From the NCBI GenBank assembly GCA_964620885.1, contig CAZUKR010000002.1, positions 3,621 to 67,620 of the forward strand: a DNA stretch of 64,000 nt. The letters run 5' to 3'. Origin of the DNA: an uncultured Eubacterium sp. (GTDB taxonomy: Bacteria; Bacillota; Clostridia; Lachnospirales; Lachnospiraceae). The stretch's first letter is position 1; the number at the start of each line of letters is the position of its first letter. A model generated the notes under the pieces. The model saw nothing but the letters and a program-made list of their open reading frames with translations. It ran no database searches and was not told where the DNA came from. The translations under genes were made by a program, and so were the position numbers. Shown in pieces: positions 1 to 64,000 of this stretch.

Positions 1-291
1 AGACATTTTTCCCTGCTTCTCATTTTCAATTATTTCTGCATAAGTAGTAACAGGAACAATCAAGTCCTCATTCTTTGCCATTTCACTCTGAAAAATAGAA
101 ATTTGCTTCATACAGGTATCGTAGGCACAGTCTTCTTCCTCCAAATCCACGAACATAGCAAAGTTTTGCAGCATATATCCGGAAAGGTTTAGTTTCTTTA
201 AATCCAGTTGAAAATCATTCTGGCGCAGGGCCGAAGAGGGGTTTTTGTATATTCTGGAAATCGTATCACAGTGCATATCGATAATTTTCAT
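1..291 (-). CDS. Membrane dipeptidase (peptidase M19 family), N-terminal part; runs off the window
   Basis: Manual translation MKIIDMHCDTISRIY...LQNFAMFVD; D-x-H-C-D-T metal motif typical of M19; RBS AAAGGA upstream. Absent from the ORF track because it is truncated. Confidence 0.8.
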   Translation of the reverse strand, partial: MKIIDMHCDTISRIYKNPSSALRQNDFQLDLKKLNLSGYMLQNFAMFVDLEEEDCAYDTCMKQISIFQSEMAKNEDLIVPVTTYAEIIENEKQGKMS

Positions 292-344
292 AATATTCTT
301 TCCTTTGTAAAATCCTTTCTATTATGTTATGTAGGGAGGGCAAA

Positions 345-443
345 ATGAATGACATAAAAGAAATATACAAAAAATTGAAGAAAATGGAAAGAGATGTTCG
401 TTATATATATGTGTGCAAAAGTAATATTTTTAGGATAGGTTAA
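345..443 (+). CDS. Possible 32-aa small ORF (MNDIKEIYKKLKKMERDVRYIYVCKSNIFRIG)
   Basis: AGGGAGGG RBS just before the ATG; no recognisable homology. Confidence 0.25.
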   Translation: MNDIKEIYKKLKKMERDVRYIYVCKSNIFRIG

Positions 444-524
444 GGAAAACCAATTTTTTCCTTAAGAAACTTATGCTAATGTAAAAGTAGAAACAAATGA
501 AAGAAAAAAGAAAGAGGGGAAAAG

Positions 525-1223
525 TTGGAAGCATTAATAAAAGTAAGGGACATGTGTAAAGTTTACAATCCCGGAGAAAACGAAGTGCGTGCACTGGATC
601 ATGTAGATCTGGAAATCCAAAAAGGTGAATTTATAGCCATTATAGGTCATTCCGGTTCAGGAAAATCTACCCTGATGAATATGCTGGGGTGTTTGGATAT
701 ACCTACGTCCGGTGAATATTATTTAAATGGAAAAGATGTATCAGAAATGAAAGATAACCAGTTGTCAGAAATACGAAATGAGGAAATAGGCTTTATTTTT
801 CAAGGGTTTAATCTCATTGCCAATCTGACGGCTATAGAAAATGTGGAATTACCCCTGATTTATCGGGGGATAGGGAGAGGTGAGCGCCATAAGCTGGCAG
901 TTGAAGCCCTTAAAATGGTAGGACTGGATAACAGGACACACCATAAGCCCTCTGAAATGTCTGGGGGACAGCAGCAGAGGGTTGCCATTGCAAGAGCCAT
1001 TGCCGCAAAGCCTCCGGTTATTCTGGCAGATGAGCCTACCGGAAATCTGGATTCATTTTCCACAAAGGAAATTATGGAAATATTAAGGGGCCTGCACGAT
1101 TCCGGAAGGAGCGTCATTCTGATTACCCATGATAATGATATTGCAGACCAGGCGAAACGGGTGGTAAGGATTTTGGATGGAAAAATTGTTGAAGATTATT
1201 ATAATGAACCAGAGAAGGAGTAA
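525..1223 (+). CDS. ABC transporter ATP-binding protein (MacB/LolD-like)
   Basis: Walker A GHSGSGKS, signature MSGGQQQR, Walker B ILADEPTGNLD. Confidence 0.95.
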   Translation: MEALIKVRDMCKVYNPGENEVRALDHVDLEIQKGEFIAIIGHSGSGKSTLMNMLGCLDIPTSGEYYLNGKDVSEMKDNQLSEIRNEEIGFIFQGFNLIANLTAIENVELPLIYRGIGRGERHKLAVEALKMVGLDNRTHHKPSEMSGGQQQRVAIARAIAAKPPVILADEPTGNLDSFSTKEIMEILRGLHDSGRSVILITHDNDIADQAKRVVRILDGKIVEDYYNEPEKE

Positions 1224-1226
1224 GAA

Positions 1227-2876
1227 ATGAAAAAGGATAAAAAGAAGATATTAAAAATCGTAATTCCGGCGGCACTTGTAGTTGTAATCATAGGAACTGT
1301 AGTGGTAAGAAATATGGGAAGCGCAGGGGAAGCAATGGCGCAAGCTATGAAAGTAGATACCATAGCAGTGGGAACGGGAGATGTAACGGAAAATGTGGAA
1401 ACCAGCGGAACTGTAGTAAGTGGCCAGCAGAAAATATTCTTTTCGCCGGTAAATGCAATGGTAGAAGCGGCAGATTTTCAGCTGGGTGATATGGTAAAAG
1501 CCGGAGATAAACTGGTAACATTTAATCTGAAAGATTTAGAAGATCAGAATCAAAAAGCAGAACTGACAGTAAAAGCAAATGCTTTAGGGTATCAGGACAC
1601 TATAAATAAGTCTGCAGATGCGGCTCAGAAGCAGGCGGATGCCAGAGCGCAGGCAGCATCCCTGCAGCAGCAGGTAGATGCTAAAAAGCAGGAAGTGGAA
1701 AATCTTACGGCAGCTATTGCAGGAGATGCCCAGACACAGGCAGCGGCATTACAGCAGGAAAGTGACAGCGTGAACAAACAGATAGGGGAATTGCAGGCAC
1801 AGCAGGAGGAAGCCAAAAGGCTGCTGGAAGAGTTCGGGAAAGCTTATGACAAAGCACAGGCAGCCCAGCAGACAGCCCAGGTAAACTTTGATGCGGCTAC
1901 AGCAACAGCAGAAACGAATCCGGCAGGTGTAGACACTGCTTCCGCAGCATTAAAAAAAGCAAATAAAGAATTAAGTACTGCAAAAAGTGATTATGATGCC
2001 AAAAAAGTTCAGGCAGATAACCTGGATATACAGATAGCGGGACTTCAGGAATCTCTTGCTGGAATAAATGCAGGAGAAGGGGGAGCTTCTGAATTACAGC
2101 AAAATCTCACTGCGGCTCAGACAGAACTGGCAGAATTACAAGGAAAACTGGAAACCCAAAAGGCAATGGGAGAAGGAGAATCCGCAGCCCTTACCTCAGA
2201 AGCCAGAGGCCAGATGCAGACCACGAATAATCTGGCGGAACTAGAGAAGAAATCTCTGGCAGAGCTTATTGAGGAAGGGAAAAAAGGAATCACTGCAGAA
2301 TTTGCAGGAATTATCTCAGAGAGTCAGATTGTAGAAGGTGCAGCAGTATCACAGGGAATGCAGTTATTTACCCTTCAAAGTATTGATAATGTAGATGTAA
2401 GTGTATCATTATCCAAAAATGTGTATCAGAAAGTAAAAGAAGGGCAGAAAGCCACCATTACATTTGCAGGACAGACCTATGAAGGGACTGTCACAAGAAT
2501 CAGCCGTATTGCTGCCAGCGGAATGGGCGGAGGCAATGAAGCAGCATCTTCGGCAATTTCCGCAACGGTTCATATCGACAATCCGGATGACCATATTTTT
2601 CTTGGAGTAGATGCAAAGGTATCCGTTCATGCGGCAGAGGCGAAGAATGCAGTAACGCTTCCTACAGAAGCAGTAAATATTGGAAAAGAAGGCTCTTTTT
2701 GCTGGGTGTCTGAGGATGGAGTGCTGACAAAGCGCAGTATAGAAACAGGAGTAACTTCAGATGACACAATTGAAATTACCAAAGGGCTGAAAAAAGGGGA
2801 AAAAGTAATTATAGATCCGGGAAGCCATGAAGAAGGAGATCCGGTTACGATAACGGATGGACAGAAAAAAGAATAG
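1227..2876 (+). CDS. Efflux membrane-fusion/adaptor subunit (HlyD/MacA-like) with long coiled coil
   Basis: N-terminal TM anchor, barrel-sandwich hybrid segments, Ala/Gln-rich coiled coil, C-terminal IETGVTSDDTIEITKGL; between ABC ATPase and permease. Confidence 0.85.
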   Translation: MKKDKKKILKIVIPAALVVVIIGTVVVRNMGSAGEAMAQAMKVDTIAVGTGDVTENVETSGTVVSGQQKIFFSPVNAMVEAADFQLGDMVKAGDKLVTFNLKDLEDQNQKAELTVKANALGYQDTINKSADAAQKQADARAQAASLQQQVDAKKQEVENLTAAIAGDAQTQAAALQQESDSVNKQIGELQAQQEEAKRLLEEFGKAYDKAQAAQQTAQVNFDAATATAETNPAGVDTASAALKKANKELSTAKSDYDAKKVQADNLDIQIAGLQESLAGINAGEGGASELQQNLTAAQTELAELQGKLETQKAMGEGESAALTSEARGQMQTTNNLAELEKKSLAELIEEGKKGITAEFAGIISESQIVEGAAVSQGMQLFTLQSIDNVDVSVSLSKNVYQKVKEGQKATITFAGQTYEGTVTRISRIAASGMGGGNEAASSAISATVHIDNPDDHIFLGVDAKVSVHAAEAKNAVTLPTEAVNIGKEGSFCWVSEDGVLTKRSIETGVTSDDTIEITKGLKKGEKVIIDPGSHEEGDPVTITDGQKKE

Positions 2877-2886
2877 GGGTACTTAA

Positions 2887-4122
2887 ATGGGAAAGATATT
2901 AGAATATGTAAAAATGGCTTTAAAGAACATTACTGCCAACAAAGGACGTTCTTTTCTGACCATGTTAGGTATTATTATCGGAATTGCGTCTGTTATCATG
3001 ATAATGTCTGTAGGAGATGGAACGGCAGAAGCTATGAACTCAGAGGTAGCAGAAATAGGATCCGGACAGATTTATGTATACTGCAGTGAGGACGCCACAA
3101 ATGCTCAGGAATGGATTACAATAGAAGATATAGAGGCAATTAAAGCGAAGGTGAAGGGGGTAAGCGGAGCAAGTCCCGATGATGGATCCAATGGAGAGAC
3201 AATTACTGGAAAAGGAGAATTTGCCCTGTCCCTCAGCGGGGGAACAGAGGATTCCCAGAAGGCCCTGAATTATAATATAAAACGGGGAAATTATTATACA
3301 GCAATGGATGTGGAAGAAGGAAACCGTGTGTGTGTCATTACAGATGAAGATGCCAAGCGGCTCTTTGGTTCCGATGATGTAGTAGGAATGGATATAGATA
3401 TCACCATTGAAAATATTACCAACAGCTATCGTATTGTAGGGGTAACCCAACAGAAGGAAAATGGAGGCTTTGTCAGCTACACATATGAAGGGATGCCGGT
3501 AACTGTAAATGTGCCATATACATCCTTTCAGTCATACGGATGGGGAAGTGACGACTTTTATTCTCTGAATGTGTTTGCAGAAGATAAGGCGGATTCTCAA
3601 AAAGTAGCCCAAGATCTTATTCATCTGCTGGAATCCAGACATCAGAGTGCAGGGGAAAATTATTTCCAGATTCAGAGTTTTCAGGATATGGTTACGGAAT
3701 TGAATGACATGATGTCTATCGTAACTACATTTATTTCCTGTGTAGCGGCCATATCCTTGATTGTAGGAGGGATTGGTGTTATGAACATTATGCTGGTGTC
3801 CGTAACAGAGCGGACGCGGGAGATAGGAATTCGTAAGTCTTTAGGAGCAAAGACAACATCCATATTGATGCAGTTTTTGGCAGAAGCAGCAATTCTGACC
3901 ATTGTAGGAGGAATCATAGGGATTATTTTGGGATTGCTGGGGGCAGTGGGAATCTGCAGTCTTATGAGCAGTTCCATGGGAAGTACCATCCATGCTGGAA
4001 TAAAGACAAGTACCATATTAGGAGCCACATTGTTTTCTTGTGCAATCGGTGTTTTCTTCGGAATCTACCCGGCAAAGAAAGCAGCAAAATTAAGTCCAAT
4101 TGAAGCGTTAAGAAGAAATTAA
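2887..4122 (+). CDS. ABC transporter permease (MacB/FtsX family)
   Basis: RSFLTMLGIIIGIASVI and GGIGVMNIMLVSVTERTREIGIRKSLGA motifs. Confidence 0.95.
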   Translation: MGKILEYVKMALKNITANKGRSFLTMLGIIIGIASVIMIMSVGDGTAEAMNSEVAEIGSGQIYVYCSEDATNAQEWITIEDIEAIKAKVKGVSGASPDDGSNGETITGKGEFALSLSGGTEDSQKALNYNIKRGNYYTAMDVEEGNRVCVITDEDAKRLFGSDDVVGMDIDITIENITNSYRIVGVTQQKENGGFVSYTYEGMPVTVNVPYTSFQSYGWGSDDFYSLNVFAEDKADSQKVAQDLIHLLESRHQSAGENYFQIQSFQDMVTELNDMMSIVTTFISCVAAISLIVGGIGVMNIMLVSVTERTREIGIRKSLGAKTTSILMQFLAEAAILTIVGGIIGIILGLLGAVGICSLMSSSMGSTIHAGIKTSTILGATLFSCAIGVFFGIYPAKKAAKLSPIEALRRN

Positions 4123-4129
4123 TAATAAT

Positions 4130-4158
4130 TTGAAAGTTTCCCGGAAATACATTATAAT
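4130..4158 (+). promoter_or_regulatory. Sigma-A-type promoter for the srtB-cobB-DUF951 unit
   Basis: TTGAAA-17 bp-TATAAT. Confidence 0.6.
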
Positions 4159-4198
4159 GTTCTAAAAAGAACAGGTAGAACCGGGAGACTTTTATTTT

Positions 4199-4963
4199 AT
4201 GAAAAAAGGAAAAAAAGATATTAAAAATATTGTGATATTTTTGGCAGCCCTTATGATTTTCGCTTATGCTCTCATACGACTGGGGGCTATTTTTCTGGAA
4301 TATGGAAAGGGTCAGAACAGCTACGAGAAATTGAAGGATCTTACCAGTGAAACAGATGTTGGAAAGGGCAAAGAGAAGCCGGAGAATTTTGCTGTGGACT
4401 TTGCAGAATTAAAAAAAATAAATCCCGATATTACAGGGTGGATTCGTTTTGAACATATGGATATTAGTTACCCCATTGTACAGGGAAGGGATAATGACTA
4501 TTATTTGACCCACTCTTTTTATAAGGAAGAGATAAAATGCGGAAGTATTTTTATAGAAGCAGAAAATGCATCGGACTTTAGTGATGATAACACGTTTATT
4601 TATGGTCATAATATGAAGGACAAGTCTATGTTTGCAAAATTAAATACCTTTCAGGATGAACAGATATATCGGGAAAACCCCGAATTTCTAATTTATACGG
4701 AAGATGAAATTTATCGGTACAGTATTTTTTCCTGTTATCAGGCAGACGTATCATGGGACTCCTTTATTTACCAGTTTGCAGATGAGGAGCAGTACGGGGA
4801 ATGGCTTCAGAAGATGAAGGAACGAAGCAGATATGATACAGGAGTGACACCTCAAAAAGAGCAGAAAACAGTGACCTTAATGACTTGTACAGCAGCAGGA
4901 GATGAATATCGCTTTCTTGTACATGGAGTATTGACGGAAACCATAAAACAGAAGACAAAGTAG
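4199..4963 (+). CDS. srtB: Class B sortase
   Basis: N-terminal TM, IYGHNM motif, catalytic TLMTC and downstream Arg (YRFLVHG). Confidence 0.9.
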   Translation: MKKGKKDIKNIVIFLAALMIFAYALIRLGAIFLEYGKGQNSYEKLKDLTSETDVGKGKEKPENFAVDFAELKKINPDITGWIRFEHMDISYPIVQGRDNDYYLTHSFYKEEIKCGSIFIEAENASDFSDDNTFIYGHNMKDKSMFAKLNTFQDEQIYRENPEFLIYTEDEIYRYSIFSCYQADVSWDSFIYQFADEEQYGEWLQKMKERSRYDTGVTPQKEQKTVTLMTCTAAGDEYRFLVHGVLTETIKQKTK

Positions 4964-4979
4964 AAAGGCTGGGAAAAGT

Positions 4980-5723
4980 ATGGAAAAAACAGATAGAGTA
5001 CAGCAGTTTCTTAAGATAGTGGAGCAAAGCGATAATATTGTATTTTTTGGAGGTGCGGGCGTATCTACGGAAAGTGGAATACCGGATTTTCGCAGTGTGG
5101 ATGGATTGTATTGTCAGCAATATGAGTATCCCCCCGAGATGATATTGAGCCATACTTTTTACCGTAAGAACCCAGAGGAATTTTATCGTTTCTATCGGAA
5201 TAAAATGCTTTGTCTGGAGGCGGAGCCTAATATGGCACACGAAAAACTGGCAGAGCTGGAGCAGGCAGGAAAGGTAAAGGCAGTAATTACCCAGAATATC
5301 GATGGACTCCATCAGAAGGCAGGCAGTAAAAAGGTGCTGGAACTTCATGGAAGCGTCCACCGGAATTATTGTGAATCCTGTCATGCATTTTATGATGCAG
5401 AATATATGTTACACCATGAGGGTGTTCCAAAATGCGAAGCATGCGGCGGAGACATTAAACCGGACGTGGTATTATATGAAGAAGGTCTGGATAACCGTAC
5501 CATGCAGGAAGCGATATATTATATCGGTCAGGCGGATGTACTGATTATTGGAGGAACCTCCCTTGCGGTATATCCGGCGGCAGGTTTGATTGATTATTAC
5601 CAGGGAGATAAGCTGATTCTGGTGAATAAGACGGCCACCGCAAAAGACAGTAGTGCAGGCTTGGTGCTTCAGGAAGCAATTGGAGAATTGTTTGGAAAGA
5701 TTGAGAATAAAGGGAGGAAATAG
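4980..5723 (+). CDS. cobB: NAD-dependent protein deacylase (sirtuin)
   Basis: GAGVSTESGIPDFRS, TQNIDGLHQKAG, ELHGS, two CxxC Zn motifs. Confidence 0.95.
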   Translation: MEKTDRVQQFLKIVEQSDNIVFFGGAGVSTESGIPDFRSVDGLYCQQYEYPPEMILSHTFYRKNPEEFYRFYRNKMLCLEAEPNMAHEKLAELEQAGKVKAVITQNIDGLHQKAGSKKVLELHGSVHRNYCESCHAFYDAEYMLHHEGVPKCEACGGDIKPDVVLYEEGLDNRTMQEAIYYIGQADVLIIGGTSLAVYPAAGLIDYYQGDKLILVNKTATAKDSSAGLVLQEAIGELFGKIENKGRK

Positions 5724-5724
5724 G

Positions 5725-5913
5725 ATGTCGATACAATATGAAGTAGGAGATATTGTAAGATTGAAGAAACAGCATCCCTGCGGCAGCAGTGAATGGGAAG
5801 TGCTCCGGGTAGGCGCAGATTTTCGTTTGAAATGTTTGGGATGCCAGCATCAGATTATGATAGCAAGGAAGCTGGTAGAAAAGAATACAAAAGAAATTCG
5901 GAAAAGTTCTTGA
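5725..5913 (+). CDS. DUF951 family small protein
   Basis: YEVGDIVRLKKQHPCGSSEWEVLRVGADFRLKC; start moved to the ATG at 5725 after GGAGG. Confidence 0.85.
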   Translation: MSIQYEVGDIVRLKKQHPCGSSEWEVLRVGADFRLKCLGCQHQIMIARKLVEKNTKEIRKSS

Positions 5914-5969
5914 AAAGTGTGCGGAGGTATGATAACATATTATTTCGTGATATATTAATAAGTAATTTA

Positions 5970-6016
5970 TCCTTGCTCCATGCTAAGGCAGGGGGCCAAA
6001 AGACCAAAAGGAGGTA
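5970..6016 (+). promoter_or_regulatory. Putative S6:S18 ribosomal leader (autoregulatory RNA)
   Basis: Hairpin CCTTGC...GCAGGG with internal CC, just 5' of the rpsF SD; such leaders are known upstream of rpsF in Firmicutes. Confidence 0.4.
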
Positions 6017-6024
6017 AGACAAGC

Positions 6025-6315
6025 ATGAACAAATATGAATTAGCACTTGTTGTTAATGCAAAAGTCGAGGATGAAGTAAGAACCGAAACCGTAGAAAAGG
6101 CAAAAGAATTTATTGCACGTTTCGGTGGAACAGTAACCAACGTAGATGAATGGGGTAAGAAAAGATTAGCTTACGAAATTCTGAAGGTTAGAGAAGGTTA
6201 CTACTACTTTATTCAGTTCGATGCAGAAGGAGATTGTCCGGCGGAAGTTGAAAAACGCATTCGTATTATGGATAATGTACTTCGTTTCTTATGTGTTAGA
6301 CAAGACGAAGCATAG
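6025..6315 (+). CDS. rpsF: 30S ribosomal protein S6
   Basis: MNKYEL...EWGKKRLAYEI...GYYYFIQF; start at 6025 after GGAGGT. Confidence 0.97.
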   Translation: MNKYELALVVNAKVEDEVRTETVEKAKEFIARFGGTVTNVDEWGKKRLAYEILKVREGYYYFIQFDAEGDCPAEVEKRIRIMDNVLRFLCVRQDEA

Positions 6316-6332
6316 AAGAAAGAGGAGATAAG

Positions 6333-6770
6333 ATGAATAAGGTTATACTGATGGGTAGATTAACCAGAGATCCTGAGGTTCGTTATTCACAGAGCGAACA
6401 GGCTACAGCAGTTGCAAGATATACTCTGGCAGTGGATAGAAGATTTAAGCGTGATGGAGATCAGACCGCAGATTTTATTAATTGTGTTGCATTCGGAAGA
6501 AGCGGCGAATTTGCAGAAAAATATTTTCACAAAGGAACCAAACTAGTAATAACTGGAAGAATCCAGACCGGAAGCTATACAAATCAGGAAGGTCAGAAAG
6601 TATATACGACAGACGTTGTTGTAGAAGAACAAGAATTCGCAGAAAGTAAAGCTGCAAGCGAAGGACAGGGTGGCTTTCAGCCAGCCGGCAGACCGGAGCC
6701 AAGTGCAGCAGTTGGAGACGGATTCATGAATATTCCAGATGGAATAGACGAGGAATTACCGTTTAATTAG
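6333..6770 (+). CDS. ssb: Single-stranded DNA-binding protein
   Basis: [15 protein letters not shown]..., acidic tail DEELPFN. Confidence 0.97.
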
Positions 6771-6787
6771 AACAGGAGGTAAAAGCA

Positions 6788-7051
6788 ATGGCTTATAATA
6801 GAACCGAAAGAAGCGATTCTCCAATGAAGAGAAGAGGCGGAATGCGCAGAAGAAAAAAAGTTTGTGTATTTTGTGGTAAAGATAACGCAATTGATTACAA
6901 AGATACAAACAAATTAAAAAGATATATCTCTGAAAGAGGAAAAATTCTTCCTAGAAGAATCACAGGAAGCTGTGCAAAACATCAGAGAGCCCTTACTGTG
7001 GCAATTAAAAGAGCAAGACATATTGCAATCATGCCATATGTAACAGACTAG
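6788..7051 (+). CDS. rpsR: 30S ribosomal protein S18 (Zn-binding type)
   Basis: CVFC...IDYKD...[21 protein letters not shown]. Confidence 0.97.
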
Positions 7052-7060
7052 ATTTGAACA

Positions 7061-7100
7061 AAAGAACTTATTACAATGTACTGTAATAGGTTCTTTTTTT
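7061..7100 (+). terminator. Rho-independent terminator of rpsF-ssb-rpsR
   Basis: AAGAACTTATTACA / TGTAATAGGTTCTT stem plus T-tract. Confidence 0.85.
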
Positions 7101-7170
7101 ATATTATAGGAAAGACCATGTTACACATAAAGTATGAAAGTTTGTAATTTCCTAAAATATAAAACGCTCC
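7097..7170. repeat. Repeat family A, truncated copy (AT-rich inverted-repeat hairpin module only)
   Basis: Near-identical to 23918-23983 (ATTATAGGAAAGACCATGTT...TTTCCTA..ATATAAAACGCTCC); breaks off right after ACGCTCC. Confidence 0.85.
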
Positions 7171-7247
7171 ATTTTGTGACATATCCAATGATTCCATTAT
7201 TGACACTCAAAAGTTTTTATAATAAGCTTTGAATATAGGAGGAAACC

Positions 7248-7712
7248 ATGACAAAATATTATAGTTCTACATATTATATAAATGTATATTTGGATAGAGA
7301 ACAGTCCGGACCTCCGGTCATGGTGCATCTGGTATTATATATTGGAGCCATGGAAGAAGAGAGAATGTTTTATATATTGGAAAAAAAAATTCGAGAATAT
7401 CTGCAAAAAATTCAGAATGCGTGTCTGCCGGAGTACCCTGAATTTCATCAGAGGGAAATCACATTAGAAATTTTAGGAGAGTTTTTCTATAAAAAGCTGA
7501 AAGAGGTATTAGAATCTGGGGGAGTTGAGTTGTACCAGCTGGAAATTTACACCACCCCAACCCGCAGATATAAGGTTTCAGACAGATTACTGCTGCCATT
7601 CCAGTATCCGGGGGATGTGGTGAAGCGTATTGCACATATCCAGGAATGGAGTCAGCGTCTATATTCAGCGGGCAAGGAGGAAGTATATGAAAAACCACAT
7701 GAAATGGATTAA
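7248..7712 (+). CDS. Degenerate QueD/6-pyruvoyl-tetrahydropterin synthase-like (T-fold) protein
   Basis: ITLEILGEFF and LEIYTTPTRRY align with NPTLENCCEHF and IEIKETPTRAY of the paralog at 12384; lacks the His ligands. Confidence 0.6.
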   Translation: MTKYYSSTYYINVYLDREQSGPPVMVHLVLYIGAMEEERMFYILEKKIREYLQKIQNACLPEYPEFHQREITLEILGEFFYKKLKEVLESGGVELYQLEIYTTPTRRYKVSDRLLLPFQYPGDVVKRIAHIQEWSQRLYSAGKEEVYEKPHEMD

Positions 7713-9375
7713 AAAAGTGGGAGTTATTCTTATGGGTATTGTGATGTTTGGCAGCATAATACCGGTTTATGCAGCGCCAGACTGGAATGAGATTACTACT
7801 GTAGAAACAGAATCTGCTTATGCTAATATACAGAGGATGCAGTGTGCTTATGATGAAGAAAATCTATATCTTCATATTGCAGGCGGGGCGTCCGAGGCAG
7901 AGGACTTGCTGCCACAGCTTCAACTGATTATAAATCAAAAGCCACTGGAGGGAGATCTTGGTAATTTGCTCCTTGTCTGCGATAGTATTGAAGACGGAGA
8001 GAACCCCTTGTCTGTGCAGGACAGGCAGTTGAGAGAATTAGGAGCTCAGGGAACCCTGAACAGAAGTGATGGAATAAATGACATAGATATTGCCATTCCC
8101 TTTACAGCACTAGGATACGAATCAAAAGATATTTTGGATGTAACGGTGAATGCTCTTATAGATGGAAATAAAGAAGGGGAATGTGCGGGAGTATCCTTGA
8201 TACAGGAAACAGAACCCATAGAGATTCCGGAAGCAATAAGTGAACCGGAAGTTTCAGGAGAACCGGAGCAGGGGCAAATTGTTATGGATGGTCAGTTTTC
8301 TGACTGGAATGGCTACGATTTGACTTATGGCGGTGAAAGAGGTGTAGACAAGGTTTCTATGGTAAGCGACGGAACCAGCCTTTACATTAGAATCGTGGAA
8401 GATGGTAGTTATGACCAATGTTTTCCAAGAGAATCCACGCCAATGGGAATTACCTCCAATATGGGGAAAGTTTTATGGCTCGATGGCCAGATGCATGGAG
8501 AAGGGGAAGAGATGACATTAACCTTTCAGGGGATTGAAGGGGCCTATGCGGTATGCGGCAAGGTGGATGGCATTTATAACTGGGAAATAGAGGTTCCTTT
8601 ATCAGAGGTTTGGTCTGGAATTACGTATGTATCAGATATAAGCCTCATGTGGAAAAGTGAACATAAAACAATTCTTACCGTTCCCAACCCCTCCTATATT
8701 GACAGAGGAAATCCAGGCGGAGGTTTAGGAGTAGCTGCGGAAATTACCGTTGACGGATATTTTGAGGATTGGGACAGTATACCACACATGGAAATTACTT
8801 ATGACAACGAAAATGGTCCCAACAATCATATTGGTGCTCTTTATATGGGAGAGGACTATATGTATGTACACTATAAGATGAATCGTTTGTATACCTCATA
8901 TATGCGTATTCAGTATATGGAATTTAAAATAAATGGAAACAAATATACACTTGAGGTACTCCCTGTAGATGCCAATGGAAATATTGACTGGTCTGTTAAT
9001 ACGAATCACCTGCAAAATGGAATACACACCAATTTTGGTGTCTTTCTTACAGAGGTTTCCGGTGCAAGCCAGTATCGTAATAATTTAAATGGCCAGACTG
9101 CTCTGGTAATTTATGACAGCAGCCACCAGCGGGACACACTGGGGGATGAAGTGGAATTCTCCATAAGCTATGACAGAATCGAAGAGCTTACCGGAATAAA
9201 ACATTCTGAGATACGGAAAGTGGAGCTTTATAATCCCAATATCGGAGATGAATGGCTGGTGTGCGTGGGAACATCTTCCGGACCATTGCTGGGAGTTGGT
9301 ATTTCTATTACTGCTGCGGCCGGATTGTATTATGTATTAAGCAGAAAGAAAAGAAAGAAAGAGGACAGTATATGA
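7687..9375 (+). CDS. Secreted Firmicu-CTERM sorting-domain protein (predicted XrtG substrate)
   Basis: Signal peptide MKNHMKWIKKVGVILMGIVMFGSIIPVYA; C-terminal VGTSSGPLLGVG + TM + RKKRKK; repeated IxxDGxFxDW segments. Confidence 0.8.
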   Translation: MKNHMKWIKKVGVILMGIVMFGSIIPVYAAPDWNEITTVETESAYANIQRMQCAYDEENLYLHIAGGASEAEDLLPQLQLIINQKPLEGDLGNLLLVCDSIEDGENPLSVQDRQLRELGAQGTLNRSDGINDIDIAIPFTALGYESKDILDVTVNALIDGNKEGECAGVSLIQETEPIEIPEAISEPEVSGEPEQGQIVMDGQFSDWNGYDLTYGGERGVDKVSMVSDGTSLYIRIVEDGSYDQCFPRESTPMGITSNMGKVLWLDGQMHGEGEEMTLTFQGIEGAYAVCGKVDGIYNWEIEVPLSEVWSGITYVSDISLMWKSEHKTILTVPNPSYIDRGNPGGGLGVAAEITVDGYFEDWDSIPHMEITYDNENGPNNHIGALYMGEDYMYVHYKMNRLYTSYMRIQYMEFKINGNKYTLEVLPVDANGNIDWSVNTNHLQNGIHTNFGVFLTEVSGASQYRNNLNGQTALVIYDSSHQRDTLGDEVEFSISYDRIEELTGIKHSEIRKVELYNPNIGDEWLVCVGTSSGPLLGVGISITAAAGLYYVLSRKKRKKEDSI

Positions 9376-9965
9376 GTGTAGTAAAGATACTGGCGGTTCT
9401 GCTTTGGATTTATATTCTTTCCGCATTGAAACGCGGGAAGCTGGGCTTTTGGTATTTTATTACCGGAAGTGTGGGAATGTTTGTATTTTATATGATATTA
9501 CTACAGCCATTGCTGACAATTCCCTTGCAAAAGGCGGTGGCGGCAGTAGCAGGAATCCTGGGAAGTGCATCTGGAATGTTTGAATCTTACTTTCAGCAGG
9601 GAATACTGTTTGTGCCTTATGATACCGGAGCCATTTCATTATATATTGACTATGAGTGTTCGGGAATTATAGAAATAGGGGCCTACCTTTCTCTGCTGGT
9701 ATTTTTTCAGGTATATTCCAAACAGGAAAAATTAGTGCTTTCCATTATTGGAAGTCTTGGGATATTCTGTGCCAACGTTCTGCGGATTTTTATTATTGGA
9801 AGTCTCATTCATATCTGGGGAAGTTCGATTTATTTCGCCGCACATACCATTATTGGAAGAATGGTGTTTTATGGATTTACCATTGTGCTATATTTTTATG
9901 TATTTACCAGAGGGCAGATTAAGCGTCAGCGGATAGGAAAGTTTAATTATGACATTACTGATTGA
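9372..9965 (+). CDS. xrtG: Exosortase family protein XrtG
   Basis: Multi-TM; putative catalytic Cys (YECSG), Arg (NVLR), His (AHTIIGR); start overlaps the stop of the CTERM gene. Confidence 0.85.
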   Translation: MSVVKILAVLLWIYILSALKRGKLGFWYFITGSVGMFVFYMILLQPLLTIPLQKAVAAVAGILGSASGMFESYFQQGILFVPYDTGAISLYIDYECSGIIEIGAYLSLLVFFQVYSKQEKLVLSIIGSLGIFCANVLRIFIIGSLIHIWGSSIYFAAHTIIGRMVFYGFTIVLYFYVFTRGQIKRQRIGKFNYDITD

Positions 9966-11322
9966 TTTTTTCAGTTCATCCATTATATTTTGGATGGCAT
10001 GGGTAATTATACCGGTTGTAATGGAGATTATACCGGCTATAATGGACTTTGTGGTCTTATTGAAGCGTAAAGTCAGAAAAAAAGAATACAAAGAAATCAC
10101 TTATATGCCGGAAATCAGCCTGATTATACCGGTATATAATTCAGCGGAAAGTCTGGAGCGTTGTATAGAATCCGTATACCGTTCGGAATATGATTTGGAA
10201 AAAATCTATGTAATGCTGGTAGATAACGGAAGTAAGGATAACAGTTACGAAATTTTCTGCCGGTGCCGGGAAAAATTTGCGGAGTTATCCATGGTGTGGG
10301 AAACTTCTGCACAGGGTAAGTCCAAGGCATTAAACAAGGCATTATATAACAGCTCAGGAAAGTATATTATACATATTGACAGTGATGGTATGCTGCATCC
10401 ACAGGCATTGAAGAATATGGTGACCTTGTTTGAAAATGAACTGGATATCCATTGTGTGACGGGAACCGTCATCACCAACCCGGAAATGATAGATGATACC
10501 AAAGGGTTTTTTAAGCGCCAGTTTCGGAAGGCAGAGTTTTTTGAATACTGTCAGGCATTTCTGGCAGGACGTAATTTCCAGTCAGAGTTTAACAGCATTT
10601 TCACCTTGTCAGGGGCATTTTCTGCGTTTCGTAAATCTTCTATATTAAAGACACAGTTATATAATACAGAAACAGTGTGCGAAGATACTCATGTTACCTT
10701 TCAGATTCGTGAGAATCTGAAAAACAGGATTGTGATATGCGACAATGCTTTTTTCTTTGTGGATCCCATTGAGAGCCTGGACCAGCTGTACATTCAAAGA
10801 CAACGGTGGCAGCGGGGAGAAATGGAAGTTATTCATATGTTTTACAAAGACATGAAGGCTGTGAAAGGATTTATATCTAATTTTGTCATACGTATTATCA
10901 TATTTGACCATACCTTTGCATTTCCAAGAATGATTTGGTACTTTGCCTTGATTTGTCTTACCATGTTTAATTATCCCGTAAGACTGGTGGTAATGTCTCT
11001 TGGAATTATATATGCCTTGTATATGGTAAGTTCCTTTTTATTTTATATTAGTATTTCTATGTTTTTATCTAAATATAAGGACCTAAAAAAGTACTATATG
11101 CGGAAATGGTACCATATCCTGTTTCACCCGCTGTTTAATTTCATGACATTCTGGTTTCGCTTTGCGGGAATTATCAATTCAATCAGGGGGGACCAGAGCT
11201 GGAAGACAAGAACATTCAAGGAAGAATATCAAGTATTTCGTAAAATTGTAAAAAAAGATTTTGGCTGGTTTTTTAGGGGACTGGAAAGATTACGGAAAGC
11301 AGTAAATGTTTCCGAGGAATAA
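9949..11322 (+). CDS. Processive GT2 glycosyltransferase, exosortase G-associated type
   Basis: VDNGS, HIDSD (DxD), CEDT, QRQRW (QxxRW) motifs; N- and C-terminal TMs. Confidence 0.85.
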   Translation: MTLLIDFFSSSIIFWMAWVIIPVVMEIIPAIMDFVVLLKRKVRKKEYKEITYMPEISLIIPVYNSAESLERCIESVYRSEYDLEKIYVMLVDNGSKDNSYEIFCRCREKFAELSMVWETSAQGKSKALNKALYNSSGKYIIHIDSDGMLHPQALKNMVTLFENELDIHCVTGTVITNPEMIDDTKGFFKRQFRKAEFFEYCQAFLAGRNFQSEFNSIFTLSGAFSAFRKSSILKTQLYNTETVCEDTHVTFQIRENLKNRIVICDNAFFFVDPIESLDQLYIQRQRWQRGEMEVIHMFYKDMKAVKGFISNFVIRIIIFDHTFAFPRMIWYFALICLTMFNYPVRLVVMSLGIIYALYMVSSFLFYISISMFLSKYKDLKKYYMRKWYHILFHPLFNFMTFWFRFAGIINSIRGDQSWKTRTFKEEYQVFRKIVKKDFGWFFRGLERLRKAVNVSEE

Positions 11323-11334
11323 TTGGAGTAAAAG

Positions 11335-12378
11335 ATGAAGAGAACAAGACATATTGTTGTAGTAATATCCATGGCGCTATTGCTGATATTAGAAGCTGTA
11401 TTTATGGTCTATGGTTTTAAAAAGATAGAGGATGACTATGTGAATATATATCTGGAGCAGAAGGAGGAATATCTGGCACAGATAAATCTGCATCTGGAAT
11501 ATATGTTGGAGCAGGGAGGGCAGCAGCAGGAACTGGTGCGTTATATATCAGAGTATGTACCAGTGTCCGGCAGCTACTATGCGTGGCTTATCAGAGATGA
11601 ATCTGTAATTTTTGCTAAAAATGAAACGGTAACGGCATCTTTGGGAGAAACTCAGGCCTGGCCGGTATTTCAGGAGGCAATTGACGCCCGGGAAACCTGC
11701 AGTGTTTCAGCAGAATTTTCATATGAAGAAGAAAACTATATTACCGGAATTGTTATCGACCGGAATTATATTTTAAAGGATAAAAATCTACAGAAATTTA
11801 AGATGTATAACAGTGTGAGTCTGTCTGTTCTGGGATTGCTGATGTTTTCTGCAATGGCGTTGTATATACAGAGATTCTGGAAGGAAAAGAAAAGAAATAT
11901 TCTTATAGAGGGAGAGCTTCAGAATAAGAATAGTACGCTGAATGAAATGCATGAGGACGTGGTAAGGCTGAACCAGAAAATACGAAAACAGAAACGAAAT
12001 CCAGAGGGAAGGAAAAGCTATGATTTGCAGATGGCGAAAAAGCTTCTGGAGAAGTCTGAAAGGGCGGGAATCTGGCCGATGTATTACGCTGTGTTTCAAT
12101 TGCGGATGTATGAAGGGCAGTATTATGGAAAGCAGCAGATTATGGACGTTATAGAGCAGATATCTCTGGATGAACGCCATATTCTCATGGAAATTCAAAA
12201 GGGATGCTTTCTGGTATTTTTCTACCGGACAAAAGAGGAGGAGATGGAAGAGATTTTAGAAGATGTGAGAGAAAAATGGAAATCTACAAAAATAAAAATA
12301 AAAATTTATTCCGGATCGGTCCATCCCAATCAGCCGGAACGTGAATGGCTGGATGAATTTTTAGAAAGAAAGGAGTGA
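11335..12378 (+). CDS. Membrane protein: TM, extracellular domain, TM, coiled coil, small cytoplasmic alpha/beta domain (possibly degenerate GGDEF)
   Basis: Hydropathy pattern and operon position; no intact GG(D/E)EF motif. Confidence 0.55.
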   Translation: MKRTRHIVVVISMALLLILEAVFMVYGFKKIEDDYVNIYLEQKEEYLAQINLHLEYMLEQGGQQQELVRYISEYVPVSGSYYAWLIRDESVIFAKNETVTASLGETQAWPVFQEAIDARETCSVSAEFSYEEENYITGIVIDRNYILKDKNLQKFKMYNSVSLSVLGLLMFSAMALYIQRFWKEKKRNILIEGELQNKNSTLNEMHEDVVRLNQKIRKQKRNPEGRKSYDLQMAKKLLEKSERAGIWPMYYAVFQLRMYEGQYYGKQQIMDVIEQISLDERHILMEIQKGCFLVFFYRTKEEEMEEILEDVREKWKSTKIKIKIYSGSVHPNQPEREWLDEFLERKE

Positions 12379-12383
12379 AATGC

Positions 12384-12836
12384 ATGAAGTACAGACAGTA
12401 TACCTTTACGTTCTACTTAAATACCAGTCATGCAATTTATATTAATGGAAAACGAGGGCAGATACATCCTCATACCTGGGAAATCACCCTTCATTTACTG
12501 TATATGCAGGAGAATTTCATTGCCTTTCATAAGCTGGAAGAACGGATTGAGGAATATATGGCCAAATATCAGGATATATGTCTCAATGATATGGAGCCTT
12601 TTAATCGGATAAATCCTACCTTGGAAAACTGTTGTGAACATTTTAAAAATGAATTGAAAGATATTCTGAATGAGGAAGGATGGCTTTTGCTAATGATAGA
12701 GATTAAGGAGACACCAACCCGGGCATATGTGATAAACCTTTTAGACGAAGATGGGACAGAAGATGAGCAGTTTCTGGAGGCCTTTTCTAATGAATTATTG
12801 ACTCGCATTGCTCAGGGGAAGAGCATAGATGAATAA
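12384..12836 (+). CDS. QueD/6-pyruvoyl-tetrahydropterin synthase-related protein
   Basis: SHAI...IHPHTW (three His), NPTLEN, IEIKETPT. Confidence 0.8.
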   Translation: MKYRQYTFTFYLNTSHAIYINGKRGQIHPHTWEITLHLLYMQENFIAFHKLEERIEEYMAKYQDICLNDMEPFNRINPTLENCCEHFKNELKDILNEEGWLLLMIEIKETPTRAYVINLLDEDGTEDEQFLEAFSNELLTRIAQGKSIDE

Positions 12837-13881
12837 TTTACAAGATGTGAAAATTATTATTCCGGTGCTGAACCCGAATGAAAATTTTTTAAAATTATTA
12901 GATGAATTAAAAAACCAGGGGTTTGAGCCGCCCATAGTGGTAAACGATGGAAGCAGCTCTGAAAGCTGCGGCTATTTTCAAACGGCACAGGAAGAGTATG
13001 GATGTATTGTTTTGGAACACGAGGAAAATAAGGGAAAAGGCTGTGCATTGAAAACAGCTTTTTCCTATATTTTAAGCGAAAACAAATACAAATATGTGGT
13101 GACCATTGATGCGGATGGGCAGCATGAGCCAGAGGATGTGTTGGCATGTGTTATTGCGGCACGGGAAGCTGAAAACAGTAGAAAAGTGATGTTTGGATGT
13201 CGGAATTTTAATGAACCACAGGTACCTGCAAAGAGCAGAATAGGAAATAAAAGCATGTGTATATTAATGCGTTTCGCCTGTGGAATGAACTTGTCTGATA
13301 CCCAGACCGGACTGCGGGTATTTCCGGTAGAATATTTACCGTGGTTGGTAGAAGTTGAAGGAGAACGGTTTGAGTACGAGACCAATGTGCTTATTTTTAT
13401 GCAGGGAAAAGAAATTCCCTATGGAGAAGTCAGTGTGAGAACGGTATATATGGAAGAGAACAAGTCTTCCCATTTCCGTCCCATAACGGATTCTCTTATT
13501 ATTATCCGCCCATTTTTAAAGTTTCTTGTATCATCATTTAGTTCTTCTCTGGTAGATTTAGCTGTTTTTACACTTTTGTTTTATCTGCTGCGGGGATTCC
13601 CGGAACGTGAGGTTATCTGGGGAGCCACCATAGCGGCAAGAGCTTTATCGGCATGCTTCAATTACCTGCTAAACCGTCACAAAGTGTTTGAACAGGGAAG
13701 CGGAAAGTCACCGATGAAATATATTGCGCTGTGTATTTTACAGATGTGTATGTCGGCAGCACTGGTAAGTGCCGTATTTAGAATTGTGGGAGTGGGAGCA
13801 GTTGGAATTAAGATTGTAGTAGATATAAGTTTATTTTTTGTTAGTTATCAGATACAGCGGGAATGGGTATTTTCAAAATAA
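12829..13881 (+). CDS. GT2 polyprenyl-phosphate glycosyltransferase fused to a GtrA-like flippase domain
   Basis: VVNDGSS, NKGKG, TIDADGQH, DTQTGLR; C-terminal 4-TM GtrA pattern (FNYLLNRHKVF, YQIQREWVF). Confidence 0.85.
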   Translation: MNNLQDVKIIIPVLNPNENFLKLLDELKNQGFEPPIVVNDGSSSESCGYFQTAQEEYGCIVLEHEENKGKGCALKTAFSYILSENKYKYVVTIDADGQHEPEDVLACVIAAREAENSRKVMFGCRNFNEPQVPAKSRIGNKSMCILMRFACGMNLSDTQTGLRVFPVEYLPWLVEVEGERFEYETNVLIFMQGKEIPYGEVSVRTVYMEENKSSHFRPITDSLIIIRPFLKFLVSSFSSSLVDLAVFTLLFYLLRGFPEREVIWGATIAARALSACFNYLLNRHKVFEQGSGKSPMKYIALCILQMCMSAALVSAVFRIVGVGAVGIKIVVDISLFFVSYQIQREWVFSK

Positions 13882-16421
13882 TGGAGGCGAGAAGAGTGTC
13901 GGAAAAGGGGATTAAAAGGAACAGTATTCGGATATATGGCATAATAGCAGGACTATTGCTCAGCGTATTGCTGGCAGTAGTGACGATTCTGGTGATTAAG
14001 AAGACAGGATTGTATCCCAAAGGATATGATACCATGTATCATATTTATAGAGGCGAATCTCTATTTCAGGCATGGAAGAATCAGGAATGGTACCCTCTGT
14101 ATGACCGGTATCTTTATAATGGAGTACAGCCATTGCGTTACTGGGCGCCGGTAACGGTATATATTTTGGCAGGCCTTCGGTTTTTAAGTGCTTCTATTTT
14201 GAATGCATATCTGCTGTTTATAGGTGTTTTGATTATATTATCAATGGCAGGATGGCTTCGGTTTGGATGGCATTATAAGCGTATTCCGCTGGCTATTTTT
14301 ACAGGTGTAATCTGGTTTTTTATGCCGGAGAATTTGAGGGTGTTTTTTGCCAGCGGCAACCTGCCCAGAGGACTTGTGGCGGCATTATTGCCCTGGTTCA
14401 TGTTTGCTGTAATGCGTTTTCTGGAGTATGGGAAAAGGCAAAAAGAAGAGCCGGAAAACCATAAATTGCGGAAAAAGCAGGCATGGGCATTTGGAGAAAT
14501 CGGGATTCAGACGGCACTTCTGGTACTGGCCCATTCCGGTCAGGGAAGTATTGTACTCCTGTGTACGCTGATATTTCTATTGATATATGGCATATCCCAG
14601 AAACAGGGCAAATCGGCCGGTCAGGTAGTGCTTGCGGTTCTTGGGGGATACGGACTTACTGGTTTATGGCTGTATCCATCCTTAAAGGGTGGCCTGGTCT
14701 CCATGGGTAATGACAGTGCTCAGGTAATGGAGGCAAGCTTTCAAAATATATGGGTTTCCATACAACCCTTTTTACGGTTAGAAAACCAGGATGTTATGTA
14801 TTTCGGACTGTCTGTACTGGTGTTGGCGGTGATGGGAATGTTTCTTGCATTCCGGGAGCAGAAGGCGGGTTTTCTGACGGGAATTCTGATTTTTTTAGGA
14901 ACCAGTCTTTCTGCCTACAAGATATTAATGAAGCTGCCATTTAGCGGAATTTTGTGGATGGAACGTTTTGTATCGGTAGCACTGATATTTGTGCTGATCT
15001 CCTTTATCCAATGGAAACGCCTGAAACCCTGGCTGACTGCTGTGGTATGTATATTGCTGGCAGCGGATACCATACCGTCCCTGCAGTTTATCTGGGCACA
15101 AAAGGAAGAATGGGTGGAGGATGCCCATGAGGAAATTGAAAATGATGCCAAGAGACTCCTGCTGGATGAAGCGAAAGCTGTTACGAATCAAAGAATAGCA
15201 GTTATGGATTTGAGTGCTTATACAGCATTTGCGCCTTATTATTTGTCGGGAGAAGAACCACAGGTATTGTGTACCTTTGGTGCCGCATGGCAGAGTGCCC
15301 ATACAGCATCCAATGTAGTAATGCTCAATACTGCCATATCAGAGGGGTATTATGATTATTTATTTGACCGGTGCCTGGAAATGGGAAATGATACGGTATA
15401 TGTGCTGGAGTCAGCCATGAAAAATGGACGGCAGGATATAGAACAGCTTACAGCGGCGGCAGAGCGTATGGGGTATCAGTGCGTTGCAGATAATGGGATA
15501 AATGTAATTTTTCACAGGGAAATAAAAGAAGGTTTTGGTACGGTTACAGACTATGAGGGAATTGCAATTGGGACATCGGCTCAATCCATAGCCTTACGTT
15601 ATCCTGTATTTCAGGAAACCACAGAATCCAATTTAAATCACTATACATTTGAAGATCTGGTCTCTTATCAGAAGATATATTTATCTGGTTTTTCTTATGA
15701 TGATAAGGAAGAAGCAGAGAGACTGGTGGAAAAACTTGCAGAAGCAGGATGTGAAATATATGTTGATATGGGAAACATTTCAGCGGAAAAATCTGGACTG
15801 TCCAGTTTTCTTGGATGCGAAACAGCATCTGTTATGCTGAAAGATTACTATCCGGAACTTACTTTTGAAGGAAGGATATATCAGACTGGAAAATTTACAG
15901 AAGAGAATAGTCAGTGGAATACCGTATATCTGGTAAATCCAGAGAAGCCAGATGGGACAGCGGTTTATAATAATCAGGAGCTTTGCTTTAGCAGTACCGC
16001 AGAAAATGAAAGAATACATATGCTGGCCTTTAATCTGGTTTATTATGGAATAAGTACCGGAGATGAGGAGGCTGGAATATTCCTGAATCAATACTTTGAG
16101 GCAGAACCGGGGATAACACCAACGCGGAGCGTAGTACCTGTGGATATTTCCTATTCTCCGGAGGGGATCGCAATAGAGACAGGGCAGGATAATGTAAACA
16201 CGGCATTGGCGTATCTGGACTCCTTTTCTATTGATAAGGAGGTAAGAGAAGAAAACCATCTTCTTGTGGTAGACAAAGGGGTAACCAAAATTCACTTTAC
16301 CTATCCCTACTTTATCCAGGGATTGCTTCTTACCGCAGGCGGAGGAGCATTTCTGCTGGCATATGGAATGTGGCTGTGCCGGAGAATGGACGGAAAAAAG
16401 AACTTTAACTTGCCGGACTAA
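13881..16421 (+). CDS. Large polytopic membrane protein of the PTPS-related/YfhO (GT-C-like) type
   Basis: First-loop GYDTMYH...WYPLYD...YNG motif, about 12 TMs, large soluble C-terminal domain, terminal TM; start could be the GTG at 13896. Confidence 0.7.
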   Translation: MEARRVSEKGIKRNSIRIYGIIAGLLLSVLLAVVTILVIKKTGLYPKGYDTMYHIYRGESLFQAWKNQEWYPLYDRYLYNGVQPLRYWAPVTVYILAGLRFLSASILNAYLLFIGVLIILSMAGWLRFGWHYKRIPLAIFTGVIWFFMPENLRVFFASGNLPRGLVAALLPWFMFAVMRFLEYGKRQKEEPENHKLRKKQAWAFGEIGIQTALLVLAHSGQGSIVLLCTLIFLLIYGISQKQGKSAGQVVLAVLGGYGLTGLWLYPSLKGGLVSMGNDSAQVMEASFQNIWVSIQPFLRLENQDVMYFGLSVLVLAVMGMFLAFREQKAGFLTGILIFLGTSLSAYKILMKLPFSGILWMERFVSVALIFVLISFIQWKRLKPWLTAVVCILLAADTIPSLQFIWAQKEEWVEDAHEEIENDAKRLLLDEAKAVTNQRIAVMDLSAYTAFAPYYLSGEEPQVLCTFGAAWQSAHTASNVVMLNTAISEGYYDYLFDRCLEMGNDTVYVLESAMKNGRQDIEQLTAAAERMGYQCVADNGINVIFHREIKEGFGTVTDYEGIAIGTSAQSIALRYPVFQETTESNLNHYTFEDLVSYQKIYLSGFSYDDKEEAERLVEKLAEAGCEIYVDMGNISAEKSGLSSFLGCETASVMLKDYYPELTFEGRIYQTGKFTEENSQWNTVYLVNPEKPDGTAVYNNQELCFSSTAENERIHMLAFNLVYYGISTGDEEAGIFLNQYFEAEPGITPTRSVVPVDISYSPEGIAIETGQDNVNTALAYLDSFSIDKEVREENHLLVVDKGVTKIHFTYPYFIQGLLLTAGGGAFLLAYGMWLCRRMDGKKNFNLPD

Positions 16422-16473
16422 AATGGTATAATGAGAGATAACTATTTTTCCAACCAGTTAGAGGAGAGTGTGA

Positions 16474-18525
16474 ATGAAGAGAAAAATACGTCTGAAAGGG
16501 CAGTTGAGAAAATATATGTACTGGCCCCTTATGCTTACAGCGCTGGTAGTGTTGATGAATATACCTGTATATTATATGGACAAAAAGGCAGGAATTTGTG
16601 TTTCTATTTTTACCGTGATATACTTTTTAGTAATGCTGGGTGCTCATGTTGCTAATAAGTCGGCAATGTTGAATGAAATTATTAATTTTGCCACCCAATA
16701 TGGAACCATACAGAAGAATCTGTTGAATGAATTTGAGATACCTTATGCTTTGCTGGATTATAACAGCAGAATTCTGTGGATGAATGAAGCGTTTGTAGAT
16801 ATTACCGGCAGAGAGAAGAAATATCATAAATCTATCAACACCATTTTTCCCGCGATTACAAGAGAGTTGCTGGAAAAAGAAGGTGAGACCAATGAGGTAG
16901 AGGTAAAGTTTGAAGATAAGATTTACCGTGCCAGCATGAGTAAGATATATTTTGACGAGGTCACGGAAGACAGTGGAGTAATTGAGCTGGAAAATAACCA
17001 TCAGTTTCTGACAGCACTGTATCTGTTTGATGAGACAGAGTTACATCATTATATTCAGGAAAATCAAGACCAGCAGTTAGTATCAGCATTGATATATATT
17101 GACAATTACGAAGAAGCACTGGAGAGTATTGAAGAGGTTAAGCGCTCCCTTCTGGTGGCTCTGGTAGATCGTAAGGTAAGCAAGTATTTTTCCGAGCGGG
17201 ATAGTATTGTAAAAAAAATAGAAAAAGACAAATACTTTCTGGTGTTTAAGAACAAATATCTGAAAGAGCTGATAGAGGATAAGTTCAGTATTCTGGAAGA
17301 AGTAAAAACCATTAAAGTTGGAAATGAAATGGCAGTTACGCTGAGTATTGGTGTTGGAGTCAATGGCGCCAATTATAATCAGAAATATGAGTATTCACGG
17401 GTAGCAATCGACCTTGCTCTGGGCCGTGGCGGTGATCAGGTAGTGGTAAAAGACAAGGAAAAAATCTCCTATTTTGGTGGAAAATCCAGACAGGTAGAAA
17501 AAATGACTCGTGTAAAGGCCCGTGTAAAAGCCCATGCACTTCGTGAAATTATGGAGAGCAAAGAACAGGTTATTATTATGGGACACAGTATCAGTGATAT
17601 AGATGCATTTGGTGCAGCCATAGGTATTTATTGTGCAGCCCAGGTTCTTGGGAAAAAGACCTATATCGTGATAAACCAGGTAACATCATCCCTGCGCCCT
17701 ATAAAAGAATGCTTTTCTGAAGAAAAGGGATATCCGGCGGATATGTTTATTAATAGTGACAGAGCAATGGAACTTGTAGATTACAATACCGTTGTTATGG
17801 TTGTGGATACCAATCGTCCCAACTATACCGAGTGTCCCGAACTGTTAAACCGGACAAAAACCATTGTGGTATTTGACCACCATCGTCAGAGCAGTGAAGT
17901 AATTGACAATGCAGTACTTTCTTATATTGAGACATATGCATCCTCCACCTGCGAAATGGTAGCGGAGGTATTACAGTATTTTAATGAAAATATTCATTTG
18001 AAGCCTGCGGAAGCAGACTGTATTTATGCAGGTATTTTAATTGATACCAACAACTTTATGACCAAGACAGGAGTACGTACCTTTGAAGCAGCTGCTTATC
18101 TGCGCCGCTGCGGAGCAGAAGTGACCAGAGTGCGTAAACTCCTTAGAGATGATATGGATTCCTATAAGGCAAGAGCAGAGGCAGTGCGACATGCAAGGGC
18201 TTACCGGGAAGTATTTGCTATTTCCATCTGCCCGGGAGATAATATTGAAAGTCCTACAATCGTAGGTGCCCAGGTAGCAAATGAACTTTTAAATATAGTG
18301 GGTATCAAGGCATCCTTTGTACTTACAGAATTTAATGAAAAAATATATATCAGTTCCCGTTCTATTGATGAAATTAACGTACAGCTTATTATGGAACGGT
18401 TAGGCGGCGGAGGTCATCTGAATGTGGCAGGAGCCCAGTTAGAAGACTATACTATAGAAGAGGCAGAAGAAAAGATACAGGAAACCCTGGATCAAATGAT
18501 AGAAGAAGGAGATATAGAACTATGA
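16474..18525 (+). CDS. gdpP: Cyclic di-AMP phosphodiesterase GdpP/YybT
   Basis: 2 TMs, PAS-like region, degenerate GGDEF (ALGRGGDQ), DHH (FDHHR), DHHA1 (GGGGH); upstream of rplI. Confidence 0.92.
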
Positions 18526-18971
18526 AAATAATATTATTGGAAGATGTAAAATCTCTGGGAAAAAAAGGTGAAGTGGTAAACGTTAATGACGGTTACGCAA
18601 GAAATATGATTTTACCTAAAAAGCTGGGTATAGAAGCAACCGGTAAAAATATGAACGATTTAAAACTTCAAAAAGAATATGCAGATAAAGTGGCAAAAGA
18701 GAATTTGGAAGCAGCCAAAGCCCTTGCAGAGGAAATCGGTACAAAAGAAGTAACGGTAAAAATTAAAACAGGAGAGGGTGGAAAGACCTTTGGTTCTGTT
18801 TCTTCCAAAGAGATTGCAACAATGGCAAAACAACAGTTGAATCTGGAGCTGGATAAGAAAAAGATGCAGGTAGAAGACGGAAGCCTCAAGACACTTGGTG
18901 TACATGAAGTAGCTATTAAGCTTCATCCAAAAGTAACGGCGTCCTTAAAGGTAAAAGTAATAGAAGAATAG
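18522..18971 (+). CDS. rplI: 50S ribosomal protein L9
   Basis: [28 protein letters not shown]; FGSVSSKEI. Confidence 0.97.
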
Positions 18972-18983
18972 GAGGACCCGGTT

Positions 18984-20315
18984 ATGGAGGAAGCTCTTAT
19001 CAAACGGATTATGCCAAATAGTCTGGAAGCAGAGCAGTCGGTTATCGGTTCTATGATTATGGATAAGGAGGCAATTGTTATTGCCTCTGAAACTTTAATA
19101 AGAGAAGATTTTTATCATCAGCAGTACGGAATACTATTTGAATGTATGATAGAGTTGTACAACGAAGAAAAGCCGGTAGATGTGGTAACCCTGCAGAATC
19201 GTCTGCGGGAAAAAGATGTTCCAGCGGAATTAAGCAGTATGGAATTTGTGGGAGAGCTGGTAACAGCCGTTCCGACTTCTGCAAATATAAAATATTATGC
19301 GAATATTGTAAAAGAAAAAGCTACCTTACGGAAGCTTATAAAGGTAAACGAAGAGATTGCCAATGAATGTTATCTTCAGAAGGAAAGTGTAGATGACATT
19401 ATGGCAGATACAGAAAAGAAAATTTTTAATCTGCTCCAGAATAAAAGCGGGGGAGATTATGTACCCATTAAAAATGTTGTTATCAATGCTCTGGAAAAGA
19501 TTGAACAGGCATCCAGAACAAAGGGAAATGTAACTGGAATTGCAACGGGGTTTGTGGACTTAGATTATCGTATGTCCGGTCTTCAACCCTCAGACCTGAT
19601 TCTGATTGCAGCCCGGCCTTCTATGGGAAAAACAGCATTTGTATTGAATATTGCCCAACATGTGGCTTTTCACAGTGATATGTGTACCGCCATATTCAGT
19701 CTGGAAATGTCAAAAGAACAGTTGGTAAATCGATTGTTCTCCTTGGAATCCAGAGTAGACGCCCAACTGCTTCGTTCCGGTAATCTTGCAGATTCCGATT
19801 GGGAAAAGCTGATAGAGGGAGCAGGAACCATTGGACGCTCTAATCTTATCATTGATGATACACCAGGTATTTCTATTTCCGAGTTACGATCCAAGTGTCG
19901 TAAGTATAAACTGGAGCATGATTTAAAAGTGATTATCATTGACTACCTTCAGTTGATGTCAGGAAGCGGTAAGTCAGATTCCAGACAGCAGGAAATTTCT
20001 GATATTTCCCGTTCTTTAAAGAGTCTTGCCAGAGAGCTTAGTGTACCGGTTATTGCATTATCCCAGCTGAGCCGTCAGGTGGAGCAGAGACCGGATCATC
20101 GCCCAATGCTTTCTGACCTTCGAGAGTCAGGAGCAATTGAGCAGGATGCCGACGTTGTAATGTTTATCTATCGTGATGATTATTACAACAAAGATACACC
20201 GGATAAGAACATTGCTGAAATCATTATTGCAAAGCAAAGAAATGGTCCTATTGGTACAATAAATTTGGTTTGGCTGCCTCAGTATACCAAATTTGCCAAT
20301 ATGGAGAAAAATTAA
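18984..20315 (+). CDS. dnaB: Replicative DNA helicase
   Basis: EAEQSVIG, AARPSMGKT, IIDYLQLM, LSDLRESGAIEQDAD, IIAKQRNGP. Confidence 0.97.
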   Translation: MEEALIKRIMPNSLEAEQSVIGSMIMDKEAIVIASETLIREDFYHQQYGILFECMIELYNEEKPVDVVTLQNRLREKDVPAELSSMEFVGELVTAVPTSANIKYYANIVKEKATLRKLIKVNEEIANECYLQKESVDDIMADTEKKIFNLLQNKSGGDYVPIKNVVINALEKIEQASRTKGNVTGIATGFVDLDYRMSGLQPSDLILIAARPSMGKTAFVLNIAQHVAFHSDMCTAIFSLEMSKEQLVNRLFSLESRVDAQLLRSGNLADSDWEKLIEGAGTIGRSNLIIDDTPGISISELRSKCRKYKLEHDLKVIIIDYLQLMSGSGKSDSRQQEISDISRSLKSLARELSVPVIALSQLSRQVEQRPDHRPMLSDLRESGAIEQDADVVMFIYRDDYYNKDTPDKNIAEIIIAKQRNGPIGTINLVWLPQYTKFANMEKN

Positions 20316-20351
20316 TTTTAAATTTAATGTGCGTAAAAGCATGTATACTGT

Positions 20352-20397
20352 AAAAAAAGCCAGATATCTTTCTAAAAAGAAAAGTATCTGGTTTTTT
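20352..20397 (+). terminator. Terminator after dnaB
   Basis: CCAGATA...TATCTGG stem flanked by A/T tracts. Confidence 0.7.
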
Positions 20398-20494
20398 CTG
20401 TCGTTATTTCACGATGGAAAATGATTGTAACCTGTAAGAAAAATCGTTAGAATAATAATAGTAGAAAAAGGAAGGACATGCCATCAGTAAATGA

Positions 20495-21142
20495 ATGGAT
20501 AGGAACAATCCTGAAGGAGGTAAAATTGTGGAAAAAGTACGCTATATGATTTCAGACGCGGCAAATATAGTTAATGTAGAGTCTCATGTGCTAAGATATT
20601 GGGAAGAAGAGTTGGATCTTCAGATTCCGAGAAACGAAATGGGGCACCGTTATTATACAGAAGATAATATAGCGCAGTTTCAAAAGATAAAGGAATGGAA
20701 GGAACGTGGATACCAGTTGAAAGCAATTCGGATGATGATACATAACGGGGAGCACGTTCAGCAAAGTGAGGCGCTTCCGGTGCAGAATCAAGGAGTTTCG
20801 GGAATACAGCAACCGGCAGTTTCCAAGAATGAGCACAATAATTCCGCTTTAAATGCCATCAAGCTGGAACAATTTCAAAATATGATGATGGGAATTGTAA
20901 AACAGGCAGTGGAACAAAATAATCAGGCATTGGGAAAAGAAGTTGGAGTTCAGGTAGGAGAACAAGTTCTAAAAGAAATGAATTATCTTATGAGGGAACA
21001 GGACGAGGCAGAGGAAGAACGCTTCCGCAAATTAGATGCAGCAATCCGCACTCATAAAAAAGGAAGTAAATTTCGAAAGGAAAAAGAAGAAAAAAAAGTA
21101 TTTGGAAAAAACAAAAAATTAAATCCAAACTTAACAACTTAA
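20495..21142 (+). CDS. MerR-type HTH plus coiled-coil protein, RacA-like
   Basis: ISDAANIVNVESHVLRYWEEELDLQIPRNEMGHRYYT; C-terminal coiled coil and basic tail; start may be the GTG at 20528. Confidence 0.75.
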   Translation: MDRNNPEGGKIVEKVRYMISDAANIVNVESHVLRYWEEELDLQIPRNEMGHRYYTEDNIAQFQKIKEWKERGYQLKAIRMMIHNGEHVQQSEALPVQNQGVSGIQQPAVSKNEHNNSALNAIKLEQFQNMMMGIVKQAVEQNNQALGKEVGVQVGEQVLKEMNYLMREQDEAEEERFRKLDAAIRTHKKGSKFRKEKEEKKVFGKNKKLNPNLTT

Positions 21143-21160
21143 TGATTTATGAAATAATAA

Positions 21161-21190
21161 AAATAGGAGCTGCATTTGCAGCTCCTATCT
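21161..21190. terminator. Bidirectional terminator
   Basis: ATAGGAGCTGC / GCAGCTCCTAT stem between convergent genes. Confidence 0.8.
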
Positions 21191-21205
21191 AAGTATAATT
21201 GTGAA

Positions 21206-21376
21206 TTAGCCCTGTTCGATAGCTCCTGTAGGACAAGCACCAGCGCATGTACCACAGTCAACGCATGTATCAGCAGAAATTTCATATTTGCCATCACCAG
21301 CGGAGATAGCGCCTACTGGACATTCTCCTTCGCATGAACCACAACTTACGCAAGCGTCAGTAATTACGTATGCCAT
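21206..21376 (-). CDS. 2[4Fe-4S] clostridial-type ferredoxin (56 aa)
   Basis: Manual translation MAYVITDACVSCGSCEGECPVGAISAGDGKYEISADTCVDCGTCAGACPTGAIEQG; AGGAGG RBS; below the ORF-track cutoff. Confidence 0.95.
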   Translation of the reverse strand: MAYVITDACVSCGSCEGECPVGAISAGDGKYEISADTCVDCGTCAGACPTGAIEQG

Positions 21377-21526
21377 ACTATTTTCCTCCTTTAAAATGAA
21401 TATTCATTTAAAGCAACCTAACGGTAACTTTAATCCCTATTTTAATACAAATAACAGAGGAATACAAGTATAATTTGAAATAATAAAATGGAAATGTTAA
21501 GATAAAAAAGAAAGGCAGGGATATCA

Positions 21527-21946
21527 ATGAAACAGGTAAAACCTTATATACATAAAGTTCAATATTACGAGACGGATGCGATGAAGATTGTACATCATTC
21601 TAATTATATCAGATGGTTCGAAGAAGCAAGGCTGGACTATCTGGAGCAGATAGGGCTTCCATATGATGAGATTGAAAAACGCCGGATTATAATCCCGGTG
21701 CTGGCAGCATCCTGTAAGTATCGTCAGGCAGTTAAATTTGGAGAAGAGGTGATAATTAATACCGAGATCACCAGTTTTAATGGTTTGAAATTTACAGTTT
21801 CCTATCAAATATATAATCTGGAACAGACGACCCTGCATGCAGAAGGCAATACAGAACATTGTTTTTTAAATGAAAAATTTCAGCCCCTACGTCTGAAAAA
21901 AGAAGCTTCTGATATATATGAAATATTTTCCGCATGCTTAATATAA
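21527..21946 (+). CDS. Acyl-CoA thioesterase (YbgC/FadM hotdog family)
   Basis: YYETDAMKIVHHSNYIRWFEEAR. Confidence 0.9.
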   Translation: MKQVKPYIHKVQYYETDAMKIVHHSNYIRWFEEARLDYLEQIGLPYDEIEKRRIIIPVLAASCKYRQAVKFGEEVIINTEITSFNGLKFTVSYQIYNLEQTTLHAEGNTEHCFLNEKFQPLRLKKEASDIYEIFSACLI

Positions 21947-21999
21947 GAGCGGAGAAATTGCAAATTTAATCGGAAGAACAGGAATCTTATGATAAAACA

Positions 22000-22028
22000 T
22001 TGCATATTGGAGAGAATGGTATTATAAT
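22000..22028 (+). promoter_or_regulatory. Sigma-A-type promoter of the DUF1858 gene
   Basis: TTGCAT-17 bp-TATAAT. Confidence 0.55.
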
Positions 22029-22060
22029 AAGGGACATGTTAAAAGTAAGGAGGTAATGAG

Positions 22061-22261
22061 ATGACACAGGTAACCCAAGAAACAATGATTGGAGACTTGC
22101 TCCAGATTAATGAAAACGTTGCACCAATTTTGTTGGAAATAGGAATGCACTGCCTTGGCTGCCCATCTTCTCAGATGGAAACAATTGCAGAAGCAGCAAT
22201 GGTACATGGAATCGATCCAGATGCATTAGTAAATAGGATTAATGAATTTTTAGCAAAATAA
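22061..22261 (+). CDS. DUF1858 domain protein
   Basis: GMHCLGCPSSQMETIAEAAMVHGID. Confidence 0.9.
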   Translation: MTQVTQETMIGDLLQINENVAPILLEIGMHCLGCPSSQMETIAEAAMVHGIDPDALVNRINEFLAK

Positions 22262-23077
22262 AAATTAGAAACAGCCTGTCATATAGAAATGGCAGGCTGC
22301 TTCTTAATTACTCATCTTTTTATCTTTTATCGTATCTGAATATTAAGAAATCCATTTCGTGAATAAGAATTTCCCATCTCGTGTTTATAGATATCTAAAT
22401 GCTTGAATATCCCCCCTCCCCTGTTGAATTTCGTGATATATTATGTCCAGCAGAAAACCCAGAAAAATCTGCTGAAATAAAGTACTCTGGTTCCCGTCAT
22501 TCCATAAATGATTCCCTAATTGCCAGCACAGCAATAATTTTATTTTTATTAGTAGATAAATGGAATGAAACATCCGATATAGATTAAAAGAGAAAAGTCA
22601 AAATTATTAAATTTAAATATGGAAACAAAGAAAATGTTTTCCAATGTTGTATAAAGAATACCGGAAAATGAAAGAGAACCAGTAAGAGATGATAAAAGGG
22701 AAATATCTGACACAGAGCTTATGAAATAATTTTTGTTATGGTATTGCATAATATAATAAGGGAAATAAAAATATAGCTCTCTGGTAAGCCATAAGATTCA
22801 TCCTGAATGGATGAAATAGAACGAAAAGACATGGTCTTGACTATGTATTGTTATTCGACTCCTTTCTGCCTGAGTCAGAAAAACATCTCTTGAATTCTTT
22901 ATAACACAAAAATGTCAAAAAAGACAACAGTTTTTGCTAAAAATTTAGAAACTTAATAGTTTTTTAATAAAATTATAGGGGAGTTCAACTTGACGAAAGG
23001 TTGCAATATGTAATATACTTTGTATACTCAAAACATATTGATTCCTGATGTGGTAACATAAGGAAGGAAGTGATTGT

Positions 23078-23878
23078 ATGAAAATTGAAAAAGTAAATGA
23101 AAATCAGATTCGCTGCACTCTTACCAAAGAAGATTTGATAGACCGTCAGATTAAATTGAGTGAGCTTGCATACGGAACGGAGAAGGCAAAAACTCTTTTT
23201 CGGGATATGATGCAGCAGGCAGCATATGAATGTGGATTTGAAGCAGAAGATATACCGCTGATGATTGAAGCAATTCCATTATCAGCAGATACTATAATTT
23301 TAATCATAACCAAGGTGGAATATCCAGATGAGCTGGACACCAGATTTTCCCAATTTACTTCAGGAGATTCTCCAGAGGAGGCAGAAGAAGCCTTTGGCAG
23401 CGAAGAGAATGAGAAGATTCATGAAGTTGCCGGAGCCGATGATATACTGGATTTGTTCCGTAAGATTCAGGCAGAGCACAAGAAGGCAGAAAGTCTTAAG
23501 AAGGAAAGTAAGTTTGTTCCTTTGGAAAAAGCAATCAATGGAGAAAAACCGGCACAACAGTCGGAAGAAGATACTGTGTTGGTGGACATAACCAAACTGT
23601 TTGTGTTTGATAAACTGGATGAGGTAAGCCGTCTGGCAAGTGTACTCAAAGGATTTTATAACGGATGTAATGTGCTTTATAAGAACAATCTGACACGGAA
23701 GTATTATCTGGTGGTCAGCAAGAGCCGGCATACACCGGAAGAATTCAACAAAGTATGCAATATTTTGTCGGAATATGCACATCAGGAAAAATATTCTACT
23801 GCAATCAGGGCATATTTTGAGGAACATTATGATATCATAATAAAGGAAAATGCATTGCAGATACTGAGCGAAATATAA
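23078..23878 (+). CDS. mecA: ClpC adaptor protein MecA
   Basis: MKIEKVNENQIRCTLTKEDL...LMIEAIP...LSEY...EH. Confidence 0.9.
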   Translation: MKIEKVNENQIRCTLTKEDLIDRQIKLSELAYGTEKAKTLFRDMMQQAAYECGFEAEDIPLMIEAIPLSADTIILIITKVEYPDELDTRFSQFTSGDSPEEAEEAFGSEENEKIHEVAGADDILDLFRKIQAEHKKAESLKKESKFVPLEKAINGEKPAQQSEEDTVLVDITKLFVFDKLDEVSRLASVLKGFYNGCNVLYKNNLTRKYYLVVSKSRHTPEEFNKVCNILSEYAHQEKYSTAIRAYFEEHYDIIIKENALQILSEI

Positions 23879-23880
23879 AG

Positions 23881-23914
23881 AGAACCCCTTGTGCTCATGC
23901 ATAAGGGGGTTCTT
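23881..23914 (+). terminator. Terminator after mecA
   Basis: AGAACCCCTT / AAGGGGGTTCT stem. Confidence 0.75.
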
Positions 23915-24103
23915 ACATTATAGGAAAGACCATGTTGCACTAAAGTATGAAAGTGTGTAATTTCCTATAATATAAAACGCTCCGCGTAGGATGCACGCAC
24001 GCGCCAGAGGAAGAAGTCACAGAGGCGATGGCGCGCGGCGCAGCAAAGCGCCTTCTCCCTCAAGATTGAGGGCAGGGGAGCTGAGCGTGTCGAAGACACT
24101 TTG
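23909..24103. repeat. Repeat family A, full-length single copy (AT hairpin plus GC-rich multi-stem module)
   Basis: Colinear with the 40423-40880 units: ACGCTCCGC..GGATGCAC.C.CGCGCC...GGCGCGCGGCGCAGCAAAG...GTGTCGAAGACACTTTG. Confidence 0.85.
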
Positions 24104-24138
24104 TTCTATTAGCCGAAGGAAATACATAGGAGGACGTC

Positions 24139-25968
24139 ATGCCAGATATCGACAGACAAAAACCTGGGCAGAACTTGGGAAGAGACAGAAGAGAAGATAT
24201 TTCCAGCAGAAGACCTGTCAGACGCAGAAAGCCCAAAAAGAGTAATACATCCATATTTGTAGCAGCAATTTTTATTACAATTGTAATATTGATTGCGGTC
24301 ATCAGTATGCTGATAAAGAAGTACAGCCCAAATAAAGAGCGGGTAGATGTGAACAGCTATTATAATGTCCAGAAGGAAGAGGACATGGCGCTTATTTTGG
24401 ATAATAAGCGGATGGAAGATATAGCAAAATACTGGGACGGGCATGTGTATGTAGAATATCAGGGAGTACGTAATAATCTGAACCAGCGCTTTTACTGGGA
24501 TGCCAATGAAAATATACTTCGTTATGTAACACCCTCGGATGTCATTACAGTAAATGCAGGCGAGCAGAGTTACATGGTTACGAAAACCAGTGAAAATGTT
24601 GACTATGTCATTGTCAGGGTAGATGGTGATAAGATGTATCTGGCACTGGACTTTATCCAAAAATATACCAATCTTGACTTTGAAATAAATAAGAAACCCA
24701 ATCGGGTAATGGTTACCAGCCAGTGGGGAAAGATAAAGAAAGCTCAAATCAAAAGGAATACGGAAATCCGTCAGAAAGGCGGTATTAAGAGCCCTATTGT
24801 GGCAGATATAGAAAAAGACACTAAAGTGACCGTTCTGGAGAGCGGAGACAACTGGAGTAAAGTCTGTACCCAGGATGGTATGATCGGGTATCTTAAAAAT
24901 AATAAACTAGGTGAGATAAAGGCAGAGACTATTTCCAGAGATTTTGAAGAGCCTGTGTTCAATCATCAGTTAAAGGATAAGACCATTAGTTTGGGCTGGC
25001 ATCAAGTAACCAATCAGGCAGGCAATGACCGTGTAGCAAAGGTATTGGAGTCTACCAAAGGAATCAATGTATTGTCACCCACCTGGTTTTATCTGAACGA
25101 TAATAACGGAAATATTTATTCCCTGGCAAACCGCAGTTATGTGGATTATTGTCATCAGAATGGTGTAGAGGTGTGGGCACTGATCAGTAATTTGGAAAAC
25201 CCTGATGTGGATACTACCCATGTATTGACCCATACATCTACTAGAGATTATCTGGTAAACCAGATTATTGCAGCCGCCATTGAATATGATTTGGATGGAA
25301 TAAATCTGGATTTTGAAGCATTAGATGGACAGGTAGGAGATGCTTATATCCAATTTATACGAGAATTATCAATTAAGTGTGAAAATAACAATATTGTATT
25401 GTCTGTAGATAATTATGTACCGTCTTCCTATACGGCTTTTTATAACCGCAGTGAGCAGGCTGTATTTGCAGACTACGTCATTGTTATGGCATATGACGAA
25501 CATACCAAAGTATCGGAAGATATAGGTCCGGTGGCTTCCATTGGATTTGTAAAAGAAGGAGTAAAAAACACATTGAAGGAAGTTCCGGCGGAACAGATAA
25601 TTATGGGAATTCCTTTTTATACCAGAGTATGGGAGTTGACACCAAAAGAAGATGCCGGAGAAGATGTAGAATCTGCGGCGGAAGATTATCTGCCATACAC
25701 CTTTACCTGTGTGGAAGAGGGGATGCAGACGGTAGAAAACCGCTATACTGTTAACGGCGCACAGGCAGCGTGGGATGAAGAAAGCGGCCAAAATTATGTA
25801 GAATATGAAAATGGCGGAAAAACCTACAAAATCTGGATTGAAAATGAAGCGTCCTTAGAAGTGAAGCTGAAAGTCATGAAAGAAAATTCCCTGGCAGGAG
25901 CAGCTTATTGGAAATTAGGAATTGAGCGGCAATCTGCATGGGACACCATAATAAAATATGTAAACTGA
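24139..25968 (+). CDS. Glycoside hydrolase family 18 with SH3-like domain (spore cortex YaaH/YdhD-like)
   Basis: DGINLDFE catalytic motif, VIVMAYDEH, MGIPFYTR, AAYW; N-terminal TM. Confidence 0.85.
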   Translation: MPDIDRQKPGQNLGRDRREDISSRRPVRRRKPKKSNTSIFVAAIFITIVILIAVISMLIKKYSPNKERVDVNSYYNVQKEEDMALILDNKRMEDIAKYWDGHVYVEYQGVRNNLNQRFYWDANENILRYVTPSDVITVNAGEQSYMVTKTSENVDYVIVRVDGDKMYLALDFIQKYTNLDFEINKKPNRVMVTSQWGKIKKAQIKRNTEIRQKGGIKSPIVADIEKDTKVTVLESGDNWSKVCTQDGMIGYLKNNKLGEIKAETISRDFEEPVFNHQLKDKTISLGWHQVTNQAGNDRVAKVLESTKGINVLSPTWFYLNDNNGNIYSLANRSYVDYCHQNGVEVWALISNLENPDVDTTHVLTHTSTRDYLVNQIIAAAIEYDLDGINLDFEALDGQVGDAYIQFIRELSIKCENNNIVLSVDNYVPSSYTAFYNRSEQAVFADYVIVMAYDEHTKVSEDIGPVASIGFVKEGVKNTLKEVPAEQIIMGIPFYTRVWELTPKEDAGEDVESAAEDYLPYTFTCVEEGMQTVENRYTVNGAQAAWDEESGQNYVEYENGGKTYKIWIENEASLEVKLKVMKENSLAGAAYWKLGIERQSAWDTIIKYVN

Positions 25969-25980
25969 TATAATATTATT

Positions 25981-26036
25981 TGAAAATCCTTATGAGAAGA
26001 TAAGTATGTGTTTTGAGCTTCTTGTAAGGATTTTCA
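25981..26036 (+). terminator. Terminator after the GH18 gene
   Basis: TGAAAATCCTTA / TAAGGATTTTCA stem. Confidence 0.7.
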
Positions 26037-26038
26037 TA
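26017..26038 (+). repeat. Direct repeat C, left copy (GCTTCTTGTAAGGATTTTCATA)
   Basis: 21/22 identical to 29567-29588. Confidence 0.85.
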
Positions 26039-26137
26039 CGAGTTCATAGCTTTCAAATGTAGACGTTCAGAAATGAGTGTCTACATTTTTTATAGACAGA
26101 CTATCTTTTTACGATTCTAATTCGTTATACATAGTAG

Positions 26138-26704
26138 ATGGGAAAGGAGGATTTTGTGGATATTGATTTTATTTTAATAAAGAAAATGATGCAGGGCGAT
26201 GAAGAAGCTTTTGACTCATTTGTTCATAAATATTATGAACAAATTTTAAAATATTGCTGCTACCATTGTTTTGATAAGAAATATGCCGAAGATTTAGCAC
26301 AAGAGACATTCGTGCATTTTTTTACAAAATTGTCTGATTACCATTACAGAGGAAAAACCAAAAACTATTTATATACGATAGCAGGAAATCTCTGTAAAGA
26401 TTACTACAAAAAAGTAAAAGAGATACCCACAGATAAAATGGAGTTAAAAGGTGTTGGGGTGGAAGAACATCAAATGGAAGCGGTAGTAAATAAACTAACA
26501 ATTGAGTGGGCATTGGACCAGCTTCCCGGCGAATTACGTGAAATTATTATTCTTTATTATTTTCAGGAACTAAAACTCAAGGAAATTGCCAGTACACTGC
26601 ACATAGGATTACCTTTGGTAAAATATCGGGTAAAACAGGCAAAAATACAGCTGGAAAAACTAATACGGAAGGAGGGTCTATATGGAACTGGAAGAACAAC
26701 TTAA
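26138..26704 (+). CDS. ECF RNA polymerase sigma-70 factor
   Basis: AEDLAQETF, YLYTIAGNLCKD, region 4 LREIIILYYFQELKLKEIA. Confidence 0.92.
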   Translation: MGKEDFVDIDFILIKKMMQGDEEAFDSFVHKYYEQILKYCCYHCFDKKYAEDLAQETFVHFFTKLSDYHYRGKTKNYLYTIAGNLCKDYYKKVKEIPTDKMELKGVGVEEHQMEAVVNKLTIEWALDQLPGELREIIILYYFQELKLKEIASTLHIGLPLVKYRVKQAKIQLEKLIRKEGLYGTGRTT

Positions 26705-27446
26705 AGCTTATAGTAAAAAGGTACAAGCATTACCGGAAGAGAAACATATACAGGAGACAATCCAAAAGTCACGAGAGACATTTTATGCCAGAGAGCAGGA
26801 AAAGGTATTAACCTATCAAGAGTTTTTATGGGTACAGCTAAATTTAATACAAAAAAGATGGTGGCTTTTTCAAGTAGTTCTTTTGTTTTTATTATGGGTA
26901 TTTTTGTCATCAGTACAGGAAAGTCTGTATGTTCAAAGAAGTATGGGGATTACGGCATCTTTATTCGTAATTTTTGTTATTCCGGAGTTTTGGAAAAATA
27001 GAACATGCCAGAGTATGGAAATAGAGGCGGCATCTTATTATTCGTTAAATCAGATATATTCAGCACGAATGTTATTGTTCGGGATGGTAGATATGGTATT
27101 GATTGTTGTATTTTGCGGAGCTGCTTCTGTATCGTTACATTTTGCACTTACTGAGCTGCTGGTGCAATTTCTCTTTCCGCTGGTTGTAACAGCTTGTATT
27201 TGCTTTGGGATCTTGTGCAGTAAACATTCCTTCCATGAAATGGTTGCAATTGCTCTATGTATTATATGGAGTGCAGTATGGTGGCTTATCATTTTAAATG
27301 ACAACTTATATTCAGCTATTGTGTTTCCATTATGGCTTGCATTATTTGGAATAGCACTTGTATTTTTATCCATTACTGTTTATCGGTCAATCAATGGAAG
27401 TACAAAATATTTGGAGGTAAATTTAGATGGAATTGAAAGTAAATAA
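26682..27446 (+). CDS. Membrane protein coupled to the ECF sigma (putative anti-sigma or accessory)
   Basis: About 6 TMs; overlaps both sigma and ABC genes. Confidence 0.7.
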   Translation: MELEEQLKAYSKKVQALPEEKHIQETIQKSRETFYAREQEKVLTYQEFLWVQLNLIQKRWWLFQVVLLFLLWVFLSSVQESLYVQRSMGITASLFVIFVIPEFWKNRTCQSMEIEAASYYSLNQIYSARMLLFGMVDMVLIVVFCGAASVSLHFALTELLVQFLFPLVVTACICFGILCSKHSFHEMVAIALCIIWSAVWWLIILNDNLYSAIVFPLWLALFGIALVFLSITVYRSINGSTKYLEVNLDGIESK

Positions 27447-28314
27447 CTTAACTAAAAAGTTCGGAGATTTTGTTGCTGTAGAAAATCTAAACCTTACAAT
27501 GACAAATGGCGTTTATGGCTTGCTGGGCGTAAACGGAGCAGGAAAAACTACTTTAATGAGAATGCTGTGTACTTTACTCTCGCCTGCAAGCGGAAGTATT
27601 ACCTGTAATGGAAAAGATATTTTTCAAATGGACGGCGAATACAGAAAACTACTGGGATATCTGCCCCAGGATTTTGGCTTTTATCCAGAATTTACAGTAC
27701 AGGATTATCTTCTATATATTGCATCGCTCAAAGGGATACGCCCTGCTGTAGCAAAAAAAAGAACAAAAGAATTGATTGCTAAAGTCGGACTTATGAAATC
27801 AACGAATAAAAAAATGAAAAAACTATCTGGAGGAATGAAACGACGAGTAGGAATTGCACAGGCAATGTTAAATAATCCAAAGATTTTGATTTTAGATGAA
27901 CCTACAGCAGGACTTGATCCAAATGAAAGGATACGCTTTCGTAATTTAATAAGTGAGCTATCAGAAGAAAGGCTTGTGTTGTTATCTACACATATTGTTT
28001 CCGATATAGAGTATATTGCAAACGAAATATGGTTGATGAAAGATGGGAAATTGGTACGTAAAGGAACATCAGGCGAAATTATAAATTCCATGCCTGAGCA
28101 TGTTTGGAAGTGTTTCGTGGAAAAATCAATGGTATCTGAAATGATGAAAAAATATAAGATTTCAAATATGAAATCAGAACCTAATGGTGTAGAATTGCGT
28201 ATTATTTCAACCGAAAAACCTCTTTTAGATGCTATTTTAGCAGATGCTTCATTAGAAGATGTGTTTTTATATTATTTTGGGGAAAAGGCTGGTGACGAAA
28301 ATGCTTCTATTTGA
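27427..28314 (+). CDS. ABC transporter ATP-binding protein
   Basis: GVNGAGKT, LSGGMKRR, LDEPTAGLD. Confidence 0.95.
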   Translation: MELKVNNLTKKFGDFVAVENLNLTMTNGVYGLLGVNGAGKTTLMRMLCTLLSPASGSITCNGKDIFQMDGEYRKLLGYLPQDFGFYPEFTVQDYLLYIASLKGIRPAVAKKRTKELIAKVGLMKSTNKKMKKLSGGMKRRVGIAQAMLNNPKILILDEPTAGLDPNERIRFRNLISELSEERLVLLSTHIVSDIEYIANEIWLMKDGKLVRKGTSGEIINSMPEHVWKCFVEKSMVSEMMKKYKISNMKSEPNGVELRIISTEKPLLDAILADASLEDVFLYYFGEKAGDENASI

Positions 28315-29530
28315 AATGAAAAAGATTTTTTCTAAACCTATAAACAAAATTGCTCTGCTGATTTTAATAGCATTGCCTGTTATTTCAAGCTTCCTGGCAA
28401 TAAGGGATGTTCACTACGTGGATGAAAATGGAAATACTACGATTGGGATTATGGCATCCAGTAACTTGAAAAATGCTAAAAATCAATGGGCAGGCTACCT
28501 TACCGAAGATGTACTTTCAAAAGTAGTCGAGGAAAATAAGGAAATTATCACTTCGGAAGAATACTTGTCTGAAAATGCAGAGGAAAATGAAAAGGCATAT
28601 TCAAAGACACAAGGCTTTTCCGATATAAAGCAAATGATGAATCTGGCCTTTAGCGGCTTCCAGGAATATGACTATTTTCGGGCGGACAGTGTTACGGCGC
28701 AAGAGGCCGGAACAATCTACGAAAGACGTATTGAAAATTTAAAGGAATGGTTGAATTCAGAGGAAATGAAGGATAACTATTCAGAGAAAGAAAAGCAGTT
28801 TTTAGTGGGGCAATATGAAAAACTCGATACGCCTTTCTATTATGAATATGCAGAAGGTTGGAAGGCTCTGTTAGATTCTGCATATACTCCTACCATTATG
28901 CTGGTATTGGCAGTAATTATTGGTTTACTTGTATCTGGTATTTTTTCAGAGGAATTTCAGTTAAAGGCGGACTCTATTTTCTTTTCTACAAAGTTAGGAC
29001 GAGGTAAAGCAGTCCGTTCTAAAATGGCAGCAGGATTTCTAGTAGTGACTTTGCTCTACTGGTGTGTGATTCTTCTCTATTCAGCAATTATACTTGGGGT
29101 ATTAGGCTTTGGTGGTGGGAAGTGTCCGATTCAGACAGGGCTGGGCGCCTGGGATAGTTTTTATAACGTGACATATTTACAGCACTATCTTCTTACCATA
29201 GCCGGGGGATATTTAGGAAGTCTATTTATTGCTACCTTTTCTATGTTTGTATCTGCCAAAAGTCATTCAACAATATTAGCATTAACAATACCCTTTGTTC
29301 TATTGTGTGTTACTCCGTTTCTTGGAAGAATTCCAATATTATCACCCATATTAAAGTTTTTTCCAGACCAGCTTTTACAGATATGTGAGACCATTAAACA
29401 TCTCAACGTTTACCAGATAGGTGGAAAAGTCATGGGTGCAATACCAATTACGATTACTCTTTATATACTTCTGTACATTATTCTTTTACCGATATTACAT
29501 CGTGTATATAGAAAAGCACAGATAAAATAA
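28301..29530 (+). CDS. ABC transporter permease
   Basis: MLLFEMKKIF..., large extracellular loop, multiple TMs; start set at ATG 28301. Confidence 0.85.
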   Translation: MLLFEMKKIFSKPINKIALLILIALPVISSFLAIRDVHYVDENGNTTIGIMASSNLKNAKNQWAGYLTEDVLSKVVEENKEIITSEEYLSENAEENEKAYSKTQGFSDIKQMMNLAFSGFQEYDYFRADSVTAQEAGTIYERRIENLKEWLNSEEMKDNYSEKEKQFLVGQYEKLDTPFYYEYAEGWKALLDSAYTPTIMLVLAVIIGLLVSGIFSEEFQLKADSIFFSTKLGRGKAVRSKMAAGFLVVTLLYWCVILLYSAIILGVLGFGGGKCPIQTGLGAWDSFYNVTYLQHYLLTIAGGYLGSLFIATFSMFVSAKSHSTILALTIPFVLLCVTPFLGRIPILSPILKFFPDQLLQICETIKHLNVYQIGGKVMGAIPITITLYILLYIILLPILHRVYRKAQIK

Positions 29531-29566
29531 ATCCATTTGAAAGATTATTAGAAATAGAGGGAGATT

Positions 29567-29588
29567 GCTTCTTGTAGGGATTTTCATA
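29567..29588 (+). repeat. Direct repeat C, right copy (GCTTCTTGTAGGGATTTTCATA)
   Basis: 21/22 identical to 26017-26038. Confidence 0.85.
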
Positions 29589-29611
29589 TTTCTTAAAAAA
29601 ATTCATATATT
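29584..29611 (+). promoter_or_regulatory. Putative sigma-E (mother cell) promoter of cwlD
   Basis: TCATATT-13 bp-CATATATT resembles the SigE consensus; cwlD is sporulation-sigma controlled in Bacillus. Confidence 0.45.
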
Positions 29612-29638
29612 TTAATAATAGGATTCACAGGTGAATAT

Positions 29639-30346
29639 ATGAAGAAAAAACTGGAACTTGTCATGGCAATTATAGTAGTTGTGGGAGCCTATTTCTTAGC
29701 CAGAGAAGGTGTTCATATGGCAGAGAGCAAAAAGGCAAAAGAAGGAGAAATATGTATTGTTGTAGATGCAGGACATGGAGGGGCTGATCCGGGAAAAGTA
29801 GGAATTAATAAAGCGGAAGAAAAAGATATTAATTTAGCAATTGCCCAGTATCTGCAAAAATTGTTAGCGGCAGACGATATTGAAGTGGTAATGACCCGTA
29901 CCGATGAAAATGGATTATACAGTCAGGGGTCTAACAATAAAAAGGTAGAGGATATGCGTAACCGCTGCGAAATTATAGAAGAAGCAGATCCGGTATTTAC
30001 AGTCAGTATACATCAGAACAGTTACCCGGAGGAATATGTAAAAGGTGCCCAGGTATTTTATTATGGAGTATCTACAGACGGAAAAAAGCTTGCAGATACA
30101 TTGCAGGCAAATCTGATACAGCGGTTAGACCCGACGAATCATCGTGAGGCAAAAGCAAACGAAAGCTACTACCTGCTGAAAAAAACTTCATCGCCTACCG
30201 TTATTGTAGAATGTGGGTTTTTAAGCAACTCTGAAGAGGCATCTCTTCTTGTGACGGAAGAGTATCAGAAAAAGGTGGCAGAAGCCGTACATATGGGCAT
30301 ATTACAGTATCTGGATATAGATGAAAAAAGCACCGCAAAAGAATGA
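29639..30346 (+). CDS. cwlD: N-acetylmuramoyl-L-alanine amidase (CwlD-like, Amidase_3)
   Basis: VDAGHGGADPG, EKDINL, SIHQNS, GAQVFY, VIVECGFLSN. Confidence 0.8.
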   Translation: MKKKLELVMAIIVVVGAYFLAREGVHMAESKKAKEGEICIVVDAGHGGADPGKVGINKAEEKDINLAIAQYLQKLLAADDIEVVMTRTDENGLYSQGSNNKKVEDMRNRCEIIEEADPVFTVSIHQNSYPEEYVKGAQVFYYGVSTDGKKLADTLQANLIQRLDPTNHREAKANESYYLLKKTSSPTVIVECGFLSNSEEASLLVTEEYQKKVAEAVHMGILQYLDIDEKSTAKE

Positions 30347-30417
30347 AAATGAAATGGTTGCGAAAATTTAAGAACGTGGTATACTTAGAAAGATAATATT
30401 GAAAACAGGATAAAAAT

Positions 30418-31473
30418 ATGAAAACTGTAATAGAAAAGATTACGAATCTTATGTCCGGGGAAGACAAAAAAAAGATAGATAAAGCAGGATGCATTTTAAA
30501 AGATGGAGGACTGGTGGCATTTCCAACAGAAACCGTATATGGACTGGGGGCAGATGCCCTGAATCCGGAAGCATCCAAGAAAATATATGAGGCCAAAGGG
30601 CGTCCATCGGATAATCCTTTGATTGTACATATTTCTAATATGGATGCGCTTAAGGGGATTACGGATTGTGTACCGGAAAAGGCAAAAAGGCTGGCAGACA
30701 GGTTTTGGCCGGGTCCGTTGACGATGATTTTTCCCAAAAGCCCTCTGGTTCCACTGGAGACAACGGGAGGTCTTGATACTGTTGCAGTTCGGATGCCCCA
30801 GCATCCTATAGCACTGGCTCTGATTGAGAGGGGAGGCGGATATATTGCAGCCCCCAGTGCCAATACATCAGGGAAACCAAGTCCTACAAAGGCAGAACAC
30901 GTAGTTTTAGATATGGAAGGAAGAATTCCCCTGATTTTAGACGGCGGAGCAGTGGAAATTGGGATTGAATCCACAATAGTGGATTTTACGGGAGATGTCC
31001 CAATGATTCTGCGGCCGGGTTATATTACACCGGAAATGATTCGTGATGTAATCGGAGATGTAAAGATGGATCCGGGACTTGTAATTGAGAATCCGGAGAT
31101 TCATCCTAAAGCACCAGGGATGAAATATAAGCACTATGCGCCCAAAGCAGATTTAGTATTGGTAGATGGGACGCAGGAGAAGGTAATTAAAAAAATCAAT
31201 GAATTGGTCTGCGAAGCAGAAATGTCCGGGAAGAAGACGGGGGTTATCGGAACGGATGAAACATGCAGCCTGTATCGGGCAGGAATTGTAAAAAGTATTG
31301 GAAGCAGAATGAATGAAGATACCATTGCGCGTCATTTGTATGAAATTTTGCGTGAATTTGATGAGCTGAATGTGGATATGATATATTCAGAAAGTTTTTC
31401 CACGCCCAGAATAGGACAAGCAATTATGAACCGCATGTTAAAAGCCGCAGGACATCAAGTAATTGAAGTGTAG
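30418..31473 (+). CDS. tsaC: Threonylcarbamoyl-AMP synthase (Sua5/YwlC)
   Basis: AFPTETVYGLGA, KGRPSDNPLIVH, APSAN, C-terminal SUA5 domain (PGMKYKHYAP). Confidence 0.95.
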   Translation: MKTVIEKITNLMSGEDKKKIDKAGCILKDGGLVAFPTETVYGLGADALNPEASKKIYEAKGRPSDNPLIVHISNMDALKGITDCVPEKAKRLADRFWPGPLTMIFPKSPLVPLETTGGLDTVAVRMPQHPIALALIERGGGYIAAPSANTSGKPSPTKAEHVVLDMEGRIPLILDGGAVEIGIESTIVDFTGDVPMILRPGYITPEMIRDVIGDVKMDPGLVIENPEIHPKAPGMKYKHYAPKADLVLVDGTQEKVIKKINELVCEAEMSGKKTGVIGTDETCSLYRAGIVKSIGSRMNEDTIARHLYEILREFDELNVDMIYSESFSTPRIGQAIMNRMLKAAGHQVIEV

Positions 31474-31489
31474 AATGGAAGGAAGCAAA

Positions 31490-31951
31490 ATGAAAAAATA
31501 CAGAAAAATTGTTTTTGTATGCAACACTGGAAATGCGCGGGGACCGATGGCAGAAGCTATTATGAAAGAGTACATTCTGAAGTGCTCTGTGGAAATTGAA
31601 AGCAGAGGTCTTGTAGTGCTTTTTTCAGAACCGCTAAATCAGAAAGTAGAAGCTGTATTGATTAGTAATGGAATTAATCCTCAGAATCAGATGTCCAGAC
31701 AACTGGAACAGGAAGATCTGGAGCCGGAGAATCTGATTATTACAATGGAAGAACTCCAGAAGCAAAAAATACAGGAGACCTATGAACTGCCCGAAGGGAC
31801 AAAAATCGAGGTTTTGACACAGCTTACAGGGGACGAACTGGAAATTATAGATCCTTATGGCGGAACACTGCAGGCATATGGTTTGTGCTATGAAACATTG
31901 AATAAAACAATTAAAAAACTGGTAAATCTGATAAACGAAGGAGGAGCATAA
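31490..31951 (+). CDS. Low-molecular-weight phosphatase family protein (YwlE-like), atypical P-loop
   Basis: [15 protein letters not shown] (CX5R), SRGL, DPYGG; syntenic position. Confidence 0.8.
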
Positions 31952-31952
31952 A

Positions 31953-32582
31953 ATGGCAAAAGTAACCGTAATGGATCACCCATTGATTCAGCACAAGATT
32001 GGGTGGATTAGAAGAACTTCTACGGGATCCAGAGATTTTCGTGATATGGTTAGTGAAATTGCAATGCTCATGTGTTATGAAGCAACCAGAGATTTGGAAT
32101 TGGCAGATATTGAAGTTGAAACACCCATCTGCACAACGATAGTAAAAGAATTAAAAGGAAAGAAGCTGGCAATTGTTCCGATTTTACGTGCAGGTCTGGG
32201 GATGGTTGATGGTATGCTGTCGATGATTCCGGCAGCCAAGGTAGGACATATCGGACTTTATCGTGATCCCGAAACATTGCAGCCGGTAGAATACTATTGT
32301 AAGCTTCCGGAAGACTGCTCCGAAAGAGAAGTGTTTGTAGTAGACCCTATGCTGGCAACTGGAGGTTCTTCCGTGGCAGCCATTCAAAGACTGAAGGATA
32401 AAGGGGTAAAAAATATACGTTTTATGTGTATTATAGCGGCTCCGGAAGGTGTGCAGCTTATGAAAGAAGCCCATCCGGATGTAGATATTTATATTGGTGT
32501 ATTAGATGAACATCTGAATGAACATGGATATATTGTTCCGGGACTTGGAGATGCCGGAGACCGTATATTTGGTACAAAATAG
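31953..32582 (+). CDS. upp: Uracil phosphoribosyltransferase
   Basis: [37 protein letters not shown]. Confidence 0.97.
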
Positions 32583-32600
32583 AAGTCGGGAGGTGAAGCA

Positions 32601-33086
32601 ATGAGTCAGAAACGCCAGGACTATATTTCATGGGATGAATATTTTATGGGGGTTGCTCTTCTCTCGGGAATGCGCTCCAAAGATCCCAGTACACAGGTAG
32701 GTGCTTGTATTGTAAGCCATGATAATAAGATTTTGTCTATGGGGTATAATGGATTTCCCATTGGATGCTCCGACGATGAGTTTCCCTGGGCAAGAGAAGG
32801 GGAGCCGTTGGAAAACAAATATGTTTATTCCACACATAGTGAATTGAATGCTATTTTAAATTATCGCGGAGGAAGCCTGGAAGGTGCTAAAATGTATGTA
32901 TCCCTTTTTCCCTGTAATGAATGTGCCAAGGCAATTATTCAGTCAGGAATTAGAACGGTGATATATGACAGTGACAAATATAAAGATACAGCGGCTGTTA
33001 TGGCATCTAAGCGGATGTTTCGGGCGGCTGGTGTGAATTTTTATCAGTACCCCAAATCGAACCGGGAAATAAAAATAACCGTATAA
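32601..33086 (+). CDS. dCMP deaminase (ComEB family)
   Basis: RSKDPSTQVGAC, HSELNA, PCNECAK. Confidence 0.92.
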   Translation: MSQKRQDYISWDEYFMGVALLSGMRSKDPSTQVGACIVSHDNKILSMGYNGFPIGCSDDEFPWAREGEPLENKYVYSTHSELNAILNYRGGSLEGAKMYVSLFPCNECAKAIIQSGIRTVIYDSDKYKDTAAVMASKRMFRAAGVNFYQYPKSNREIKITV

Positions 33087-33233
33087 TAATAATTAGTAAT
33101 GGAAAGAGTAACCAGTGGAAGAAATTGGTTACTCTTTTTTTTCGATTTTTCAACAAAAATGCAGGAGTGAATAGACATTTTGGAAAAAAATAGATATAAT
33201 AGAGAAATATAAATGCAGCGGGAGGTGTCACAT

Positions 33234-33482
33234 GTGAAATACAAAAAAAGCGTATATCAATCCTTGGTTCTAATTACGCAGTTTGGGATTAACATGCTGG
33301 TGCCTATTTTTTTGTGCTCAATGGCAGGTGTATACATTGGAAAACGATTTTCCATAGACTGGATTGTGATTCCCTTGTTTTTCATGGGAGCACTGGCAGG
33401 ATTCCGCAATATTTATATTATGTCAAAAAAGATTTATCAGCAGAAAGAAGAAAGGAAGCAGAACAGTGCTAAAAAGGATTAA
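33234..33482 (+). CDS. AtpZ/AtpI-family small membrane protein
   Basis: LITQFGINMLVPI...IGKRFS...GALAGFRN; GTG start after GGAGGT. Confidence 0.8.
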   Translation: MKYKKSVYQSLVLITQFGINMLVPIFLCSMAGVYIGKRFSIDWIVIPLFFMGALAGFRNIYIMSKKIYQQKEERKQNSAKKD

Positions 33483-33891
33483 TCCGGTATTGCCGGAGTT
33501 GATACTGGAACTTGTATTATATGGAATTGTAATACAGCTTGCCGGAGTCTGGTTCGTAGAGGACAGACTGCGCTACAGCACAGGGTTATGGATTGGAATT
33601 GCAGTAGCAGCCGGTATGGCAATTAATATGGCTGTGGTGATTTTGGATACCGTGGATAGTATGGCAGAGAAAAGGGCATCCAGAAAAAGTGCTGTGTTTG
33701 CAGTAGTGCGTTATTTCGTAGCAGCAGCAGCCATTGTAATTACAGGTGTTTTTAACCTGGGTAACCTGATTACCATGTTTATCGGCATAATGGGACTGAA
33801 GGTAGCAGCATACCTGCAGCCCTTTGCACATAAATTCCTCATGAGACACACGGAGAGAGAGGATGAATTGTCTACGGACAAGATGGGGTAA
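33466..33891 (+). CDS. atpI: ATP synthase protein I
   Basis: 4-TM protein directly upstream of atpB. Confidence 0.75.
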   Translation: MLKRINPVLPELILELVLYGIVIQLAGVWFVEDRLRYSTGLWIGIAVAAGMAINMAVVILDTVDSMAEKRASRKSAVFAVVRYFVAAAAIVITGVFNLGNLITMFIGIMGLKVAAYLQPFAHKFLMRHTEREDELSTDKMG

Positions 33892-33926
33892 TAATTAATA
33901 AGAAAAAAGTGTAAGGAGGTGAGAGA

Positions 33927-34661
33927 GTGCATAGTTCTATTTTGCTGTCAGCCGGCGCGGATATTGATATTATGGTTCACGGGCTGTTTTCCTATGAATT
34001 ATTTGGTCAGACCTTTTGGATTACAACGACCCATGTGTGTGTATTGATAGTTATGCTGGTATTGCTGGTATTTTCTATAGCTGCTAACAGAGCAATGAAA
34101 CATGCATCTGAAGTTCCAAGCGGATTTCAGAATGTGGTAGAGTTAATTGTAGAAATGCTGGACAAGATGGTTCATGGTGTTATGGGAAAAAAAGGAGAAC
34201 GATTTGCCAATTACATCAGCACGATATTTATGTTTATTCTGCTGAGTAATATTTCCGGTTTGTTTGGATTAAGACCTCCAACAGCAGACTATGGAGTGAC
34301 TCTACCACTGGCGTTGATCACATTTTGTATGATTAATTTTTGCCAGTTCAAGTACAGTTCGCTCAAGGAAATATGGGTAGATAAGTGTTCGCCGCTGCCA
34401 CCATGGCTGCCGCTTTGGCTTCCAATCAACCTGATTGGAGATTTTGCAGTTCCGGTTTCCCTGTCATTGCGTTTATTTGCTAACGTATTGTCAGGAACCA
34501 TTATTATGGCACTGATTTACGCACTGCTATCTAAATTTGCGTATTTCTGGCCAGGTGTACTGCACGTATATTTTGATATTTTTTCTGGAAGTATCCAGAC
34601 CTATGTATTCTGTATGCTGACAATGACTTATATCAGCAATGCAATGGGGGAAGAAGAATAA
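33927..34661 (+). CDS. atpB: F0 subunit a
   Basis: RPPTAD, SLSLRLFANV, IQTYVFCMLT. Confidence 0.95.
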   Translation: MHSSILLSAGADIDIMVHGLFSYELFGQTFWITTTHVCVLIVMLVLLVFSIAANRAMKHASEVPSGFQNVVELIVEMLDKMVHGVMGKKGERFANYISTIFMFILLSNISGLFGLRPPTADYGVTLPLALITFCMINFCQFKYSSLKEIWVDKCSPLPPWLPLWLPINLIGDFAVPVSLSLRLFANVLSGTIIMALIYALLSKFAYFWPGVLHVYFDIFSGSIQTYVFCMLTMTYISNAMGEEE

Positions 34662-34982
<321 letters not shown>

Positions 34983-35028
34983 GATGTAAGAGCAATTCCT
35001 ATAAAACAGGAGGAAAGGAGGACAAGCC

Positions 35029-35531
35029 TTGGAACAATTATTTGGCTTAAATCCCCAGCTTTTACATGACACCATACTTTTGGCACTGGCTGTACTGCTC
35101 TTATGTACGCTGATGTCTTATCTGCTGTTTAATCCGGCGCGTAAGATGTTAAAAGACAGACAGGAACGTATCAAAAATGATATTGGTATGGCCAATAAAG
35201 ACAGAAAAGATGCGTCTGCCTTAAAAGATGAGTATGATATAAAACTCAAAGGTGTGGAAAAGGAAGCAGAGGAAATTTTAAGTGAGGCCCGCCAGAAAGC
35301 TTTGAAAAACGAAACAAAGATTGTGGAGGAGGCCAAAGGAGAGGCAGCCCGTATTATAAAACGCGCGAAAGAAGAAGCAATATTAGAGAAAAAGCGTATT
35401 ATGGATGAGGCGAAGCAGGAAATCATTACGGTTGCATCCATGATGGCTGGAAAAGTAGTAGCGGCTTCCATTGATACATCCATACAGGATACACTGGTGG
35501 AAGAAACATTAAAGGAGATAGGTGAGAATAC

Positions 35532-35544
<13 letters not shown>
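35029..35544 (+). CDS. atpF: F0 subunit b
   Basis: N-terminal TM, charged coiled coil; operon position. Confidence 0.93.
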
Positions 35545-37600
<2,056 letters not shown>

Positions 37601-37618
37601 AACAGGTGGTGAAATATT

Positions 37619-38476
37619 ATGGCTTCTATGAGAGATATTAAGAGAAGAAAAGGCAGCATACAAAGTACGCAGCAAATCACAAAAGCTATGAAGCTTGTTT
37701 CTACGGTAAAACTGCAGAAGGCAAGGAATTATGCAGAGCAGTCGAATCCATATTTTAATCATATGTACAACACGGTAACCTCTATGCTGGCACGTTCCGG
37801 TAATATTACCCACCCCTTTTTAAAGGCGGGGAACTCCAGTAAGAAGGCAGTGATTACCATATCATCTAACCGTGGCCTTGCAGGAGGATATAGCTCCAAT
37901 ATTGTAAAGCTTATTACTGGCAGCGATATGAAGAAAGAGGATGTGCTGCTTTATGTGGTAGGACGTAAGGCAAAAGAGATTTTTGTACGAAAAGGTTATG
38001 AAATCAAAGCGGATTATTCAGATGTAATAGAAGGGCCGGTGTATGAAGATGCGGCCATGATTTGCCGTGAAATTCTGAAGGCATTTACAGATGGAGAAAT
38101 TGGAGAGATTTATCTGGCATATACTCATTTTAAAAATACGGTGAGTCATGAGCCAACTCTGATAAAGCTTCTTCCTGTAGAATTTAATGAAACAGAGATG
38201 GAAGAGACTGACCGCAGCGTGCTGATGAACTATGAACCCAATGAAGAAGAAGCACTTAATCTGATTATACCAAAGTATATGACAAGTCTGTTCTATGGGG
38301 CGCTGGTTGAATCTGTTGCCAGTGAAAATGGTGCCCGAATGCAGGCGATGGACTCCGCAACAAGCAATGCAGATGAAATAATTAGTGATTTGACACTGAA
38401 ATATAACCGTGCCCGCCAAAGTTCTATTACTCAGGAATTAACAGAGATTATTGCGGGTGCAGAAGCTATATCGTAA
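37619..38476 (+). CDS. atpG: F1 subunit gamma
   Basis: QQITKAMKLV, ENGARMQAM, RQSSITQELTEI. Confidence 0.97.
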   Translation: MASMRDIKRRKGSIQSTQQITKAMKLVSTVKLQKARNYAEQSNPYFNHMYNTVTSMLARSGNITHPFLKAGNSSKKAVITISSNRGLAGGYSSNIVKLITGSDMKKEDVLLYVVGRKAKEIFVRKGYEIKADYSDVIEGPVYEDAAMICREILKAFTDGEIGEIYLAYTHFKNTVSHEPTLIKLLPVEFNETEMEETDRSVLMNYEPNEEEALNLIIPKYMTSLFYGALVESVASENGARMQAMDSATSNADEIISDLTLKYNRARQSSITQELTEIIAGAEAIS

Positions 38477-38555
38477 GTGCTTGCACTGACGGTATAGCAT
38501 GGAATTGCAGTTAGTTCCAAGACCGAATCAGGTAAAAATGATAGATATAAGTTGA

Positions 38556-39968
<1,413 letters not shown>

Positions 39969-39978
39969 GGGGGAACAT

Positions 39979-40389
39979 ATGGCAGAAGAACACAAAATTT
40001 TCCAGTTAGAAATTATAACGCCTGACCGTGTTTTTTACGAAGGAGAAGCTTCTATGGTGGAATTTACATCTGTAAATGGAGAAATGGGAGTATATAAGAG
40101 CCATATTCCTCTTACTACCGTATTAGCCCCTGGAATCGTAACAATTACAGAGGCAGATGGAAAAAAAGAAGCGGCGATTCATGCAGGATTTGTTGAGGTT
40201 CTGCCAGAGAAGGTAACCTTTTTGGCAGAGATAGCAGAATGGCCGGAAGAAATTGATGTAGATCGTGCAGAGAAAGCCCGAAGCCGCGCTGAGGAACGAA
40301 TTCATAGCCATGCAACAGAAGTTGATGTGGCTCGTGCAGAAATTGCATTGAAAAAGGCATTGATTCGTATTGACATAAAAGGATTATAA
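39979..40389 (+). CDS. atpC: F1 subunit epsilon
   Basis: LEIITPDRVF, GFVEV, IDVDRAEKA. Confidence 0.95.
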   Translation: MAEEHKIFQLEIITPDRVFYEGEASMVEFTSVNGEMGVYKSHIPLTTVLAPGIVTITEADGKKEAAIHAGFVEVLPEKVTFLAEIAEWPEEIDVDRAEKARSRAEERIHSHATEVDVARAEIALKKALIRIDIKGL

Positions 40390-40396
40390 GATTTGA

Positions 40397-40427
40397 AAGA
40401 CTCTATCATGTGATGTGATAGGGTCTT
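40397..40427 (+). terminator. Terminator of the atp operon
   Basis: AAGACTCTATCA / TGATAGGGTCTT stem. Confidence 0.8.
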
Positions 40428-40880
40428 ATTTTATAGGAAAATTTCATTACCTTGAAATATAAAAGTAATGTGAATTCCTATAAAATAAGACGGCTCCGCA
40501 TGGGATGCACACGCGCGCCCAAGGAAGAGTGTCGCAAAAGCGACGGCGCGCGGCGCAGCAAAGTGGCTTCTCCGTCAAGGATAGTGGAAAGTGTAGCGTA
40601 GAGTGTCGAAGGCGCTTTGATTTTAAATTATAGGAAAATTTCTTATATAAAATAAGACGCTCCGCATGGGATGCACACGCGCGCCCGGGGAAGAGAGTCG
40701 CAAAAGCGACAGCGCGCGGCGCAGCAAAGTGGCTTTTCCTTCAAGGATAGTGGAAAGTGTGGAGTAGAGTGTCAAAGACACTTTGATTTTAAATTATATG
40801 AATTCCTATAAAATAAGACGCTCCGCATGGGATGCACACGCGCGCCTAGGGAGGAGTGTCGCAAAAGCGACAGCACTTTG
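40423..40880. repeat. Repeat family A tandem array: two full GC-rich units and one truncated unit, period about 160-166 bp
   Basis: Units start at TATAAAATAAGAC 40480, 40646 and 40807; preceded by a perfect 17-bp inverted repeat 40423-40439 / 40475-40491. Confidence 0.92.
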
Positions 40881-41003
40881 CGTAAAATATCATGGACAAA
40901 ATAAGGCGGTTGCAATATAATAGCATGGGCAGAAAGAGGAAATAGTTCATTATAGTAGTGTGCAGAGGTAAAAGTCTATGTTTTCATGATATAACGGAGG
41001 AAT

Positions 41004-41417
41004 GTGAAAATGAAAAAGAAAAAAATTATAATAGTAACACTAGTGGTTTTAGTAATTTTATTTTTTGTGGTAAGGGCAATTATTGGATTGTTTGCTTCTC
41101 AATATAATTCAAATGATATCAGTAATTATCCAAACATTACCATAGACAGAGGCAGTGAAAAGCAGTATGTCTGCGATTCTTCCGGATATAAGGTCTATAC
41201 GATTGAGTTGAGTGAAGTATATTTTAAAACGAAAGATGCTGAAACAATAGAGCTGTATGATGCATTAACAACGGGAAAAATAACGATTGAAGATATGACT
41301 AATGTATGTAAGCAACAGAAAAGAAGTGATGATATTAAGGTATATACAGGGGAAAATTATCAAATCATTTTTGAAGGGGATCAATGCCTAATAGCTCCGC
41401 TGGATTACCAAATATAA
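41004..41417 (+). CDS. Hypothetical membrane-anchored protein
   Basis: GGAGG RBS, basic N-terminus plus TM, no recognised motif. Confidence 0.7.
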   Translation: MKMKKKKIIIVTLVVLVILFFVVRAIIGLFASQYNSNDISNYPNITIDRGSEKQYVCDSSGYKVYTIELSEVYFKTKDAETIELYDALTTGKITIEDMTNVCKQQKRSDDIKVYTGENYQIIFEGDQCLIAPLDYQI

Positions 41418-41462
41418 TTTAAGCGGTTATGGGTACACAAGGATGGATAAAGGGGAGAACAG

Positions 41463-42233
41463 ATGAAAAAAAATAATACAATATTATTTTTACTTTTCTA
41501 TATACTAATATTTGTCATTATAAATTACATACCCCCAAGCTTGTATAATGAAACACCCTACTATATTATCGCATTGCTTCCGGTATGTCTTATACTCGCC
41601 ATTTTGTCTCAATATAAACTGATTTTATATAATAATAAATATGGAAAAGTTTGGAAATATGTGTACTTGAAGTCAGCCCTCCTATTCATAGCACAGTTAG
41701 GTGTAATTTTTGAAAAGCAAAAGTTTCAAACTATGAATTTGGAAGTTATGAATACAGTATATATTTTTCTATTTATTCTTAGTGGGCTAGTGGAATACCG
41801 TATGAATTGGTTGTTGAATACATTGCAATTTTCTCTTAAGCATGAGTGCAGTATGGTAAAGCAGGTGCAGGAAACGTTTGAAACAGGTAAATACAGAAAA
41901 ATAGAGCAAAAGTTTAGTATTTTAGGAGTTGTTTTCTTTTTGTTGGGAATATTTCATTTGAATTGGAAAGGGTTTTATATCTGTGCTATGTTTTTAGTAG
42001 GTATATCCTATATGGTATTTAGCGATTATATAAAACACACGTGTTCATTTGGGGTAAATAAACGTAAACTGGCATGGAGCTGCTATGCTAATTATATGGG
42101 CAGTATTTTAGTAACAATGATTTTGTATGAAAAATTACATGTAATTACCATCTTTATATGTTTATATTCAGGTTTTGTGGCAAAATATTATTGGAATTGC
42201 AGGATTAAAAGAACGCTGTATTATCAGCTATGA
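41463..42233 (+). CDS. Hypothetical polytopic membrane protein
   Basis: About 7-8 hydrophobic segments, AT-rich. Confidence 0.7.
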   Translation: MKKNNTILFLLFYILIFVIINYIPPSLYNETPYYIIALLPVCLILAILSQYKLILYNNKYGKVWKYVYLKSALLFIAQLGVIFEKQKFQTMNLEVMNTVYIFLFILSGLVEYRMNWLLNTLQFSLKHECSMVKQVQETFETGKYRKIEQKFSILGVVFFLLGIFHLNWKGFYICAMFLVGISYMVFSDYIKHTCSFGVNKRKLAWSCYANYMGSILVTMILYEKLHVITIFICLYSGFVAKYYWNCRIKRTLYYQL

Positions 42234-42405
42234 AAAATGGTTAAAGAAGGCTTATTTATATTAATAAGCTTTTTTTAGTTAAAAAAATGTAAAAAATAGT
42301 CAGGTGAAGCCCAAAAATATGACAGATATAGACATTAATTTATTATTGGACTTATTGGAGTAAAATAGAGGAAAAAAGAAAAGGAAAAAGGAAAGAGGAA
42401 AAAAG

Positions 42406-43020
42406 ATGTTTGAAATGCGAAAGAGACAAAAAATATACTTAGCAGCAATATTTGTTTTAATAGCAATTATAGTGATAGTAACCGTGCTGCTGATGGTGGT
42501 ATTATGGAACAAAGAAAATGAAGATTTGACTAGGGATATAACAAAATACGAATCTTATATCGGGGATGAAGGAAGGTATAAGCGAATATTTGATAGATAT
42601 AATGATATATTTCCTAATACAATACCAGAAACGGCTGAGATAGAAAACTTCTATTATCACTATTACAACCCTTGGGATGCCTGTTGTCTGGGATATTTAA
42701 TATATACTTGCGATGAGAAAGATTATGAGAAAGAATACAAAAGGCTGAAAAAAATTGAATCATCGGAGGATAAATATATTTATGGGGCAACAAGTTTTCC
42801 CTATGAGCTTTGTGCAGTGTATACAGATCCTTACTATGGGTATATTTACGCAATGACAGACAAAGATTCAAAGAAGTTTATTTATGTACAAATAGAATTT
42901 TGTAATTACGTTACCGATATTGATTATGAATCAGTAGTTTTGCCAGAGCATCTTCCGGTTGGATTTGATGCAAATCCGGGAAATGCAACGGAGTTGTCTG
43001 AGAGGGAAAAAGAGGAGTAG
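42406..43020 (+). CDS. Hypothetical exported/membrane-anchored Tyr-rich protein
   Basis: N-terminal TM, soluble domain, RBS present. Confidence 0.75.
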   Translation: MFEMRKRQKIYLAAIFVLIAIIVIVTVLLMVVLWNKENEDLTRDITKYESYIGDEGRYKRIFDRYNDIFPNTIPETAEIENFYYHYYNPWDACCLGYLIYTCDEKDYEKEYKRLKKIESSEDKYIYGATSFPYELCAVYTDPYYGYIYAMTDKDSKKFIYVQIEFCNYVTDIDYESVVLPEHLPVGFDANPGNATELSEREKEE

Positions 43021-43040
43021 GAAGAAGTGAGGTAATAAAT

Positions 43041-43178
43041 ATGGAACAATTTTTAAGGGTAGGAAAAATGTTTTCGGGAATATTGGTTATATTTGCAATC
43101 ATAATGATAGGAAGCGGAATTGTAGCGCTGATCCCACTCCGGTTTGGCAGAAAATATATAAAAACAGTCAATCAATAA
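43041..43178 (+). CDS. Small single-TM protein (45 aa)
   Basis: MEQFLRVGKMFSGILVIFAIIMIGSGIVALIPLRFGRKYIKTVNQ; GAGGT RBS. Confidence 0.45.
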   Translation: MEQFLRVGKMFSGILVIFAIIMIGSGIVALIPLRFGRKYIKTVNQ

Positions 43179-43185
43179 AACATAA

Positions 43186-43230
43186 GGAGTGTCGCGAAAT
43201 AGCCGATTTTTAGCTATGGCGTGACATTCC
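43186..43230. repeat. Direct repeat B, left copy, inside a nested hairpin (probable bidirectional terminator)
   Basis: GGAGTGTCGCG-AAATAGCCGATTTTTAGCTATG-GCGTGACATTCC; core 43197-43218 identical to 46260-46281. Confidence 0.85.
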
Positions 43231-43251
43231 TTTTTGCCAGTAACGTCATTT

Positions 43252-44049
43252 CTACTTGGTTTCTATTGGAACCTGAAGCTCCATTCTCCGAATGAACTCT
43301 CCGTTATCTATGCCGCGGCCTCGTATTAAACCAGATATAGGGCCTGCAATTTTGTAATTATGTTTATTGATATATTCTAAAGCCTCATCTGCACAATGCT
43401 CACTAAATTCTCCAATATTACCCATTCTAACAATCGTGCATACGCAATAAGCACTTTCTCGTTTTTTAGCCCTGCCTAACATACTTTGTGGTAATAATTC
43501 CTTATAACTATTTTCCAATGAGAAATACCACTCATCTTTTGGGCCAAATTCAATAACAGGATCTAAAAAAGCGATGGCCTTCGGTGACAATAGAACATTT
43601 GAGATATCATCTGGTAGGTCGATCTGCTCATAATCATCTCCTTTTGATGATAATAGGTGGAAGCTATACCTTACAGGTACCTTTTTTATCCAAAAGTTAT
43701 GTTCATTAAATTCATAACATTCAATATTCTCTAATAGCTCATTTACACGTACGGTCTGCAATGTTTTATATTGAATTTCCTGAGAAAGCTTTTCACTATA
43801 TGCCTCCAGACTTCGTCGCATTGAAGCAGAATAATCATTGTTTTTTTGAGCACTGATATTCTTTAATGGAATATCCAATTCCTTATTTGCTAAAAACTCA
43901 CAAAAAGAATAAATATCCCAAATGCTATACTGTCTATAATTGTTCTCGTTTTCACGAGTTGGCGCCATCGCGCCTTGCTTTTCATAGTATCTAATCATTT
44001 CTTTGGATACATGAAACATCTTGGAAAGATCACTAATCTTATAATTCAT
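43252..44049 (-). CDS. MerR family transcriptional regulator with C-terminal effector-binding (GyrI-like/BmrR-type) domain
   Basis: YKISDLSKMFHVSKEMIRYYEKQG...ENNYRQYS; C-terminal ELQVPI. Confidence 0.9.
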   Translation of the reverse strand: MNYKISDLSKMFHVSKEMIRYYEKQGAMAPTRENENNYRQYSIWDIYSFCEFLANKELDIPLKNISAQKNNDYSASMRRSLEAYSEKLSQEIQYKTLQTVRVNELLENIECYEFNEHNFWIKKVPVRYSFHLLSSKGDDYEQIDLPDDISNVLLSPKAIAFLDPVIEFGPKDEWYFSLENSYKELLPQSMLGRAKKRESAYCVCTIVRMGNIGEFSEHCADEALEYINKHNYKIAGPISGLIRGRGIDNGEFIRRMELQVPIETK

Positions 44050-44067
44050 AAATGTCCTCGCAAACTG

Positions 44068-44080
44068 TGAAATGGTTTCA
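44068..44080. promoter_or_regulatory. Second MerR-type operator near the merR start (putative autorepression site)
   Basis: TGAAAT-G-GTTTCA resembles the dyad at 44197-44213. Confidence 0.5.
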
Positions 44081-44191
44081 TACTATTTTATTATACTACA
44101 ATTCGTTAAATATGAAAATATGCCAACTTCTTGACATATTTGTCAATTATAATAATAATTCAACTGTGTTTTGTGGTGAAAATTTACACCC

Positions 44192-44222
44192 TTGACCATG
44201 AAATAATTTCATGCTCTATAAT
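44192..44222 (+). promoter_or_regulatory. MerR-activated promoter of the flavin oxidoreductase
   Basis: TTGACC-19 bp-TATAAT with perfect dyad CATGAAAT-A-ATTTCATG (44197-44213). Confidence 0.85.
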
Positions 44223-44246
44223 TAAGAAAAAGTATCAGGAGGGCCT

Positions 44247-46190
44247 TTGAATATGAATTTAAACACTGTATTTTCAGAGAAAAAAATTGGTAACTGCACT
44301 ATTCCTAATCGTCTTATTGTTCCCGCAATGGTTACAAATTATTGTACTGCCGATGGATTTTTAACCAATCGTTATATCAAGTACATTGAAGAAAAAGCAA
44401 AAGGCGGCTGGGGTCTCATCATCACGGAGGATTACGCTGTTCAGCCTTCTGGCAAAGGCTATGAAAGAATTCCTGGTCTCTTCAAGGATGAACAGGTTGA
44501 ATTAAACAAAAAGCTTACTGCAACAGTTCATAATTATGAATCTAAGATTTTCTGCCAAATGTACCATCCGGGACGTCAGACATCAAAGGCTGTCAACGGT
44601 GGCCAAACACCAGTTGCACCTTCTGCAACAAAGGATCCGGCATGTTTTGAATTGACACGCGCTATTACAGTTGATGAAATCCATCAGCTCGTTGAGGATT
44701 TTGGTTCAGCAGCAAGACGCTGTAAGGAAGCAGGCTTTGATGGTATTGAGCTTCATTGTGCTCATGGATACCTTCTTGCAGAGTTTTTATCACCATATGT
44801 AAATAAGAGAACGGATGAATATGGTGGATGCTTTACAAACCGTGTTCGTATTGTAGATGAAATCTATGCTGAAATGCGTAAGAAAGTGGGATCGGATTTC
44901 CCTATTACTGCACGTATTTCTGTAAACGAATATGTTCAGGGCGGCCGTACAGAAGCAGAAAGCTACGAGCTTGCTCTTCATCTTGCAGAGCTTGGATTTG
45001 ATACTATTCACTGCTCAAATGGTGTTTATGCTGCTCATCCAAGAAATCAGGTTATTGCACCCATGTTTACTGACCATGCTTTAAACATGGACACAGCTGG
45101 GCAGGTTAAGAAGTTAATTGATGTCCCTGTAATCGTTACAAATAGAATTAACGACCCTGAAATGGCTGAAACACTACTCAGAATGGGTAAGGCTGACTTT
45201 ATCGGAATGGGCCGTGGCTCTCTTGCGGATCCACATCTTCCAGCTAAAGCAAAGGATCATAATTTTGAAAATATTCAGTATTGTATTGGTTGTCTTCAGG
45301 GCTGTGAGATGCCGCTTCTCATGAATGGCGATGTCACATGTCTTGTAAATCCAAGAGTTGGCCGCGAATGTGAAGCCGAGCTTACTAAGGTTGAAAGACC
45401 AAAGAAGGTAATGATTATTGGTGGAGGACCTGCAGGTCTTGAAGCAGCAAAAACCGCGGCCCTACGTGGTCATGATGTCACATTATATGAAGCAAATGCA
45501 GAGCTTGGTGGACAGTGGCGCGCTGCAGCCTTTCCAATTGGAAAGGGCGAGTTATCTACATTTACATCATCTCTTAGAAAAGATCTTGAGGATTTAAAGG
45601 TACCTATGTTACTTAATACAGAGGTCACAGAAGAGGTTATTAAGGCAGAAAAGCCAGATGCAATTATCACCGCTACTGGATCTAAGCCACTTAGCCTGCC
45701 TATTCCTGGTCTTGATGGCGATAATGTCATTACAGCAGAGGATGCTCTTACAAATAAATATGATATTGGAAATGGTCCATGTGTAGTTTGCGGTGGTGGT
45801 GAAGTAGGTGGTGAAACAGCTCATTATCTTGCGGAAAGAAACCACAATGTCACTATTCTGGAAATGCAGGACGACATCCTAATGGACATGATGCCGATAA
45901 CAAAAGTTTGCTTGATGGAAATGCTTGAAGCATCTCATGTAAATGTATTAACTGGATGCAAGGTTTCTGAAATCACAGCAGACTCTGTCAAGTATACTGA
46001 TGCATCAGGCAAAGAGTGTTCTATTCCTGCAGATACTGTTGTTTCAGCATTTGGTTACAGGGCCTACAACCCGCTAGAAGAAATTGCAAAGGCTAATTGC
46101 TCAGAGGTATATCTTGTGGGCGGCGCTGTGGAGGCTGGAAATGCTGTAACTGCAACAAGGGAAGGCTATGAGGCTGCTATGAAGCTTTAG
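44247..46190 (+). CDS. NADH:flavin oxidoreductase (Old Yellow Enzyme-like; 2,4-dienoyl-CoA reductase/BaiCD-BaiH superfamily architecture)
   Basis: HCAHGYLLAEFLSP, NKRTDEYGG, Fe-S motif CIGCLQGC...CLVNP, GGGPAG and GGGEVG Rossmann motifs. Confidence 0.92.
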   Translation: MNMNLNTVFSEKKIGNCTIPNRLIVPAMVTNYCTADGFLTNRYIKYIEEKAKGGWGLIITEDYAVQPSGKGYERIPGLFKDEQVELNKKLTATVHNYESKIFCQMYHPGRQTSKAVNGGQTPVAPSATKDPACFELTRAITVDEIHQLVEDFGSAARRCKEAGFDGIELHCAHGYLLAEFLSPYVNKRTDEYGGCFTNRVRIVDEIYAEMRKKVGSDFPITARISVNEYVQGGRTEAESYELALHLAELGFDTIHCSNGVYAAHPRNQVIAPMFTDHALNMDTAGQVKKLIDVPVIVTNRINDPEMAETLLRMGKADFIGMGRGSLADPHLPAKAKDHNFENIQYCIGCLQGCEMPLLMNGDVTCLVNPRVGRECEAELTKVERPKKVMIIGGGPAGLEAAKTAALRGHDVTLYEANAELGGQWRAAAFPIGKGELSTFTSSLRKDLEDLKVPMLLNTEVTEEVIKAEKPDAIITATGSKPLSLPIPGLDGDNVITAEDALTNKYDIGNGPCVVCGGGEVGGETAHYLAERNHNVTILEMQDDILMDMMPITKVCLMEMLEASHVNVLTGCKVSEITADSVKYTDASGKECSIPADTVVSAFGYRAYNPLEEIAKANCSEVYLVGGAVEAGNAVTATREGYEAAMKL

Positions 46191-46214
46191 TTTACAGATA
46201 TATAAACATACTTG

Positions 46215-46246
46215 AAAAGGGGCGGAAACAAACGCCCCTAAAAAAA
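46215..46246 (+). terminator. Terminator after the oxidoreductase
   Basis: AGGGGCG / CGCCCCT stem flanked by A tracts. Confidence 0.7.
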
Positions 46247-46251
46247 TGGGT

Positions 46252-46281
46252 GTGTTGCAAAATAGCCGATTTTTAGCTATG
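46252..46281. repeat. Direct repeat B, right copy, overlapping the GNAT stop codon
   Basis: GTGTTGCAAAATAGCCGATTTTTAGCTATG vs GTGTCGCGAAATAGCCGATTTTTAGCTATG (28/30). Confidence 0.85.
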
Positions 46282-47011
46282 TCAGAAGATAATAAACCGT
46301 ATATGGCTCACCTCTATGATACCCCAGCTTCTCTGCCAGGGCCACAGAACGCAGGTCATGGGCATCCCAGCTGGGATAAAGATTACGTTCCTGACACTCC
46401 AGAATCAGCTTGGCACCACAGGCCAAAGCAAGCCCCTGTCTCCGGTACTCCGGTTTTGTATCAATTTCAATTTCTATACCATCAGAATAAATGGAATAAG
46501 AAGAAGCACCGGCTACCGGAATTCCATTTTCAAGGACGAAAACACCCAGTCCCCTATTTCTATAATCTTCATATCCATTAAATAAAGAACAAAGGTCGCG
46601 AGACCAGGGTTCTTTATTTAACATATCATAAATTTCCCGAGTTATAAAAGAAAGAGAAAATTCTTTCGGTAATGCAGCTGCAAATTCCAATAATTTTTCC
46701 CGTTTAAAAATACCAGACTCTTTTTTAATCGTATACCGGGTAGCTTTTTCTACTTTGGAGCCCCAAGTATCTTCAATTGCCTTGCTCCATGAGGACGTTT
46801 GGGGAGTAAGGATAGGAGCCGGGGCATTTCGAATCAATTCATCGTTAGGAACACCTGCAAAAAAACAAAAATCGCCTACTGCAATCAGCGCAGAGCGGGC
46901 AGGAGTATGACCATCAGACAAAAGACAGCCCATATGTCCCTGGAGACAGGACCATACCATTGTTTCTTCCCATCCATCAAATAAAGAAATAATATCAGCA
47001 GTATATTTCAT
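46277..47011 (-). CDS. GNAT family acetyltransferase
   Basis: IEIEIDTKPEYRRQGLALACGAKLI, PSWDAHDLRSVALAEKLGY. Confidence 0.9.
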   Translation of the reverse strand: MKYTADIISLFDGWEETMVWSCLQGHMGCLLSDGHTPARSALIAVGDFCFFAGVPNDELIRNAPAPILTPQTSSWSKAIEDTWGSKVEKATRYTIKKESGIFKREKLLEFAAALPKEFSLSFITREIYDMLNKEPWSRDLCSLFNGYEDYRNRGLGVFVLENGIPVAGASSYSIYSDGIEIEIDTKPEYRRQGLALACGAKLILECQERNLYPSWDAHDLRSVALAEKLGYHRGEPYTVYYLLT

Positions 47012-47405
47012 ACAATTCTCCTTTTATAAATATGCAGTTAGCAAGTTTGAAATTATACTATACCATATGAAAAATGTTGTCAACAGTGTATACACGGAAG
47101 GAAAGCGCTGCCTTGCGGCAACGCTTTGGGGAGTAAATTTATGAAATGTTTTATGGGGTGCCACATTCTTGGGCGGTGGCACCAATCTATGTAAATGTTA
47201 ATTGTTTTTAGTCGAAGCTGATAACAGCGCGCTGTGCATTATCAACTTCATTTGATATATTGAGTATAAGATAAAATTGTGTGCAAACTATGGATAATTT
47301 CTAAAAGAAAAATTAAAAATTCCAAAGAAATTATGAAGAAAATGTAAAAATTATTTGCTATAATAGAATGGAAGATTATGTATTAAAAAGGAAAGGAGTT
47401 TTTGT

Positions 47406-48524
47406 ATGGGGAAATCAAAGGTATATTTTACTACATTCAAAACATCATTTACGGAAAATATCCCAGATAAATTAAGAAGACTAGTTCTTACATCTGGAAT
47501 CAGGGATATTAACTTTAAAGATCATTATGCGGCCATTAAAATACATTTTGGCGAGCTTGGAAATCTTGCGTTTTTAAGGCCCAATTATGCGAAGGTAGTT
47601 GTAGACATTGTAAAAGAGCTTGGGGGCAAGGCATTTTTGACGGACTGCAATACCCTGTATGTAGGAAGTAGAAAAAATGCACTGGATCATCTGGATACGG
47701 CATATGAGAATGGATTCAGCCCATTTTCCACAGGCTGTCATGTGCTGATTGCAGACGGATTAAAGGGAACAGACGAGGAGCTGGTTCCGGTAGAAGGCGG
47801 GGAATATATAAAAGAAGCCAAAATCGGACGTGCCGTCATGGATGCAGATGTGTTTATCTCCCTTACCCATTTTAAGGGACATGAGGCCACAGGATTTGGG
47901 GGTGCACTGAAGAATATAGGTATGGGGTGTGGTTCCCGGGCAGGAAAAATGGAAATGCACAGTGATGGAAAACCCAATGTGAATCAGGAAAAATGTATAG
48001 GCTGCGGAGCCTGCACCAAAGTGTGCGCTCACACAGGAGTCACCCTTACAGATAAAAAGGCATTTATCAATCATGATAAATGTGTCGGATGCGGAAGATG
48101 TATCGGAGTCTGTCCCAAAGATGCAGTTTTGCCGGGAACAGATAGCACCAATGATGTATTAAACTATAAAATTGCGGAGTACAGCAAAGCAGTATGCGAT
48201 GGAAGACCGCATTTTCATATTTCTATTATCTGTGATGTATCTCCCAACTGCGATTGCCATTCGGAAAATGATATACCAATTATTCCGAATGTAGGAATGT
48301 TTGCCTCATTTGATCCTGTGGCATTAGATGTTGCCTGCGCGGATGCCTGCAATCGTCAGCCTGTTATTGCAGGAAGTATTTTAAGTAAAAACAAAGAACA
48401 GGAACATGAGGAGCACCATGATCATTTCCATGTAACACATCCTGATACAAACTGGAAGTCCTGTGTAGAACATGCAGAAAAGATTGGACTTGGAACCAGA
48501 GCGTATGAGCTGATTGAAATATAG
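47406..48524 (+). CDS. DUF362 family Fe-S protein with 2x[4Fe-4S] ferredoxin domain
   Basis: IKIHFGE, HFKGH, GGALKNIGMG, CIGCGACTKVC, CVGCGRCIGVC. Confidence 0.88.
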   Translation: MGKSKVYFTTFKTSFTENIPDKLRRLVLTSGIRDINFKDHYAAIKIHFGELGNLAFLRPNYAKVVVDIVKELGGKAFLTDCNTLYVGSRKNALDHLDTAYENGFSPFSTGCHVLIADGLKGTDEELVPVEGGEYIKEAKIGRAVMDADVFISLTHFKGHEATGFGGALKNIGMGCGSRAGKMEMHSDGKPNVNQEKCIGCGACTKVCAHTGVTLTDKKAFINHDKCVGCGRCIGVCPKDAVLPGTDSTNDVLNYKIAEYSKAVCDGRPHFHISIICDVSPNCDCHSENDIPIIPNVGMFASFDPVALDVACADACNRQPVIAGSILSKNKEQEHEEHHDHFHVTHPDTNWKSCVEHAEKIGLGTRAYELIEI

Positions 48525-48786
48525 TGTATTTGTTTTCATGCACAGGTTGTATTTTGTGGAAAACCGTGATACGATAAACTTGGTACGTGGATAGAAGACT
48601 CTTACCACAAACCTTAACAATAAAAGCAGACCAGACCAAGAAGGAGAACCTGAAGGGAAAGGTGCAGATATATAGTGGAAACCGGCAGAAGAATTCTGGC
48701 GGTGCAGATTGTATAAATATGCCCTGTGCCTTTTTGGTACAGGGATTTCTTTGTTTTATTATCAGAAAGCCTTGTTACGTTAAAGT

Positions 48787-49872
48787 ATGAAAGAGGAGGT
48801 GAGAGCGGAAACAGCCGCTTTGTATATGATATTGCAATTAATAGATAAGCTGGAGCAGCAGCATTACCTTACCAAAGAAGAATGGACAGCCCTCATTGAA
48901 GGCCGAAACCAGGAAATAGCCGCCTATTTATTTGAAAAGGCAAGATACTGGCAGCACAAATATTTTGGGAATAAAGTCTATACAAGAGGGTTAATTGAGT
49001 TTACTAATTATTGTAAAAATGACTGCTATTACTGCGGAATCCGCAGGAGCAACCAGAATGCCCAAAGATATCGTCTCACTCAGGAGCAGATATTGGAATG
49101 CTGCGGCATTGGACATGAACTTGGATTTAGAACCTTTGTATTGCAGGGGGGAGAAGACGGATGGTTTACTCAGGATAAGCTGGAGCACATTGTAAGAGAG
49201 ATAAAAGAGAAATATTCAGACTGTGCCCTGACCCTCTCCATGGGTGAACGGAGCACTGAGAGTTATAAAAGACTTTTTGAAGCAGGAGCAGACCGTTATC
49301 TGCTGCGGCATGAAACAGCAGACAGCCGGCATTACCAGAAACTTCATCCTGCCGAACTTACCGCTGAAAAAAGGCAGCAGTGCCTGAAAGAGCTGAAAGA
49401 AATCGGTTATCAGACGGGAACCGGATTTATGGTAGGCAGTCCCGGACAGACACCGGAACAGCTTGCAGAAGATATGATGTTTATTCATGAACTGCAGCCC
49501 CACATGGTAGGGATAGGTCCCTTTGTTCCCCATCATGAGACACCCTTTGGAGCAGAGCTGGGAGGAACCGTAGAACTGACCTTGTTTATGATTGGTTTGC
49601 TGCGGGTTATGCAGCCCAAACTACTATTGCCATCCACCACGGCTCTCGGAACCATCGACCCTCTGGGGAGAGAAAAAGGAATACAGGCAGGGGCCAATGT
49701 AGTAATGCCCAATCTGTCCCCTACTTCTGTACGAAAGAAATATGAACTGTATGATAATAAAATCTGTACAGGGGATGAGGCGGCGGAATGCCGTGTGTGC
49801 TTAAACCGCCGGATGGAAGGTATAGGATATGAACTGGTAACGAACCGGGGAGATTATCCAGATGGTATTTAG
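48787..49872 (+). CDS. hydE: [FeFe]-hydrogenase H-cluster maturase HydE (radical SAM)
   Basis: RGLIEFTNYCKNDCYYCGIR, YLLRHET, GIGPFVPH, YELYDNKIC. Confidence 0.9.
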   Translation: MKEEVRAETAALYMILQLIDKLEQQHYLTKEEWTALIEGRNQEIAAYLFEKARYWQHKYFGNKVYTRGLIEFTNYCKNDCYYCGIRRSNQNAQRYRLTQEQILECCGIGHELGFRTFVLQGGEDGWFTQDKLEHIVREIKEKYSDCALTLSMGERSTESYKRLFEAGADRYLLRHETADSRHYQKLHPAELTAEKRQQCLKELKEIGYQTGTGFMVGSPGQTPEQLAEDMMFIHELQPHMVGIGPFVPHHETPFGAELGGTVELTLFMIGLLRVMQPKLLLPSTTALGTIDPLGREKGIQAGANVVMPNLSPTSVRKKYELYDNKICTGDEAAECRVCLNRRMEGIGYELVTNRGDYPDGI

Positions 49873-49905
49873 AACAGATAATTTTAAGAATATGGAGGAA
49901 AAAGA

Positions 49906-51324
49906 ATGTATAACGTAATGTCACCAAAAGCAGAAGAATTTATCAGCGATGAAGAAATTCTGGAATCTATGGAATATGCAGAAAAAAATAAAAACAATAG
50001 AGAAGTGATTGAACAGATTTTGGAAAAGGCCAGAGAACGTAAAGGTCTTTCTCATAGAGAGGCAATTGTGCTTCTGGACTGTGAGCTGGAAGATAAGAAT
50101 CAGGAAATCTACGAGCTGGCAGAAACCATTAAGCAGGAATTTTACGGTAACCGTATTGTTATGTTTGCACCATTGTATTTATCCAACTACTGTATTAATG
50201 GATGTGAATACTGTCCTTATCATCTGAAAAATAAACACATTGCCCGTAAAAAACTGACTCAGGAAGAGATTGTAAAAGAAGTTACTGCTCTGCAGGATAT
50301 GGGACACAAACGTCTGGCTTTAGAAGCAGGAGAAGATCCTGTAAATAATCCAATTGAATATATTCTGGAATGTATTGATACCATTTATGGAATTAAACAT
50401 AAAAATGGAGAAATCCGTCGTGTAAACGTAAATATTGCGGCCACAACAATAGAAAATTACCGGAAATTAAAAGATGCAGGAATCGGTACCTATATTTTGT
50501 TCCAGGAAACCTACAATAAAGAATCATATGAAAAGCTTCACCCCACAGGACCAAAGCATGATTATGCGTATCACACAGAAGCCATGGACCGTGCCATGGA
50601 AGGTGGTATTGATGATGTAGGCCTTGGAGTTCTTTATGGATTGAATAACTATCGCTATGATTTTGTGGGCATTCTGATGCATGCAGAGCATTTGGAGGCG
50701 TACAAGGGTGTTGGGCCTCATACCATCAGTGTTCCAAGGGTGCGCAGAGCAGACGATATTGATCCGGATGCATTTGACAATGGTATTTCCGATGAGACAT
50801 TCCAGAAGATTGTGGCATGTATCCGTATTGCAGTGCCTTATACCGGAATGATTGTGTCTACCCGCGAATCACAGGCCTGTCGTGAAAAGGTACTTCACCT
50901 GGGGGTTTCCCAGATTAGTGGTGGTTCTAAAACAAGTGTAGGCGGGTATGCAGAGCCAGAACCAGAAGAAGAAAATTCTGCACAGTTTGATGTCAGTGAC
51001 AACCGTACTCTGGATGAAGTTGTAAAATGGCTGATGGATATGGGATTTGTTCCAAGTTTCTGTACTGCATGTTACCGGGAAGGCAGAACCGGAGATCGGT
51101 TCATGACGCTGTTAAAGAGCAGGCAGATTGTAAACTGCTGTCATCCGAATGCTCTTATGACTCTGAAAGAATATCTGGAGGATTATGCGGCACCGGCAAC
51201 TAAAGAAGTCGGGGAAAAACTGATTATCAAAGAACAGGAAGTGATTACCAATCCTAAGGTAAAAGAAAAAGTAGCTGAATATCTTGCGAATATTCATAAT
51301 GGAGAGCGTGATTTCCGTTTCTAA
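49906..51324 (+). CDS. hydG: [FeFe]-hydrogenase H-cluster maturase HydG (radical SAM)
   Basis: FAPLYLSNYCINGCEYC, auxiliary cluster motif SFCTACYR...NCC, C-terminal RDFRF. Confidence 0.93.
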   Translation: MYNVMSPKAEEFISDEEILESMEYAEKNKNNREVIEQILEKARERKGLSHREAIVLLDCELEDKNQEIYELAETIKQEFYGNRIVMFAPLYLSNYCINGCEYCPYHLKNKHIARKKLTQEEIVKEVTALQDMGHKRLALEAGEDPVNNPIEYILECIDTIYGIKHKNGEIRRVNVNIAATTIENYRKLKDAGIGTYILFQETYNKESYEKLHPTGPKHDYAYHTEAMDRAMEGGIDDVGLGVLYGLNNYRYDFVGILMHAEHLEAYKGVGPHTISVPRVRRADDIDPDAFDNGISDETFQKIVACIRIAVPYTGMIVSTRESQACREKVLHLGVSQISGGSKTSVGGYAEPEPEEENSAQFDVSDNRTLDEVVKWLMDMGFVPSFCTACYREGRTGDRFMTLLKSRQIVNCCHPNALMTLKEYLEDYAAPATKEVGEKLIIKEQEVITNPKVKEKVAEYLANIHNGERDFRF

Positions 51325-51330
51325 ATTATA

Positions 51331-51375
51331 AAAAATAGGGTTATTGGATTTGTTTTCCAATAACCCTATTTTTTT
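51331..51375. terminator. Bidirectional terminator between hydG and the MATE gene
   Basis: AAAAATAGGGTTATTGG / CCAATAACCCTATTTTT. Confidence 0.85.
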
Positions 51376-52690
51376 ATTTCATTGTAAGCCGGGATTTTGC
51401 AATAAAAACTACAACCAGAATTGCAATTATAAACTCTGTAATGGGCATAGCAAGCCAAATAGAAGAAGAACCAAACAGGAGCGGGAACAGCAGGATGAAA
51501 CAGCCGCTGATAAACACACCCCTTAATATAGAAATTATAAATGCAATCTTGGGCTGCATAATAGACTGAAAGTAGTATGTGGAGTAAATGTTTAGGGGTA
51601 AAAGCATAAATGATAATGCATAACAACGCATAATACCTGGTGCAATTGAAAGTACGCTTTCCGTAGGTGCCATAAAAATATGAATAAGATTATTTGGAAT
51701 CAACATAACAACTGCCGTCCATATTACACTGAAAAAAGCCACCGCATAAAGAGAATACTTCAATGTTTCAAATACACGTTTTTTCTTTCCGGCGCCATAG
51801 TTCATGGAAATAATCGGCTGCGCAGATTGCCCAGCACCATATGCACAGCATTGTACAATTGTGCTGATGTTGATGATAACGCCATATACACTTAAGGAAT
51901 CACTTCCAAGATACTTCATAATCTGGCGATTAAAAAGCACCGTTAAGACTCCCATTGCCATATCAACCAAAAAGGCTGAAGATCCACATATTGAAATTTT
52001 CTTAATTTTATTTTTAAGTGCAGCAGGCTTTACCAGTTTTAAGGTATTCTTTTTGGTGAAAAAATGGGATAAAGCGACGACAATGGTGATTAAGGATCCG
52101 ATTGCAGTTGCAATTCCCGCACCAATAATCCCAAGGTCAAGGAAGAAAACAAAAAACCAGTCACCAAAAACATTAAAAATTCCCCCGGATAATACTGCGG
52201 CGGTAGCAAGTCCCGGAGCATTATCATTTCTTAAAAAGGCCGCCAGCATCTGGCTGAATAAAAAGGTTGGCACAACAAATTTAATCGGGTAAAGATAGCT
52301 TTGAGCAAGGGGTAACAGCGTTTCATCTGCACCAAAAAATCGAAGCAGGGGCTCATCAAAAAAGATGATGGAAAGCCAGCAGATGATACCCAGGATACAG
52401 GAAAAAATAACAGACGCAGTAAAATATGAATTCTGCTCTGTCTGCCCTCCCTTGCCTTTTTCCGTACTGTATAGTACAGCACCGCCGATACCTGTAAGTA
52501 AACCAAGGCTATAAATTATATTCCAAACGGGTGCAACCACTGCAAGAGCAGCTGCTCCATCCGGCCCTTGGTATTGACCCACCATTGCCATGTCAACAAG
52601 TCCGTAAATAGAACTGATGAGAACACTTCCCGATGCCGCAAGTAAATACTTGAAATAGATTGTTTTAATTTTTCCGTTTAATAAGTCCAT
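51374..52690 (-). CDS. MATE family efflux transporter
   Basis: IYGLVDMAMVG, NVFGDWFFV...GAGIAT, 12 TMs; ATG 52690 after GGAGGT. Confidence 0.92.
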   Translation of the reverse strand: MDLLNGKIKTIYFKYLLAASGSVLISSIYGLVDMAMVGQYQGPDGAAALAVVAPVWNIIYSLGLLTGIGGAVLYSTEKGKGGQTEQNSYFTASVIFSCILGIICWLSIIFFDEPLLRFFGADETLLPLAQSYLYPIKFVVPTFLFSQMLAAFLRNDNAPGLATAAVLSGGIFNVFGDWFFVFFLDLGIIGAGIATAIGSLITIVVALSHFFTKKNTLKLVKPAALKNKIKKISICGSSAFLVDMAMGVLTVLFNRQIMKYLGSDSLSVYGVIINISTIVQCCAYGAGQSAQPIISMNYGAGKKKRVFETLKYSLYAVAFFSVIWTAVVMLIPNNLIHIFMAPTESVLSIAPGIMRCYALSFMLLPLNIYSTYYFQSIMQPKIAFIISILRGVFISGCFILLFPLLFGSSSIWLAMPITEFIIAILVVVFIAKSRLTMK

Positions 52691-52703
52691 AATAGTTACC
52701 TCC

Positions 52704-52800
52704 AAATAAAATAAGGTCAGAAAAGTTCACAAGCATTTCAGCCTGTTCTCTTTTCTGACCTCTCATTTTAAACGAAATGAGCTGCCCTCCGAGCAACCAC
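52704..52800 (-). promoter_or_regulatory. Structured 5' leader with an intrinsic terminator upstream of the MATE RBS (attenuator or riboswitch candidate)
   Basis: 12-bp perfect stem AGGTCAGAAAAG / CTTTTCTGACCT plus U-tract; two smaller hairpins upstream. Confidence 0.6.
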
Positions 52801-52803
52801 GAT

Positions 52804-52832
52804 ATAATAACATGAAATTTCGCTAAAAGCAA
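52804..52832 (-). promoter_or_regulatory. Sigma-A promoter of the MATE gene
   Basis: TTGCTT-17 bp-TATTAT with TG extended -10. Confidence 0.65.
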
Positions 52833-52939
52833 ATTGATGTGCTAATAAAAGGGAAAGACAATTTACAAATAGTCTGCACTAGTATAAAATGAGATATAAC
52901 AGAAAAGAACTGTAATACTGGAAAAGGAGCTTTTTCACT

Positions 52940-54823
52940 ATGCAGGAAATTAACGAAAAAGAGATACGGCAATTTTATGAAGAATACAGGGAAATGATAC
53001 GCAGACAGGAACACTACGAGGGCCTCCTGTATTTTATATATATGAAACCAGAGCAGAAGGAGAAATGGTTTTGTCTTTTAAAAGAAAAGTCTGAATTTCA
53101 GAGAAAGGCTTTTAGAGAAAATGAAAGACATATTGCCAGAGTAATTCTTCCTTTTTTGCATGAGAATGAAGGTCATAAGGAATTTTCAGAAGAAATCGCA
53201 GGTGTTTTTTTAGACGAAATTATAAAAATGGCACAGAGCATGACTTTTGACAATCTCCTTACAGTTGAAATGCTTAAAAAGCTTGTGGTGTATTATGAAG
53301 ATAAAAATAATCTGGATAATCAGATTTTAAGCTGTTTTTATCTGGGATATTTTTATGGCCATATGAATAATCCCGAGTTACGGCAAGAAGTATATCAGTG
53401 CTATCTGAAAGTAGCATCTTATCGGGAACAATATGAAGAAATCAAGGGGCCGATGGCCAGAAGAGCTGTATTGTCGGCGCTTTTCAATTGTTCCAACTGG
53501 GACAGAGAAGATGAAAAGGAATACAGTTCCACTCATTTGTTTCATTTATTGGACGCATATGATTTTTATGAAAAGGAAAAAAAGGAAGAGCGTTCCAGTG
53601 GAAACTTTGATTTTGCCAGAATACAGATACTTATACAAGATGAAATCTGTATGGAATTATTGAAGCCGGGAAGAGAGATATTTAACGAGCGAATCGCAAA
53701 AATAGAAGAAGAATATTATCGGCAGGTAGAAGTCTATAGGAAGAAACGCAGGCTGTCGGCATATGAATATTACAATTATTGGAAGTATCAAAAGCTTCAG
53801 GGAAAAATAACAGAGAAAGAATATTATGAGAAGCTATATGAATATTATAGGGAAGAGCCGTGGCAGAAGCTGGAAGATGAAGTAGGATATAGCTATAATT
53901 ATAACAACCTGATACAGATGATGCCACTGTTTTTGCCGGAGCTGTTTGAAGGGGCGGAGAAGTTTCAATTCAAATGGAATAATAAACTGAAAAAAGATGT
54001 AACGTGGTATTATACCAGCTTTCCCCGAACCGGAAACAAAGCCTACATAGATCGTATTATTGTAAATGAAATGATGGATTTGTTATCTCATTACAATAGT
54101 CTGGAAGCATTGGAACTGTATGAGCATATAATGCTGGTACGACAGGGAAGCACGGAGATTCATGTACGTGGAGTAGCAAAGCTGGTAAAAGAGATTGCCG
54201 AAGCAATTATAAAAAGAAAACCGGAATATGTAGTGGGAATGCTGGGAACCGAAACACCTGAACAAGTGGTAGAACATAGGGATGAAATACTGCAATTGTT
54301 ACATCAGGGGGCATTGCAGCATGACCGTGGTAAATTATTTATAAGTACCACGGTGAGTATGCAGGTACGGAAGTTGACCGATCAGGAATTTGAGAACATA
54401 AAAAAGCACCCCGAATATGGGCTGTATGGAAGAGAGCAGTATCAGGGGCTGAAAAAATATGCCAATGTAATTCTGGGACATCATAAATATTATAATGGGC
54501 AGGGAGGTTATCCGGAAAACTTTGATAATCAGGCATGTATGGATAAATTTGCCATAGATTTAATTACAATATGTGATTGTCTGGATGCTGCAACGGATAC
54601 ATTGGGAAGAAATTATATGAAGGGCAAGGATGTCGCTACTGTTCTGGATGAAATGAATGCAGGAAAGGGCGTGAGATACTCGCCGGAAATCGTAGATTTT
54701 ATTATGGATGACGAAGACATAATAAAAAAATTGGTGGAAATTACCAGTGAAGGACGTAAAGATACATATTATGAGGTATATCATAAATTTGCAAAAGAAA
54801 AGAGGAGGAACAGTCCTCTGTAG
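52940..54823 (+). CDS. HD-GYP-type phosphohydrolase with large helical N-terminal region
   Basis: STEIHVRGV, LQHDRGK, KKHPEYG, GHHKYYNGQGGYP, ICDCLDA. Confidence 0.85.
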   Translation: MQEINEKEIRQFYEEYREMIRRQEHYEGLLYFIYMKPEQKEKWFCLLKEKSEFQRKAFRENERHIARVILPFLHENEGHKEFSEEIAGVFLDEIIKMAQSMTFDNLLTVEMLKKLVVYYEDKNNLDNQILSCFYLGYFYGHMNNPELRQEVYQCYLKVASYREQYEEIKGPMARRAVLSALFNCSNWDREDEKEYSSTHLFHLLDAYDFYEKEKKEERSSGNFDFARIQILIQDEICMELLKPGREIFNERIAKIEEEYYRQVEVYRKKRRLSAYEYYNYWKYQKLQGKITEKEYYEKLYEYYREEPWQKLEDEVGYSYNYNNLIQMMPLFLPELFEGAEKFQFKWNNKLKKDVTWYYTSFPRTGNKAYIDRIIVNEMMDLLSHYNSLEALELYEHIMLVRQGSTEIHVRGVAKLVKEIAEAIIKRKPEYVVGMLGTETPEQVVEHRDEILQLLHQGALQHDRGKLFISTTVSMQVRKLTDQEFENIKKHPEYGLYGREQYQGLKKYANVILGHHKYYNGQGGYPENFDNQACMDKFAIDLITICDCLDAATDTLGRNYMKGKDVATVLDEMNAGKGVRYSPEIVDFIMDDEDIIKKLVEITSEGRKDTYYEVYHKFAKEKRRNSPL

Positions 54824-54858
54824 GTCAGTGGGAAGCAGACCTGCAGAGGATTGTTTTA
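54811..54858 (+). terminator. Terminator overlapping the HD-GYP stop codon
   Basis: CAGTCCTCTGTAGGTC / GACCTGCAGAGGATTG stem plus T-tract. Confidence 0.75.
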
Positions 54859-54927
54859 TATTGTAGGATACCAGGGGCAAATGGGCAGGGTGCATAAGGA
54901 AGCAATTACCCAACACTAAAATAACGA
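54853..54927. repeat. Possible degenerate family A hairpin module
   Basis: GTTTTATATTGTAGGA matches the family A left arm at 15/16; right arm degenerate. Confidence 0.35.
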
Positions 54928-55011
54928 GATAGACAGCCAACAGACGAATGTATAAGCCAATTAAATAAAGGGAGATCAGACAGTGTATTGATTGAATTGG
55001 AGGGCAAAATT

Positions 55012-55194
55012 ATGCCAAAAAGAGAGCGAAATTTGCGGTTGCATATCATGGTTACTCATGAGGAATGCGCCGCCATACAGGAACGCATGGCCGAAGTGAA
55101 CAGCCAAAATCAAAGCGCATTTATTCGCAAAATGTGCAAGTGTGTGTACACTTGCCCTGCTTGCCGTATAGCGGAACACCGCAAGAACGCATAA
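55012..55194 (+). pseudogene. Truncated relaxosome accessory protein (MobC-like)
   Basis: MPKRERNLRLHIMVTHEECAAIQERM...SAFIRKM, then unrelated sequence. Confidence 0.65.
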
Positions 55195-55281
55195 TAACGT
55201 CATGCTTGATGTTTTCGACAACTCGAAATATAATATTGGTATTGCGATAATAATGAAAGCAATCGTTATTGAGGTGAGCGT

Positions 55282-56007
55282 ATGAAAATAGACCGTCTAA
55301 TCGGTATTGTTACAATCCTGTTGCAAAAGGAAAAAGTCACAACATCACAATTAGCAGAGCGATTTGAGGTTTCACAAAGGACTATCCAGCGGGATATTGA
55401 TAATATATGTAAAGCTGGCATCCCTATTGTATCCATGCAAGGATATGGCGGAGGGCTTTCCATTGCAGAGGGTTACAAAATTGATAAAACAATACTGACA
55501 CAAAAAGAATTGAGTGCAATTTTTATGGGGCTCAAAAGCATAGATACTATTTCAAAATACAGTTATACTCAAAGCCTGATGGAAAAACTCACGAATGAAA
55601 AGAGCACTATCCTAGACGACCGAAATAGAGTTATTATTCATTTGGCTTCAATATTGTTCTGAAAAGGGAGAAAGCGAACGTATTATTGAGCCTTATTTTA
55701 TTATGTTTAGGTGGTTTGCATGGTACGTTTATGGATACTGTCTTGCCAAACAAGATTTTAGACTTTTCAAACTGAATCGTCTAAGTGAATTGCAAAATCT
55801 AAAAACAAGTTATGAGGAAAGATATATTTCAGAAAAAGAGCTTGATTTTGACAATTATATTTGGCGCGACGATATAAAGCTAGTAGCTATAACTACTTAC
55901 TACAATGGATACTAAGTTATGGTGATGCTGTAAAGGTCATAGAGCCACCCAATTTAGTTGATAGCATTCGCCAAAATGCAAAAAATGTATTAGCTCAATA
56001 TGAGTAA
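55282..56007 (+). pseudogene. YafY-like HTH-WYL transcriptional regulator, internally deleted and frameshifted
   Basis: MKIDRL...RFEVSQRTIQRDI...GGG, stop at 55662; WYL piece RIIEPY...WYVYGYC..RQDFRLFKLNR-like; C-terminal VKVIEPPNL piece in another frame. Confidence 0.8.
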
Positions 56008-56075
56008 TAGGACATACAGGTGCCGTGTTACTCATGCTATTCTAAAACTATCTAAAATCAAAGGAGGATTTTGTT

Positions 56076-56747
56076 ATGAAAAAAGAGGTTTCAATTTTTA
56101 ATAGGCCAGAGAAACTTGCTGGATATGAAATTGAGCAATATGTGACATATTGCGGCAACTTGTCTTGGTATGATTTTGTTACATCCATGCCACAATTGGT
56201 ATTTGTTGTTACAGGTTGGAAATCTAACGGCAAGGAAAACGCTTGCCTGCACTCTTGGTCTAGCTTTATGGGTAGTGGATTGGAAAACTTTATCTGTATA
56301 TTGGGAAAAGTCAATAAAGACGGGCATATGTATCAATCCTTGAGAGAAACGAAAGTATGCGTGTTGAATTTTCCCTCAAACGATATTTATGACCGATGTG
56401 TTAAAACGATTAGTAATAATCAGTTTGAAACAGATGAAATCACCGCTTCGGGTCTTACGGCAGAGAAAGCAGCAAAGGTCAATGCACCGCAAATCAAAGA
56501 GTGTTTTTTAAATATTGAGTGTGAGTATTTATGGGAACAGGAGCTTTTTGAGGGAAGCCAAGAAGTGGCGATTGCAGTGAGAGCCGTTAATATTTGCATG
56601 GATAGCAATTATTACGACCAAACTAAACTTGGCAGATACGGAAAAAATGGTTTTCTATTTTATGTTGACCAACCAACCAATCCGGAAACAGGAGAAATAA
56701 CACCTTTTGGCCCCGGAATATTGGAGCAGGGCGAACCTATTGAGTGA
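56076..56747 (+). CDS. Flavin reductase-like / flavoredoxin family protein
   Basis: VVTGWKSNGKENAC, VLNFP, VNAPQIKECFLNIEC. Confidence 0.8.
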   Translation: MKKEVSIFNRPEKLAGYEIEQYVTYCGNLSWYDFVTSMPQLVFVVTGWKSNGKENACLHSWSSFMGSGLENFICILGKVNKDGHMYQSLRETKVCVLNFPSNDIYDRCVKTISNNQFETDEITASGLTAEKAAKVNAPQIKECFLNIECEYLWEQELFEGSQEVAIAVRAVNICMDSNYYDQTKLGRYGKNGFLFYVDQPTNPETGEITPFGPGILEQGEPIE

Positions 56748-56788
56748 AATGCAAAATAAGCATTTGATTGTGAAAGGATTAAGTACCT

Positions 56789-56980
56789 ATGCCAAATAAC
56801 GAAGAATGGATACTATGTCCTGTATGCCAGAATAAAACGAGAGTAAAAATGCGGGACGATACGAAACTTGAAAACTTTCCGCTGTTCTGCCCGAAGTGCA
56901 AAAAAGAAACTCTTATCAATGTATTAAAACTGAATATAACGCCTATTACAGAGCCAGACGCTAAGACGCAGGGACACTAA
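56789..56980 (+). CDS. Cysteine-rich KTR domain protein
   Basis: WILCPVCQNKTR...FPLFCPKCKKETLI; typical of gut-Firmicute conjugative elements. Confidence 0.85.
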   Translation: MPNNEEWILCPVCQNKTRVKMRDDTKLENFPLFCPKCKKETLINVLKLNITPITEPDAKTQGH

Positions 56981-57066
56981 GACGTTGTGACGCAGAGCCG
57001 ATAATTAGTGAGTATACTCGCAATTATCGGCTTTTTGTATTTATCGGAACTTCGGGCCAAGTTGCA

Positions 57067-57524
57067 TTTGAGGACACCCACCCCGCCATTATTGATATGG
57101 AAACATGGGATATTGTCCGCAGTTTGCGCGTATTGTAATGGACAGGAGCGCACAGGAGTACAAGCGGGAAACGGCGGCAAAGAAAAGAGCTGCCGAGAAA
57201 AACCGCAAGCGCATTTCCGAACTCGATACGCTGATTGAACGGCTGTATGTGGACAATGTTTCCGGCAAGATTACGGACGAGCGGTACGAAAAAATGTCTG
57301 TGAAGTTTGAAGCCGAACAAGCCGCATTGCTGAATACGGTTGACAATCTGGAAATGGAGATAGCCAAGGAAGAAAGTCAAGCGGTTAATGTGGACAGGTT
57401 CTTGTCCGTTGTTCGTCGTTACGCTGTAATCGAGGAATTGACCCCGGCAATCGTCCATGAATTTATCGACCGTATCATTGTCCATGAGCCGGAACAGGCG
57501 CGGGGGGACCGCCGCCCGCCATGA
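57067..57524 (+). pseudogene. Large serine recombinase (TnpX/TndX-like) C-terminal fragments
   Basis: FEDTHPAIIDMETWDIV joined out of frame to RISELDTLIERLYVDNVSGKITDERY...ELTPAIVHEFIDRIIVHE; catalytic N-terminus absent. Confidence 0.8.
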
Positions 57525-57588
57525 GTTTGTTTGCTTCTTTTAGGACACTGGCCTAAAGGTCGGAGCAATCCGTAGGTATCCATAATTA

Positions 57589-59070
57589 TTATAGAAGACA
57601 CTTTGTTTTTAACTCAAGAATCTGCTGCTGGTTTAAAAAGGGAAGGCCAAGAACATTGCTTCCGGGTGGTGCCAGAATATTAATACTGCCGGTTGCAATT
57701 TGGAACAGCCGGCGTAGAGGGCTTTCGTTCAATGTTACAAATTGAATTTTTCCATATGGAACCAAGGATATTTCCTTTTTGAGTGAACCATCGCAGATAG
57801 TAATCTGTTTTGTGCCAAAGCCAATACCCAGGCAAAAATAATGGAAGAAACGATACAATAAGATAAGAAGCAGGATAATGCCATAGATAACACCTAAAAT
57901 ATATCGATTCTTCATATCTAAAACAAAGGTAAAAGTAATAGAAAAAATAGGGATACTAAAGCAGAGGGTATACAGCAGCGTAGATAAAAAATAGGTGATG
58001 CCGGCTCCCTTCGGAAGCTTACGAACCGGCTCAGCCCACTCTGTCATAAATTCTGGAAGGAGATCCTGCAGGTGCTTATAAAAGGAATCCTTTTTCATGC
58101 AAAGAGCAAGCTGAGTTTTTTCGTTTTCTCCATCTCCAAGACCAATGCAGATTATTTGCGCTTGCATGCGTCCTGCAATTCGTGCAAGGGGCGGCTGAAT
58201 AATCCGCAAAGCATTGATACGTTCTATGGGAACGGTAAAGTCCTGTTTTCGGAAAAAGCCATAACGGATAATCAAATCGTTTTCCCTGCGGAAACAGGAA
58301 AAATGATAAAAAGACAGCAGTTGCTTTATCATTTGATAGATATAGCCCATTACAAGAAGGAAAAGGGGAAGAAAACTGCCGAAAAGGGACAGGTTGCCCT
58401 CTGAATATAAAAGTTCAGAAAGAGATGTTTCGGTAAAATAGAGAAACGGAGGAAGGCCAGCCACAAAAAGTACAGCAAGAACAAGCAGCCCTGTGGGAAT
58501 GGAAAAGAAGCAATGGGAAAGAATCTCACCAAAAGAAGCAAAGGGAGCTTCTGGGGCGGTGTCCTTTGTTTCAGGGGAAAGCGTGTCCTTGTTCATATGA
58601 GACAGAATTTCAGCTTTTAAATCCTCTGCTTTTTTTGCAGAAAGCACGATAGAAACATCTGTATTCTTTGCGGTGGAAAAGCTGTCGGTGTCCAGCTTCA
58701 GCCGATAAGTTCCTACCAGGCGTTCAAAGAGATTTTGTTCCAAATTAATATTTGAAATATTGGCAATTCCAACGGTATTTTTTTTACGGTTCAAGGTATT
58801 TTGTTCAAAAACGAAAGTATTGTTATCCAGATAGATAAAAGTTTTACGCCACAGCATAAACTGATACCCCATTATCAGGAGAAATAAGAGCAGAAGACCG
58901 GCGCAGACAGGAAAGATTATTTTAAAATCCTGTATGCTAAAGTCCGGTTCAGTAATAATAGAAACAATTTCATCTGTCTGGGAAAGAACAAGAAAAAACC
59001 AGAAAGCAAGAAATTTTCCGGATTTTTCGAAAATAATGCTGAAATGGCAGCGCATTTTATTATTCTCCAT
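57589..59070 (-). CDS. ydbT: YdbT-like membrane protein with bacterial PH domains
   Basis: Repeated bPH_2 segments (GFFRKQDFTVPIERINALRIIQPPLAR); paired with ydbS. Confidence 0.8.
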   Translation of the reverse strand: MENNKMRCHFSIIFEKSGKFLAFWFFLVLSQTDEIVSIITEPDFSIQDFKIIFPVCAGLLLLFLLIMGYQFMLWRKTFIYLDNNTFVFEQNTLNRKKNTVGIANISNINLEQNLFERLVGTYRLKLDTDSFSTAKNTDVSIVLSAKKAEDLKAEILSHMNKDTLSPETKDTAPEAPFASFGEILSHCFFSIPTGLLVLAVLFVAGLPPFLYFTETSLSELLYSEGNLSLFGSFLPLFLLVMGYIYQMIKQLLSFYHFSCFRRENDLIIRYGFFRKQDFTVPIERINALRIIQPPLARIAGRMQAQIICIGLGDGENEKTQLALCMKKDSFYKHLQDLLPEFMTEWAEPVRKLPKGAGITYFLSTLLYTLCFSIPIFSITFTFVLDMKNRYILGVIYGIILLLILLYRFFHYFCLGIGFGTKQITICDGSLKKEISLVPYGKIQFVTLNESPLRRLFQIATGSINILAPPGSNVLGLPFLNQQQILELKTKCLL

Positions 59071-59536
59071 CTTTTTCCTCCAGTACAATCGTATTTATTT
59101 TTTTCTTTAAGGAATCTGCAATAAATTGGGCAGTTTCATATTCCAAAAAACGTATTGTCACATCTCCGCCGGCAGTAGTCACAACAACTTTAGAAAGTCC
59201 ATAAAAGCGGTCAATAGGGCCCTGCATCAAAGCAATCTTGTGTAGACGTTCAACAGGAACAATGTTTTCCGTAATCCACAAAAATCCTTCCCGGATATAG
59301 ATTCCCTCATTGTCCAGAGCATAGCGGTACCGGCGGTAGCGGAAAATGGGTACAGCCGTACTGCCTGCAACCACCAGTGCCAGAAGTAAAAAATAAATAA
59401 CCTTAATAACAGAATAAGAAAAAAGAGAAAAATAGTGCATAGCTATAGATAAACCAACAATGAAAATAACGGAAATAATTGCGTCCGCTGTGTACATGCA
59501 CCATAAAGCTTTTTTATGCAGTTGTTTAAATTCCAT
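59060..59536 (-). CDS. ydbS: YdbS-like PH domain membrane protein
   Basis: 2 TMs then YRYAL...REGFLW...VPVERLHKIALMQGPIDRFYGL...TTAGG. Confidence 0.85.
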   Translation of the reverse strand: MEFKQLHKKALWCMYTADAIISVIFIVGLSIAMHYFSLFSYSVIKVIYFLLLALVVAGSTAVPIFRYRRYRYALDNEGIYIREGFLWITENIVPVERLHKIALMQGPIDRFYGLSKVVVTTAGGDVTIRFLEYETAQFIADSLKKKINTIVLEEKDGE

Positions 59537-59667
59537 ATGAATCCCCCTCGTGTGTATATTATTTAAAAACAGTGTACCATAATGAATATGCTGTGAAAAG
59601 CTATTGCAACATAAAAATAAATCCCCTATAATATATGAGAATAAGAAACGAATAGGGGTACCGGGAT

Positions 59668-60534
59668 ATGAGCATACAGGATAAAATAGAACATATTTTA
59701 AAAGAGATACATCTGTTGTTTTCCCAGAGTCAGTCCTACGCAAAAGATGATACCAGGATTGTGGTGGAGAAACAAAAGGTATTTGCATTACTGGAACAGC
59801 TGAATATGGCAGTCTACGAAGTTATGGACGAATACGAGGTTACCAGCCAAAAGCAGGTGCTGGCAGAACGGCGCAGCGAGAAGCGTGGAGAAGAGATTAT
59901 AGGGAAAGCCAATAAGCATGCAGACGATATTTATGCCGCATCTATTATTTATACGGATGATGCTTTGAGCAGAATCCAGCATATTATGGATGATACCAAT
60001 AAATCTGTTCAGAAAATTTTCAGGAGAATGAATGCAGAGCTGGACAGTGAAAAAGAAAAGGTGCGGGATAACCAGTCAGAGTTGAAAGAACAGCTGAGAG
60101 ATTTTGCAGATACAGACAAATATCTCAAGGTAATTAAGGAACAGAATATAGAACGGGAAAAAGAGCAGCAAGAAAAGCTGGACCCATCCAAAGAAAAAAA
60201 GATTGCCAATGAAGGAAGGTCCTATTCCGCTATTCAGCCGGAAATAAGGATAAATAAGGCATACTTTGAACGTGCGGGGAAAGAATGCGAAGTATTTGAC
60301 CAGCAGAGAGAAGAACAGGAAAGTGAAGCTGAAGAAAGTCTTTCTAAGATTACAGGAAAAGAGTTTGCAGAAAGCCTGAGAAGACGGGCTGCTTTGGGAG
60401 GAATTCCGGAAGAACGGGAAGAAAGACCTTTTGCAGATGTGGTACCGGAAGTAAGGGTAAATCAGAATGCAGAATATTTCAAGAAAAGAAAAACAGAAAC
60501 CAAAGACAGCCGTTTTTCTTTTGGGAAGAAATAG
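59668..60534 (+). CDS. Hypothetical coiled-coil protein
   Basis: Long charged helical ORF with plausible codon usage; no family recognised. Confidence 0.75.
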   Translation: MSIQDKIEHILKEIHLLFSQSQSYAKDDTRIVVEKQKVFALLEQLNMAVYEVMDEYEVTSQKQVLAERRSEKRGEEIIGKANKHADDIYAASIIYTDDALSRIQHIMDDTNKSVQKIFRRMNAELDSEKEKVRDNQSELKEQLRDFADTDKYLKVIKEQNIEREKEQQEKLDPSKEKKIANEGRSYSAIQPEIRINKAYFERAGKECEVFDQQREEQESEAEESLSKITGKEFAESLRRRAALGGIPEEREERPFADVVPEVRVNQNAEYFKKRKTETKDSRFSFGKK

Positions 60535-60685
60535 AATGACGTTTCGGAAATCTTAATAAATTTCCTGTTAGGAAATTAAAAATCAATTGATACAATAGGG
60601 ACATACGTCAAAAGAATGTGGCGGATGTCCCTAGCTTCATGTATAATACTAGAATCAGGATTGTTGAAAAAATGAGGTGAAGGAT

Positions 60686-61381
60686 ATGAAGAATATTTTA
60701 GTATGTGATGATGATAAAGAGATAGTAGATGCCATCGAGATATACCTGCAGCAGGAAGGATACAATATTCTGAAGGCATATGATGGAGAAGAGGCATTGG
60801 GAGTGCTTCGGGATAAAGAGATACACCTTTTGATTATGGATATAATGATGCCTAAGCTGGACGGTATTCGTGCTACCCTGAAAATCAGAGAAGAGAGTAG
60901 TATTCCGATTATCATATTATCGGCAAAGTCAGAGGATGCAGATAAGATATTAGGGTTGAATATAGGTGCGGATGACTATGTAACAAAACCATTCAATCCC
61001 CTGGAACTCGTAGCCAGAGTAAAATCTCAGCTGCGACGCTATACACAGCTTGGAAATGCAGCAGAAAGCAGCCAGAGGATTTATCAGGTAGGCGGTTTGG
61101 CAATTAACGATGACCTGAAAGAGGTGACCGTAGACGATGAACAGGTGAAGCTCACTCCTATTGAATATAATATACTGCTGCTTTTAGTGAAAAATCAGGG
61201 AAAAGTATTTTCTATCAATCAGATATACGAAAATATATGGAATGAAGATGCTATTGGAGCAGATAATACCGTAGCAGTACACATCCGGCATATTCGGGAA
61301 AAAATAGAAATTAATCCCAAGGAACCAAGATACTTAAAAGTAGTATGGGGCGTGGGATATAAAATAGAAAAATTAAAATAA
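60686..61381 (+). CDS. OmpR-family response regulator
   Basis: ILVCDDD, MDIMMP, GADDYVTKPF, VHIRHIREKIE, VWGVGYK. Confidence 0.95.
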   Translation: MKNILVCDDDKEIVDAIEIYLQQEGYNILKAYDGEEALGVLRDKEIHLLIMDIMMPKLDGIRATLKIREESSIPIIILSAKSEDADKILGLNIGADDYVTKPFNPLELVARVKSQLRRYTQLGNAAESSQRIYQVGGLAINDDLKEVTVDDEQVKLTPIEYNILLLLVKNQGKVFSINQIYENIWNEDAIGADNTVAVHIRHIREKIEINPKEPRYLKVVWGVGYKIEKLK

Positions 61382-61393
61382 AGGAGTGGTGGA

Positions 61394-64000
61394 ATGAAAA
61401 AGCTTCGGTATTCTACCGGACTAAAAATAACAGCGGTAGTTGTCCAGCAGATTCTATTTGTAGTATTGGTAATATCCATATTGCTGGTAACAACGCTTTT
61501 TCAGAAGAATATACTGAATTTTGGAGATGTCAAAAACAAATCATTTCAAGATTCAGCATATTTTGTGTCTCTTTTTGAGAAATCAACAGAGGACATATTG
61601 AATTTTGTGGATTATCGCAGGAAATTTGAGACGGCCGGCAGCTATGATTCAGAGAAGCTGATTGATATTAGAAAATACTATAGGAGCCAGGGAAAGCAGG
61701 GCGAAGTGCTTTTGGACAAGAATACAGAAGGAAATCTATCTGGATATTACAATCTGGGAGATTTGGTAGAGTGGGGCAGAGATTACACTACAGCCAATTA
61801 CCAATTTTCTTCCTCCTGCTATATAGATAGTGTCATTCATCAGAAACAGACCATAACCAAAGGTGGAAGCCAGTTATTTGATCAGGAAAAAAGCATTGAA
61901 AGCCTTAGTGATATGAGCATAGAACTGCAGGAAAATATTATTTCCAGTGTAGAACATTATTATGGAGGTTCTTATGAAGTTTTTTCAAAAGAGCAGACAG
62001 AAATTGCGGAAGAAGAACAGGATCGGTCAGGCAGCAATAATGCAACAGAAGCAGGTGCGGTAGAAGAAACGGAACAGCTAAACGATATTATCAAGAGAGT
62101 AATCGACGGTGAACTGTATAAATTAGACGGGCATGAGCTGGGTCTTCTGCTACGGGATATGGGAATGGAAACTCTGGATCATACGTCGAATTACGATTTT
62201 GTAGAGGAAGAATATTTTCCGGTAGGCGGGAAAGGAATCTGGAGCAATTTTATTCAGGAAAATTTTTCGGAAGCTGAGATGCAGAATGAATATGAAGCAT
62301 TGGAATATACACTGGAAAATATAGGGCAGGAAGTAAATACTTACAAGAAATGCCTGAATCAATACAATCTGGGAGAAGAAGGAAGTAATGTATATTACTG
62401 GATAAAAAAGGGAAATGAAGACAAAATATATACCAATATAGCAATGGAAGAAGAAGGCATTCAGGATTTGACAGAATACGGGAAGAAAATGGGAAAGTAT
62501 TTCTTTTACCGGGAGACGGATATGCGTCTGGAAAGCAATGTAAAAGGAATGGAAGATATTTTCTATAATCAGATTGAGCAGACATCCGGCGGAAAAGATA
62601 ACATTTTATTTGTCTGCGTAAACACATCATTTCCTCATGCAGATAGTTTTTATGAGGCGAAGCAGGAATACAGCACTCTGTATCCGTGGATTTATATCAG
62701 CATTGCTTCCATGGTAATCAGTGCCCTTGGCTGTTTAATATGCTTTATATATTTAAGTACCGTTGCGGGGAAAACAGGTGAGAAGGAAGAGGCGGTTTTA
62801 TGCTGGTTTGACCGAATCCCTACAGAACTGGCATTTATTGGAGCCACAATGTCAGGAATTGCCACCGTTGTTATGTATGGTCAGGTAATGTACCGGTTTG
62901 GCGGAGAAGAGCTGGCAGGACACATGATTATTGCCGGAGTGGTGGCGTTTTTGACTACAGCCTTTTTAATGATATTTTATCTCAGCTTTGTAAGGCGGAT
63001 CCGGGCTGGTGTATTATGGAAAGAAAGCATTACCCACTGGATTATTTCAGGGATTGGAGGGATATTCCAGGCCGGCAGACCATTGGCTAAAATGATAATC
63101 TGGTTTGGAATACATCTTTTGGCCAGTATGATTATAATTCCAATGCTGATAAACGCAGATGAAGTCTGGCAGATGTGGGGCATCGGAGTATTTGTGGGCA
63201 TGAGCCTTGTGGAAGGTGTTTTGATTATACGGGAAGGGGCCCAAAGAAATAAAGTGCTGGAAGGAATAGGGAGTATTTCCAGTGGTGACCTTGAATTTAA
63301 AATTGATGCAGAGGAATTAAAAGGAGATAATAAAAATCTGGCGAAAGCAGTAAATGCTGTTGGTGATGGGTTGTTTCATGCAGTAGATGCCAGCATGAAG
63401 AATGAGAGGCTGAAAGCAGATCTTATTACCAATGTATCTCATGATATTAAGACCCCTCTTACATCCATTATCAATTATGTAGATTTACTGAAGCGGGAAG
63501 ACATACCAAATCAGCGGATTGAGACTTATCTTACGGTGCTGGAACAAAAATCTCAGAGATTGAAACAACTGACAGAAGATCTGGTAGAAGCCTCAAAGAT
63601 TAGCTCGGGAAATTTGGTGCTTCAAATGGAGCGGATTAACTTCGTAGAGCTGGTGTATCAGACAGGCGGAGAATTTAATGAAAAGTTTGAAGCTAAGGGC
63701 TTGACAGCAGTTACGAAGCTGCCCAAAGAACCGGTTGTGATAATGGCCGATGGCAGGAGAATCTGGCGTGTTATAGAAAATCTATACAACAATGTGGCAA
63801 AATATGCCATGGCCAATACCAGGGTATATGTAGATATGGAAATAGAAGAAGAAAAAGCCATATTGTCCATTAAAAATATTTCGGAGAATGCGTTGAATAT
63901 TGCAGCAGATGAACTGACGGAACGTTTTATCCGGGGAGATGTATCCAGAAGTACCGAAGGAAGCGGTCTGGGATTGTCCATTGCCAAGAATCTGACCAAC
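61394..64000 (+). CDS. Sensor histidine kinase, more than 869 aa, runs off the window
   Basis: Same frame from MKKLRYSTGLK to NVSHDIKTPLTSII (H-box), ENLYNNVAKY (N-box) and GSGLGLSIAK (G-box); not in the ORF track, consistent with no stop before the edge. Confidence 0.92.
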   Translation, partial: MKKLRYSTGLKITAVVVQQILFVVLVISILLVTTLFQKNILNFGDVKNKSFQDSAYFVSLFEKSTEDILNFVDYRRKFETAGSYDSEKLIDIRKYYRSQGKQGEVLLDKNTEGNLSGYYNLGDLVEWGRDYTTANYQFSSSCYIDSVIHQKQTITKGGSQLFDQEKSIESLSDMSIELQENIISSVEHYYGGSYEVFSKEQTEIAEEEQDRSGSNNATEAGAVEETEQLNDIIKRVIDGELYKLDGHELGLLLRDMGMETLDHTSNYDFVEEEYFPVGGKGIWSNFIQENFSEAEMQNEYEALEYTLENIGQEVNTYKKCLNQYNLGEEGSNVYYWIKKGNEDKIYTNIAMEEEGIQDLTEYGKKMGKYFFYRETDMRLESNVKGMEDIFYNQIEQTSGGKDNILFVCVNTSFPHADSFYEAKQEYSTLYPWIYISIASMVISALGCLICFIYLSTVAGKTGEKEEAVLCWFDRIPTELAFIGATMSGIATVVMYGQVMYRFGGEELAGHMIIAGVVAFLTTAFLMIFYLSFVRRIRAGVLWKESITHWIISGIGGIFQAGRPLAKMIIWFGIHLLASMIIIPMLINADEVWQMWGIGVFVGMSLVEGVLIIREGAQRNKVLEGIGSISSGDLEFKIDAEELKGDNKNLAKAVNAVGDGLFHAVDASMKNERLKADLITNVSHDIKTPLTSIINYVDLLKREDIPNQRIETYLTVLEQKSQRLKQLTEDLVEASKISSGNLVLQMERINFVELVYQTGGEFNEKFEAKGLTAVTKLPKEPVVIMADGRRIWRVIENLYNNVAKYAMANTRVYVDMEIEEEKAILSIKNISENALNIAADELTERFIRGDVSRSTEGSGLGLSIAKNLTN

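Follow-up and report, generated by a model that had tools for sequence, protein, structure and literature searches.

Directly after the terminator of rpsR, and at several further places in the 64-kb stretch of DNA analyzed here (the window), stands a palindromic repeat, and the question that it raises is what kind of element it is and why it is found at the ends of genes. The initial annotation had read this repeat, family A, as a terminator-targeting element whose copies mark or seed insertion hotspots. We found that family A is a multi-copy palindrome of ~70 bp with the consensus TTTTTTAT(A/T)TTATAGGAAAG-N33-CTTTCCTATAA(A/T)ATAAAAA, the outer ends of which are TTTTTAT[A/T] before TTATAGGAAAG and [A/T]ATAAAAA after CTTTCCTATAA, with a spacer of ~33 nt. 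Specifically, the 18-nt arm GTTTTATATTATAGGAAA had nine matches in the window (three mismatches or fewer) when 0.24 were expected, a number reached in 0 of 100 shuffles, and the matches pair as inverted repeats ~33 nt apart to give three full palindromes. Family A is not the whole unit but the left module of a composite, A+B, that was missed in the initial annotation. B is a structured unit of 100–145 nt, usually to the right of A and with its own terminator at its end; together the two modules form a non-coding unit of ~200 bp with no gene inside.

The three full copies in the window scored 56–70 bits (E 1e-10 to 1e-13) with a covariance model of A built from 31 copies. Copy 1 lies at 7095..7166 (+ strand, as do all copies, hairpins and B units given below), with 66.6 bits, an E value of 3e-12 and a DNA fold z-score of -4.2; it is followed by just a 6-nt stub of B, CGCTCC (7165-7170), and the XrtG locus begins at 7248. 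Copy 2 (23909..23979; 70.2 bits, E 4.5e-13) had a contig depth of ~31x its flank in DNA runs, and copy 3 (40422..40492; 55.9 bits, fold z-score -7.3) is a full palindrome with a divergent spacer, a variant that is single-copy by depth. In addition to these, two internally deleted A copies lie in a tandem array (40619-40654 and 40785-40820). A decayed A at 48745-48793 (20.3 bits), absent from the list of the initial annotation, follows the terminator hairpin (48722-48744) of a gene whose end lies near 48720 and consists of the left arm TTTTATTATCAGAAAG and the spacer CCTTGTTACGTTAAAGTATGAAAG without a right arm. A solo left arm, TTGTTTTATATTGTAGGATA, at 54851-54870 follows the terminator hairpin of the HD-domain gene (54814-54850). 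In other genomes, spacer-less mini-palindromes made of two A arms alone (e.g., TTTTATATCATAGGACAGCGCTCCTATGATATAAAAC) were observed at the mecA site (L058, L051, L063, L046, L053) and at the atpC site (L120, L137); L137 has an array of at least three, with mini-palindromes and B units in alternation.

The arms of A (18–20 bp, AT-rich, 93% paired) enclose the 33-bp spacer only, and B lies outside them. Folded as single-stranded DNA, the three full copies gave z-scores between -3.6 and -7.3. Compensatory changes maintain the self-complementarity of the palindrome, with 21 double-change cells in five pairs against 8 +/- 2.4 in shuffles, and its stem mismatches showed no bias of G.T (10) over A.C (9). 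Taken together, these two results point to a constraint that acts on the DNA, be it a foldback or a symmetric site for a protein, and not on an RNA stem. The + strand of the full copies outscored the - strand by 10–29 bits with the covariance model, and the spacer is thus asymmetric. We rejected A as an intrinsic terminator in its own right: a T-run precedes its stem and an A-run follows it on both strands, and the terminator is the host hairpin upstream. An invertible promoter was rejected as well, the orientation of the spacer relative to B never changing.

With regard to position, each A copy in the window starts 0–2 nt past a stable hairpin. The host hairpins are the intrinsic terminator of rpsR at 7061..7094 (dG -15.9 kcal/mol, ending at the T-run), that of mecA at 23881..23911 (dG -18.9 kcal/mol), also present in relatives whose site is empty, and that of atpC at 40397..40427 (terminator scan), found at the same position in the empty-site relatives L127, L129 and L126. 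The T-rich outer arm of A doubles as the U-tract of the host terminator. We extended the comparison to ~39 A copies from about 25 Lachnospiraceae genomes, and a hairpin of dG <= -8 kcal/mol ending no more than 6 nt from the T-run of the arm was present at 34 of 39 copies (87%) compared with 24–25% of random positions or other T-runs; the median hairpin dG was -17.5 at A copies and -6.2 in the controls. The hairpins that precede A are unrelated in sequence and hence belong to the host genes. The statement of the initial annotation that A sits directly 3' of a Rho-independent terminator therefore turned out to be both precise (0–2 nt) and general (87% of 39 copies vs. 24%). Its more specific observation, that the left arm adjoins the terminators of rpsR, mecA and atpC and, in degenerate form, that of the HD-domain gene, agrees with the hairpins found 0–2 nt before each. 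The gene identities (rpsR, MecA, AtpC, the HD domain and the XrtG locus) were checked and upheld.

Module B follows most A copies in other genomes, invariably on the same side and in the same orientation. In the window it is present as a single copy at 23978..24107 (delimited by alignments; depth 27–60x flank), which carries a 5' hairpin whose internal loop is rich in purines, then a CCCTCAAGATTGAGGG hairpin, its own terminator (24087-24099) and TTTGTTCT. A tandem array at 40491..40880 (Tandem Repeats Finder: period 166, 2.5 copies, 88% matches) is composed of B1 (40491-40619), the first deleted A (40619-40654), B2 (40655-40785), the second deleted A (40785-40820) and a truncated B3 (40821-40880), with terminators of the B units at 40599-40619 and 40765-40785 in the terminator scan. 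In this array, as in those of L029, L024, L055, L006 and L137, the next A comes after the terminator of the preceding B.

B is GC-rich and has a conserved start, (TT)ATGCGCA or GCTCCGC..GGATGC. The two helices of its 5' hairpin (domain 1) vary in sequence yet stay paired, with compensatory changes in 10 of 10 pairs among 20 sequences, and the conserved purine-rich internal loop reads (A/G)AGAGGAAA..TAT, then GGCGCAGCAAAGTG. A second hairpin, CCCCTCAAGATTGAGGGG, is optional, and the 3' end is a terminator-like hairpin followed by TTTGTTCT (terminator scan). The loop sequences and covarying stems are kept across genera in which MecA is only 55–75% identical. Such conservation exceeds that of a neutral MITE and suggests a function of B for the host or for the element, which counts against reading A+B as a mobile element. 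Rfam 15 at gathering scores gave no family match to A or B and no group II intron over the whole window, and at E<=10 over 40300-41000 and L029 1-520 only chance-level matches and again no group II intron; tRNA and tmRNA scans found none. We also considered B as coding and rejected this: although ATG, TTG or GTG often comes after the ribosome-binding-like AGAGGAAA, the frame shifts relative to the conserved blocks and the peptides are unrelated.

Comparison of filled and empty sites revealed where host sequence stops and resumes. At the atpC site, the three closest relatives (L127, L129 and L126; 85–87% AtpC identity) share the hairpin and the downstream promoter with the window but lack the element, the hairpin being followed by TTTT-CGTAAAA. 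In the window the site reads hairpin-TT[A-B-B-B']CACTTTG-CGTAAAATATC, the host sequence CGTAAAA being shared with the empty relatives. The native sigma-70-like promoter of the downstream gene (TGGACA-17-TATAAT, 40893..40921, + strand; promoter scan), conserved in these relatives, lies outside the element and marks the resumption of host sequence after the array. The mecA site is empty in nine more distant relatives (terminator-TTTT-CTACATAGGAGGA-ATG), filled with A/B variants in the window and in L054, L055, L083 and L057, and occupied by progressively decayed forms in L032, L031 and L030. The mecA copy seems to be a vertical inheritance whose decay took a different course in the window, L030, L031 and L032; this counts against the mobile-element reading. 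The same two terminators, of mecA and atpC, hold lineage-specific A/B variants in other genera; at atpC, L118, L119, L120 and L137 have their own variants and L134 has the left arm only.

Among near-identical copies in the assembled genome SUG1179, homology extends from the T-run at the foot of the hairpin to just after CCCACTTTGTTC. The initial annotation had suggested that empty and filled sites be compared for target duplications; none was definable at the junctions of the five near-identical SUG1179 copies or between filled and empty atpC and mecA sites, where only T residues are shared and the left boundary is hidden in the T-run. Presence/absence polymorphism between near-identical strains was likewise not seen in 12 metagenome runs (DNA or of undetermined type), and no contig skips the element, five RNA runs included. 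The runs thus offer no support for recent movement, a further point against the mobile-element reading. As a separate observation, the ribosome-binding site of a conserved GH18/SH3 gene lies within ~10 nt of the mecA terminator in L041, L047-L049, L060-L062 and L072 (TACATAGGAGGA-ATG). This spacing leaves no room for a promoter, and the gene seems to depend on read-through of the mecA 'terminator'.

An exact-pattern scan of one genome per species gave 29 loci, nearly all from Lachnospiraceae or related Clostridia and several from genomes with multiple matches, including six in SUG1179 and three in Candidatus Blautia faecipullorum; the covariance model added copies in these and in other fetched loci. 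In DNA metagenome runs that contain the organism of the window, assembler depth over A+B was 20–60x that of the flank, and contigs end there with many different flanks. In a related mouse-gut organism the depth jump over A+B was 60–200 fold, to which other species of the community may contribute. Within a genome, A copies had a mean identity of 0.84 and up to 0.99 (five of the six SUG1179 copies, 0.94–0.99), compared with 0.58–0.72 at the same orthologous site in different genomes. The element is carried by the G-rich strand in 32 of 34 loci (GC skew is positive throughout the window) and runs in the same direction as the upstream gene in 21/27 and as the downstream gene in 29/34. The downstream genes are functionally diverse (GntR regulators, ThiC/ThiG, ABC transporters, Amt, an ECF sigma factor and others), and on this ground A+B was dismissed as a regulon. 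A phage origin was also rejected, since the sole match in viral contigs sits within a gene and is due to chance, and a plasmid search gave no match to the element. Exact-protein look-ups returned nothing for rpsR and the same strain only for atpC. Full-text literature searches turned up no description of A+B.

We consider it somewhat better than an even bet that A+B is a non-autonomous element that integrates at the junction of terminator hairpin and T-tract. A+B is a composite, non-coding, multi-copy repeat of Lachnospiraceae and related Clostridia, and with about the same, modest degree of confidence we propose that it is now or was recently mobile. The part of the initial annotation that spoke of terminator targeting, with copies arriving by insertion at terminators, gains from the empty atpC and mecA sites, from the likeness of copies within a genome and from arrays in which a new unit follows the element's own terminator. 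Anatomy, copy number, precise junctions, empty sites, within-genome similarity, orientation bias, arrays and decay forms were established directly; we infer that the element spread through targeted integration. Under this reading, integration would take place at the hairpin/T-tract junction in the direction of transcription and replication, and the target would be recognized by its structure and not by its sequence. By supplying its own T-run, the element would let the host terminator retain a U-tract, making the insertion nearly neutral, and its terminal terminator would offer a fresh target. A-B-A-B arrays may be expected because the terminator of each unit would create a new target. Later decay by internal deletion would leave solo arms, spacer-less palindromes and B stubs. 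As for the enzyme, a host tyrosine recombinase is a candidate because the A arms match the XerC half of dif; another would be a transposase that is specific for single strands and works on hairpins of the replication fork. None of ~45 copies has a transposase, integrase or reverse transcriptase gene next to it, and no arm pair or solo arm encloses a gene, as a parent insertion sequence would, in ~1.4 Mb of fetched loci.

A+B is one of the small intergenic repeats, with a terminator-directed placement, and its mechanism is one that we infer. Class C group II introns are retroelements of at least 700 nt with six ribozyme domains (I–VI, with a catalytic domain V) and usually a reverse-transcriptase gene. 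According to a published account (PMC4424553, citing Robart et al. 2007), class C (IIC) introns insert just after intrinsic terminators and less often at integron attC hairpins, recognizing a DNA hairpin motif and no long sequence. In behavior, A+B is closest to these introns, from which the terminator habit has so far mainly been known. Insertion right after terminator hairpins (for A+B, 87% vs. 24% in controls) and a fixed sense orientation are common to both. A+B, by contrast, measures ~200 bp, lacks ribozyme domains and a reverse transcriptase (neither an Rfam group II match nor a gene inside) and has a palindromic DNA module on its left.

BOX, RUP and SPRITE of Streptococcus pneumoniae are likewise non-coding repeats of small size that occur between genes in many copies; the number of middle units in the modular BOX varies, and SPRITE resembles a Rho-independent terminator and prefers the 3' ends of genes (PMC3184786). 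A+B resembles them in being small, multi-copy, intergenic and modular or terminator-like. No sequence relationship to them was seen, the internal module of A+B is conserved with covariation across genera, and hairpin abutment is not mentioned for these repeats in PMC3184786. The Correia element of Neisseria ends in inverted repeats, forms a long foldback, is present in tens to hundreds of copies and has promoter-like boxes and internal-deletion variants (PMC3184786), and A+B shares inverted repeats, foldback, many copies, promoter-like boxes and internally deleted decay forms with it. Unlike in Correia and other MITEs, the inverted repeats of A+B enclose only ~33 bp with the larger B outside, and neither a target duplication at the junctions compared nor a parent insertion sequence in the fetched loci was found. 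The target also differs, being a hairpin and T-tract structure for A+B and a TA dinucleotide for MITEs such as Correia.

REP sequences are GC-rich imperfect palindromes of ~35 bp that are marked by a conserved tetranucleotide on the 5' side and served by a tyrosine transposase gene of their own (RAYT family). Like A, REP and BIME are extragenic palindromes at the 3' ends of operons. A differs in its AT-rich arms of 18–20 bp with a sequence conserved across genera, and no RAYT-type gene was seen next to its copies. Some insertion sequences home to REP-type hairpins (PMC1525189). The strand bias of A+B (G-rich strand in 32/34) and the lack of a visible duplication can also be compared with IS200/IS605-derived palindrome elements; the bases before the T-run of A+B vary, belonging to unrelated hairpin ends. 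Those elements insert 3' of a fixed target of 4–5 nt without duplication and prefer one strand with respect to replication. At A+B copies, neither a TnpA nor a TnpB gene was seen. The dif site, for its part, is present once per chromosome near the replication terminus and has 28 bp, with two inward-facing 11-bp arms and a central region of 6–8 bp. An uninterrupted run of 13 bases in the arm of A and its adjacent bases matches Bacillota dif in its XerC arm and central region (PMC11040001, PMC3025954). A is multi-copy and follows gene terminators, and its half-sites face outward and are 33 bp apart; for this last reason A is not a dif site.

Other readings of the same data deserve consideration. 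A+B could be a host-functional module, in which the right arm of A (TATAAT/TATAAA, at 7–10 nt from the first base conserved in B, on its 5' side) would act as a promoter, the palindrome as an operator and B as a multi-copy small RNA or as a 5' leader/attenuator of the downstream gene; we regard this as rather unlikely. It would be in keeping with the covariation of B helices in all ten tested pairs, with the terminator at the end of B, with the coverage of A and B by RNA runs and with the prevalence of co-directional downstream genes (29/34). Moreover, CCCACTTTG in the long form could pair, judging from the sequence, with the upstream CAAAGTG or the adjacent AAGTGGG in the manner of an expression platform, and in L011, L025 and L001 a ribosome-binding site and start codon lie 20–60 nt after the element with no other promoter visible. 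Nonetheless, no -35 box stands at a fixed distance, the interval between the conserved motif of the spacer and the -10-like box is not constant (9–13 nt), and the palindrome would yield an identical promoter facing backward. Downstream genes are unrelated and some have a promoter of their own (40893-40921; L003), many copies are truncated or without B, and no Rfam family matches. The per-copy RNA depth, from crude contig depths, was ~0.05–0.3 of that of mecA mRNA and higher over A than over B, which argues against a promoter in the right arm. To account for placement, one would have to suppose that the copies are separate transcription units packed into short intergenic gaps and hence found after terminators, a supposition that we likewise hold to be doubtful; the hairpin abutment at 0–2 nt is left without explanation by it. 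Untargeted insertion followed by selection would instead make A+B an ordinary miniature inverted-repeat element in AT-rich DNA that survives only in the neutral space after terminators. Small bacterial repeats such as REP and SPRITE are in general intergenic and often located at gene 3' ends (PMC3184786), and old decayed copies are common here, both of which would fit. But selection would permit any intergenic position, and the left arm is 0–2 nt from the hairpin in most copies, with an orientation fixed relative to it; hairpins before other T-runs are no more common than at random positions (24%), and no TA-type or other duplication was found. We rate this explanation as very improbable.

A recombination site is a third possibility, one not far from the idea of the initial annotation, according to which the A arms would be binding sites of a Xer-like tyrosine recombinase and A a secondary attachment site where foreign DNA enters, at the borders of islands. 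The right arm and the next six bases, (G)ACTTTCCTATAATATAAA, have 13 contiguous bases (TTCCTATAATATA) in common with the XerC arm and central region of the Bacillota dif, ACTTCCTATAATATATATTATGTAAACT (PMC11040001); an example is found in the window at 23958-23977, where CTTTCCTATAA is followed by TATAAA. The pattern TTCCTATAA-N6-TTATRKRAA finds the dif sites of many Bacillota (loci L199-L317) as well as palindromes whose arms are exactly those of A (L212, L298), and the layout of A (central region|arm ... arm|central region) resembles hybrid attL/attR ends. Variable or decayed DNA follows three copies, namely the XrtG locus, orphan genes and MobC/WYL fragments. Even so, we deem this reading very unlikely. 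The likeness to dif was noticed post hoc and is a match of sequence, the outward-facing half-sites 33 bp apart leave no 28-bp dif-like core, and no integrase gene adjoins any copy. The proposal that copies mark or seed insertion hotspots is not supported. Against both ideas, gene order around mecA is conserved in more than 50 relatives, whether they carry the element or not; at atpC the array gives way at once to the native promoter, and the region downstream varies in element-less relatives too. Truncation points differ between copies (after ACGCTCC, after the spacer, after the left arm) and fall at varying points within B or A, not at the arm/central-region boundary, which looks like decay by deletion rather than site-specific exchange. 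At best, a subset of copies lies at the left edge of accessory DNA, a position that the initial annotation described as frequent; what comes after the mecA copy is a gene conserved in all relatives. A simpler reading is that terminators and synteny breaks both occur at the ends of operons. Also improbable, in our estimate, is a more specific version of targeted integration, in which A+B would be a DNA-only homing element whose folded palindrome, with its XerC-dif-like arms, is offered to a host tyrosine recombinase on single-stranded DNA of the replication fork, the covarying B hairpin acting as cofactor or second recognition module. If true, both class C group II introns and the folded attachment site of the CTX phage would have a DNA-only counterpart in this element.

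Lachnospiraceae are among the most abundant gut bacteria. A repeat present at tens of copies per genome breaks short-read assemblies at the ends of operons; knowing it explains such contig breaks and aids intergenic annotation. Each unit adds a terminator, and possibly a promoter-like box, between genes and could thereby insulate or rewire operon boundaries. If terminator structure is what is recognized, integration of A+B at terminators would represent a second, independent solution for 'safe-harbour' insertion after that of class C group II introns. The dif-like arms offer a concrete, testable way into the mechanism by which the element moves. Structure-directed integration beside terminators could also serve the engineering of poorly tractable Lachnospiraceae.

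Several further observations concern the surroundings of the copies and the individual modules. The XrtG locus occupies 7248-16421 of the window, between rpsR and the gdpP-like/dnaB genes, and its GC content is not atypical. It encodes a protein with a Firmicu-CTERM sorting domain (7630-9375), XrtG (9252-9965), the XrtG-associated glycosyltransferase TIGR03111 (9949-11322) and two proteins related to 6-pyruvoyl-tetrahydropterin synthase. Decayed mobile DNA extends over 54988-57000 after the solo left arm and includes a truncated MobC-like frame (MPKRERNLRLHIMVT...), an HTH_11/WYL-type regulator in three frames (55282-56007) and a small cysteine-rich frame (56789-56980). Two genomes of another phylum (L212, L298) have a dif-like palindrome, CTTTCCTATAATATACATTATAGGAAA, made of exactly the A arms. 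With regard to promoters of the housekeeping or sporulation sigma factors, A was rejected as a candidate, given that no -35 stands at a fixed spacing and that the sigma-E, F, G, H and K consensus sequences did not fit by eye.

The terminal hairpin of B in the window (24087-24099, 40605-40615) contains TGTCGAA, the Spo0A-box heptamer; the match is probably coincidental, other genomes having GTGGGCTTGCCCAC in its place. The 3' domain of B (CCCCTCATGAATGAGGGG..GGGAGCTGAGAGTGTCGAAGACAC and a T-run) occurs alone, without A or the 5' hairpin, in L318 (2209-2273; MT835478.1) and in three other fecal 'Bacteriophage sp.' contigs, near contig ends, where it appears to be a free-standing terminator module. 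In another run of the same strain, L111 (1241-1701, compared with 40389-41004 of the window) has one B unit fewer in the atpC array, a difference that may reflect genuine variation in copy number or an assembly in which the repeat collapsed.

Follow-up and report, generated by a model that had tools for sequence, protein, structure and literature searches.

An exosortase G/Firmicu-CTERM operon with associated glycan-biosynthesis genes in a gut Clostridia genome

Few widespread surface-protein pathways of prokaryotes have almost no biochemistry behind them; exosortase-type sorting is one of these, and exosortase G (XrtG) is its Gram-positive form, in which one enzyme is paired with one substrate. 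XrtG and its Firmicu-CTERM targets were defined by the models TIGR03110, TIGR04145, TIGR03111, and TIGR03112 (Haft, Payne and Selengut, 2012, J Bacteriol 194:36). Of the related enzymes, archaeosortase A (ArtA) relies on an active-site Cys, with a thioester proposed and an amine as the acceptor (PMC7157517), and XrtA (EpsH) is an exosortase with genetic links to exopolysaccharide loci (PMC1569441). XrtG systems have been reported in Lactiplantibacillus, Levilactobacillus, and Leuconostoc, and XrtG transcripts were raised in self-aggregating L. plantarum strains in one study (PMC12854382). A literature search on XrtG systems returned mentions in transcriptome studies and genome lists and no functional study, in agreement with the original prediction, which had described the families as bioinformatically defined and the anchor, the polymer, and the role of the QueD-like proteins as, to its author's knowledge, experimentally uncharacterized.

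In the window (the whole stretch of 64,000 nucleotides that was analyzed), a canonical chromosomal XrtG/Firmicu-CTERM operon of a gut Clostridia host was identified at 7248-16421. Eight co-directional, coupled genes had been predicted there, and all eight were found as open reading frames on the plus strand. The features of the locus were as follows.

4199-4963: canonical sortase gene (PF04203), 2.3 kb upstream of the operon
7060..7097, plus strand: intrinsic terminator of the rpsF-ssb-rpsR unit, a 16-bp stem followed by a T-run
7248-16421, plus strand: eight-gene XrtG operon, genes P1 to P8, overlapping or near-abutting
7248..7712, plus strand: P1, T-fold protein 1, 154 aa, no transmembrane segment (TM); passes PTPS PF01242 at 30.7 bits
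7687..9375, plus strand: P2, Firmicu-CTERM substrate, 562 aa; TIGR04145, 148.4 bits against a cut-off of 50
9265..9372, plus strand: C-terminal sorting signal of P2; VGTSSGP, 19-residue hydrophobic helix (aa 534-552), RKKRKK tail
9372..9965, plus strand: P3, exosortase XrtG, 197 aa, polytopic; TIGR03110, 196.1 bits against a cut-off of 102.75
9657-9659, 9783-9785, and 9843-9845, plus strand: candidate catalytic residues Cys96, Arg138, and His158 of XrtG, all invariant
9949..11322, plus strand: P4, XrtG-associated processive-type GT2 synthase, 457 aa; TIGR03111, 641 bits against a cut-off of 364
11335..12378, plus strand: P5, bitopic membrane protein, 347 aa; assigned by AF2/Foldseek and hhalign
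12384..12836, plus strand: P6, T-fold protein 2, 150 aa, cytoplasmic; TIGR03112, 140.3 bits against a cut-off of 69.35
12829..13881, plus strand: P7, GT2 fused to a GtrA-type TM domain (aa 231-348); PF00535 and PF04138
13863..16421, plus strand: P8, polytopic protein of PF10131 (PTPS_related, GT-C clan); 435 bits, E 6e-130

The operon lies between rpsR and gdpP. The strong terminator at 7060-7097 forms its 5' boundary and splits it from rpsR; the 196-nt leader that follows had no Rfam match, and its fold was not unusual. Shine-Dalgarno (SD) sequences were present upstream of P1 (AGGAGG, 7237-7242) and P2. P1 and P2 overlap by 26 nt, P2 and P3 share a common ATGA, P3 and P4 overlap by 17 nt, and a gap of 12 nt separates P4 from P5. 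P5 and P6 overlap by 4 nt if the alternative start of P6 (GTG 12375) is used; with the start at ATG 12384, which has the SD sequence AAAGGAG upstream, 5 nt lie between the two genes. P6 and P7 overlap by 8 nt, and P7 and P8 abut or overlap, with ATG 13863, ATG 13881, and GTG 13896 as start candidates for P8. No terminator was found downstream of 16421.

The same gene order was present in 80 genome loci. XrtG occurs in metagenome-assembled genomes of abundant gut Lachnospiraceae, Coprococcus, and Oscillospiraceae. The gene set recurred in all 57 Clostridia loci with enough flanking sequence, and its individual members were found in 52-57 of them: CTERM and T-fold 2 in 57 each, T-fold 1 in 57 (41 free and 16 fused), the GT2 synthase in 56, and PF10131 in 52. 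The window contains this full consensus set, so that the description of the operon as complete held. P7-type genes were detected in 23 of the 57 loci only, which indicates that some loci lack the decoration module or that its donor is made elsewhere. Natural fusions pair parts of the operon with one another (CTERM::XrtG, T-fold::PF10131, sensor module::T-fold, and GtrA::PF10131), and all eight genes had dN far below dS in comparison with two other loci (L007 and L008). The gene-family matches were far beyond chance. We give about an even chance to the reading that the operon builds a cell-associated protein-glycan surface structure, in which XrtG ties P2 to a glycan or glycolipid made by the operon itself.

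P3 matched TIGR03110 with an E value of 5e-58 and carried the exo_archaeo signature TIGR04178 (48.4 bits against a cut-off of 23). C96, N135, R138, H158, and R163 were invariant among 24 diverse homologues. Its neighbors fit the family definition, with a Firmicu-CTERM target directly upstream and a TIGR03111 GT2 directly downstream. The family calls made from the raw sequence were borne out by the profile HMMs that the original prediction had named as a test; for XrtG and Firmicu-CTERM, both scores exceeded the curated cut-offs (196 versus 103 and 148 versus 50 bits).

P2 is the one Firmicu-CTERM substrate within the window. The TIGR04145 match covered aa 353-557 (E 2e-43), and the protein has the architecture of the family, namely an N-terminal signal peptide and a C-terminal motif, TM helix, and basic cluster. 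Its Sec signal peptide comprises aa 1-29 (ending in ...VYA before AP), and TM segments were located at aa 11-29 and aa 534-552. The tripartite tail (motif, TM helix, and K/R cluster) was kept across the 80 loci, with the motif consensus NPN[IL]G...G[TS][SP][TS][GA]P. Three independent in-frame CTERM::XrtG fusions were found, in which the sorting motif directly precedes XrtG TM1; this arrangement establishes an N-out topology of XrtG, and the fusions support P2 as the substrate of XrtG.

In the original prediction, P2 would be cleaved and covalently joined to a lipid or glycan made by the same operon. It is also conceivable, although rather doubtful, that XrtG is a dedicated protease which removes the tail by hydrolysis, so that P2 enters the exopolysaccharide matrix in soluble form and serves there as a structural or glycan-binding protein. 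Mature P2 is highly acidic (D+E 84 versus K+R 27) and its AF2 model contained three beta-sandwich domains (pLDDT 71), a tandem arrangement like that of many matrix and adhesin proteins; Foldseek returned only generic Ig-like tandem matches. No feature of the sequence requires that P2 be transferred, and simple release would still fit the cis fusions of substrate and enzyme. However, the Cys/Arg/His transpeptidase-like active site and the location at the membrane interface are conserved, and sortase A, ArtA, and rhombosortase all pass their substrates to an acceptor (PMC7157517).

If P2 is transferred, the acceptor might be peptidoglycan or an amine of teichoic acid, with XrtG as a functional substitute for sortase. 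The Gram-positive-type envelope of the host and the architecture of the P2 tail, which mimics LPXTG signals, point in this direction. Such attachment is nevertheless very unlikely: exosortases and sortases are not related, no reason is provided for the specific link with glycan genes, and a substitute is not obviously needed because a canonical sortase gene is located at 4199-4963.

The genes downstream of xrtG bear on the proposed attachment of P2 to an operon-made glycan or glycolipid. P4 matched TIGR03111 with an E value of 7e-193 and contained the motifs D92, D144xD146, D246, and Q283RQRW287, with one N-terminal and at least three C-terminal TMs; the model match and the D, DxD, D, QxxRW motifs agree with its earlier designation as a processive GT2. 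The nearest characterized model was PgaC/IcaA, matched over its full length, but the score against this PNAG synthase model (TIGR03937) was 132.9 bits, far under the equivalog cut-off of 422.3, and is a resemblance only, so that any polymer named for P4 is a guess.

The gene after P4 was always that of P5. This protein consists of TM1 (aa 7-25), an extracytoplasmic PAS/Cache-like domain, TM2 (aa 160-178), a coiled coil, and a C-terminal degenerate GGDEF-like domain (aa ~229-345) with QKGCF where GGDEF is expected. No family match was obtained for P5 in any HMM library, and the Pfam GGDEF gathering score was not reached. Its AF2 model (pLDDT 71.5) matched the coiled-coil and GGDEF proteins SiaD, DosC, WspR, PelD, and LapD, as well as the WalK sensor domain, in Foldseek; the GGDEF matches had a probability of about 1.0 and a domain TM score of about 0.45. 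Positional equivalents of P5 in four loci exceeded the Pfam GGDEF threshold (32-46 bits), and hhalign aligned P5 with these four at a probability of 97% (E 4e-11). The family motif is KGxF, with GNSEF, GRNEF, or GKAEF in distant members. Neither a GG[DE]EF active site nor a conserved RxxD I-site was present in P5, and binding of a nucleotide or c-di-GMP by P5 is therefore unsupported. Of the earlier description of P5 as a sensor-like membrane protein, the membrane location stood, and the protein was placed more specifically in a degenerate GGDEF family by Foldseek, the Pfam-passing equivalents, and hhalign.

Two T-fold proteins had also been called. For P6 the call was confirmed by TIGR03112 (E 3e-41), and the PF01242 threshold was also passed. 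P1 passed the PTPS Pfam model and scored 55.4 bits against TIGR03112, under the cut-off of 69.35. In P6, H19, H31, H33, E55, N71, N80, and E84 were conserved in 100% of 74 orthologues and E112 in 98%. In the alignment with 2OBA, H31 and H33 fall on its HGH, the match of H19 to a Zn ligand is positional only, and the C-terminal Glu sits in a "KET"-like motif. P6 scored under the QueD/PTPS equivalog or subfamily cut-offs (TIGR03367, 29.9 versus 89.25; TIGR00039, 17.1 versus 125.5). It has no Cys 4 residues before HxH, and it shows a deletion of the DH segment in comparison with 2OBA, so that it has neither the catalytic Cys nor the Asp-His dyad; P6 is thus more readily seen as a ligand-binding or new-chemistry subunit than as a pterin synthase. 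P1 carries L15, P22, V24, and T102 at positions occupied by H, H, H, and E or D in 84-89% of orthologues, with all three putative metal-binding His and Glu112 lost. It is 71% identical to its L007 orthologue, with dN far below dS, and is likely a conserved, degenerate PTPS/QueD-like pseudo-enzyme that partners PF10131. P1 orthologues were N-terminally fused to PF10131 in 18 loci. P6 orthologues were fused to the N-terminal module of P5 in about 9-10 loci, where T-fold 2 replaces the GGDEF-like domain outright.

The last two genes may form a glycosylation module. The PF00535 and PF04138 matches of P7 are those of the GT2-GtrA fusion that had been called, the GtrA domain (GtrA_DPMS_TM) scoring 41.7 bits. 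The best NCBIfam resemblances of its GT2 domain (Glycos_transf_2) were to AglJ, PpgS, and ArnC, each below its cut-off, by which it resembles a polyprenyl-phosphate sugar synthase; the second GT2s of other loci show the same resemblance. The GT2, GtrA, and PF10131 domains were shuffled among genes across loci. In L041 and L044, a GtrA domain is fused to PF10131 and preceded by a standalone GT2, and these fusions support a probable shared pathway for the domains. P8 had likewise been recognized as GT-C-like, and PF10131, which it matched, is a GT-C clan family that HHpred groups with the GT-C/PMT families STT3, PMT, and Glyco_transf_22 (PMC7801869). P8 contains about 8 TMs, an extracytoplasmic C-terminal domain of ~410 aa, and a terminal TM. 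The first outside loop, after TM1 (aa 27-45), contains G54, D56, and H60, all invariant in 65 homologues, and D56 is the conserved acidic residue expected in the first extracytoplasmic loop of a GT-C enzyme. R92, N166, H224, R368, D402, and many residues of the C-terminal domain were also invariant (65 and 21 homologues). PDB sequence and profile searches with P8 gave no match, and we know of no characterized member of PF10131.

These glycan genes bear on a further alternative, in which XrtG, like ArtA, joins P2 to an amine-bearing membrane lipid that is not made by the operon (e.g., a PE-type or lysyl lipid) and the glycan genes build only a matrix bound or organized by P2. We consider this possible but on the whole unlikely. 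Within the exosortase/archaeosortase superfamily, experimental data are available for ArtA alone and concern C-terminal lipid anchoring with a proposed ethanolamine-lipid nucleophile; XrtG has the same signature domain, with Cys and Arg invariant, and the homologue suggests a membrane-lipid amine rather than a glycan as acceptor, which counts against an operon-made one (PMC7157517). Also against the reading with an operon-made acceptor, P1-P2-XrtG was kept and most glycan genes were lost in a same-clade relative (L009), so that sorting may survive without them or the locus may simply be decaying. On the other hand, lipid anchoring of this kind leaves unexplained the near-obligate co-occurrence with GT2 synthase, PF10131, and T-fold genes. 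The occurrence of XrtG systems in the three genera named above also argues against it, given that lactobacilli are generally without PE. In archaea, the synteny artA-pssA-pssD pointed to acceptor-making genes (PMC7157517), and by the same logic the acceptor of XrtG would be glycan-related.

For the protein-glycan structure that we prefer, we infer the following steps from gene identities, motifs, synteny, and fusions. P4, as a PgaC/IcaA-like enzyme, would polymerize and export a beta-linked polysaccharide, at best guess of GlcNAc type, with P5 as a co-factor or regulator of the synthase. P7 may make a polyprenyl-phosphate sugar, the GtrA domain flipping the lipid-linked sugar across the membrane, and P8, as a GT-C-clan enzyme, would transfer it to the polymer or to P2 as the extracytoplasmic acceptor. 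After export by Sec, P2 would be held in the membrane via its C-terminal helix. Cys96 of XrtG, at the outer membrane face, could then attack GTSSGP, releasing the helix and basic tail and forming a thioester, which would most likely be resolved by the operon-made glycan or glycolipid, tying protein and polymer to the cell. The T-fold proteins are predicted to be cytoplasmic modules, P1 docking on P8 and P6 on P5; P6 would probably retain a Zn site, together with a Glu that anchors a purine or pterin, and P1 would be a pseudo-enzyme in this clade.

A more specific version, which we hold to be unlikely, is that the product is a protein-polysaccharide or protein-glycolipid conjugate formed by attack of a sugar-borne nucleophile on the thioester, with the T-fold and GGDEF domains as gating ligand sensors. 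This bacterial "proteoglycan" would carry a nucleophile installed by the synthase, GtrA, and PF10131 machinery; the membrane-docked Zn T-folds and the degenerate GGDEF domains would be interchangeable and bind guanine- or pterin-type ligands for gating from the cytoplasm. If true, it would mean that anchoring proceeds by a new chemistry and that the PTPS/QueD fold has a further role, either non-enzymatic or based on novel chemistry. More generally, the identity of the anchor and polymer would explain how gut commensals make an aggregation or biofilm surface layer, and the same work would reveal the roles of the PF10131 GT-C enzyme and of the PTPS-like T-fold beyond pterin metabolism. The fusions, the degenerate T-fold, and the GGDEF-derived partner sharpen testable hypotheses on XrtG systems.

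Compared with archaeosortase A/PGF-CTERM of Haloferax volcanii, the system shares a homologous polytopic Cys enzyme with the signature domain, a tripartite C-terminal signal, and the proposed mechanism, in which a thioester forms and the substrate is then passed to an acceptor. It differs in its motif (GTSSGP, not PGF), in having one dedicated substrate instead of many, in its bacterial host, and in that the XrtG-linked genes would make glycans and not ethanolamine lipids. XrtA (EpsH)/PEP-CTERM is likewise linked to exopolysaccharide genes, but its hosts have an outer membrane and many substrates per genome, the motif is PEP, and the enzyme is longer; P3 matched EpsH models weakly and in the C-terminal part only (24 bits).

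Like PgaCD/IcaAD and other synthase-dependent GT2s (NodC and BcsA), P4 has the D, DxD, D, QxxRW motifs with flanking TMs, and as in PgaCD/IcaAD a small membrane partner gene follows the synthase; however, there is no PgaB/IcaB-type deacetylase or PilZ domain, and the partner is GGDEF-derived. P5 thereby resembles PelD (PDB 4etz), as a membrane-anchored, catalytically dead GGDEF-type domain beside a GT2 synthase. B. subtilis YdaK and Listeria PssE are also degenerate GGDEF membrane partners of exopolysaccharide synthases. The gts operon of L. acidophilus, a further case for comparison, is controlled by c-di-GMP (PMC6123363). P5 differs from such partners in the lack of a conserved RxxD I-site, and in about 9 loci T-fold 2 takes the place of the domain.

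Three-component extracytoplasmic glycosylation, exemplified by GtrA/GtrB/GtrC, CsbB/YfhO, and ArnC/ArnT, appears similar in combining a putative polyprenyl-phosphate sugar synthase-type GT2 with a TM domain of the GtrA family and a transferase of the GT-C clan, whereas in PF10131 the outside C-terminal domain is large and conserved, and the protein has a T-fold partner in the cytoplasm. With QueD/6-pyruvoyl-tetrahydropterin synthase (T-fold, COG0720), P6 shares the PF01242 match, three His at putative Zn-ligand positions, and the C-terminal Glu; unlike these enzymes, T-fold 2 is membrane-tethered by fusion in some species, and P1 is without even the His triad.

Measured against the XrtG/Firmicu-CTERM definition itself, three models scored above cut-off and the fourth (TIGR03112) was matched through P6, and the common layout of one enzyme, one adjacent substrate, an adjacent GT2, T-folds, and a PF10131 partner was present. 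Nothing essential was different; in the clade of the window T-fold 1 is without the conserved His triad, and the operon adds an optional GT2::GtrA gene. The system type is bioinformatically defined and is named automatically by annotation pipelines, and the window adds no new kind of system; the operon poses a known puzzle, that of an exosortase G system which is catalogued but experimentally unstudied.

The operon is almost certainly an XrtG/Firmicu-CTERM system, the acceptor chemistry being less certain. The run of eight open reading frames placed by the original prediction at 7248-16421 was present on the + strand in the ORF listing, and the XrtG, Firmicu-CTERM and associated models matched its products in curated HMM searches; the lack of such matches, named by the original prediction as its refutation, did not occur. 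We give an even chance to a four-step model in which P4 would synthesize a polymer, P7 and P8 would decorate an extracytoplasmic acceptor (the polymer or P2), XrtG (P3) would sort P2, and the T-fold proteins (P1 and P6) would serve as docked cytoplasmic modules.

Features of the operon region (P1 to P8 are the operon genes in order, all on the + strand)
7060-7097: terminator with a 16-bp stem, ending the upstream rpsF-ssb-rpsR unit
P1: T-fold protein 1; Pfam PTPS passed (30.7 bits), TIGR03112 failed (55 bits against 69); 26-nt overlap with P2
P2: Firmicu-CTERM substrate, starting at ATG 7687 behind the Shine-Dalgarno sequence AAGGAGG; TIGR04145, 148 bits (cut-off 50); ATGA overlap with P3
P3: exosortase XrtG; TIGR03110, 196 bits (cut-off 103), and exosortase/archaeosortase signature TIGR04178; 17-nt overlap with P4
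P4: processive-type GT2 synthase; TIGR03111 "XrtG-associated glycosyltransferase", 641 bits (cut-off 364); 12-nt gap to P5
P5: two-TM membrane protein; no family match in the curated HMM searches; 4-nt overlap with P6, or 5-nt gap with the P6 start at ATG 12384 behind AAAGGAG
P6: T-fold protein 2; TIGR03112 PTPS-related domain, 140 bits (cut-off 69); 8-nt overlap with P7
P7: GT2::GtrA fusion; Glycos_transf_2 and GtrA_DPMS_TM domains; overlapping or abutting P8
P8: membrane protein; PF10131 "PTPS_related", 435 bits; possible starts at ATG 13863, ATG 13881 and GTG 13896
16405-16432: promoter-like site with an extended -10, 5' of the next gene, which encodes a GdpP-type DHH protein

The equivalent of ATG 12384 was the P6 start picked by the gene caller on an identical public contig. 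No terminator was found 3' of 16421. Upstream of P1, no riboswitch or structured leader matched Rfam at the gathering level; the only matches at E <= 1 were of chance level, and folding gave a z-score of -0.8. The GC content of the operon (0.38-0.43) was the same as that of its flanks, and recent horizontal acquisition was rejected. The rest of the window was chromosome of housekeeping type, with dnaB and ATP synthase among its genes; GC skew was positive in all 2-kb bins of 1-64000 and nearly all long ORFs lay on the + strand, as would suit a stretch of leading-strand chromosome close to dnaB. At 4199-4963, 2.3 kb upstream of the operon, lay a canonical sortase gene (PF04203), followed by a SIR2 deacetylase gene, so the organism has both sortase and exosortase pathways.

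Six gut-metagenome contigs carried the operon with identical protein sequence. XrtG homologues formed 277 clusters (90% identity) at E <= 0.001, and among 1.84 billion proteins 345 representatives (50% identity) matched, 71 of them with E <= 1e-30. A scan of species-representative genomes yielded 80 XrtG loci, nearly all from Clostridia, with hosts in Lachnospiraceae, Coprococcus, Oscillospiraceae, Ruminiclostridium, Desulfosporosinus and Epulonipiscium. The ORFs of these loci were searched with the eight window proteins, and components were counted in the 57 loci with sufficient flanks. The CTERM protein and T-fold 2 were found in 57/57, as was T-fold 1 (41 free, 16 fused to PF10131), followed by the GT2 synthase (56/57), PF10131 (52/57), P5 (detected in 43/57; 34 free, nine as an N-module fused to T-fold 2) and a second GT2 (23/57). 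Where phmmer missed P5, the same slot was taken by a gene of equal size and two-TM layout. On the basis of these counts and of the filled P5 slot, the window holds the whole consensus set, and the description of the operon as complete stands.

An operon position between rpsR and gdpP was confined to the window's own clade (L007-L009). The operon of one member of this clade (L009, 10578-11224; Clostridiales MAG JAAYPT010000032), also at the rpsR-gdpP site, kept T-fold 1, the CTERM protein and XrtG; P5, P7 and P8 were absent, and a deletion from P4 into P6 left a 177-aa P4/P6 chimeric remnant. This resembles a naturally occurring loss of the operon's glycan half and argues that sorting and glycan genes are separable, although the locus may just be decaying. 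In a same-species contig (L006, 1634-4273; Logan SRR8925818), P5 was truncated at 324 aa and followed by an opposite-strand DDE transposase (DUF772/DDE_Tnp_1); that operon is broken by an IS insertion.

In XrtG, Cys96 (DYECSG), Asn135 and Arg138 (ANVLRI), His158 (AHT) and Arg163 were invariant among 24 homologues with 49-79% identity to the window protein. Its substrate P2 carried a Sec-type signal peptide, a strongly acidic mature part (84 D+E against 27 K+R) and a tail in which VGTSSGP preceded a 19-residue helix and RKKRKK; the consensus over loci was NPN[IL]G, then G[TS][SP][TS][GA]P, a hydrophobic helix and a K/R cluster. By tblastn, no second Firmicu-CTERM protein was found in the window. 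Three independent database representatives (P0158, P0159 and P0160) were in-frame CTERM::XrtG fusions, which are not read-through artefacts and tie the enzyme to a substrate carried in cis. Their G-S-S-x-G-P motif directly adjoined the first TM helix of XrtG, the substrate helix and basic tail being missing. This implies an N-out orientation of that first TM helix and puts the loop ending in Cys96 on the same outer face as the motif. For the homologue ArtA, an active-site Cys has been supported and a thioester resolved by an amine-bearing lipid proposed (PMC7157517); an ArtA-like lipid anchoring of P2 by XrtG is rather unlikely here. That XrtG simply releases P2 at this tail is a doubtful reading, and attachment of P2 to the cell wall by XrtG is very improbable. 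Sorting of P2 as part of the four-step model is the preferred reading.

The AF2 model of P2 (pLDDT 71) contained three beta-sandwich domains. A carbohydrate-binding module had been suspected from repeated DGxFxDW starts and was rejected: none of the three domains matched Pfam, and Foldseek, run with the complete model, gave no matches beyond generic tandem Ig-like folds such as Fabs. For XrtG, the PDB yielded no solved structure in either sequence or profile searches. Five XrtG-like exosortases at or just under the TIGR03110 cut-off (P0260, P0267, P0268, P0278 and P0299) bore 200-550-aa C-terminal extensions without an NCBIfam match, and may represent an undescribed fused exosortase subfamily.

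P4 had D92, D144xD146, D246 and Q283RQRW287 with flanking TM helices, typical of membrane-embedded processive GT2 synthases. It aligned with the PgaC/IcaA model over the entire length at 133 bits, far under the 422-bit cut-off, so a PNAG- or chitin-like polymer is a lead and not a finding. A 609-aa protein with bacterial SH3 and GH18 (chitinase-type) domains was encoded 7.7 kb downstream of the operon (24139-25968); it could be of interest if the polymer were GlcNAc-based, its linkage to the operon being putative. P7 most resembled the polyprenyl-phosphate sugar synthases AglJ, PpgS and ArnC, with a GtrA domain attached, and the second GT2s of other loci (approximately 260 aa) did likewise. 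GtrA, joined to GT2 in the window, was instead part of the PF10131 protein in two loci (L041 and L044), where a separate GT2 preceded it. This exchange of partners argues that GT2, GtrA and PF10131 may form one Gtr-like pathway, in which a lipid-linked sugar would be made, flipped and transferred outside the cell.

PF10131 has been grouped with GT-C/PMT families by HHpred (PMC7801869). The first outside loop of P8 kept the family-invariant G54, D56 and H60, and its outside C-terminal domain (approximately 410 aa) kept many invariant residues. No PDB relative was found by sequence or profile search; a match of the C-terminal domain to a glucosaminidase middle domain was not significant (E = 1.4). 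Six loci (L035, 17330-19996; L059, 12720-15341; L057, L072, L077 and L082) encoded a second large membrane protein (approximately 870-890 aa), weakly PF10131-like (28-49 bits) and without an NCBIfam match, which may be a paralogous GT-C-like partner.

In T-fold 2, H19, H31, H33, E55, N71, N80 and E84 were invariant and E112 was 98% conserved (74 sequences), with the full His triad in 73/73 locus orthologues. The HGH zinc ligands of QueD (2OBA) aligned with H31 and H33 of P6, whereas the QueD catalytic Cys and Asp-His dyad were absent. One locus (L059, 17629-18720) encoded a tandem T-fold 2, a 363-aa protein with two TIGR03112 stretches (219 bits). T-fold 1 retained the triad in 49/57 free and 12/18 fused copies; in the window and L007-L009 it had L, P, V or S, and T or S instead. 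P1 shared 71% identity with its L007 counterpart, with dN (0.18) far below a saturated dS, which ruled out a decaying pseudogene; triad loss in a conserved gene points to a conserved pseudo-enzyme, not a wreck. The P1 frameshift apparent in a metagenome contig that is identical in all other respects (L002; ENA ERZ12298803) was a single-A change in a homopolymer, A9 in the window (7381-7389) and A8 in L002, giving 72-aa and 60-aa ORFs; either misassembly or slipped-strand variation may account for it.

Fusions placed T-fold 1 N-terminal to PF10131 (18 loci) and T-fold 2 C-terminal to the P5 N-module (approximately 9-10 loci), where it takes the place of the GGDEF-like domain. Both T-folds are thus predicted to be cytoplasmic modules docked on membrane components. 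The swap is striking because GGDEF-like folds and T-folds both bind guanine-type ligands; a ligand-sensing role common to the two is speculation.

In the AF2 model of P5 (pLDDT 71.5), TM1 was followed by an outside domain of alpha/beta type, and TM2 by a long helix and a beta-alpha-beta-beta-alpha-beta domain. Foldseek returned proteins that combine a coiled coil with GGDEF, namely SiaD, DosC, WspR, PelD and LapD, and the WalK sensor domain for the outside domain. Four positional equivalents passed the Pfam GGDEF threshold, with the dead motifs GNSEF, GRNEF and GKAEF, and hhalign joined the window P5 family to GGDEF-passing equivalents (probability 97%, E 4e-11, 292 columns). Together these indicate that P5 is a strongly degenerate GGDEF membrane protein beside the GT2 synthase. 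Neither the GGDEF catalytic motif nor the RxxD I-site was present in P5, and a c-di-GMP receptor role through that I-site was dropped.

In the literature searched, XrtG, Firmicu-CTERM, TIGR03111/03112 and PF10131 had only annotation-level mentions and no functional work was found; the XrtG system has one transcriptomic association, in self-aggregating L. plantarum (locus LP_RS09075-09090; PMC12854382). The XrtG question is real, yet the window makes it no easier to approach than do known loci in hosts that can be cultured. A degenerate GGDEF membrane protein next to a GT2 synthase, like P5 and P4, is already known from other EPS systems, and the system type itself is already known and automatically annotated, the window locus being a further member.

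Follow-up and report, generated by a model that had tools for sequence, protein, structure and literature searches.

A tandem array behind an atp operon in Lachnospiraceae, best read as gene-less miniatures of IS91-type elements that insert after intrinsic terminators

The tandem array that follows the atp operon in the analysed 64,000-nucleotide stretch of an uncultured Eubacterium sp. (the window; contig CAZUKR010000002.1) is best read as a head-to-tail series of three gene-less miniatures of the IS91 family, that is, as selfish DNA. Each unit consists of an AT-rich hairpin (H) and a GC-rich module (M). We consider it highly probable that these units are non-autonomous miniature IS91-type rolling-circle elements that target terminators. 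The element is of a known kind, and its target is unusual. Judging from their distribution within and beyond the window, the units appear to be mobile.

The array is flanked by the native atp terminator on the left and a conserved downstream promoter on the right (Table 1). Tandem Repeats Finder reported a single array at 40472-40874, with a period of 166, 2.5 copies and 88% matches, and a repeat search found two 144-nt copies of 92% identity (40493-40636 and 40659-40802) and a third copy of 68 nt (40807-40874). The 26-mer CTCCGCATGGGATGCACACGCGCGCC occurs three times in the window, against 0 expected from shuffles. A terminator-like hairpin closes each full unit (40599-40619 and 40765-40785 in the terminator scan). 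The repeat and terminator scans confirm the original prediction of a tandem array of an AT hairpin and a GC-rich module behind the atp terminator, and the repeat search recovered the perfect 17-bp inverted repeat that had been described there (40423-40439 and 40475-40491, with 35 nt between the arms). These arms form the hairpin H1, in which the core motif TTATAGGAAA begins at 40431. H1 has an RNA fold z-score of -5.7 and is homologous to the H family. The T-rich tail of the atp terminator (about 40426-40434) overlaps the left arm of H1, and the terminator hairpin is homologous to the atp terminators of three relatives (L016, L017 and L019).

Table 1 Features of the array and of further copies in the window.
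Feature	Position	Strand	Evidence or description
Locus C, H alone, followed by 8 nt from the start of M (AACGCTCC)	7102-7170	+	nhmmer E 2.1e-20
Locus B, single complete H+M unit	23916-24106	+	nhmmer E 3.2e-28 against array units, 9.8e-21 against family model
Native intrinsic terminator (stem-loop) of the atp operon	40397-40427	+	Terminator scan
Array (locus A), two full units and one short unit	40423-40880	+	Units composed of H and M
H1, AT-rich hairpin, ori-like end of unit A1	40423-40491	+	Inverted-repeat search, motif search
Unit A1, complete H+M, about 197 nt	40429-40625 (about +/-8 nt)	+	nhmmer against family M model, E 1.1e-16
Unit A2, 166 nt, H partly deleted (40626-40658), M complete	40626-40791	+	nhmmer E 3.4e-17
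Unit A3, short form, H partly deleted	40792-40880	+	nhmmer E 7.4e-06, M model positions 1-52
Native sigma-70-type promoter TGGACA-17-TATAAT, right of the array	40893-40921	+	Promoter scan, 11/12 matches
Locus D, truncated H: left arm and inner part, TTATCAGAAAGCCTTGTTACGTTAAAGTATGAAAG	48757-48793	+	nhmmer E 4.5e-4

The module has two parts. In unit A1, M1, the 5' half of the module, contains the helix P1 (40507-40519 / 40545-40556) and the inner hairpin P2 (40531-40544), and M2 (~40557-40619) carries the terminal hairpin GTGTCGAAGGCGC at 40603-40615, followed by TTTGATTTTA. The terminal hairpin of unit A2 is GTGTCAAAGACAC at 40769-40781. In unit A3, the 5' arm of M1 and the inner hairpin (GTCGCAAAAGCGAC, 40858-40871) are joined to ..GCACTTTG. 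The predicted count of three copies stands, and so does a different partial deletion of the AT hairpin at each of the three junctions. The third copy is, however, not a random truncation: the same short form, which extends from the 5' part as far as the inner hairpin and continues with ..GCAC-ACTTTG, recurs in L150, L152 and L104. As was also foreseen, the array holds no conserved open reading frame, either in its copies or in the family, where indels shift the frame, and it is not a CRISPR array, a candidate rejected because the whole 166-nt period repeats and there are no unique spacers. A small protein was rejected as well, the sole ORF open in copies 1 and 2 differing at 7 residues and 11 nucleotides (manual count).

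The promoter to the right of the array is kept in relatives that lack the array; it lies outside the element and shows where the insertion ends on the right. Comparison with these relatives, whose intergenic regions have diverged, revealed no direct repeat at the array flanks. Contig L001 of the same species has 1.5 copies, one unit fewer than the window array, a difference that may be genuine or may stem from the assembly. The array in the window looks old, with 92-94% similarity between its units and partial deletions in two of its three H hairpins. The array units end in CTTTGATTTTA instead of the canonical CTTTGTTC; on account of this ending and of the two damaged H hairpins, the array copies may no longer be mobile.

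Besides the array, the window contains three more copies or fragments, all on the + strand and directly 3' of an intrinsic terminator. Locus B has canonical ends (CA-TTATAGGAAAG ... GTGTCGAAGACAC-TTTGTTC); the mecA terminator precedes it, and the ribosome-binding site of a GH18/SH3 gene follows (flanking genes assigned by Pfam). Compared by eye, 47 of 51 bases agree between the final ~50 nt of locus B and the ter end of an IS91-like element in L133. Locus C directly follows a terminator at 7060-7097. Locus D has a terminator upstream and adjoins the ribosome-binding site of the next gene, and it is truncated at the same point as the copies in L209, L124 and L182. The tetranucleotide before the unit start is CTTA at the array, CTTA at locus B and TTTA at locus C.

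H and M constitute a large modular repeat family in Lachnospiraceae, in which H-M-H-M arrays are common. A pattern scan for H found at least 116 loci, and most of the records listed are Lachnospiraceae. A profile search with the M model, which was run on loci fetched through the AT hairpin, gave 68 matches, 45 of them full length, and in this set H precedes M almost always. The three full units of the window score E 1e-16 to 1e-20 with this model, and the short third array unit scores 7e-06. Pairs of H in the same orientation, ~110-185 nt apart, are frequent, neighbouring cargo modules are often of differing types, and in arrays of other genomes a unit is sometimes followed by a full insertion sequence (IS). 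The family is high-copy, mosaic and assembly-breaking, with many truncated forms. Exact and degenerate patterns of the GC module had no match in genome contigs or viral contigs; the exact 20-26-mer patterns failed because the family members are too diverged, and four pattern matches in metagenome contigs were discarded as chance matches of about 21 nt. The 14 matches of H in viral contigs all have unrelated spacers and were therefore attributed to chance, and the unit had no blastn match in plasmid or phage collections. Literature searches turned up no account of the family or its sequences.

The unit shares both of its termini with IS91-family elements of ~1.58 kb that encode Y2_Tnp and Zn_Tnp_IS91 domains. 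The shared start is TTATAGGAAA, and the shared end is the last ~55 nt, in which CCCTCA..TGAGGG is followed by the hairpin GTGTCGAAGACAC and then by a T run or GTTC. The ORF at 2105-3253 (- strand) of L132 matches Y2_Tnp (E 2e-40) and Zn_Tnp_IS91 (E 2.5e-24) in Pfam. A 1587-bp IS91-like element, which spans CT-TTATAGGAAAA.. to ..GTGGGCTTGCCCACTTTGTTC, is 99.8% identical between L132 and L190, and its last 57 nt match positions 65-120 of the M model (E 1e-12). In L132, one IS91-like element also has a tyrosine recombinase. The terminal hairpin of the window type, GTGTCGAAGACACTTTKTT, is widespread (at least 118 loci). An IS91-like transposase gene starts 70-83 nt upstream of it, in antisense, at 27 of the 56 listed loci that have upstream sequence, and these 27 neighbours show 63-92% amino-acid identity; at 62 more loci among the matches listed, the hairpin stands at a contig start. 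Eight full-length elements from different genomes begin with (A/G)CT-TTATAGGAAA directly after a terminator hairpin and T run. The autonomous copies examined have neither M1 nor most of H, and have in common with the units only ~12 nt at ori and ~55 nt at ter. No IS91-type transposase was found by tblastn in the units or in the 64-kb window. A partner of the HUH type had been predicted, and this part proved correct; the enzyme belongs to the IS91 family (Y2, rolling circle) and not to IS200/IS605 or RAYT (Y1). Transposases of the IS91 family are HUH Y2 enzymes with a zinc-binding domain at the N terminus, and rolling-circle mobilisation in trans would pass through a single-stranded circle with an ori-ter junction. 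The suggested likeness to MITE, REP or PATE elements survives as far as mobility is concerned. A classical MITE with target-site duplication was rejected, as the two ends differ (TTATAGGAAA.. and ..hairpin-TTTGTTC) and no target duplication was seen, and the units are not REP elements.

In the IS91 family, the ori and ter ends are functionally distinct with subterminal palindromes at both, the ter cleavage site, like the target beside ori, carries a GTTC-type tetranucleotide, no target-site duplication is made, and one-ended transposition occurs (PMC13181058). The ter end has a single GC-rich subterminal palindrome beside the GTTC-type cleavage tetranucleotide (PMC13181058, PMC3189936). The IS91 transposase acts in trans on mini-elements with ends of about 80-90 bp (PMC13181058), and miniature derivatives of IS801 that retain the ori end transpose in vivo (PMC3189936). 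The features of the units match these published properties. At the ter end, the hairpin GTGTCGAAGACAC of locus B adjoins TTTGTTC, and the array units keep the ter hairpin but end in TTTGATTTTA. At the ori end, units start with NN-TTATAGGAAA, H supplies nested palindromes, and the preceding tetranucleotide is of the form xTTx (TTTA in 32, GTTC in 12 and TTTG in 5 of 80). The two insertions of the 1587-bp element have unrelated flanks and no target duplication. The oriIS consensus of ISCR/IS91 elements presumably contains TTCCTATA.

The resemblance to IS91, IS801, IS1294 and the mobilised mini-IS801 extends to the Y2_Tnp and Zn_Tnp_IS91 domains of the partner (PMC13181058, PMC3189936), to two dissimilar ends with a GC-rich subterminal ter hairpin beside GTTC, to a partner element that starts with GAAC on the transposase-sense strand, to an ori end that lies beside xTTx and is retained in short derivatives, and to the absence of target duplication. 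The differences concern the target and the miniatures. Here insertion occurs after an intrinsic-terminator hairpin and T run rather than at a bare GTTC or CTTG, and the ter end itself resembles a terminator. The miniatures are high-copy and modular (H + M1 + M2, or other cargo) and commonly stand in head-to-tail arrays, and M1 and most of H are missing from the autonomous copies seen. Terminator targeting by IS91-type elements was not found in the searchable literature.

Full-length IS91-like copies in many genomes also sit directly after terminator hairpins. Orientation by replication direction was rejected as an explanation, since the copy follows a co-oriented terminator in all five cases checked from the 17 loci with negative GC skew (106 loci in all). 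The truncations are polar, and the terminator-proximal end is always kept. On the proposed reading, a unit starts at an ori-type terminus, NN-TTATAGGAAA.., inside the long AT-rich hairpin H and closes with a ter-type terminus in M2, made up of the CCCTCA/TGAGGG hairpin, the GC-rich hairpin GTGTC-NAA-GACAC and a T-rich run or GTTC. A putative transposase, supplied in trans, would nick the ori end; the strand would be displaced from ori onward, up to the ter end, and inserted in one orientation directly 3' of a hairpin and T-rich tract, that is, an intrinsic terminator. Because the ter end of the element resembles its target site, later copies could land behind earlier ones and so give rise to tandem arrays. 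Prematurely ended copies (H only, half of H, or short M) retain the ori end, as a polar process starting there would predict.

Choice of the target may involve base pairing. An A-rich segment just past the right arm of H (GAT, GAG or GAC, then AAAA) is complementary to the T tract of the terminator. The base 3 nt left of TTATAGG differs (C or A) between two insertions of the 99.8%-identical IS and is therefore flanking DNA. In H-M units, this flank base forms a Watson-Crick pair with an internal base in 46 of 80 cases, against 25.6 expected, a count that was reached in 0 of 5000 shuffles. The A-rich segment may thus pair with the last bases of the target, namely the terminator T tract and the xTTN tetranucleotide, and the Y2 HUH transposase may be steered to intrinsic terminators by such pairing, by analogy with target reading in IS608. 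We tentatively entertain, with rather low confidence, a reading in which the A-rich segment is a DNA guide to the terminator and, separately, M1 is structured cargo selected as RNA or DNA.

The helices of M covary strongly. Paired cells amount to 86%, compared with 34-49% in slid controls, two-sided changes occur in 101 cells compared with 19-27, and the observed value was reached by 0 of 500 shuffles. The original prediction had named a lack of covariation as an argument against selected structure. Four of the nested stems it listed are backed by covariation across the family (GCGCGCC/GGCGCGC, GTCGC-AAAA-GCGAC, GTGTC-NAA-GRCRC and CAAAG..CTTTG), but CTT(C/T)TCC/GGAAAG is not; at that position the family has the helix CCCCTCA/TGAGGGG, intact in locus B and degenerate in the array. 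The claim that pairing is kept through G-U fails family-wide: in the M helices, G-T cells are about as frequent as A-C cells, with no strand bias, which leaves no RNA-specific signal. Strong covariation is equally expected for single-stranded DNA hairpins recognised by an HUH enzyme, and the covariation of M1 could equally reflect an RNA function.

That the units are primarily a structured non-coding RNA family (3'-UTR-derived or read-through sRNAs, or terminator or insulator modules), under selection at the RNA level and only incidentally mobile, seems unlikely to us. Such a family would fit the strong covariation of several helices, including those of M1, which lie outside the transposon ends, as well as the conserved unpaired motifs in the internal loop and flanks (AAGAGG, ATGCGCAC and CGGCGC) and the way each unit closes, on the + strand, with a terminator-like hairpin. 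A three-way covarying column (67, 110, 121) fits alternative terminator and long-range helices, and in type-54 H the + strand folds better in 26 of 29 copies. The M modules, on the other hand, have + strand fold z-scores of only -1.0 to -2.7 and their - strand folds about as well, which together with the G-T/A-C balance speaks against RNA-level selection. The promoter scan found no sigma-70-like site in any unit, and sRNA genes with their own promoters were rejected. A known Clostridiales motif in Rfam had been considered, and none appeared: there were 0 matches at gathering score in the window, only chance-level matches by E-value in the array region (E >= 0.056), and only an FMN riboswitch and tRNA in 140 kb of related loci with many copies. 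High copy number, mosaicism, assembly breaks, frequent truncation and termini in common with a transposon also argue for a mobile element. Between the two natures originally offered, an RNA or a mobile element acting through single-stranded DNA hairpins, the dispersal and the transposon termini bear out the mobile one, and the RNA gained no positive support. Nothing found marks the element as a new RNA gene.

Other mobile or repetitive systems resemble the units in part. REP/BIME repeats with RAYT, and the PATEs of IS200/IS605, also form extragenic, hairpin-based mosaic arrays and presumably depend on HUH action on single-stranded DNA. We regard it as very improbable that the units are palindromes of this kind moved by a Y1 enzyme (RAYT or IS200/IS605 TnpA), even though they are hairpin-rich, strand-specific and located after stop codons or terminators. 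The elements that have both shared termini, of IS91 type, carry Y2_Tnp and Zn_Tnp_IS91 and not Y1_Tnp, the units measure 160-200 nt against 20-40 nt, and the inter-repeat intervals examined showed no repeat-flanked RAYT-type or Y1 gene. Helitrons use rolling-circle HUH transposition with a 3' subterminal GC-rich hairpin and without target duplication, and they have abundant non-autonomous copies and tandem arrays and encode a Rep-helicase fusion. The units share the rolling-circle HUH type, the GC-rich end hairpin, the absence of target duplication, the non-autonomous copies and the arrays, but they are bacterial, their partner transposase is of the Y2_Tnp/Zn_Tnp_IS91 type and not a Rep-helicase fusion, and the target is a terminator T tract instead of the A|T dinucleotide. 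BOX, RUP and Correia-type repeats are likewise modular, structured, intergenic, high-copy and assembly-breaking; they resemble MITEs in having terminal inverted repeats and target duplications, or have no known mobiliser, whereas the ends of the units are functionally distinct and match a rolling-circle IS. Work by Robart and colleagues from 2007 reportedly found that bacterial class C group II introns, like the units, integrate in a fixed orientation immediately behind the stem-loops of intrinsic terminators. Such an intron was rejected, as the units are only 160-200 nt long and have no ribozyme domains, reverse transcriptase or Rfam intron match.

Two further explanations concern how copies arise. 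Local tandem duplication of one inserted or native sequence, by slippage or unequal crossing-over and with no ongoing transposition, would agree with three units of one subtype that are 92-94% alike, with the deletion scars in the junction hairpins, and with the missing unit in L001, as recombination between units would give. It accounts for the growth of the array only and not for the identity of the unit, which is dispersed and belongs to a transposon-linked family. Adjacent units elsewhere often differ in cargo or are followed by a full IS, and such orders are therefore not products of duplication; we judge this account highly unlikely and infer that serial insertion, not duplication or the formation of concatemers, built up the window array. 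Still less credible are SINE-like retroelements, or cassettes integrated at H by a site-specific recombinase (integron/attC-like). The polar truncations, the complementarity of the A-rich segment to the T tract, H arms inverted around an asymmetric centre and the tyrosine recombinase in one IS91-like element of L132 could be cited for them. No reverse transcriptase or integron integrase lies beside the copies examined, arrays usually end in M and not in H, unlike att-site cassettes, and the shared termini with a Y2 transposase explain the polarity without either mechanism.

Reading the units as miniature IS91-type elements explains an odd GC-rich tandem repeat as transposon debris. Those who annotate genomes of gut Lachnospiraceae can thereby put a name to what causes many of the intergenic repeats and contig breaks. 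The same reading points to an IS91-family lineage whose insertion sites lie behind intrinsic terminators and whose own terminus imitates one. If the guide pairing is true, the target choice of Y2 HUH transposases would become directly testable and possibly programmable. On the host side, arrays add terminator-like hairpins behind operons. The unit at locus B, placed between a terminator and the next ribosome-binding site, may affect read-through expression, and a role as RNA may be a secondary property of the element.

A single tandem array lies behind the atp operon (40472-40874; in Tandem Repeats Finder, 2.5 copies of a 166-nt period with 88% matches), and its unit consists of an AT-rich hairpin, H, followed by a GC-rich module, M. 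A repeat search resolves two 144-nt copies with 92% identity and a 68-nt third copy, and a 26-mer of the unit occurs three times in the window and never in shuffles, which confirms the array as described in the original prediction. The same search recovers the predicted perfect 17-nt inverted repeat of H (40423-40439 / 40475-40491). Alignment of the three junctions yields a single long AT-rich hairpin, and the partial deletions claimed for them are borne out, as junctions 2 and 3 lack different pieces. The third copy, previously regarded as truncated, is indeed short, and its form recurs elsewhere in the family with different inner hairpins. A terminator-like hairpin with a T-rich tail closes each full array unit (terminator scan).

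Within a collection of species representatives, the nearest genomes belong to Lachnospiraceae, many of them from the mouse gut, and none exceeds 87% identity in AtpC. In three relatives (L016, L017 and L019), a conserved promoter, AAAATATCATGTACAAAA..TATAATATAAT, is found 50-200 nt beyond the atp terminator. The entire array is placed between this terminator and the same promoter, and judged from the sequence comparison it is an insertion. Contigs of the same species either end within the array or break off exactly 30 nt inside sequence common to the copies, as expected of a k=31 assembler at a repeat; one of them (L001) has one array unit fewer. In independent assemblies of this species (L092-L096, L002-L004), the contigs break at the same bases, 30 nt inside the repeat. 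The breaks at locus B, a further complete unit, imply at least one more copy elsewhere in the species sharing the 30-mer CACTAAAGTATGAAAGTGTGTAATTTCCTA. The array looks old: identity among its units is 92-94%, two of the H hairpins are damaged, and the units end in TTTGATTTTA instead of TTTGTTC.

In the three relatives (about 3480-3700), the promoter is upstream of a response-regulator gene (MIKIGICDDEK..), which we take by eye to be LytTR-type. In the window (40893-41417), the same promoter is followed instead by small membrane ORFs that are unrelated and match no Pfam family; by this comparison, the gene content downstream of it is replaced. Other variants of H (arms TTCTATGGAA/TTCCATAGAA in one example), whose cargo modules differ from one another, are found behind the atp terminators of the relatives L008 (Eubacterium sp. 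14-2, 3440-3700), L009 (3463-3600) and L010 (3463-3560). It seems that the atp terminator was a repeated target, or that its occupant was replaced.

A profile from the two full array units finds a diverged match at ~23961-24110 (79% identity, E 3e-28), which in its sequence context is the complete unit of locus B. Together with the array, the window contains four loci, all on the + strand, and the core TTATAGGAAA occurs 5 times against 0.3 expected. The unit at locus B occupies nearly the whole gap from the mecA terminator to the ribosome-binding site of the GH18/SH3 gene (23916-24139; ATG 24139). Because 23800-24200 holds no predicted sigma-70-like promoter, expression of this gene may rely on transcription reading through two terminator-like hairpins, or on a promoter that escaped recognition.

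Positions of the additional family loci and of the features flanking the atp array
Feature	Position	Strand	Context
Locus C, AT hairpin + 8 nt of GC module	7102-7170	+	after another terminator
Locus B, complete unit	23916-24106	+	3' of mecA terminator, 5' of GH18/SH3 gene ribosome-binding site
atp epsilon gene end	40389
atp terminator hairpin	40397-40427		terminator scan
Promoter conserved with L016, L017, L019	40893-40921		right of array
Locus D, truncated hairpin	48757-48793	+	after a fourth terminator

Exact patterns of the GC module have no match in public collections. The hairpin pattern TTATAGGAAA-N20-48-TTTCCTATAA is found at no fewer than 116 loci, most records being Lachnospiraceae; the search for further copies gives three more loci in the window and a large family outside it. 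The H spacer is of two dominant types, 50 and 54 nt, among the matches listed, and its asymmetry was used to orient the copies. In copies so oriented, either an intrinsic terminator hairpin with a T run or a preceding unit's end lies upstream of H. Seventeen of 106 loci have negative skew, and all five of these that were checked keep the terminator-matched orientation, ruling out replication strand as its determinant there.

Iterated nhmmer seeded with the window GC module collects 68 matches, of which 45 cover the full length; E is 1e-16 to 1e-20 for the three complete units of the window and 7e-06 for the short third array unit. H almost always precedes M, and some H copies carry other cargo types. 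The 5' part of the module, M1, contains ATGCGCAC, helix P1, a purine-rich internal loop (AAGAGG), inner hairpin P2 and CGGCGC, and M2 contains GCAAAGTG, hairpin CCCCTCA/TGAGGGG and a terminal GC-rich hairpin, then TTTGTTC. H-M-H-M arrays spaced about 110-185 nt are common, and the window array is therefore typical of the family. M1 of several genomes (L195 about 3600, L132 1630-1660, L100 about 3480) contains, nested between ATGCGCA and CTCGCAC, a mini-module of 27 nt, GGGTCTGCCCCAGCGAAGCGAGGGTAC, that resembles a still smaller insertion within the repeat. A separate miniature family of ~84 nt, also tandem, has the ATAGGAAAG start and the GTGTCGAAGACAC end in common (L314 6941-7110, a Kineothrix MAG; L248, L281, L288, L275).

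A known Rfam motif had been considered, and no family matches the window at gathering thresholds; relaxed thresholds give only chance-level microRNA-like matches on the AT hairpin. Across 140 kb of H/M loci, the gathering threshold returns only an FMN riboswitch and tRNA. Covariation in the family supports most of the predicted stems. In a 38-sequence alignment (A2), the M helices specified have 86% of cells paired against 34-49% with partners slid, 101 cells are changed on both sides against 19-27 in slid controls, and 0/500 shuffles reach the observed value. Compensatory changes occur in P1 (GCAC/GTGC, GTGC/GCAC, GCGC/GCGC), P2 (GTCGC/GCGAC, ATTGC/GCAAT, GTCAC/GTGAC, CAGC/GCTG) and the terminal hairpin (GTGGGC/GCCCAC, GCGGAC/GTCCGC, GTGTC/GACAC). 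Covariation also supports a long-range helix, CAAAGTG../..CACTTTG, that competes with the terminal hairpin. At A2 columns 67, 110 and 121 (window 40564, 40603 and 40614 in the first array unit), one column covaries with two partners, which favours the terminal hairpin as well as a long-range helix predicted to sequester it, a putative switch-like arrangement.

G-U pairing had been noted in one stem. G-T and A-C cells are balanced in the M helices, so nothing singles out a + strand RNA, and the fold energies of the window modules are unremarkable (z -1.0 to -2.7), with the - strand about as good. H is a long hairpin, and its stem reaches into the T tract of the terminator on the left side and into an A-rich stretch on the right side. 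Just outside the element, the final flank base covaries with an internal base that follows the right arm of H; guide-target pairing, repair inside the hairpin or shared inheritance within arrays could each account for this.

A search for genes enclosed by repeat copies led to an IS91-type transposon. An ORF matching Y2_Tnp and Zn_Tnp_IS91 is found in the Lachnospiraceae JLR.KK009 chromosome (L132), and no IS91-type transposase lies within the 64-kb window. L132 and L190 have in common a 1587-bp element, 99.8% identical from CT-TTATAGGAAAATTCG to ..GTGGGCTTGCCCACTTTGTTC, with unrelated flanks (left GTTC vs TTTA) and no duplication; its final 57 nt are the M2 module (E 1e-12). A copy in Lachnospiraceae bacterium 3-1 (L133), diverged and with an internal deletion, has the window-type hairpin, and its ter end matches the locus B end at 47/51 bases by eye. 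The window-type hairpin, GTGTCGAAGACACTTTKTT, occurs at 118 loci at least, spread over numerous genera of Lachnospiraceae and a small number of other Clostridia. Among the matches listed, upstream sequence is present for 56, of which 27 have the IS91-like transposase start 70-83 nt upstream, antisense; another 62 are at contig starts. Eight full-length copies of about 1.4-1.6 kb start with (A/G)CT-TTATAGGAAA directly 3' of a terminator hairpin and T run. M1 is conserved and covarying, yet absent from the autonomous copies seen. L132 also contains a second, different IS91-family element (3507-6190) with a tyrosine recombinase (Phage_integrase) gene beside the Y2 transposase. This element begins TTATAGGGTGTC.. 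behind the T run of a unit; a hairpin and then TTTTTTATC form its end, and another H follows.

These features agree with published properties of the IS91 family: ori and ter ends that differ in function and carry subterminal palindromes, a tetranucleotide of the GTTC type both at the site of ter cleavage and beside ori, no target duplication, mini-elements with about 80-90-bp ends mobilisable in trans, and one-ended transposition (PMC13181058). Miniature IS801 derivatives retaining the ori end transpose in vivo (PMC3189936). In the searchable literature, whose coverage is incomplete, we found neither the family nor the targeting of terminators by IS91-type elements described.

The original prediction offered a structured ncRNA or an ssDNA-hairpin mobile element; the latter is supported, with its HUH link through the IS91 family, and an ncRNA was not demonstrated. 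The H-M unit is quite probably a miniature gene-less derivative of a terminator-targeting IS91-type lineage, in which H would carry the ori terminus and M2 the ter terminus. Forms reduced to the H end nearest the terminator (window loci C and D; L130, L209, L124, L182) are consistent with a polar process starting at ori. The lineage would insert in one orientation 3' of a hairpin and T-rich tract. The array in the window may have grown by serial insertion, concatemer formation or unequal recombination. Since the ter end is itself a hairpin with a T-rich tract, copies could insert behind copies; head-to-tail arrays would follow from this, among them mixed ones and those in which a full IS comes after a unit.
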